This document shows positions 1 to 26,100 of a stretch of DNA of 26,100 bases, one piece after another. The stretch covers positions 1-26,100 of the forward strand of contig JBGTGT010000001.1 of assembly GCA_041746575.1 (NCBI GenBank). Direction: 5' to 3'. The notes beneath the pieces are model-generated. The model had not been told where the DNA came from and did not search any database. It saw only the letters and a list, made by a program, of their open reading frames with translations. The position numbers and the translations under genes were made by a program. Source of the stretch: Microcystaceae cyanobacterium (lineage in GTDB: Bacteria; Cyanobacteriota; Cyanobacteriia; Cyanobacteriales; Microcystaceae). Each line of letters begins with the position of its first letter. Position 1 is the first letter of the stretch.

Positions 1-255
1 CTCAAGACAATCAAGGTAAACCTCCCGAAGACGGGTTAATTACTGGTTGTTTACTTCCTCCTTATGCCCCTGAAGAAAATCCGGTTGAAGCTATTTGGCT
101 ACAAGTTAAAAACTTGATTCGACGTTTCCATTATCTTTGTCGAAACTTTTCAATCATCAAAAGGCTATTTCGCTTTTTCTTTGATTACCAACTTTTCAAG
201 ATTCCTAATTTCGCCAAGTACGATGCTTTTGTTCAATTCATTTAGACTTGCTATA
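1..255 (+). mobile_element. IS630-family element, right end (transposase C-terminus 3..245, truncated by window edge)
   Basis: The frame from nt 3 reads QDNQGKPPEDGLITGCLLPPYAPEENPVEAIWLQVK...FVQFI*, matching the IS630 DDE motif LPPYSPELNPIE-x-x-W. The stop at 243-245 is followed by ...GACTTGCTATA, a TA-ended terminus typical of IS630. Confidence 0.85.
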
Positions 256-270
256 GCTGTTTTCTGCTGT

Positions 271-1758
271 TTAAAACAATTCAGCCTCTTTAAATTGTTC
301 CATCTTTTGAGCATTGGCCGCTTCACCACAACTACGAGGAGTGGGGAATAACTTACCCGGATTCGCTAAATTATCAGGGTTAAATACCGTTCGGACATAT
401 TGCATGGTTTCTAAATCCGTTTCATTAAACATGTAAGGCATATAACAATTTTTATCTGAACCAATGCCATGCTCTCCCGATAAACTTCCCCCTGCATCCA
501 CACAACATTTAAGAATTTCTCCTCCTAACTTTTCCACCTCTTCCCATTGCCCTTCAATCGCATTATCATACAAGATCAAAGGATGTAAATTACCATCTCC
601 CGCATGAAAAACATTCGCAATCCTGTAACCATATTTTTCACCCAAATCATTAATTTGTTGCAATACTTCCGCTAATTTCGTCCGAGGAATAACTCCATCC
701 TGCACAAAGTAATTAGCACTCATTTTACCCGCCGCCGCAAAAGCCGCCTTTCGTCCTTTCCATAGGGTTAAACGTTCTTCGGGTTGACTTGCCGTCGTGA
801 TATTTCTGGCACCATTTTGCCGACAAATTTGCGCCACCCGTTGCTTATTGGCATCCACTTCTACCGGTAACCCATCCAATTCTACCAAAAGAATAGCGGC
901 CGCATCCGTAGGATAACATCCTGTCTGAACCACCGCCTCCACTGATTTAATGGTGAAATTATCCATAATTTCCATTCCTGCTGGGATGATTCCTGTGCTG
1001 ATAATATCTGTCACCGATTGTCCAGCAGACTCAATACTGCTAAAGTCTGCCAGTAAAACACAGATCGATTCTGGGGTTTTGAGAATTTGCAACGTAATCT
1101 CTGTCGCAATGCCTAAAGTGCCTTCAGATCCCACAAAAAGTCCCATTAAATCGTATCCGGGCATTTCAGATACATTTCCTCCTACATTCACGATAGAACC
1201 GTCGGTAATTACTAATTTTAAGCCCAAAACATGATTAGTCGTGACGCCATATTTCAAACAATGGACGCCCCCCGAATTTTCGGCCACATTACCCCCAATT
1301 GAACAGATAATTTGACTGGAGGGATCTGGCGCATAGTAATATCCTTGAGGACTAACGGCCTGTGTTACCCAGTTGTTAATCACGCCCGGTTGAACCGTAA
1401 CTCGTTGATTTTCAAAGTCGATGTTAAGAATTTTATTTAAACGAGAGGTTACAATCAAAATACCCTCTTCTAAGGGCAAAGCACCCCCAGATAAGCCTGT
1501 TCCTGCACCTCTTGCTACCCAAGGGATTTGATAATTCTGACAGACTTTGACAATAGCGGCAATTTCTTCTGTTGTTGCCGGATGAATCGCTAAGGCAGGA
1601 CGTTGACGATAACCCGTTAAACCGTCACATTCATAGGTCAATAGTTCATCTTTACGACGAACGACCCATTTTTCGCCAACAATCTCTATAAAAGCCTCGA
1701 TAATAAGTTGCCATTTGTTTTTAGGAGGATTAAATATATTTTTCAGAAACATAGCCAT
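271..1758 (-). CDS. glcD: Glycolate dehydrogenase/oxidase FAD-linked subunit GlcD
   Basis: FAD-binding PCMH motifs RGAGTGLSGGA, YYAPDPSSQIICSIGGNVAENSGGVHCLKYGVTTNHV and GSEGTLG; C-terminal FHAGDGNLHP and GSLSGEHGIG. Start placed at ATG 1758 (or 1752) rather than TTG 1788, which lies in a REP-like remnant. Confidence 0.9.
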   Translation of the reverse strand: MAMFLKNIFNPPKNKWQLIIEAFIEIVGEKWVVRRKDELLTYECDGLTGYRQRPALAIHPATTEEIAAIVKVCQNYQIPWVARGAGTGLSGGALPLEEGILIVTSRLNKILNIDFENQRVTVQPGVINNWVTQAVSPQGYYYAPDPSSQIICSIGGNVAENSGGVHCLKYGVTTNHVLGLKLVITDGSIVNVGGNVSEMPGYDLMGLFVGSEGTLGIATEITLQILKTPESICVLLADFSSIESAGQSVTDIISTGIIPAGMEIMDNFTIKSVEAVVQTGCYPTDAAAILLVELDGLPVEVDANKQRVAQICRQNGARNITTASQPEERLTLWKGRKAAFAAAGKMSANYFVQDGVIPRTKLAEVLQQINDLGEKYGYRIANVFHAGDGNLHPLILYDNAIEGQWEEVEKLGGEILKCCVDAGGSLSGEHGIGSDKNCYMPYMFNETDLETMQYVRTVFNPDNLANPGKLFPTPRSCGEAANAQKMEQFKEAELF

Positions 1759-1776
1759 TGAGTTAAATCGTAAATT

Positions 1777-1791
1777 GTAGGGGCGCAAGGC
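1777..1791. repeat. Degenerate GTAG-type REP-like half repeat (GTAGGGGCGCAAGGC)
   Basis: Matches the left arm of the cyanobacterial GTAGGGGCG...CGCCCCTAC palindromic repeats as I recall them; the right arm is decayed. Confidence 0.45.
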
Positions 1792-1874
1792 GCGCTCAAC
1801 CCGTAACCCGTTATGATAACGATCAGTTATTATTTATTATTGCTTAATTGTTGACCCTTCCTCATACCTAGATA

Positions 1875-3434
1875 ATGACGATCGTACCGAAAACCTTACA
1901 GAAATCCTTGCCTCAATCCTTATCCAGCGTCTTTTTGCGGAAAAAGCTCAATTCTTTCGAGCTATGCGTTTTGCTGACCAGTTTTCTCCTAAGTGTGGCT
2001 ATAATCGGTCTTAATTGGCAAATCAAAAAAAATCCAGTGCAAGTTAGCTATTTTAGCTGGAATAATCGAAAAATTGGGGTCGATGATCGCTTTTTTAGCT
2101 TGACGTTTAATCGTCCTGTCAATGGTGCAGAAATTGAGAAGAACTTAAGTATCAATCCTCCTTTGCCGGGTAAAATTAGCTGGAATCATAACACCCTTTT
2201 TTATACTCTCACAGACTTGCCTGTTTACGGCGCAAACTATCAAGTTAAACTCCCCTACCTTGCCACTGCGACGGATAACGCTTTACCCAGTCAACCCTTT
2301 AACTCGGTGATTAGTACCCGCGATCGGGCATTTGTCTATATTGGGGTTCAAGAAGAAGAAAGAGGTCTCGACGGACAAAATAAAGAACCCGAACGAGGCC
2401 GCTTAGTCTTAACTAATATTACAGACTTAAATAAACCTAAAAAGACAATTTTAACGCCGAGAGATTTAATTGTAACTGATTTTGATATATACCCTTACGG
2501 CGATCGCATTCTTTTCCTAGCCTATGAACCCAATCCCCGTAACCCCGAACTGAATCGCCAGCAACTTTACACGGTGACAACAGGATTACCTTCCCCCGAC
2601 CATCCTAACCCAGAACGGGCTGGTAAACTCGAAAAAGTATTAGATGCCCATGAATATCAAAATATCAGCTTTGATTTATCTGAAAATGGCCAAACAATTC
2701 TTGTTTTAAGGCAAAATCTTCAAAATTTGGCAGAATTAGGACTTTGGATGATTGCCGAAGGAGCCCCCCCCCATCCATTAGGAATTCCGGCTAGTGAGTT
2801 TGTGATTTCTCCCGAAGGAGACGCCGTGTCAATTTCCCAAAAAAGCGGTGTAGGAATCATTCCACTCAAGCGAAATGCTGAACAACCGCAATTTTTTGCA
2901 GAATATGAAAAAAGTTTAGGATTTACACCCCAAGATCATCAAGAATTATTCGTCAGATTCAACCGAGACTATACTCGATCTTTAATCTTACTCAATGAAC
3001 AAAACCAACCGATTCCCATTTATCGCACCCCTCATCCTATTCTCGACTGTCAATTTGACCCTCGTCAAGAAAATTACTTATATTGCTTAAAAATAGACTC
3101 AATTCCGCAAGAAACAGGACAAATATCTAAAGAAACTTTTCTTTCTGTCACAAATCTCAAAACAGGCCAAGATTTTCCCTTATTAGCCCTTCCTAACTAT
3201 CCCGAAGTTCAGTTAAGTCTCTCCCCTGACGGTTTAGCCTTATTATTTGATCAGGTGATCACCCAACCCCCTCGTTCGGCAAATGACTTATTAACCGACT
3301 CTCAACAAGCAATTGTAGATGGACAAGTCTGGTTTCTGCCCTTACCCAATTTAACCGATAAAAAAGGCAATGATCCGATCTTAGTCGCGCCAAAAGCAAT
3401 TGAATTCGGTCATAAGCCCCGTTGGATGCCTTAA
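1875..3434 (+). CDS. Membrane-anchored protein with Ig-like (Big_5/SbsA-like) domain and TolB-like beta-propeller
   Basis: N-terminal hydrophobic segment; LTFNRPVN...INPPLPGKISW...Y...LPVYGANYQV is Big_5-like; repeated propeller-blade motifs (FDIYPYGDRILF, FDLSENGQTIL, ISPEGDAV, LSPDGLALLF); ends in PRWMP. Confidence 0.7.
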   Translation: MTIVPKTLQKSLPQSLSSVFLRKKLNSFELCVLLTSFLLSVAIIGLNWQIKKNPVQVSYFSWNNRKIGVDDRFFSLTFNRPVNGAEIEKNLSINPPLPGKISWNHNTLFYTLTDLPVYGANYQVKLPYLATATDNALPSQPFNSVISTRDRAFVYIGVQEEERGLDGQNKEPERGRLVLTNITDLNKPKKTILTPRDLIVTDFDIYPYGDRILFLAYEPNPRNPELNRQQLYTVTTGLPSPDHPNPERAGKLEKVLDAHEYQNISFDLSENGQTILVLRQNLQNLAELGLWMIAEGAPPHPLGIPASEFVISPEGDAVSISQKSGVGIIPLKRNAEQPQFFAEYEKSLGFTPQDHQELFVRFNRDYTRSLILLNEQNQPIPIYRTPHPILDCQFDPRQENYLYCLKIDSIPQETGQISKETFLSVTNLKTGQDFPLLALPNYPEVQLSLSPDGLALLFDQVITQPPRSANDLLTDSQQAIVDGQVWFLPLPNLTDKKGNDPILVAPKAIEFGHKPRWMP

Positions 3435-3448
3435 ATATTTCAAATTAC

Positions 3449-4360
3449 TCATTGCACCGTTCTAATAACCCCTTGACCTTCTGCTGACGTCACATAACCC
3501 AAAAAGGCCGCCACCTCTGCACTAGGAGGCTGTCTATAGGCGTAATAGAAAGTCCGTTGATAGGGATATTGTGCCGCCTCTGGGGTACTTCCCTCCACTG
3601 ACAAAACCCGAACGGTTTGTTGATCAGCGACTTGTACATAGGTCGCGTAGCTAATGCCATTATTACCTAAAGCCTGTAGAATGGGCGTCGTTGCATCCCG
3701 TTGCATTTGCGTAAAATTTGCGCTATTGCCGAATTCTTGCCCATTTAACGCCATCTTTTGAAAAATTTGATGAGTTCCACTGATGGCAGGACGATTAATC
3801 ACCCTAATTGTGCCGGTTTTTCCCCCCACTTGTGACCAATCCGTGATTTTTCCCTGAAAAATGTCTTTGAGCTGCTGACGACTTAAACTTCCTTGAAATG
3901 GATTATCAATCCCTACGACAATAGCGATCGCATCCTGCGCCACGGGAATCGCCGCCAACCCCTGAGATTGCTCTTGCGGCGTAAGAGGACGAGAAAGAGC
4001 GGCGATATCAATTTGTCCTGTCAAAAGAGATAAAATGCCTTTATCCGTACCTTGAGCATTGGTTTTGACCGTTGTTCCCTCAAATTTCGCCATAAAATTG
4101 TTTTTTAAGGACTCATTAATCAAAACCATACTGGTTGATCCATTAATCGATACAATTGTACCTGTTGGGACTTGACTAGGAAGCGAAAAAGACGAGGTTG
4201 CAGAATAGGGGGAGGCAGTCGTCGGCAGAGACGTTTGCGAAGGCGTTTGAAGGCTCGGATTTCCTTTATTGCGGATTAAAAACCAGTATCCTCCTGCTAG
4301 AATAATCGCAGTAATTAATAAAGCCGCTAGTAAAATCCCCGTATCATTTTTCTGTGTCAT
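3449..4360 (-). CDS. PstS-like (PBP_like_2) substrate-binding protein with N-terminal membrane anchor
   Basis: INGSTSM, GTDKGI...GQIDIAALSRPL, VAQDAIAIVV, ITDWSQVGG, NRPAISGTHQIF and YPYQRTFYY motifs; N-terminal TM followed by a Ser/Pro/Thr linker. No pstCAB nearby. Confidence 0.8.
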   Translation of the reverse strand: MTQKNDTGILLAALLITAIILAGGYWFLIRNKGNPSLQTPSQTSLPTTASPYSATSSFSLPSQVPTGTIVSINGSTSMVLINESLKNNFMAKFEGTTVKTNAQGTDKGILSLLTGQIDIAALSRPLTPQEQSQGLAAIPVAQDAIAIVVGIDNPFQGSLSRQQLKDIFQGKITDWSQVGGKTGTIRVINRPAISGTHQIFQKMALNGQEFGNSANFTQMQRDATTPILQALGNNGISYATYVQVADQQTVRVLSVEGSTPEAAQYPYQRTFYYAYRQPPSAEVAAFLGYVTSAEGQGVIRTVQ

Positions 4361-4439
4361 AAGGCACTTAAGGCATCTTAAAATCTTGACTTTTTGACTT
4401 ACAATTTCTTTTTACGGTTCTATCTTAAAGCCTGAATGC

Positions 4440-4465
4440 AAAAAATAGGGAGGTCAACCCCCTAT
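4440..4465 (-). terminator. Probable intrinsic terminator of nfuA
   Basis: Minus strand reads ATAGGGGG-TTGA-CCTCCCTAT followed by a T-run, about 28 nt downstream of the nfuA stop. Confidence 0.65.
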
Positions 4466-4492
4466 CTCTGAATCTCTTAAACGGTCTAAATT

Positions 4493-4729
4493 TTAGATAA
4501 CTTGTTCAACTTCAGCAATTTCAGGAATCATTTCTCTTAAGCGACGCTCAATTCCCATTCTTAATGTCATCGCCGAACTCGGACAGGAACCACAAGCACC
4601 CTGTAAGCGTAATTTAACGACAGGGCCATCTAGCTCTACTAATTCCACATTACCACCATCTGACATCAGATAGGGACGCATTTCGTCTAATACACTCTCA
4701 ACGTTTTTTGGGGTTAATGCTAGGCTCAT
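4493..4729 (-). CDS. nfuA: NifU-like (Nfu) Fe-S cluster scaffold/carrier
   Basis: [15 protein letters not shown]...[25 protein letters not shown]; 78-aa single Nfu domain with CxxC. Confidence 0.93.
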
Positions 4730-4850
4730 TCTTAACCTCTATTAGCATGAGTAAAAGTTACAGTTACTTCTATCGTAAAGGGTGTTAGGGCAAATTGCCA
4801 ATTTTACAGAATTCGGTTATCCCTAATACGGTGGATCAAAATACTCTTCT

Positions 4851-5624
4851 CTATAACGCGGTTGGTGCATCGACCTGTAAACACTGGGTTAGTAGTCCAT
4901 GTAAGATCAATTCAGTGTATGCAACCATTTTTAGACGAATTCGAGAGATTTGCTTTTTTTCTTGCCTAATATCGCTAAATATTCGACAGTATCGTTCAAA
5001 TTGCCAAAAAGATTCACAGAGATGAGTCATTAATTTGAGAATTTCTCCCTCAGATGCCTGACTCAGGCGATCGCTGAGATGAATCCATTGACGTAATAAC
5101 GCCCATTCTTGAGGATCTGTAATGATTAATTCATTTTCGGTTGATAGCCAAGAAATTGCCTGATCTGTGGCTGTGAATTGCTTTGTATTCTCTCCCAACC
5201 GTCTTAAACTACAACAACGCGCGTGAATATATTGACAGAAAAATAAATTAAATTGCGGAAATTGCAGAAAATTGACCGTCTTCTGTTGACTGATTAACCA
5301 AGGCAACCAATCGAGGGAAAATTGCTCTAACCAATCTGTTAGAATTTCGACGGTTGGATAACAGTCTAAATTGCCATCCGACTTTGATTTTAAAATAAAT
5401 GGGCTTGATTTTTTGCTAAGATAGCTTTTAATTAAATCATCTGCCCAGCGTTGAGCAGTTATCTCTGAATTGCCCTGTTGAAAGGCGATCGCTGAACGAT
5501 AAATAATTCCTGTAGGCGTAGTCCGTAAAAACAGAGAAGGCGAAGCCGAGAGGATCTGATTTTCTTCAAGGATTTTTTTGAGAAAATTGCGCAAAATTTC
5601 TGATACAGGCTTAAAAATTGCCAT
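4851..5624 (-). CDS. Stand-alone DALR anticodon-binding-domain protein (ArgRS-like, no catalytic domain)
   Basis: QYIHARCCSLRR matches the ArgRS QYAHARxxS motif, and the C-terminus RLKMVAYTELIL...LQVDAPTAL resembles the ArgRS end. No HIGH/KMSKS. Start is ATG 5624 or 5702. Confidence 0.75.
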   Translation of the reverse strand: MAIFKPVSEILRNFLKKILEENQILSASPSLFLRTTPTGIIYRSAIAFQQGNSEITAQRWADDLIKSYLSKKSSPFILKSKSDGNLDCYPTVEILTDWLEQFSLDWLPWLISQQKTVNFLQFPQFNLFFCQYIHARCCSLRRLGENTKQFTATDQAISWLSTENELIITDPQEWALLRQWIHLSDRLSQASEGEILKLMTHLCESFWQFERYCRIFSDIRQEKKQISRIRLKMVAYTELILHGLLTQCLQVDAPTAL

Positions 5625-5889
5625 GACCTCTCTTTTTAACAGTAAAATATTAGACTTATTCCTTAAAGGAGCCTTAAAATCCGTCAACCCCTTGAAAAAC
5701 ATCTTTATGTTTAAGGTTAAAAACCAATGTCAATTTCACTTAAGGAAGTTTTCGGATTATACTTTGGATGAAGATACCATTAGAGGTATGCTTCTTGTCT
5801 GAAGCTACCGAAATCTATCTAGGCATCGCCTTAGAGGATCACAATGAACGCAAACCCAGACAATAAGCGAATCATACTTAGGAAATTCC

Positions 5890-6999
5890 ATGAAAAATTC
5901 CCCATGCTTAATCAAAACGATCATTACTTCTAATTTTGTCATTGCTGGCGTTTCCATCGTCTTACTTTCCCTTTCTAACGCCCTAGATCAGTCATCTTCT
6001 ACTGAAACCGTCTTGCCGGGAGCAAGGTATTATCGTACGGTTAAAGCCCAACTGCCTAAAGAACAAAGACAACTTGATGACAAAATCAGCGAACTAGAAC
6101 GTAAAAATGACGAAATCAGCGATTTAGAGCGCAAAAACAAAGTTCTTGCTCAAAAATTGTCTAATTCCAAAGAACCACAGCCAAAAAATTCGATTTCTTC
6201 TCCTCTCTCCTCAGCCTCTGCCCCCAGTGCCATCTCTCTTCATACACTTCAATCCTCAACTCTTTCTTTAATTCAACCCAATAATCCCCATCTTCTCCCG
6301 CAAACAGTGGTCGCCGTATCTAATGCCCCTGTTGAGGCGAGAAAAAACCGAAAATCGCCAATAATTAACTCAAAAACTGCCCTATCTGAGGCTAATTTCT
6401 CTTATTATCCTGCGCAGATTCAAAAAGTCAATCCAGCCGGTTTGCAATACGCTAGTCACATTGTGACCGGTCTCGTTGTTGCTCAAAATCAAGGTCAAAT
6501 TCGTCATAATACCAAAGAATACAGCCGCTATCAAGATGCGATCATTTTACTTCGCCAAGGTTATAGCTTAGAGCAAGCGGCGACAAGCGCCAATGTTCCT
6601 CTCAGTGACTTATATCAAGTCATTGCTTGGGGAGAAAATCGCCCAGGTAATCCCGAAAAACACCAGCCTCCCCTGCTAGCTCAGTCTGACTTACAATTAG
6701 GAGATCTCGACGGTCCTCTTCGCTATGCCAACGACATTGCGGCGGGTTTATTAGTAGCGCATCGTAACGGACAAATCAGATATGGTACGATTCAGTACCG
6801 TCGGGTTCAAACGGCAATCAACCTGCTCCGACAGAAAAAAACCTTGGACGAGGCGGCTTATCACGCTAAGGTCAATGTCTCTACCTTAGAACAACTGATC
6901 AAATGGGGAGCCAATCGACCGGGCAGTCCCATTGAACTAAAATACCAAATTAGTCGTCTTGATCCTCTTGATGTTTCAGAACCTGAAATGAATCAATGA
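5890..6999 (+). CDS. Hypothetical protein: N-terminal TM/signal, coiled coil, Ser/Pro linker, two 67-aa HTH-like repeats
   Basis: 369-aa ORF with hydrophobic N-terminus; repeats at 6448-6648 and 6724-6924; stop overlaps the next start (ATGA). Confidence 0.8.
   Translation: MKNSPCLIKTIITSNFVIAGVSIVLLSLSNALDQSSSTETVLPGARYYRTVKAQLPKEQRQLDDKISELERKNDEISDLERKNKVLAQKLSNSKEPQPKNSISSPLSSASAPSAISLHTLQSSTLSLIQPNNPHLLPQTVVAVSNAPVEARKNRKSPIINSKTALSEANFSYYPAQIQKVNPAGLQYASHIVTGLVVAQNQGQIRHNTKEYSRYQDAIILLRQGYSLEQAATSANVPLSDLYQVIAWGENRPGNPEKHQPPLLAQSDLQLGDLDGPLRYANDIAAGLLVAHRNGQIRYGTIQYRRVQTAINLLRQKKTLDEAAYHAKVNVSTLEQLIKWGANRPGSPIELKYQISRLDPLDVSEPEMNQ
6079..6138 (+). repeat. In-frame 30-bp tandem duplication (DKISELERKN / DEISDLERKN)
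   Basis: gacaaaatcagcgaactagaacgtaaaaat followed by gacgaaatcagcgatttagagcgcaaaaac. Confidence 0.85.
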
Positions 7000-7700
7000 A
7001 AATTTTACTCGTCGAAGATGATCAAAACATCGTCATTCCTGTAGAAGAATACCTCAGTGATCAAAATTATATCGTTGAGGTCTCTCAGGATGGACAAGAA
7101 GCTTGGAATCTCCTAGAAGCATTTTCCTATGACCTCATTTTATTAGATGTCATGTTGCCGAAAATTGACGGCTTATCCCTCTGTAAACGTCTCAGGCAAC
7201 AGGGCAATGAGTGTCCTATTTTGATGCTGACGGCGAGAGATACCCTAGAAGATAAGGTGTTGGGTTTAGATGCGGGTGCCGATGATTATTTGATTAAACC
7301 TTTTGAGTTGCAAGAACTATCTGCCCGTATTCGAGCCTTACTCCGACGAAATCAAACGGCTCTACCCCCTATTTTGGAATGGGGCGATTTGCATCTTAAT
7401 CCCAGTAGTTGTGAGGTCTATTACCAAGATCAATTGGTTATGCTCAGTCCCAAAGAATACCAGCTTTTGGAGTTTTTCTTAAGGAACCCCCGTCGTGTAT
7501 TCAGTCGTTCTCAACTCCTTGATCGTATTTGGCCATTTGACCGCGTTCCGGGGGAAGCAACGATTAAAACCCACATTAGGAGCCTTCGACAAAAACTCAA
7601 CGATGTAGGGGCTTCTCCCGATATCATAGAGACCGTTTATGGCTTGGGCTACCGTCTAAAGGAATATTCAAACGCCCTCCGTCAACCGCTATCGTCATGA
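6996..7700 (+). CDS. OmpR/PhoB-family response regulator (orphan)
   Basis: MKILLVEDD...LILLDVMLP...LMLTARD...GADDYLIKPF receiver domain; winged-helix output LSPKEYQLLEFF...HIRSLRQKL...IETVYGLGY. Confidence 0.95.
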   Translation: MKILLVEDDQNIVIPVEEYLSDQNYIVEVSQDGQEAWNLLEAFSYDLILLDVMLPKIDGLSLCKRLRQQGNECPILMLTARDTLEDKVLGLDAGADDYLIKPFELQELSARIRALLRRNQTALPPILEWGDLHLNPSSCEVYYQDQLVMLSPKEYQLLEFFLRNPRRVFSRSQLLDRIWPFDRVPGEATIKTHIRSLRQKLNDVGASPDIIETVYGLGYRLKEYSNALRQPLSS

Positions 7701-7880
7701 TTGCAGATAAGTCGAAGTCGTCCTAAAAATAAATATCATCAGACAGACTTAGGTGCTTGATCTACTTGTTCGATATTGGTCTTCCGCCTTGAAATACGGT
7801 AAATTTATAAGAGGGCCATTAACGACTGCTTCATCTCTAACTGCTTAAAATAACGTTTGCGTTGCCTTAAAAATCAGCAG

Positions 7881-8816
7881 CTAAGTATCATAATTATTGG
7901 GAGAGTTGAGGGATTTAGCACAGACAATTAAATAGGAATTGGGAGGCTGAATCCTTTGTTTTGAGGGCAAAGACGCCTCTTTAAAAAAAGTTTTTTCTTG
8001 GGCATTAGCTTTTAATTCATCTACTTTTAGTAAAATTAAATATTCATAGAAGGCTTGCAACGTACACCAAGCAAACCCCGCTTTTCCATCCCGAAGTCCT
8101 CCTAAAACAAAGTACATATAAATCCAACGCAAGAGAGGACGACAAGGCAATCTTAAGGATAAATCTTTCAAAGCCCTTCGTCTTTCCACTTCTGAACAAC
8201 CAAAGAAAAGCTTTTTCCAGTTAATTTCTCCATTTTCCAGCTGTTCAAGGGTTTCTTTCGCTTCATCGCTCGAATAACGATTATGTTTTTCTATCCAACG
8301 AGCTAAACCTTTACTACAAGTATAGTGAGGGTAGGTTTCTTGCAGAAATCCTGCCTTTCCTTGATAAACTTCCCTTTCTGTATGACCATAATCATCAAAC
8401 CACACCGTCTCTTTCTTAAACAGACGCATTTGATAGCGAGGATATTGGGTACTTCTGCGAATCCATGTTCCCATGAACATAACACGTTCTGCTGCGTAAT
8501 AGGCAGTTAATTGCTCTTTTTTCGCCTTTTCTACACATTCCGCATACAATTCTGGAGTCATTCTTTCATCTGCTTCGAGAATGTACACCCAAGAATATTT
8601 AGTAGGAACGTGATTTAACATCCATGTTCGTTGTTTGCCATGACTCTCAAACCGATGCTGAATCACTCGTACGGGATAACGCTTAGCAATTTCTACGGTG
8701 CGATCGCTACTATAGGAGTCCACCACCACGATATCATTGGATAGGTTCATCACAGACTGAATACAGTCAGCAATATCAACTTCTTCATTGTGGGTCAAAA
8801 TATAAACAGAAATCAT
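7881..8816 (-). CDS. Glycosyltransferase family 2 (WaaE/KdtX-like)
   Basis: ISVYILTHNEE, VVVDSYSSDRT, ILEADE (DxD-like), KHNRYS and GGLRDGKAGF motifs. Confidence 0.9.
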   Translation of the reverse strand: MISVYILTHNEEVDIADCIQSVMNLSNDIVVVDSYSSDRTVEIAKRYPVRVIQHRFESHGKQRTWMLNHVPTKYSWVYILEADERMTPELYAECVEKAKKEQLTAYYAAERVMFMGTWIRRSTQYPRYQMRLFKKETVWFDDYGHTEREVYQGKAGFLQETYPHYTCSKGLARWIEKHNRYSSDEAKETLEQLENGEINWKKLFFGCSEVERRRALKDLSLRLPCRPLLRWIYMYFVLGGLRDGKAGFAWCTLQAFYEYLILLKVDELKANAQEKTFFKEASLPSKQRIQPPNSYLIVCAKSLNSPNNYDT

Positions 8817-9083
8817 TAAAATAAGCAGTTTTTGTTATGGGTGTTAAAAAGGCGTCTCTATCTTTCCGCAGGGACTTTGTCGCCAAAAAGAATATTTCGG
8901 CAGAGGTACAAGGTCTGAACAGAAGTTTAACAGAAGAATTGTCAGAATGGTAAAAGTTTTTACCTAATTTCATAAGCGGCATTTCGTTGACTGTTGCCTT
9001 CTCTGGATGTTTATGCCACCGCCCTACTACAACTTTCCGATTTCTTCCTGCTTATTTTTTGATTTTTGACTCTAAAATTCCGT

Positions 9084-9641
9084 TTAAGAACTAAAATGCT
9101 TTTCTAATAACTGATCGACGGCTTGAGGCGTGAAGCGATGGTAATGAGCTTTGTCGGGTAATACTACTAAATTGGGTGCTTTTTTGCACTGTTTGAGGCA
9201 TCCTGTCGTTTTTATGGTGACGCTTTCACTCAATCCCCGATCTTGAATTTCTTGCTGTAATTTTTGACAGATTTGCTTGCCTCCCCGTTGCCAACAATCA
9301 GATTTTTGGCAAATCAGAATCTTGCTTTTTTGAGTGGCATTGAGAATTTTGGGCTGTTTTTGCGGCTCCTCATTTTCAGAAATAAAACGAATTTCCTCTG
9401 CTTTTAGCTCAAGTTTACCCGTTTTGCGACTGACTTTTCCTAAACCAATGATTTCTAAGTAACATTGGGGTTGTATAGACGAGTCTAAAGATTCACGCAA
9501 TTCTTTAGGGACTTTAATCCAATATTCTCGCTCAGAAACGGTCATTCTCAGATACTTTAATTTATGCCCATCTTTGATCACAAACCCAAGGAGTTGACCC
9601 ACCAGACAGAACTGAGATCCCTGTACGCTTAGACTAGACAT
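9084..9641 (-). CDS. Thioredoxin-like (2Fe-2S) ferredoxin-domain protein with N-terminal OB-fold-like region
   Basis: ILICQKSDCWQRGG...TGCLKQCKKAPNLVV four-Cys pattern; basic beta-rich N-terminal half. Confidence 0.85.
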   Translation of the reverse strand: MSSLSVQGSQFCLVGQLLGFVIKDGHKLKYLRMTVSEREYWIKVPKELRESLDSSIQPQCYLEIIGLGKVSRKTGKLELKAEEIRFISENEEPQKQPKILNATQKSKILICQKSDCWQRGGKQICQKLQQEIQDRGLSESVTIKTTGCLKQCKKAPNLVVLPDKAHYHRFTPQAVDQLLEKHFSS

Positions 9642-9661
9642 TCTTTTACCCTTCCCTAGGA

Positions 9662-9925
9662 TTATTGATAGTCATTTTCAAATTTAAGCTGCCAACAATG
9701 ATTTAACCACTGTCGCAAGTCGGAGGGCGTGGCTGTTGTCTGTTGCACGACACTCCAAAGCTGAATTGCGCCTAATGGATGGGAAATCGGAACTTTTAGA
9801 GGCTGATTCGTCCCGCATTGGCAAGAAATACCGAGGTCTTGTAGACGGTGATAGATTGACCAGCGATCGCTCCCTTGAACGTCAACCATTATTAAATCTT
9901 CGGGGGTGAGTAGAGGTGAATTCAT
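9662..9925 (-). CDS. Asr1405/Asl0597-family small cyanobacterial protein
   Basis: DRWSIYHRLQDLGISCQC...PL...AIQLWSVVQQ...WLNHCW pattern; lies directly upstream of the 2Fe-2S gene, the pairing I recall for this family. Confidence 0.75.
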   Translation of the reverse strand: MNSPLLTPEDLIMVDVQGSDRWSIYHRLQDLGISCQCGTNQPLKVPISHPLGAIQLWSVVQQTTATPSDLRQWLNHCWQLKFENDYQ

Positions 9926-9935
9926 GAACCCGATA

Positions 9936-9954
9936 AATGAGAATAGTTTTCAAT
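9936..9954. promoter_or_regulatory. Putative Fur box
   Basis: AATGAGAAT-A-GTTTTCAAT, a 9-1-9 imperfect inverted repeat resembling ATTGAnAATnATTnTCAAT, 10 nt upstream of the 9925 start codon. Confidence 0.65.
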
Positions 9955-10092
9955 AAACAACTTATCTACGAGTATAGTCGATAATTGCTAACTTTTGTCA
10001 ACTATTATTTCAGATCAGGATTTTCAAGATTTTGAGGTTTTTCGGCATTAATCACACCCAATTCACATCTCAATCCTTCTTCCTCTACCCTA

Positions 10093-10785
10093 TCACCGAA
10101 TAGACGCCATGCGTTGCTTTGCTTCGTCATGAAGTTGAGCAGCCCGTCTGAAGAATTCTTGACCCGAATGAAGATAATGGTCGTCATAATTCAGCGTAAA
10201 TTGTCTCAAATCCTCAATTCCATCTCCCAAATGAGTCAAGCAATAATACATTTCCGCCGCAACCTTGGCAAAGTTAGAGGGATTCGGTTGAGACGAGAAT
10301 AATCGAAGAGCTTGATCTAGAGAAATCCGACAATTTTCGATATAATTTTGGAAATTCTCCATTAATTCATCATCAAAGGGATCAGCCGCCAATTGATCAA
10401 TTTGTCCAGCAAGGGGGTGAAGAATGGCATAAATATACTGATGAAGAGGACAATAGACCGTTTGTAACCATTGCTCAGAATGATATTGATTGGCCGCATT
10501 CGCTTGACGAGCGCATTGATATTGGCGTTGTGCGGCGGCCGTTCGTTTTTGTAGACGATAAAACGGAGATTGTTCCAAAATTGCTTGATCATATTGCTGA
10601 CGACGTTGTGTATCGCCTAAAATCTCATAAGCAGCATTAATTTCAATAATTTTTTGATGATTAGCCGTGTGTTGTTGGCTATCAGGATGGAACCGTTTAA
10701 CGAGCTGACGATAAGCCATTTTAATCTCTTTTTGAGTGGCATTTGGCGTAATATTTAAGACTTGGTAGGGATTAAGATGGTTCAT
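10093..10785 (-). CDS. J-domain (DnaJ type III) protein
   Basis: NPYQVLNI...IKMAYRQLVKRFHPD...INAAYEILGD...YD with HPD motif; helical C-terminal domain; no zinc finger or G/F region. Confidence 0.9.
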   Translation of the reverse strand: MNHLNPYQVLNITPNATQKEIKMAYRQLVKRFHPDSQQHTANHQKIIEINAAYEILGDTQRRQQYDQAILEQSPFYRLQKRTAAAQRQYQCARQANAANQYHSEQWLQTVYCPLHQYIYAILHPLAGQIDQLAADPFDDELMENFQNYIENCRISLDQALRLFSSQPNPSNFAKVAAEMYYCLTHLGDGIEDLRQFTLNYDDHYLHSGQEFFRRAAQLHDEAKQRMASIR

Positions 10786-10912
10786 ACTCTAGACAATCTG
10801 TCCAATGATCAAAATTCTTTACAAACCCTGTTATTTTCGACCCCTTTTTGGGAACGCTAAAAAAGTAAGTCCAGATTATTCTGGATAGCATCCCCTCTCA
10901 TAAGAGCTGGCC

Positions 10913-12121
10913 ATGATGACTACTAGATACTCATCTCCTAATCCTATCCCGATTCGGGAATTTACGGCTTCCAAGCAGGCTGGATTCTTTGACAAGCTTA
11001 AACAACCTCGGTTTAGCGGTCAAGTAGTGCTGACCAATGCCGCCAGAGGTGAAACGTGGTTTTTTTATCTTTATTTGGGGCGAATTATGTATGCGACGGG
11101 AGGGAGCCATCCGATTCGTCGCTGGAGGCGAAACATTGCCCTGTATCTACCGCAAATTGCCCCTCATCTCCCCTCAATGCAGCAATTGGGACTCGCCAGC
11201 CTGAATTCCCAAGATATTCAGATGTGTTGGGAATATTACTTGCTTTGTCTATGGGTTGAACAACAAAAAATTACCAGAGAACAGGTTGCGCGCTTAATCC
11301 GTTCGACCTTAGTGGAGATTTTGTTTGATGTTACGCAAATCATGGAAGTTATCTGCGAATTAAAGCAAGAAAATTGTCTTGCCACCCGTTTAGTCTTAAT
11401 TGACGCCGAACAAATCATCGAAGAATCGCAAAAATTATGGCAAGGATGGCAAGGAGCAAAAATTGCCGATCGTTCCCCGAATTCCGCCCCTGTAATTCGA
11501 CAACCCGAACAACTGCAACAACGCACCTCTCCCCAAGTCTATCAAACCCTCGGTCAACTCTTGGATGGTCATCAAACCCTCAGGGATTTATCTGTGCGCA
11601 TGAAACGGGATGTTTTGGCAGTTACCAGTTCCCTTTTACCCTATATTCAAATGGGATTTGTGGAATTAGTGCCGATTGGGGATTTACCTTCTCCCGTCGC
11701 TTCTACACCCGTTGATAACATGGGAACACCGTCGGCGACTGTTGGCCCCTTAATCGCCTGTGTGGATGATAGTCCCATGATGTGTCAACGGATGGAACAG
11801 ATTCTGACCGAGGCTAATTACCAATTTATCGGTATTAATGACCCGATGCGAGCGATCGCCATTATTTTAGCCCGTAAACCAGAATTAATTTTCCTAGATT
11901 TGGTCATGCCGAACACGAATGGTTATGAAATTTGCGCCCAACTGCGGAAGATTAACTATTTTCGCCAGATTCCGATCGTGATTTTGACAGGGAATGATGG
12001 CATTATTGACCGCGTTAGAGCCAAAATGGTGGGATCAACCGACTATATCACTAAACCTGTCAATTCTGAGCTGGTTCTCAGTGTTATTCACAAGAACCTT
12101 AAACAAGAAACCCTTTTATAG
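10913..12121 (+). CDS. pixG: PatA-family response regulator (PATAN-like N-terminus plus REC), PixG/TaxP-like
   Basis: FSGQVVL...WFFYLYLGRIMYATGGSHPIRRWRR N-terminal domain; C-terminal REC (CVDDS, IFLDLVMP, ILTGNDG, DYITKP); first gene of the taxis operon. Symbol assigned from gene order. Confidence 0.8.
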   Translation: MMTTRYSSPNPIPIREFTASKQAGFFDKLKQPRFSGQVVLTNAARGETWFFYLYLGRIMYATGGSHPIRRWRRNIALYLPQIAPHLPSMQQLGLASLNSQDIQMCWEYYLLCLWVEQQKITREQVARLIRSTLVEILFDVTQIMEVICELKQENCLATRLVLIDAEQIIEESQKLWQGWQGAKIADRSPNSAPVIRQPEQLQQRTSPQVYQTLGQLLDGHQTLRDLSVRMKRDVLAVTSSLLPYIQMGFVELVPIGDLPSPVASTPVDNMGTPSATVGPLIACVDDSPMMCQRMEQILTEANYQFIGINDPMRAIAIILARKPELIFLDLVMPNTNGYEICAQLRKINYFRQIPIVILTGNDGIIDRVRAKMVGSTDYITKPVNSELVLSVIHKNLKQETLL

Positions 12122-12290
12122 CATTACAGCGCATTAATGCGTTTGACAATCTAACTAAATGTTTCAAACCCCGTCACAAGGGAAACTTTAATATCTACTC
12201 GATTGCGACCGTTAATTTTAAAGCCATTAAGGGCATCTTAAGAATAAGTCTTCTAATTTTATTTACGATCAACCTAATGAGGTGACGATT

Positions 12291-12656
12291 ATGGGTATTG
12301 CCCTAATCATTGAAGATTCTCGTACTGAACAAGAAATTATCACCCAGTTTCTCAAGATCGCAGGGTTTCAGGTCTCTATTGCCAGCAGTGGTGAAGAAGC
12401 TCTCGAAAAGCTCAGCCAAGCCCTACCTGATGTTATTGTCCTCGATGTGGTGTTACCGGGACGTAGCGGTTTTGAGATTTGCCGCCAACTTAAGGCAGAT
12501 CATAAAACCTGTCGCATTCCGATCTTAATTTGTTCAACTAAAGACAGCAAAATAGATAGATTTTGGGGCAAAAAACAGGGTGCTGATGCCTATATTCCTA
12601 AACCTATTGACCAAAATACCTTTATTAGCACTATTCAATCTCTTATTCAACTTTAA
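12291..12656 (+). CDS. pixH: CheY-like single-domain response regulator, PixH-like
   Basis: IIEDS...VLDVVLPGRSGFEICR...CSTK...WGKKQGADAYIPKP; GAGG precedes ATG 12291 (alternative GTG 12282). Confidence 0.82.
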   Translation: MGIALIIEDSRTEQEIITQFLKIAGFQVSIASSGEEALEKLSQALPDVIVLDVVLPGRSGFEICRQLKADHKTCRIPILICSTKDSKIDRFWGKKQGADAYIPKPIDQNTFISTIQSLIQL

Positions 12657-12797
12657 GAGGTTGGACTGACATTAGGTTGCCTTAGTTAGGAGTGGAAACG
12701 TCCGAATTATCTGTGGCTTGTTGCCTTGTTTTAACTTTTAACGTGCTTTTGTTCAACGACTGAGTGCTTGCTTTTATCTGAATTAAGGAGAAGAATT

Positions 12798-13340
12798 ATG
12801 GTGTTCTCTTCATCTTCTAGGCCTGAGGCCATTGTAGCCCCCTTGAGGCGGGATCATCAAGACCAAGAACAATTTTTACGCTTTTTTTTAATACCCGAGA
12901 CTTGGGCGATGTTACCCGTTTCCCAAGTGACGGAAGTGTTAACGCTACCCGTGAGTCAAGTGGTACCTATTCCCCAAATGCCGCATTGGGTGATGGGAGT
13001 TTATAACTGGCGGGGTGAAGTGTTGTGGATCATTGATCTGGGGCTATTATTGGGACTAAAGCCTCAAATTAGTATTTCCTCTACTTGTCGTGCCATTGTA
13101 TTGCATCCTACCCTTCATCACTCGGGGAAAATGAGAAGCAGAAGTCAAATGTTGGGACTTATTGTTAACAAAGTAGAAGATATTGAATGGTGCAACCCCG
13201 ATAAGATTCAATCTCCTCCTGCGTCTGCTATTACACCCGGTTTTGCCCCTTTTTTGCGGGGTTACTGGCTACAAGAAGACAATGAAATGTGGGTCGTTCT
13301 TGATGGAGAGTCTATTTTAGCCGCCATGCCAACTCAGTAA
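12798..13340 (+). CDS. pixI: CheW-like adaptor, PixI-like
   Basis: VTEVL...PIPQMPHWVMGVYNWRGEVLWIIDL...GLIVNKVEDI; AAGGAG at 12785-12790 precedes ATG 12798. Confidence 0.85.
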   Translation: MVFSSSSRPEAIVAPLRRDHQDQEQFLRFFLIPETWAMLPVSQVTEVLTLPVSQVVPIPQMPHWVMGVYNWRGEVLWIIDLGLLLGLKPQISISSTCRAIVLHPTLHHSGKMRSRSQMLGLIVNKVEDIEWCNPDKIQSPPASAITPGFAPFLRGYWLQEDNEMWVVLDGESILAAMPTQ

Positions 13341-13416
13341 ACCGTTAAAGGTAAACAAATTTTACAACTTTTCTTAATCTCGTTCTGAATATCCAAAATT
13401 TACCCCCCATACGATC

Positions 13417-16400
13417 ATGACTCAAATTTCTCCTAAACCCGACGCTTCTAACCACCGTAATTCTTTGCCCATTAGTGATGACTCGATTCTCTCTGAATCA
13501 ATCGACCATGAGTTATCTGGGCAGGATTGGCAGGAAAATGAATCCTTAATAGCAATAGAAACCGAATTAGAAGACGTAGAGGCGACAAAATCCTCAAAAG
13601 TAATAGAAAATACAGAATCTGTCCAAAGTAAAGACGATTCCTTTATTTTTCTTTCTTCTATGCCTGCCGCTTCCTCGGCAAGTCTGCCCTTTGAGAAGTT
13701 GAAAATTTTACCCCCTAATGCCAACTTTAGCCCTCAACCGACCAAAACGACGGTTCAATCGTCCACCTTACGTCCTTCATCCCCTTGGCTACAAAAATGG
13801 CATAAATTAGGTCTGCAAAATAAAGTAGTAATGGCTTCTTTGTTAATTGGTTTAATTCCGGTTGTTTTAGTGGGAGCGGGAACGTTTTGGGGCGTTAGAA
13901 GTGTAGTTAATCAGCAGGTATCCAATGTCCTTAAATCAGAAATGAAAAGTCAGGTGAAGTCTTTAGATAATTTTTTACGAGATAGAGCGACAAATATTAA
14001 AATCTTAGCGGAAAGAGAAATTTTTAGCGACCCTAACGTCAGGAATCTCTTCTCAGCGCAAGATAAAAAGAATCAGTTGAATCAATATCGCCAAAATTAC
14101 CCTTATTTTAGTCAAATTGCAATAATTGGTGCAGATGGAACGGTCATAGCCATTTCAGGGACAGATTCCTTACCCAATCAGAAAAATACTGACTATTTTC
14201 AAGCAGTTAAGCAAAGTCAGCAACCTTTTATCCATCTCATCCCATCCCAAAAAGGAGGATACAGTTTAGAAATTGCGGTTCCTGTTCAAGATAACCAGAC
14301 TAAAGCGTTTTTAGGGGTAATTTCTGCCCGTATTCCCACCCTAGAACTCGATAAACACTTGGGTTACGAAATTGAGGAAACTGGAGAAGGAGAAAGCGAC
14401 TATTATTATTTATTAGACCAAAACAAAACGATTATTGCCTCTAATCATCGAGATGATCTCGGCAAAACGCTCGAAGCAGAATTTCCCCGTTTAGCCGCCC
14501 AATATAAGAAACAACCTACCCAAGATTTTTTGAAAACTGAAGAAAAGCACGGTCAATCCCGCAGTTTGATCAGTTATCGTCAAGCAAACCTCTTACCTGA
14601 ATCTGCCAATCTAGATTGGAAGTTAATTCTTGTTCGTCCGACGGATCAAGTGTATTCTGCCGCTCATACGCTTCTACGCAACTTAATTTTGGGGACAATT
14701 GCCACCTCTGCTCTGATTTTAACAGCCGCCCTGTTAGTCGCTAAACCCTTAACTCGTCCCATTCGGCGCATTGCTCAGGCGGTACAGAAAATGGGCGAAG
14801 GGAATTTAGATGTGAAATTAGAGGACTTAGGAGAGGATGAATTAGGGATATTAGGAGCTAATATTAACCGCATGGCGCACCAGCTTAAAGATTTAATCCA
14901 AGAACAAACCCTTTCCCTTGAAAAATCCAAATTATTAGCCGATATTGCTAATTGTCTCAATGTTGAACAGGACAATCATGACACCCTTTTTCAAACGACG
15001 TTAAAACAAGTTCGGATGCTTTTGAAACTGGATCGGATTCTTATTTATCGTTTTGAAGAAAATTTAAGCGGTCATGTCGCTTATGAATCGGTTTTAGACA
15101 ACTATAGCAGTGCTTTATCTGAGCAGTTCAGTGAAGTTTGCATTTCCAGTGCTTTCCTAGATGCTTACAAGACCGGGCGTGAAGTTATCAAAAGTGATGA
15201 CTTCAGCGAATCCTTAAGCCCCGAACACATAAACTTAATGGAACGTTTACAGGTACGGGGTCAAGCGATTATCCCCTTATTAAAGGAAGGATCGCTGTAT
15301 GGCTTATTAATTGCCCATCATTGCGCCAAACCCTATGAATGGCCAGCTTCTGAAGTCAATTTCTTGAAACAACTCGCTGAACAATTGAGTTTGACCTTAG
15401 ATCGAATCAGTTTACAACAACAACGACGGGAAGATGCTAAACGCGCTGGTTATCTCAAAGATATTACCTTAGCCATTGCGGCGGCCTTAAATACCAAAGA
15501 AGTCTTTACCGTAGCCGTCGAAGAGGTGCGTCGGATATTAAATAGCGATCGCGTGATTGTCTATCAGTTTAACCCCGATTGGTCGGGGACAATCATTGCA
15601 GAAGCGGTTTTACCCCAATTTCCCAAAGCATTAGGTGCCAATATTGCTGATCCTTGTTTTGCCGATCAATACGTCGAAAGATACCGTCAAGGTCGGGTTC
15701 AAGCGACATCTGATATTTACAAAGCGGGCTTAACAAAGTGCCATCTTCAGCAATTAGAACCTTTTGAGGTAAAAGCCAATTTAGTGGCCCCAATTGTTGA
15801 GGAAGGTCAATTATTAGGCTTATTTATTGCTCATCAGTGTTCCGCTCTCCGTCAATGGCAGCAGGGAGAAATCGACTTCTTCGCCCAAGTATCAACCCAA
15901 GTGGGGTTAGCCTTAGAACGGGCAGATTTAATTGAAAAACAACGAAAAGCAGAAGAAGAACAGCGAAATGAAAAAGAAAAGCTACAAAAACGAGCTTTAG
16001 AATTATTAATGGAAGTTGATCCCGTATCTCGTGGGGATTTAACCATTCGCGCCCATGTGACCGAAGATGAAATCGGCACTATTGCGGACTCCTATAATGC
16101 AACCATTGAAAACTTAAGACGCATTGTAACCCAAGTTCAATTAGCCACCGGACAGTTAGCCGATACCACCACTGGTAATGAAGTGGCAGTGCGTAACCTC
16201 TCAGAGGAAGCCAAACATCAAGCAATAGACATTGCTCAAGCCTTAGAACGGATTCAACAGATGACCAATACCATGCAGGAAGTGGCGATCAATGCCGAAC
16301 AAGCAGAAGCGGCAGTACAACAAGCTACCCAAACCGTGGAAACAGGGGAAGATGCCATGAATCGTACCGTAGATGGCATTATGGCCATTCGAGAAACGGT

Positions 16401-16968
16401 GGCAGAAACCGCCAAAAAAGTAAAACGATTGGGGGAATCGTCACAAAAAATCTCAAAAGTGGTTAACTTAATTAGCAGTTTCGCCGATCAGACCAACTTA
16501 CTGGCGTTAAATGCTTCGATTGAAGCCGCCCACGCAGGAGAAGAAGGACGAGGATTTGCTGTGGTGGCCGATGAAGTGCGATCGCTTGCCCGTCAGTCTG
16601 CTGAAGCAACGGCTGAAATTGAAACCCTCGTTGCCAGTATTCAATCAGAAACCAACGATGTGGTCGCCGCTATGGAATCAGGGACAGAACAAGTGGTCGT
16701 GGGGACAAGATTAGTAGATGAAACTCGCAAGAGTTTGAACCAAATTACCGCCACCAGTATTCAAATTAGTGAATTAGTCGCTGCGATCGCTGCTACTGCG
16801 GTTCGACAGGCGGATACCAGTCAAGAAGTTACCCAAACGATGTCACAAGTGGCTGCTATCTCCAATAAAACCTCTAGTGAAGCGGCGCAAGTCTCCGAAT
16901 CGTTCCGTCAACTACTGGCGGTTGCCCAAACACTACAGGAAAGTGTACGGCAGTTCAAAGTTCAGTAA
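13417..16968 (+). CDS. pixJ1: Methyl-accepting photoreceptor: TM-dCache-like-TM-HAMP-GAF-GAF(DXCF cyanobacteriochrome)-MA, PixJ1-like
   Basis: Two TM segments flank a periplasmic domain; HAMP ([18 protein letters not shown]...DELGILG); GAF2 has DPCF (C747) and CH (C775); signalling tip [34 protein letters not shown]. Confidence 0.88.
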
Positions 16969-17037
16969 TTCTGTAAAAGGTTTGACGTTAAATACTCAAC
17001 TCCTGATTCTTGATTCCCACTCTATCCTTATCCAATC

Positions 17038-17631
17038 ATGAAAGCCGTATCTTTACTTAAACCCCTTGCCCTTGTAACCACCTTCCTTGTGGTGTCTTGT
17101 AATGGGATGAATGGGAATCCATCCGCCCGTCATGAGATTGCTCCTGAATCGATGACGGATTACATTTATGAGATTCTAAAAGCCGAACGTTCTGTCTATG
17201 ACACACAAGTCGTACAGCGATTAAAAGAAGACGGGGTGGTCTTTGCTTCAGAAAACTGGCAACAGGAAAAAGCCTTGCTGCTTCCTGCCCAAATGTTCCG
17301 AATGACTGCCCAAGAAGCCTCAAAAAGCGGAGCGTTTAATTATCGTTCGATTTCACCGTGGAATCTTAATGAAGGCAATGCCCCTCGAACGGAAGTTGAG
17401 AAGCAAGCGATGCAGCAAGTGATTGAGACGGGGTTAGCGGTGAAGAAAACTCAAACCATTGCTGGGAAAAAGTATTTTTCTGCTGTTTATCCTGATAAAG
17501 CGACAACCGCCGCCTGTGTCGAGTGTCATAACAATCATCCTATCCATAAGCAACGCTATCCCGACAAAGTGTTCAAACTAGGCGATGTCATGGGAGGAAT
17601 TCTCGTTAATTTGCCCTTAAAACCGTCTTAA
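17038..17631 (+). CDS. Lipoprotein with c-type heme motif, Tll0287-like/DUF3365 domain
   Basis: Signal peptide with lipobox VVS-C21; LPAQMFR, YRSISPWNLNEGNAP, CVECH (C160/C163/H164) and FKLGDVMGGI match the DUF3365 pattern (PA...S..P.N..N.P...CxxCH...GD..G). Confidence 0.85.
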   Translation: MKAVSLLKPLALVTTFLVVSCNGMNGNPSARHEIAPESMTDYIYEILKAERSVYDTQVVQRLKEDGVVFASENWQQEKALLLPAQMFRMTAQEASKSGAFNYRSISPWNLNEGNAPRTEVEKQAMQQVIETGLAVKKTQTIAGKKYFSAVYPDKATTAACVECHNNHPIHKQRYPDKVFKLGDVMGGILVNLPLKPS

Positions 17632-17694
17632 CAGTTAATAGATCACAAAGAAATCACTTTTCAATCTCCAATCTCCTATTTTGCCTGAAAAGCC

Positions 17695-20600
17695 ATGAAA
17701 ACCTCTTCTCGCCCCCCTATTACCTCGTCATCCCCATTGATCATGATACCTTCTTCAGTGGCGATGTCCCACCCTCAATCTCATCCGAACTCGCCCCAGA
17801 GAAATGTTTTAGCTTGGTTATCGAATTTATCCATTAGAGATCGAACGTTGCTGATTCCCGTATTGATCTTTTTATCCTCTTTGGGAATTTTAGGGATTGG
17901 ACAAACGGCACTGAATCGAAGCTTACGGGAGCAATTAAAAAGTCAAACCCAATCTCAATTAGCGGTTACCCAAATTAACTATCAAAAAGACATTGAGGTA
18001 ATGAAGGCGAGCTTTATGAGTTTGTCAGAAAACCCGTTAATAATTGAAAAAGTCACGAATTATGTTAACGGTCAAGCTTTATCGGCTGAAGAGGTGCAAC
18101 AGTTAAAGGTTATGTTGCAAAGCATGGGCAATTTAGATTATGCGGTTTTGGTGGGTAAAAATAAACAGGTGTTAGCGGAGGCGCACAATCGTCTTCAAAT
18201 CGGGAGTCAATTCGATCCCAATGGACTAGTTTCTCAAACATTACAAGTAAAAACCCAGAAAGAAAGTAGTGAAACCCTAAAAAAACAAGATAAAAACACC
18301 CTTATTCGTTATACCGCCACGCCAATTAAACGCCCTCGAACTCAGACTGTCATCGGTGTCTTAGTATCGGGTAAAATTGTTGATTCCAGTATTGTCCGAA
18401 ATACCTTAAATACTTTCGGCAATCAAGGCTATGCAGGAATTTATCTTTATCAAGAAAAGGGAGAGAATCCCCTAGTAACGTCAGTTAATATCGACCAAAC
18501 TCGGAAAGAACAGCAGGATTTGCCCCTAGAAGATACCAATATTCTTAAAGAAGCAATTAAAGCTAGAGGAAATACCGTTTTTGATCGCCAAACCCTAGAC
18601 AATCGAACGTATACCTTAGCGAGTAAGAGCTTTACAAATTATCAAGGAGAACCGGTCGGTATATTTGTCTATGGTGACCCAGAAATTGCTTTAAATAAGA
18701 TTATTGAGGATAGTTTAAAGTGGCCGCTGATTCTCTCTTTAGCAGGTTTAGCAACCGTCGGCGGTTTATCGGCAATTATTGGTTATTCGATCGCCAATCC
18801 CTTAAAACGTTTACAAAAAGTGACCCAAGCATTTGCTCAGGGCAATTATAATGTGCGTTCTCCTATCCATTCTCATGATGAAATTGGTGAATTGTCTCAC
18901 TATTTTAATAAAATGGCTGATAATATTGCCAAAAATGACCGTCTGATTCGACAAGAAACGGAAATGTTTCGCTTTTTATCTCAAACCACCTCACCAGAGA
19001 ACTTAAAGCCTGAAACTTTGAATGAGTTATTTGAGCGTAGTGTACAAGAATCCCGACGTTTACTGGATATTGAGAACGTTTCGATTATAGAGGCGACTGG
19101 TCGCATCATTGCCAGTGATTCTTCGAACCAAAACCTTAATAACCTGCAAAAAGCACTTGAAACCGACTTAATCTTACAACTGCCGATTATCAATCAAGGG
19201 GAATTATTCGGCTATTTAATCGCTGAACAAGGAGAAAACAATCGAGAATGGCAAGAAACCGATGTAAGCTTCCTCGGACAACTGGTCATCCAATTAGAAA
19301 TTACCCTAGATCGGCTCAGTTTACGGCGACAACGGAACTTAGATGCCCGTTTATCCCTAATGCTAAAGGAAATTACTTTAAAAATTGCCAAAGCCTTCAG
19401 TGTGGAAACGCTGTTTGACGTGGTGGTAGAAAATACTCGACTGGCGTTAGATTGCGATCGCATTATTGTCTATGCTTTTGATGAAACATGGCAAGGAACG
19501 ATTGTGGCAGAAGGGTTAAATTCGGTGTTTCCTCCAGCTTTAGGGGCGCAAATTAAAGATCCTTGCTTTGCAAAGCAGTATGTTGATCAATATCGTCAAG
19601 GACGGGTCAAAGCCCTCAATGATATCAGTATAGCGGGATTAACCGATTGTCATCTTAATCAACTCGCTCCCTTTGCGGTGAAAGCCAATCTTGTCGCTCC
19701 GATTTTGGTAGCCGGTGAATTATTCGGACTTTTGATTGCTCACCATTGTAAAGCCCCCCATGCTTGGCAACAGCCCGAAATTGACTTTTTTACCCAAGTT
19801 GCTCTACAGGTTGGGGTCGCTTTAGAACGGGCGAATTTACTGGATCAGCAAACTTCAGCAGAAGAAGAACAACGTAAAGCGAAAGAATTACTGCAAAGGC
19901 GCGCCCTTGACCTTTTAATGGAGGTTGATCCCGTTAATAAAGGCGATTTAACGGTTTGCGCCCATGTAACTGAGGATGAAATTGGCACCATTGCTGATTC
20001 TTATAATGCGACGATTGAAAACCTGCGTCGTCTCGTTGTTAGTGTGCAATCTGCGGCGGAACAATTATCTGAGACCACTCAAAGTAATGAAATGACTGTA
20101 CAAATCTTATCAGAAGACGCATTACAGCAAGTAAAACAAATTTCTGGCTCATTAGAACAAGTCAATTATCTGATGGAATCTATTCAAGGTGTAACCCTAA
20201 ATGCGCAACAAGCGTTACAAGTCGTACAAGCTTCCACTCAAACGATTATGACTGGGGAAGCCGCCATGACAGAAACCGTCTCGGGAATGTTGACGATTCG
20301 GAATACAGTGACAGAAACCATGAAAAAAATTAAACATTTAGGAGAATCTTCGCAAAAAATATCGAAAGTAGTTAACTTAATTGGTCGTTTTGCCGCTCAA
20401 ACTCATTTACTTGCCTTGAAAGCGTCTATTGAAGCGGCGCGGGCAGGAGAAGACGGTCGCGGTTTTGCAGTAATTGCCAATGAAGTCCGAACCTTAGCCT
20501 CCCAATCTGCCCAAGCAACAGCAGAAATTGAAAGCTTAGTGACGAGTATTCAAGCAGAAACCAAAGAAGTAGCGGCAACAATGGCAAGTGGCACAAATCA

Positions 20601-20877
20601 GGTTATTATGGGCGGTCAACTTGTCGAAAAAACCCGACATAATTTACAGGAAATTGTGATGGCGAGTTCTCAAATTCAGGATTTAGTCAAGGCGATCACC
20701 GTTGCAACAACAGAGCAATCTCAAGCCAGCGAATCTGTCACGCAAGTCATGACTGAAGTGGTTCAAAGTGCCGCAAAATCCGCTCAATCTGCAACTTCTG
20801 TGGTGCAATCTTTCGATAAACTATTAATGCTTTCTAAAAAGCTACAACAGAACGTCGGCCAATTCAAAGTTCAGTAA
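17695..20877 (+). CDS. pixJ2: Second methyl-accepting receptor: TM-Cache-like-TM-HAMP-truncated GAF-GAF(DXCF)-MA, PixJ2-like
   Basis: Two TMs; HAMP (PLKRLQKVTQAFAQGNY...DEIGELS); GAF with DPCF (C624) and CH (C652); variant tip QTHLLALKASIEAARAGEDGRGF. Start could be 17695, 17743 or 17764. Confidence 0.8.
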   Translation: MKTSSRPPITSSSPLIMIPSSVAMSHPQSHPNSPQRNVLAWLSNLSIRDRTLLIPVLIFLSSLGILGIGQTALNRSLREQLKSQTQSQLAVTQINYQKDIEVMKASFMSLSENPLIIEKVTNYVNGQALSAEEVQQLKVMLQSMGNLDYAVLVGKNKQVLAEAHNRLQIGSQFDPNGLVSQTLQVKTQKESSETLKKQDKNTLIRYTATPIKRPRTQTVIGVLVSGKIVDSSIVRNTLNTFGNQGYAGIYLYQEKGENPLVTSVNIDQTRKEQQDLPLEDTNILKEAIKARGNTVFDRQTLDNRTYTLASKSFTNYQGEPVGIFVYGDPEIALNKIIEDSLKWPLILSLAGLATVGGLSAIIGYSIANPLKRLQKVTQAFAQGNYNVRSPIHSHDEIGELSHYFNKMADNIAKNDRLIRQETEMFRFLSQTTSPENLKPETLNELFERSVQESRRLLDIENVSIIEATGRIIASDSSNQNLNNLQKALETDLILQLPIINQGELFGYLIAEQGENNREWQETDVSFLGQLVIQLEITLDRLSLRRQRNLDARLSLMLKEITLKIAKAFSVETLFDVVVENTRLALDCDRIIVYAFDETWQGTIVAEGLNSVFPPALGAQIKDPCFAKQYVDQYRQGRVKALNDISIAGLTDCHLNQLAPFAVKANLVAPILVAGELFGLLIAHHCKAPHAWQQPEIDFFTQVALQVGVALERANLLDQQTSAEEEQRKAKELLQRRALDLLMEVDPVNKGDLTVCAHVTEDEIGTIADSYNATIENLRRLVVSVQSAAEQLSETTQSNEMTVQILSEDALQQVKQISGSLEQVNYLMESIQGVTLNAQQALQVVQASTQTIMTGEAAMTETVSGMLTIRNTVTETMKKIKHLGESSQKISKVVNLIGRFAAQTHLLALKASIEAARAGEDGRGFAVIANEVRTLASQSAQATAEIESLVTSIQAETKEVAATMASGTNQVIMGGQLVEKTRHNLQEIVMASSQIQDLVKAITVATTEQSQASESVTQVMTEVVQSAAKSAQSATSVVQSFDKLLMLSKKLQQNVGQFKVQ

Positions 20878-20938
20878 TAAAGTCTGAGATTAAATCCTCG
20901 AACCTCCCCTTACGATTCCCTATTCTTCTTTTTGACCT

Positions 20939-23900
20939 ATGTTAAACCCTGAAATTCGAGATCGAGCCTATCAGTTTTTTATTGAAGAAGCCCCCGAATT
21001 ACTGCAAATTATCGAAACGGGGTTACTCACATTGCGAGAAGAACGCAGTAAACAAAAAGTACATGAAATTATGAGAGCGGCACACTCCATTAAGGGAGGG
21101 GCGGCTAGTGTAGAATTGGATACGATTAAGACCCTTGCCCACCGCTTAGAGGACATTGTTAAAGCTCTCTATGATGAATCAGTGGAAATTGACACTGAAT
21201 TTGAGAGTCTTCTCTTACAGGGATATGATTGCTTGAGAAATCCCCTTGAGACACAAATTAACACAGGATCTTATGATGGAAAAGCGGCGATCGCCACGGC
21301 TGAACCGATTTGGCAAAAAATCGAAGCCCATTTAGGGGATAGTTTAGCGCAAGCAGACCAATATATCCCATCTTCGGCAGATTTAGGGGTGGATATTGTT
21401 TCTTCTCTCTTCGAGGTGGACGTTACTCAAGGATTAGAACAACTAGCAATGGTAGCCACCCATTCCGATAATTACGACGTGATCACCGAGTTACGCACTC
21501 AGATGGAAGTCTTTAGCGGGTTTTCAGAAATGTTGGGTTTACCTGGATTTGGCGAAATTACACAAGCAACTTTAAAGGCGTTGGATGTTAGTCCCGATCA
21601 AGCTCCTTATATCTTACAATTAGCTTTAGTTGACCTGATTCAAGCCAGAGAACAGATATTAGAAAAAGGCGATCGCACAACAGGAGGGAAACCGTCGGCG
21701 GCTTTACTGGCTTTTGCTTCCACTGGATTAACGAATGAAGTGACGGTCGAAGAAACATGGAACGATACCAATGTTTTATCATTCGATAATTTATTTGAAG
21801 AAAACGTTGAACTTTTAGAAGATTCGGGTTGGCGAGAGATCGATACCTTAAGTTCCAACCAATTATCAGCAAGTGTTAATCGAATTGAAGAAAACAATAA
21901 TTCGGTTGACTCTTTTACTCCAGAAGAATCTCAAGAATTTATAGAACTCAATGAACAATTGGTAATCAATTTAGAAGAATCCTCTGCCACTACAGATATT
22001 GATAATCTTGAAGATATTTTTAGTCAAATTCCTGATCATAATTTAGAAGATATTTTTGGACAGATTTCGGACTTAGATCAGCGTAATGATTTCGCAATTT
22101 CTGATTCTGGATTTATGTCAGAGTTAACAGAAGAAAAGACCGACGATGTTGAAAGCTTAATCAATTCAGAAACGAATATTGAAGATATTTTTGCTCAATT
22201 ACCCAGTCAATTTACAGAGAAAGTAGAAACGTCCAATTCTGAATTGATGACAGAATTAACTGAAGCGGAAAGAGAAGAATTTGTTACCTCTGAAATGTCA
22301 GCTTCTTTGGCAGAAGTCTCCAGTCAATTCCCCCTAGAAAGTATTTCTTTAAATTCGGTTGCTCAACCGATAGAGCCTTTGGATTTGGCTCACGATAAAT
22401 CTGAAGCAACGAAACCCTTAACGTCAACTACTGATACCCCTTCTTTAGATGAAATCTTTGGTACATTAAATGATGCTTTAAACCTAGAGAATATCGAAAA
22501 AACACCCATTTTTGTGCCAGTAGAAAACGAGCTAGATTATCCCCTTGGTATAGAACCCGATTTGACAGAACTCATCAAAACAGAAACGGTCGTTAATGAT
22601 GATCCATTCATTCAAGAAGTGGAAAATATTTTTGATACACTTCCCCCTATTACTGAAGAAAAATATCAGCTATCTGTTCCTTCTAAAACATTTTCTGATC
22701 CTCCTGTTGAACCGCTTCATACCGTTTATAAATCTACCGCTTTTGTATCTTCAAAAAGCGTTAATCCATCTAAAACGACCCAACATAAAGATAATCAATC
22801 TAACTCAAAAATGATTCAGTCTGAGGGAGGAGCATTATCCATTAAAGTAGATTTTAATCGTCTCGAACGGATGAATAACTTAGTCGGCGAATTAGCCATT
22901 AATCGGAATAGCTTATCACTCCAAAACGAGCAAATGCAAGGGTCAGTGCGATCATTACTGGATCGCTTTAATCTGTTCCAAAATATGACTCGTAAATTGC
23001 AGGAATTATCGGATCAAATGTTGATTGCGCCGGAAAAACAAGATTCTTCTCAGGTAAATTTAACGGGTAAATCAGAACTGTTTCTTTTGAATACGGATTT
23101 TGATTCTTTGGAGATGGATACTTATAGTAATCTTTATGCTTTATTACAGAATTTACTAGAAGAAATGATTCGCTTAGAAGAGTCGGTCGATGATGTTGTT
23201 TTGTTTGCTCGAACCTCAAATCAAGTCCTTGAACAACAGCGACAAATGCTGACAAATTTAAGGGATGAATTGATGTGGGCGAGAATGTTACCACTGGGGG
23301 AAGTTCTAAATCGTTTTCCTCGAATTTTACGAGATTTATCTGCTAACTATCATAAACCTGTCCGCCTCAAATTAACGGGAACAGGTGTTCTAGTTGATAA
23401 GGCCGCCTTGGAAAAACTGTATGATCCTTTATTGCATTTATTACGCAACGCCTTCGATCATGGCATAGAACCCTCCGAGGATCGCCAAAAAGCTGGAAAA
23501 TCGGAAGAAGGCCATATTGAAATTCAGGCTTATCATCAAGGGAATCAAACCATTATTGAAATTAATGACGATGGTAGAGGATTAAATTTAGAGAAAATCC
23601 GCGAAAAAGCGAGCCAATCTGGCATATTTACACCGCAACAGATAGCATTGTTTTCTAGCGAAAAAATTAAAGACTTGATCTTTGAACCCGGTTTTTCTAC
23701 AGCAGTCAGTGTAAGTGAATTATCGGGGCGAGGGGTAGGATTAGATGTGGTGCGATCGCAGCTACAATCCTTAAAGGGAACGGTCAGTGTTACCTCTAAA
23801 GAAGGAAAAGGGACAACATTCATGCTCAAATTACCGTTAACTTTAGCGATTGCTAAGCTGTTGGTGTGTTTTGTTTCTTATGACGATAATTGTGATGTTT

Positions 23901-24781
23901 CGGTTGCGTTTCCCTCGGATACTATCGAAGAAATTATTGTGCCTCAAGATGATCAAATTAAAGTCTCGAATCATCAACGTTTTCTTTGTTGGCAACGGCA
24001 AATCATGCCAATTTATCCAATGAAGGATTTATTAAAATATAATTGTCCTTTGCCGAGTCTTTCCCGTAAAGATTTTAATACCGTGCCTAACCCTGAAGAT
24101 TGGGGGCTTCCGTTATTAATTTTACGTCAAGGACAGCAATTATATGCGCTTGAAGTGAGCCGTCTCGTTACAGAACAAGAATTAGTCATTAAACCCTTTG
24201 GCAGTATGATTTCTGCACCCCTTTATACGTATGGCTGTACGATTTTAGGGGATGGCACCTTGATTCCTGTGGTGAATGGGACGACTTTAATTGAACAATA
24301 CCTCAATCCAAACCTGAATCGGGCAATTTCTATAAATTCTTTGGAAATTGAAGCAATTGCTCCCGTTTTTACGTCTTCTGTTCCTCAAACACCCTTAATT
24401 TTGGTGGTAGATGACTCGGCGGCTTTACGTCGCACCTTAGCGTTAACCTTAGAAAAGGCCGGTTATCGAGTCTTACAAGCGCGAGATGGACGGGATGCGC
24501 TGGATCAATTACAACGAACAGTCGGAATTGCTATGGTGATTTGTGACATAGAAATGCCGAATATGAATGGATTCGAGTTTTTAGGGCAACGTCGTCGTGA
24601 TCTCGCTTTAATGAAAATTCCGGTAGCGATGTTAACCTCTCGTAGTAGCGATAAACATCAGCAATTAGCCATGACATTAGGGGCAAGTGCTTATTTTACC
24701 AAGCCCTATATTGAACAGCAATTCCTAACATCTGTGGCCAATATTATCGAGGAATCTATTGCTGTTAGCCGTAAATCATGA
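20939..24781 (+). CDS. pixL: CheA-like hybrid histidine kinase (Hpt, acidic linker, dimerisation, HATPase, CheW, REC), PixL-like
   Basis: Hpt MRAAHSIKGGAASV; HLLRNAFDHGIE, DDGRGL, IFEPGFST and SGRGVGLDVV boxes; CheW-like domain; REC (VVDDS, ICDIEMPNMNGFEFL, MLTSRS, YFTKP). Confidence 0.92.
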   Translation: MLNPEIRDRAYQFFIEEAPELLQIIETGLLTLREERSKQKVHEIMRAAHSIKGGAASVELDTIKTLAHRLEDIVKALYDESVEIDTEFESLLLQGYDCLRNPLETQINTGSYDGKAAIATAEPIWQKIEAHLGDSLAQADQYIPSSADLGVDIVSSLFEVDVTQGLEQLAMVATHSDNYDVITELRTQMEVFSGFSEMLGLPGFGEITQATLKALDVSPDQAPYILQLALVDLIQAREQILEKGDRTTGGKPSAALLAFASTGLTNEVTVEETWNDTNVLSFDNLFEENVELLEDSGWREIDTLSSNQLSASVNRIEENNNSVDSFTPEESQEFIELNEQLVINLEESSATTDIDNLEDIFSQIPDHNLEDIFGQISDLDQRNDFAISDSGFMSELTEEKTDDVESLINSETNIEDIFAQLPSQFTEKVETSNSELMTELTEAEREEFVTSEMSASLAEVSSQFPLESISLNSVAQPIEPLDLAHDKSEATKPLTSTTDTPSLDEIFGTLNDALNLENIEKTPIFVPVENELDYPLGIEPDLTELIKTETVVNDDPFIQEVENIFDTLPPITEEKYQLSVPSKTFSDPPVEPLHTVYKSTAFVSSKSVNPSKTTQHKDNQSNSKMIQSEGGALSIKVDFNRLERMNNLVGELAINRNSLSLQNEQMQGSVRSLLDRFNLFQNMTRKLQELSDQMLIAPEKQDSSQVNLTGKSELFLLNTDFDSLEMDTYSNLYALLQNLLEEMIRLEESVDDVVLFARTSNQVLEQQRQMLTNLRDELMWARMLPLGEVLNRFPRILRDLSANYHKPVRLKLTGTGVLVDKAALEKLYDPLLHLLRNAFDHGIEPSEDRQKAGKSEEGHIEIQAYHQGNQTIIEINDDGRGLNLEKIREKASQSGIFTPQQIALFSSEKIKDLIFEPGFSTAVSVSELSGRGVGLDVVRSQLQSLKGTVSVTSKEGKGTTFMLKLPLTLAIAKLLVCFVSYDDNCDVSVAFPSDTIEEIIVPQDDQIKVSNHQRFLCWQRQIMPIYPMKDLLKYNCPLPSLSRKDFNTVPNPEDWGLPLLILRQGQQLYALEVSRLVTEQELVIKPFGSMISAPLYTYGCTILGDGTLIPVVNGTTLIEQYLNPNLNRAISINSLEIEAIAPVFTSSVPQTPLILVVDDSAALRRTLALTLEKAGYRVLQARDGRDALDQLQRTVGIAMVICDIEMPNMNGFEFLGQRRRDLALMKIPVAMLTSRSSDKHQQLAMTLGASAYFTKPYIEQQFLTSVANIIEESIAVSRKS

Positions 24782-24836
24782 TCCAGTAATCAGTAATATT
24801 TATTCTAGTTCCTAATTTTCTATTTCTATACTTAAG

Positions 24837-25346
24837 ATGCTTGACAATCCTTCTCTTTATGACTCAATGTTAGCTGACGTGGTGACGGCAGACAAGACCG
24901 TTAAACTGCTTATTTTTAAAGTGGGTAAGTTAACAGTAGCTTTATCTGTTGATTTTGTGCAAAAAATTCTCAAAAAAATGAAAATTTATGGTAGTGGCAC
25001 CACAGAAATGGGAATCGCCCATATTAATAATCAAGAGATCACGGTGATTGACTTACACAAACGCTTATTTAAAATAAGTCAACCGCTCAATCAACAGGCT
25101 AATTCTTTCTTGATTTTGGCCAAAAATACAATTGATGAAGTCTTTGGTATATTAGTAACAGAAACCCCAAGTTTAAGCGATTTACCTTTATCTCAAATCC
25201 GAGTTTTACCTGACTCTTACCGTCGAGGAGATACTTTGGAAATTGCAACCCATGTCACAAGAATTGAAGAAAAAGGAGAATTAGTGACAGTGTTTATTTT
25301 AGATGTTGATAAATTGATAGTCCCTACAAAACAGTGGAGGTTGTGA
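24837..25346 (+). CDS. cheW: Second CheW-like protein
   Basis: LLIFKVGKLTVAL...VQKIL...GIAHINNQEITVIDL...FGILV...FILDVDKL; last gene of the operon. The final ~9 codons appear IS-derived. Confidence 0.8.
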   Translation: MLDNPSLYDSMLADVVTADKTVKLLIFKVGKLTVALSVDFVQKILKKMKIYGSGTTEMGIAHINNQEITVIDLHKRLFKISQPLNQQANSFLILAKNTIDEVFGILVTETPSLSDLPLSQIRVLPDSYRRGDTLEIATHVTRIEEKGELVTVFILDVDKLIVPTKQWRL

Positions 25347-25930
25347 ATTGATAAGCTTTTTCGGGAATCGGAGCCAGAATCAAATCACGCCATGTCAGTT
25401 GAGTTGTAGTTAGTCCCATTTTCATTCCTGGGGTTTGATCTTAATAGCGTTTCTGGAATTTTTTGGGCGTTTCGTTGACTTCAATCCGAAGGCTTTTGTG
25501 AAATTGGCGGTAATTGTAGTTGAAATTATTAATCCACATCACCCATTTAAAATTCGTGCGATTTTTACAGTAGCCTAAAGTCTTTCGTTGAAGATAAGAG
25601 ACTCGTTGACGCAGAGTTAGGTTAAATCGCTCAATATAAGAAGTATTTTGGGTAAGATTTGGAAAATCCTCTTGTTTTCCTTTAACAACTCTTTGCTTAA
25701 CCTTAATTAATCGACGTTTGCGTCTTTGCTTAACAATTTGGAGATAGGCATAGAGCAATTGCCCGTTCATAAGCCGTCAATTGATCAGTGGTAATCAACA
25801 AAAACTCCGTAAATCCCCAAGGCATCAGGTAAACCAGGCTAGAGAGCAAACGATTAGCTGTCCATCTGGTGCGACTTCCTAATTCAAAATTGACCCAAAA
25901 CTTAGTTCGGACTTCTAAAGTGATGAAGAG
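25316..25930 (-). pseudogene. Decayed IS1-family transposase/element
   Basis: Minus strand reads LFITLEVRTKFW...GSRT...ITTDQLTAYERAIA, frameshifts near 25755 into YLQIVKQ...NTSYIERFNLTLRQRVSYLQRKTLGYCK...YNY, hits an in-frame TAA at 25441-25443, then continues DQTPGMKMGLT...TWRDLI...TVL* to 25324. Confidence 0.85.
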
Positions 25931-25964
25931 CTATAGCTTAGGTTAGCCGTCCCACTTCGCCTAA

Positions 25965-26100
25965 TGGGACTTAAACAAAAATCAAGCCCAAATAAAACCT
26001 AAACTGGCTTGGTAAGCCGCAAACACCTCCTGGTTGTGAGTCAGCCAATCAAAGAAACGGAAAGACATCGCTGTCCGAAAAGCCTCCAACGCCTCAGTAA
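25965..26100 (-). mobile_element. IS701-family element end (transposase C-terminus 26098..25982, truncated by window edge)
   Basis: Minus frame TEALEAFRTAMSFRFFDWLTHNQEVFAAYQASLGFIWA* resembles cyanobacterial IS701-family transposase C-termini as I recall them; followed by a terminal-repeat-like TTTTGTTTAAGTCCCA. Confidence 0.7.

Follow-up and report, generated by a model that had tools for sequence, protein, structure and literature searches.

A gene for a predicted c-type haem lipoprotein (HAEM) is an integral and conserved part of a Pix-type taxis operon in Microcystaceae cyanobacteria, lying between the genes for two methyl-accepting chemotaxis proteins (MCP1 and MCP2), and it is not specific to one strain. 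The operon was analyzed in a 26,100-nucleotide stretch of contig JBGTGT010000001.1 (assembly GCA_041746575.1), referred to here as the window. We give an about even chance to the explanation that a haem protein used in electron transfer was, on a single occasion in an ancestor of these cyanobacteria, recruited to serve MCP2 outside the cytoplasm as a redox or ligand accessory.

The operon comprises eight co-oriented genes (10913-25346, plus strand), which by Pfam run in the order PatA-type response regulator, CheY, CheW, MCP1, HAEM, MCP2, CheA-CheW-REC and CheW (Table 1). In relatives, PatA/PixG-type orthologues with 70-82% identity lead this cluster too. Positions are named pixG to pixL after the Synechocystis pix cluster. 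With a PatA-type response regulator, CheY, CheW, bilin-GAF MCPs and a hybrid CheA in a single orientation, this is an operon of the Pix/Tax1 type, and control of pili by it is a prediction. An earlier note on this DNA had described a 197-aa lipoprotein with a lipobox at Cys21 and one CVECH, co-oriented between two MCP genes at distances of 69 and 63 bp with no obvious terminator, and sequence and coordinates agree with that description. The two gaps resemble the others in the operon (55-160 bp). Neither terminator-like nor sigma-70-like sites were found on their plus strand by a consensus scan whose totals were no different from chance (15 terminator-like sites where 14.4 were expected, and 28 promoter-like sites where 31.6 were). 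HAEM is predicted to be co-transcribed with the pix genes.

Table 1. Features of the taxis operon, in window coordinates.
Feature	Position	Strand	Basis or detail
PatA/PixG-type response regulator (DUF4388 + REC), first gene of the operon	10913-12121	+	PF14332, PF00072
CheY-like single-domain response regulator, PixH position	12282-12656	+	PF00072, 85.9 bits
CheW, PixI position	12768-13340	+	PF01584, 96.8 bits
MCP1, 1183 aa	13417-16968	+	Pfam, translation
MCP1 dCache_1, aa 167-404	13915-14628	+	Pfam, 64 bits vs cut-off 45
MCP1 second GAF, DPCF...CH, aa 694-833	15496-15915	+	Pfam, translation
MCP1-HAEM gap, 69 bp	16969-17037	+	coordinates
Haem lipoprotein gene (HAEM), 197 aa	17038-17631	+	stand-alone sCache_heme (Tll0287-like/DUF3365); PF11845, 76.9 bits
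HAEM signal peptide and lipobox Cys21 (predicted)	17038-17100	+	sequence, ends LVVSC
HAEM haem-c motif CVECH, residues 160-164	17515-17529	+	sequence
HAEM-MCP2 gap, 63 bp	17632-17694	+	coordinates
MCP2, 1060 aa	17695-20877	+	Pfam, structure model
MCP2 dCache-fold ectodomain, aa 73-341	17911-18717	+	structure model, Foldseek
MCP2 GAF, DPCF...CH, aa 570-710	19402-19824	+	Pfam, translation
Hybrid CheA (Hpt, dimerisation, HATPase, CheW, REC), PixL position	20939-24781	+	Pfam
Second CheW, last gene of the operon	24837-25346	+	PF01584; position conserved in relatives

The HAEM protein is predicted to be a Cache protein with c-type haem, held outside the cytoplasm by a lipid anchor, with export and haem attachment read from its sequence. 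As the earlier note had expected, an HMM search places it in the Tll0287-like/DUF3365 family, its PF11845 match (E 2.8e-21, profile positions 12-144 of 144) lying well above the curated cut-off of 24.1 bits. It has a single CXXCH, and its only three Cys residues are C21, C160 and C163. Attachment of haem c needs an extracytoplasmic site, and the predicted signal peptide would take the protein to one, either the periplasm or the thylakoid lumen. An AlphaFold2 model built from 18 sequences (mean pLDDT 57.7, residues 29-90 below 50) was unusable for checking the Cache fold. The source genome, which is 99.78% complete, contains just this one PF11845 gene.

The family, termed sCache_heme, is counted in the Cache superfamily, with a helical insertion carrying a CXXCH that is conserved in 99% of members, according to a preprint (bioRxiv 10.64898/2026.02.01.703092). 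The earlier note held that such domains are usually fused to kinases or MCPs; the same source puts about half of them as stand-alone proteins. Fused forms occur in these cyanobacteria too, namely sCache_heme-HAMP (306 aa) and sCache_heme-PAS. The preprint describes a Cluster 1 of stand-alone, redox-like proteins, marked by Asn/Ser at position 95 and hydrophobic residues at 44 and 48, and a Cluster 2 of signalling, NO-binding proteins, marked by TM/HAMP/output fusion, a basic residue at 85 and an acidic one at 101. Assuming that its numbering is that of PDB 5b82, the invariant Asn111 of HAEM aligns with Tll0287 residue 95, and the Cluster 2 pair is not matched by the aligned Asn101 and Arg117 (Ser and Asn in the pix-clade consensus). 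The counterparts of positions 44 and 48 fall in an N-terminal region that lacks a reliable alignment, and Pfam found no fusion of HAEM to TM, HAMP or output domains. Since the Cluster 1 Asn is present and the Cluster 2 charged pair is absent, gas sensing appears less supported than a redox role, which refines the gas or redox input suggested in the earlier note. We also considered whether HAEM is Tll0287 proper, with Cys/His-ligated haem. It does not fit this type: the Cys that serves there as distal ligand has no counterpart in HAEM, where every Cys belongs to the lipobox or the CXXCH. Tll0287 itself is a distant relative (phmmer E 0.013 over residues 90-193), and the Cys of a 191-aa Tll0287-type protein (L084) aligns with HAEM Pro83.

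Both receptors flanking HAEM combine extracytoplasmic and light-sensing domains. By Pfam, MCP1 consists of dCache_1, two HAMP, two GAF and the MCP signalling domain, and MCP2 of an extracytoplasmic dCache-fold domain, HAMP, a GAF with DPCF...CH and the MCP signalling domain, of which the dCache-fold domain was assigned from a structure model, Pfam giving no Cache match in MCP2. The model of residues 73-341 has a pLDDT of 84.2, and its top Foldseek matches in the PDB were all dCache ligand-binding domains (E 1e-9 to 1e-6), led by 9heh (E 1.2e-9) and followed by TlpA, PctA, TlpQ, Mlp24 and Tlp3. One GAF in each MCP has DPCF and Cys-His, and the closest PDB entries to both are 3vv4/4fof/2m7u, titled 'methyl-accepting chemotaxis protein' and taken by us to be TePixJ (E 6.3e-47 for MCP1 and 6.2e-46 for MCP2 against 3vv4). 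On these features both MCPs are DXCF (blue/green) cyanobacteriochromes with predicted bilin binding and photocycle. Large Cache-like domains and bilin GAFs on both receptors, as the earlier note had them, are therefore borne out, bilin binding as a prediction.

The MCP2 ectodomain is conserved at ~270-289 aa in 17/17 complete loci, and orthologue-level matches to the MCP2 N-terminus (41-55% identity) were confined to HAEM-bearing genomes and two genomes with secondary loss. In two HAEM-bearing relatives (L062, of the same genus, and L063), MCP1 has only a ~30-aa loop between its TM helices. Because MCP1 thus lacks a periplasmic domain in these relatives, the candidate partner of HAEM, if any, would be MCP2, which narrows the earlier suggestion of a co-receptor for one MCP of the two.

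The position of HAEM was surveyed in 89 Microcystaceae genomes, the source included. Close homologues (56-73% identity) occur in 18 further genomes from seven genera, and in 18/18 of these loci HAEM lies directly upstream of the MCP2 orthologue, so the arrangement is not peculiar to this strain, the outcome that would have undone the earlier proposal. MCP1 directly precedes HAEM in 16 of the 18, the contigs of the other two ending there, and the complete eight-gene order was found in 11. Across the 18 loci the HAEM-MCP2 gap measures 28-204 bp, plus one of 415 bp, all minimum estimates counted from the first in-frame start codon. Outside the family, a Xenococcaceae MAG holds HAEM followed after 55 bp by a GAF-MCP, a pair detached from the operon (L112) whose MCP shares 40% identity with MCP2 in the ectodomain. 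There, genes for RNase III, an oxidoreductase and a transposase lie upstream and DM13 and SDR genes downstream in place of the operon. The same MAG has a second copy (L115), which lies divergently to another taxis operon.

The 19 pix-type sequences form one clade (SH-aLRT 100 and 99 in two trees), so that pix-type HAEM is of single origin; all its occurrences therefore count as one evolutionary event, not 19. In a tree rooted with 16 non-cyanobacterial homologues, they group with L112 and L115 at a support of 75. The sister of this group is a 63-row clade (support 98) found in operons that encode a globin, two multihaem cytochromes, the sCache_heme protein, a membrane protein and a thioredoxin. 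Electron-transfer modules surround 58/60 cyanobacterial loci of the sister clade and 51/56 non-cyanobacterial loci. A tblastn search of the source genome with the multihaem cytochromes, globin, membrane protein and ResB-like protein found no homologue of any. The multihaem protein was likewise not found in the other 87 family genomes, the one positive among 89 being the genome from which the query protein came, which carries 8% contamination. The lipobox Cys is present in 95% of pix-type and 100% of multihaem-operon rows, and the CXXCH, invariant in 18/18 pix-type sequences, is kept in the multihaem-operon clade. Met86, His167 and His170, conserved in both clades, are candidates for the sixth haem ligand.

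HAEM is under strong purifying selection, with a median pairwise dN/dS of 0.091 (68 usable of 171 pairs); the medians for the ectodomains of MCP2 (0.148) and MCP1 (0.202) are both higher. As far as contigs allow, all 18 genomes keep an open reading frame, two being cut by contig ends, and 59 columns are invariant across the 18 pix-type orthologues. HAEM has also been lost at least twice with MCP2 kept, and is thus dispensable in at least two lineages. In one genome (G424), MCP1 and MCP2 stand 88 bp apart with HAEM gone, and in another (G411) an in-frame remnant without CXXCH accompanies an intact MCP2.

The recruitment that we propose would have begun when, in an ancestor of part of the Microcystaceae, a HAEM paralogue settled permanently in the place directly upstream of the MCP2 gene. 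The redox or ligand state of its haem would follow conditions outside the cell or in the periplasm (redox poise, O2, sulfide or NO), altering contact between the lipoprotein and the MCP2 dCache domain. This might bias the shared CheA/CheW array and, through it, the PatA/CheY output to type IV pili, so that a single receptor array would combine light, perceived by the GAF domains in the cytoplasm, with redox, perceived outside. That HAEM touches MCP2, and what signal it carries, are, like co-transcription, parts of what we infer. In favor of recruitment we counted the family match with its haem motif and lipobox, the conserved position, the survival of the HAEM-MCP2 pair after operon break-up in L112, the single origin, the failure to find the ancestral partner genes, the purifying selection and the constancy of MCP2 as neighbor. 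Against it we counted the two losses, the Cluster 1-like signature, the support of 75 for L112/L115 and the fact that inheritance alone can keep a gene in place once it is inside an operon. Rather more tentative is the fuller proposal that HAEM is a detachable redox or gas co-receptor whose pairing with a cyanobacteriochrome MCP integrates a chemical cue (haem and dCache) with light color (bilin GAF) for type IV pilus motility.

Alternatively, HAEM may be a periplasmic redox, electron-transfer or detoxifying haem protein with no part in taxis signalling that rides in the operon, caught between two genes and expressed along with them, yet molecularly unconnected to the MCPs. The electron-transfer setting of the sister clade and non-cyanobacterial relatives points this way, as do the Cluster 1 Asn and the losses from G424 and G411 with MCP2 retained. 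A stand-alone representative was redox-like, at 123 mV with weak NO binding, in the preprint (bioRxiv 10.64898/2026.02.01.703092). Against a mere rider stand the electron-transfer partner genes, not found in the source or other 87 family genomes, yet HAEM has a dN/dS of 0.09. The adjacency of HAEM and MCP2 also outlasts the break-up of the operon in L112, and the further copy in L115 sits beside a different taxis operon. We regard the rider as less likely than recruitment.

It is also conceivable that HAEM serves an MCP ectodomain without haem signalling, by pairing with, stabilizing or localizing the MCP2 dCache domain, or by tethering the array at the membrane or at outer layers. A lipid-anchored protein of the Cache superfamily (as classed in the preprint), encoded beside a dCache receptor in a conserved gene pair, would suit such a role. 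However, CXXCH is followed by N-x-H-P-x-H, both invariant in 18/18 aligned pix-type sequences, which argues that the haem site is under selection, and MCP2 is intact where HAEM is lost; we consider this improbable. That HAEM is a decaying or non-functional insertion, as the two losses within the clade might suggest, is close to refuted by the intact frames, the 59 invariant columns, the low median dN/dS and the retention of signal peptide, lipobox and haem motif.

If the co-receptor proposal is true, HAEM would be the first of the 'orphan' stand-alone half of the sCache_heme family to be given a role in signalling, and a case of an electron-transfer subunit turned sensor through a change of operon. 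The sCache_heme genes that stand alone are not genetically associated with signalling output proteins in the 2026 preprint that defined the family, a lack that has made their function hard to approach (bioRxiv 10.64898/2026.02.01.703092). The HAEM clade offers a concrete, testable case, with taxis receptor neighbors in at least 19 genomes and a sister clade in electron-transfer operons for comparison. For cyanobacterial phototaxis, it points to a possible non-light input into a PixJ-type array and suggests what the second MCP may use its large, unexplained ectodomain for. Such an input could matter for positioning in mats, sediments and aggregates, where gradients of light, O2 and sulfide coincide.

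Several known systems resemble parts of this arrangement. Tll0287 of Thermosynechococcus (PDB 5b82), the founding PF11845 member, is likewise stand-alone, ~190-200 aa long and exported, with a CXXCH near the C-terminus, but it alone has a distal Cys ligand and its gene context differs. Cluster 1 proteins such as that of Pseudomonas putida share the stand-alone form and the signature Asn; HAEM differs in sitting in a taxis operon in 19 genomes, whereas stand-alone genes have no signalling association in the preprint, and in missing the Cys discussed there for the P. putida protein. In Cluster 2, represented by the Geobacter MCPs GSU0582 and GSU0935 and the P. azotoformans Cache_heme-HAMP NO receptor, an extracytoplasmic haem-c Cache domain is linked with signalling of the chemotaxis type, as proposed for HAEM. 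Those proteins are fused, however, whereas HAEM is a separate polypeptide without the basic/acidic pair, and the putative receiver MCP at its locus has a dCache domain and a cytoplasmic bilin sensor of its own.

The logic of a separate haem protein gene beside the signalling gene it would modulate is that of H-NOX and NosP, a comparison drawn from the preprint (bioRxiv 10.64898/2026.02.01.703092). Such adjacency is seen here, HAEM preceding MCP2 in 18/18 related loci and in L112, and the coupling is our proposal. H-NOX and NosP carry haem b and work within the cytoplasm on kinases or cyclases, whereas HAEM is predicted to carry covalent haem c, anchored by lipid outside the cytoplasm and encoded beside an MCP. 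A related cluster occurs in another member of the same family (G131), with PixG-H-I-MCP, a short MCP and CheA, and HAEM absent. Finally, the Synechocystis-type pixGHIJ1J2L (tax1) operon has the same gene order and domain make-up as the operon in the window, which differs from it by HAEM between the MCPs and by a full-length MCP2 that bears both a dCache ectodomain and a DXCF GAF of its own.

The gene between the two cyanobacteriochrome receptors MCP1 and MCP2 encodes a 197-aa protein, as read from the open reading frame and its translation. Its signal peptide ends in LVVSC (Cys21), it carries a single CVECH motif at residues 160–164, and its only cysteines are C21, C160, and C163. The protein scores 76.9 bits with the Pfam family PF11845 (Tll0287-like, formerly DUF3365), for which the cut-off is 24.1; no NCBIfam model was found for it. 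In the row of eight co-oriented genes this haem gene comes fifth, and it is flanked by gaps of 69 and 63 bp, comparable to those elsewhere in the operon (55–160 bp). Consensus matches to a terminator or promoter are lacking on the + strand of both gaps, in a scan that was at chance level as a whole. An earlier note had described a lipoprotein gene with a lipobox Cys21 and one CVECH, small gaps with no obvious terminator, and Cache-like periplasmic domains on both receptors. The first is borne out by the reading frame, translation, and PF11845 match, the second holds within the limits of the chance-level scan, and the third is recovered as a Pfam dCache_1 domain in MCP1 and by structural modeling of MCP2. 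Directly after the operon, a 109-aa ORF shows a weak match to an IS1 transposase (20.1 bits, below the Pfam cut-off of 24.1) and may be a transposase remnant marking the operon end.

Coordinates of the operon genes and of the related features discussed in the text (coordinates without a prefix are those of the window)
Feature	Description	Position	Strand	Basis
Operon	eight co-oriented genes	10913-25346	+	Pfam
Gene 1	PatA-type regulator, DUF4388+REC		+	Pfam
Gene 2	CheY		+	Pfam
Gene 3	CheW		+	Pfam
Gene 4	MCP1	13417-16968	+	Pfam
MCP1 extension	N-terminal, ahead of TM1	13417-13800		
Gene 5	haem gene	17038-17631	+	Pfam
Gene 6	MCP2	17695-20877	+	Pfam
Gene 7	hybrid CheA-CheW-REC		+	Pfam
Gene 8	second CheW		+	Pfam
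109-aa ORF	weak IS1-transposase match	25441-25770	-	Pfam
MCP2-like stretch	outside the window, same genome	G000:C43:4176-5424		
Sister operon set	co-oriented, strongly conserved	L003-L061 except L007; L079; L116-L122		
Sister operon	cyanobacterial example	L012:6612-11196		
Electron-transfer neighborhood	non-cyanobacterial example	L124:2519-6973		
MCP1, G435	no periplasmic domain	L062:6127-8856		
MCP1, G437	no periplasmic domain	L063:6240-8906		
Lost haem gene, G424	no trace	L088:10241-10330		
Haem gene remnant, G411	internal deletion	L080:9001-9156		
sCache_heme-HAMP protein, G249	306 aa	L081:1213-2133		

The MCP2 ectodomain (aa 73–341) has no Pfam match, and the top PDB matches of its structure model (pLDDT 84.2) are all dCache chemoreceptor ligand-binding domains. 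Each receptor additionally carries a GAF domain with DPCF and Cys-His. The closest PDB entries to both GAF domains are 3vv4, 4fof, and 2m7u (E about 1e-46), which we take to be the PixJ blue/green cyanobacteriochrome. Ahead of TM1, MCP1 has a cytoplasmic N-terminal extension of ~130 aa that is Ser/Glu/Pro-rich, variable in length among relatives, and without a match among Pfam families.

The placement of the haem gene in a taxis operon is real and conserved, and of more interest than a chance neighborhood. We recovered 60 full-length homologues (E <= 2.6e-47, 43–57% identity) from a class-level sample of 400 other genomes, leaving out four weaker places (E 6.6e-39 to 6.7e-11), and inspected ~9 kb on each side at all 60 loci. 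The pix context appears at one of them (L002, from another genus of the same family), a different and strongly conserved co-oriented neighborhood occupies 58, and at the last (L007) the gene lies amid housekeeping genes. Among 89 genomes of the family, 18 besides that of the window, from 7 genera, encode a homologue with 56–73% identity. The neighborhood survey proposed in the earlier note found that the position is not unique to this strain: the haem gene directly precedes the MCP2 orthologue in all 18 other genomes. MCP1 comes before it in 16, the contigs of the other two ending there, and the complete eight-gene order is seen in 11 loci. A scan of the whole collection, in which an alignment query recovered relatives and a single-protein query recovered none, found the same arrangement in Crocosphaera spp., Cyanothece sp. 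BG0011, Cyanothece sp. UBA12306, Aphanothece hegewaldii CCALA 016, and Microcystaceae MAGs; these loci overlap those of the family survey and were counted once.

A Xenococcaceae MAG encodes three haem paralogues. At L112, a 958-aa GAF-MCP is encoded 55 bp downstream of the haem gene; its ectodomain shares 40% identity with the MCP2 ectodomain, and the remainder of the pix operon is absent. Upstream are genes for RNase III, an oxidoreductase, and a DDE transposase, together with the 3' end of a further MCP gene, and downstream are DM13 and SDR genes. The copy at L115 is transcribed divergently from another taxis operon (PatA-like, CheY, CheW, MCP), at a distance of 237 bp, and L116 is of the multihaem-operon type. 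The L112 pair stands outside any pix operon, so the haem gene and an MCP2-type receptor form a unit that persists. The L115 copy also adjoins an RR-SpoIIE phosphatase gene.

The neighborhood shared by the 58 class-level loci is a sister operon with the order globin, 215-aa and 299-aa multihaem cytochromes c (c3/c7-like), sCache_heme lipoprotein, a membrane protein of ~219 aa that weakly matches DUF4405, thioredoxin, and a 73-aa ORF. A ResB-like/CcsA-like pair and a Rieske protein are encoded nearby, and the portion of the literature covered contained no description of this globin/multihaem operon. Non-cyanobacterial relatives with 41–48% identity (L123–L178), from Nitrospirota, Polyangiaceae, Verrucomicrobiota, Acidobacteriota, gammaproteobacteria, and others, have a ~440-aa cytochrome alongside in 51 of 56 loci; where its CXXCH motifs were counted, at three loci, there are ten. 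Their neighborhood usually adds a globin and a protein of ~650–720 aa. In the one example scanned (L124), this protein combines a pyridine-nucleotide-disulphide oxidoreductase domain with rubredoxin-reductase-C and BFD-like [2Fe-2S] domains, and its C-terminal part resembles the cyanobacterial membrane protein. Together, the cyanobacterial and non-cyanobacterial neighborhoods point to an electron-transfer module as the default setting of this sCache_heme subfamily, and this multi-phylum module provides a conserved context for "orphan" stand-alone sCache_heme proteins.

With 16 non-cyanobacterial sequences as the root, the tree resolves the cyanobacterial sequences as a monophyletic group (support 100). 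The 19 pix-type sequences form a clade (support 99), joined by L112 and L115 at support 75, and their sister group comprises 62 multihaem-operon sequences and L007 (support 98). The L080 remnant was excluded from all trees and alignments, and L074, with a partial MCP2, from the alignments of the haem protein and of the MCP2 ectodomain. The stem of the pix clade is long, at 0.89 versus 0.12 in the sister clade in the first tree. The genome of the window, 99.78% complete, has one PF11845 gene, and a tblastn search of it (E <= 1e-5) detected none of the multihaem cytochromes, globin, membrane protein, or ResB-like protein. The multihaem protein was detected in only one of the 89 family genomes: G435, the source of the query itself, which has 8% contamination and carries both the pix type and the multihaem type. 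From this gene content, the pix-type copy appears to work without its old operon partners.

The haem protein is distant from Tll0287 (E 0.013), whose haem has a Cys ligand according to the summary in a preprint (bioRxiv 10.64898/2026.02.01.703092). With no spare Cys, the haem protein cannot have Cys/His ligation. Candidate sixth ligands would be Met86, His167, and His170, which are conserved in both clades; the structure model (pLDDT 57.7) is too low in confidence to place a sixth ligand or support a fold search. We mapped the signature positions of the preprint through the 5b82 alignment with an assumed numbering, which gains support from Tll0287 itself, where residue 95 is Asn and residues 44 and 48 are hydrophobic. 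On that assumed numbering, Asn111 aligns with the Asn/Ser position 95 of Cluster 1 (stand-alone), and positions 85/101 of Cluster 2 (fused) are Asn/Arg, not a basic/acidic pair. By these residues, the protein appears to resemble the redox-like stand-alone class more closely than the NO-binding fused class.

We consider the chances about even that the haem protein is an accessory redox or ligand input functionally linked to the taxis receptors, most likely through MCP2. The dCache ectodomain of MCP2 (270–289 aa) is kept in all 17 complete loci. A dCache domain of ~260 aa is present in MCP1 of the window and 13 other loci, and MCP1 of G435 (from the window's genus) and of G437 has only TM1, a ~30-aa loop, and TM2. 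Orthologue-level matches to the N-terminal 420 residues of MCP2 (41–55% identity) are confined to genomes that carry the haem gene, plus G424 and G411. The pix clusters of same-family genomes that lack the haem gene contain other sets of receptors: G131 has a 939-aa MCP lacking dCache and a 212-aa MCP fragment, and G429 has two adjacent MCPs, the second with an unrelated N-terminus. This co-occurrence of MCP2 with the haem gene has one origin and is suggestive in a non-statistical sense. Elsewhere in the genome of the window, a stretch 35–41% identical to the MCP2 N-terminus, with one TAG and one TAA inside, is probably a broken MCP paralogue. Alternatively, the haem protein might have an unrelated redox role and merely be co-expressed with the receptors, a possibility to which we give appreciably less weight; beside the electron-transfer setting of its relatives stands the lack of any tblastn match to those partners in the genome of the window. 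Two runs of a complex prediction for the MCP2 ectodomain, mature haem protein, and haem ligand scored 0.00, uncontrolled and neutral on binding. Mirror-tree residual distance correlations of the haem protein were 0.86 with the MCP1 ectodomain and 0.65 with that of MCP2. Without the window they fell to 0.08 and 0.12, values reached in 682 and 549 of 2000 permutations, and we rejected this signal as uninformative because it stems from one fast lineage.

The least probable reading, a haem-independent accessory role or decay, may be set beside both the losses of the gene and its constraint. The pix-type haem gene was lost at least twice, independently. In G424, the MCP1 and MCP2 genes are intact and separated by 88 bp, and nothing of the haem gene remains. 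In G411, an in-frame internal deletion fuses the signal peptide and ~25 residues to the last ~25 residues, leaving no haem motif; the neighboring MCP1 is split and MCP2 is intact. Across 18 aligned pix-type proteins, 59 columns are invariant, including CXXCH, the subsequent N-x-H-P-x-H, and L-P-A-Q-x-F-R-M. The median pairwise dN/dS of the haem gene is 0.091 (68 usable pairs of 171); the ectodomains of MCP2 and MCP1 have values of 0.148 and 0.202, respectively. Our favored reading remains that the haem protein would act as a redox or ligand accessory to the taxis receptors.

Members of PF11845 were detected in 262 of the 401 class genomes. The L081 protein, the one case scanned among the top-scoring matches, joins sCache_heme to HAMP with no output domain, an architecture also seen in the P. 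azotoformans Cache_heme-HAMP receptor; the genome with the L081 protein, G249, also has a pix-type gene. Most other top matches (E about 1e-44) lie in open frames of similar size (about 300–330 aa), and an sCache_heme-PAS fused protein also occurs in these cyanobacteria. In the portion accessible to us, the preprint reclassifies DUF3365/Tll0287 as sCache_heme, distinguishes a stand-alone Cluster 1 from a fused Cluster 2 within it, and states that, in contrast to H-NOX and NosP, the stand-alone genes are not genetically associated with signaling output proteins (bioRxiv 10.64898/2026.02.01.703092). A haem gene in a pix or tax operon was not described in the literature covered, which included few subscription journals; the preprint's supplementary datasets might list such genes. 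Relative to the accessible text, the pix-type clade is an exception to the statement on stand-alone genes. Its haem gene can be read as a variant of the H-NOX/NosP logic, in which a stand-alone haem sensor is encoded beside an output protein, or, together with its receptor, of the logic by which a chemoreceptor relies on a separate binding protein.
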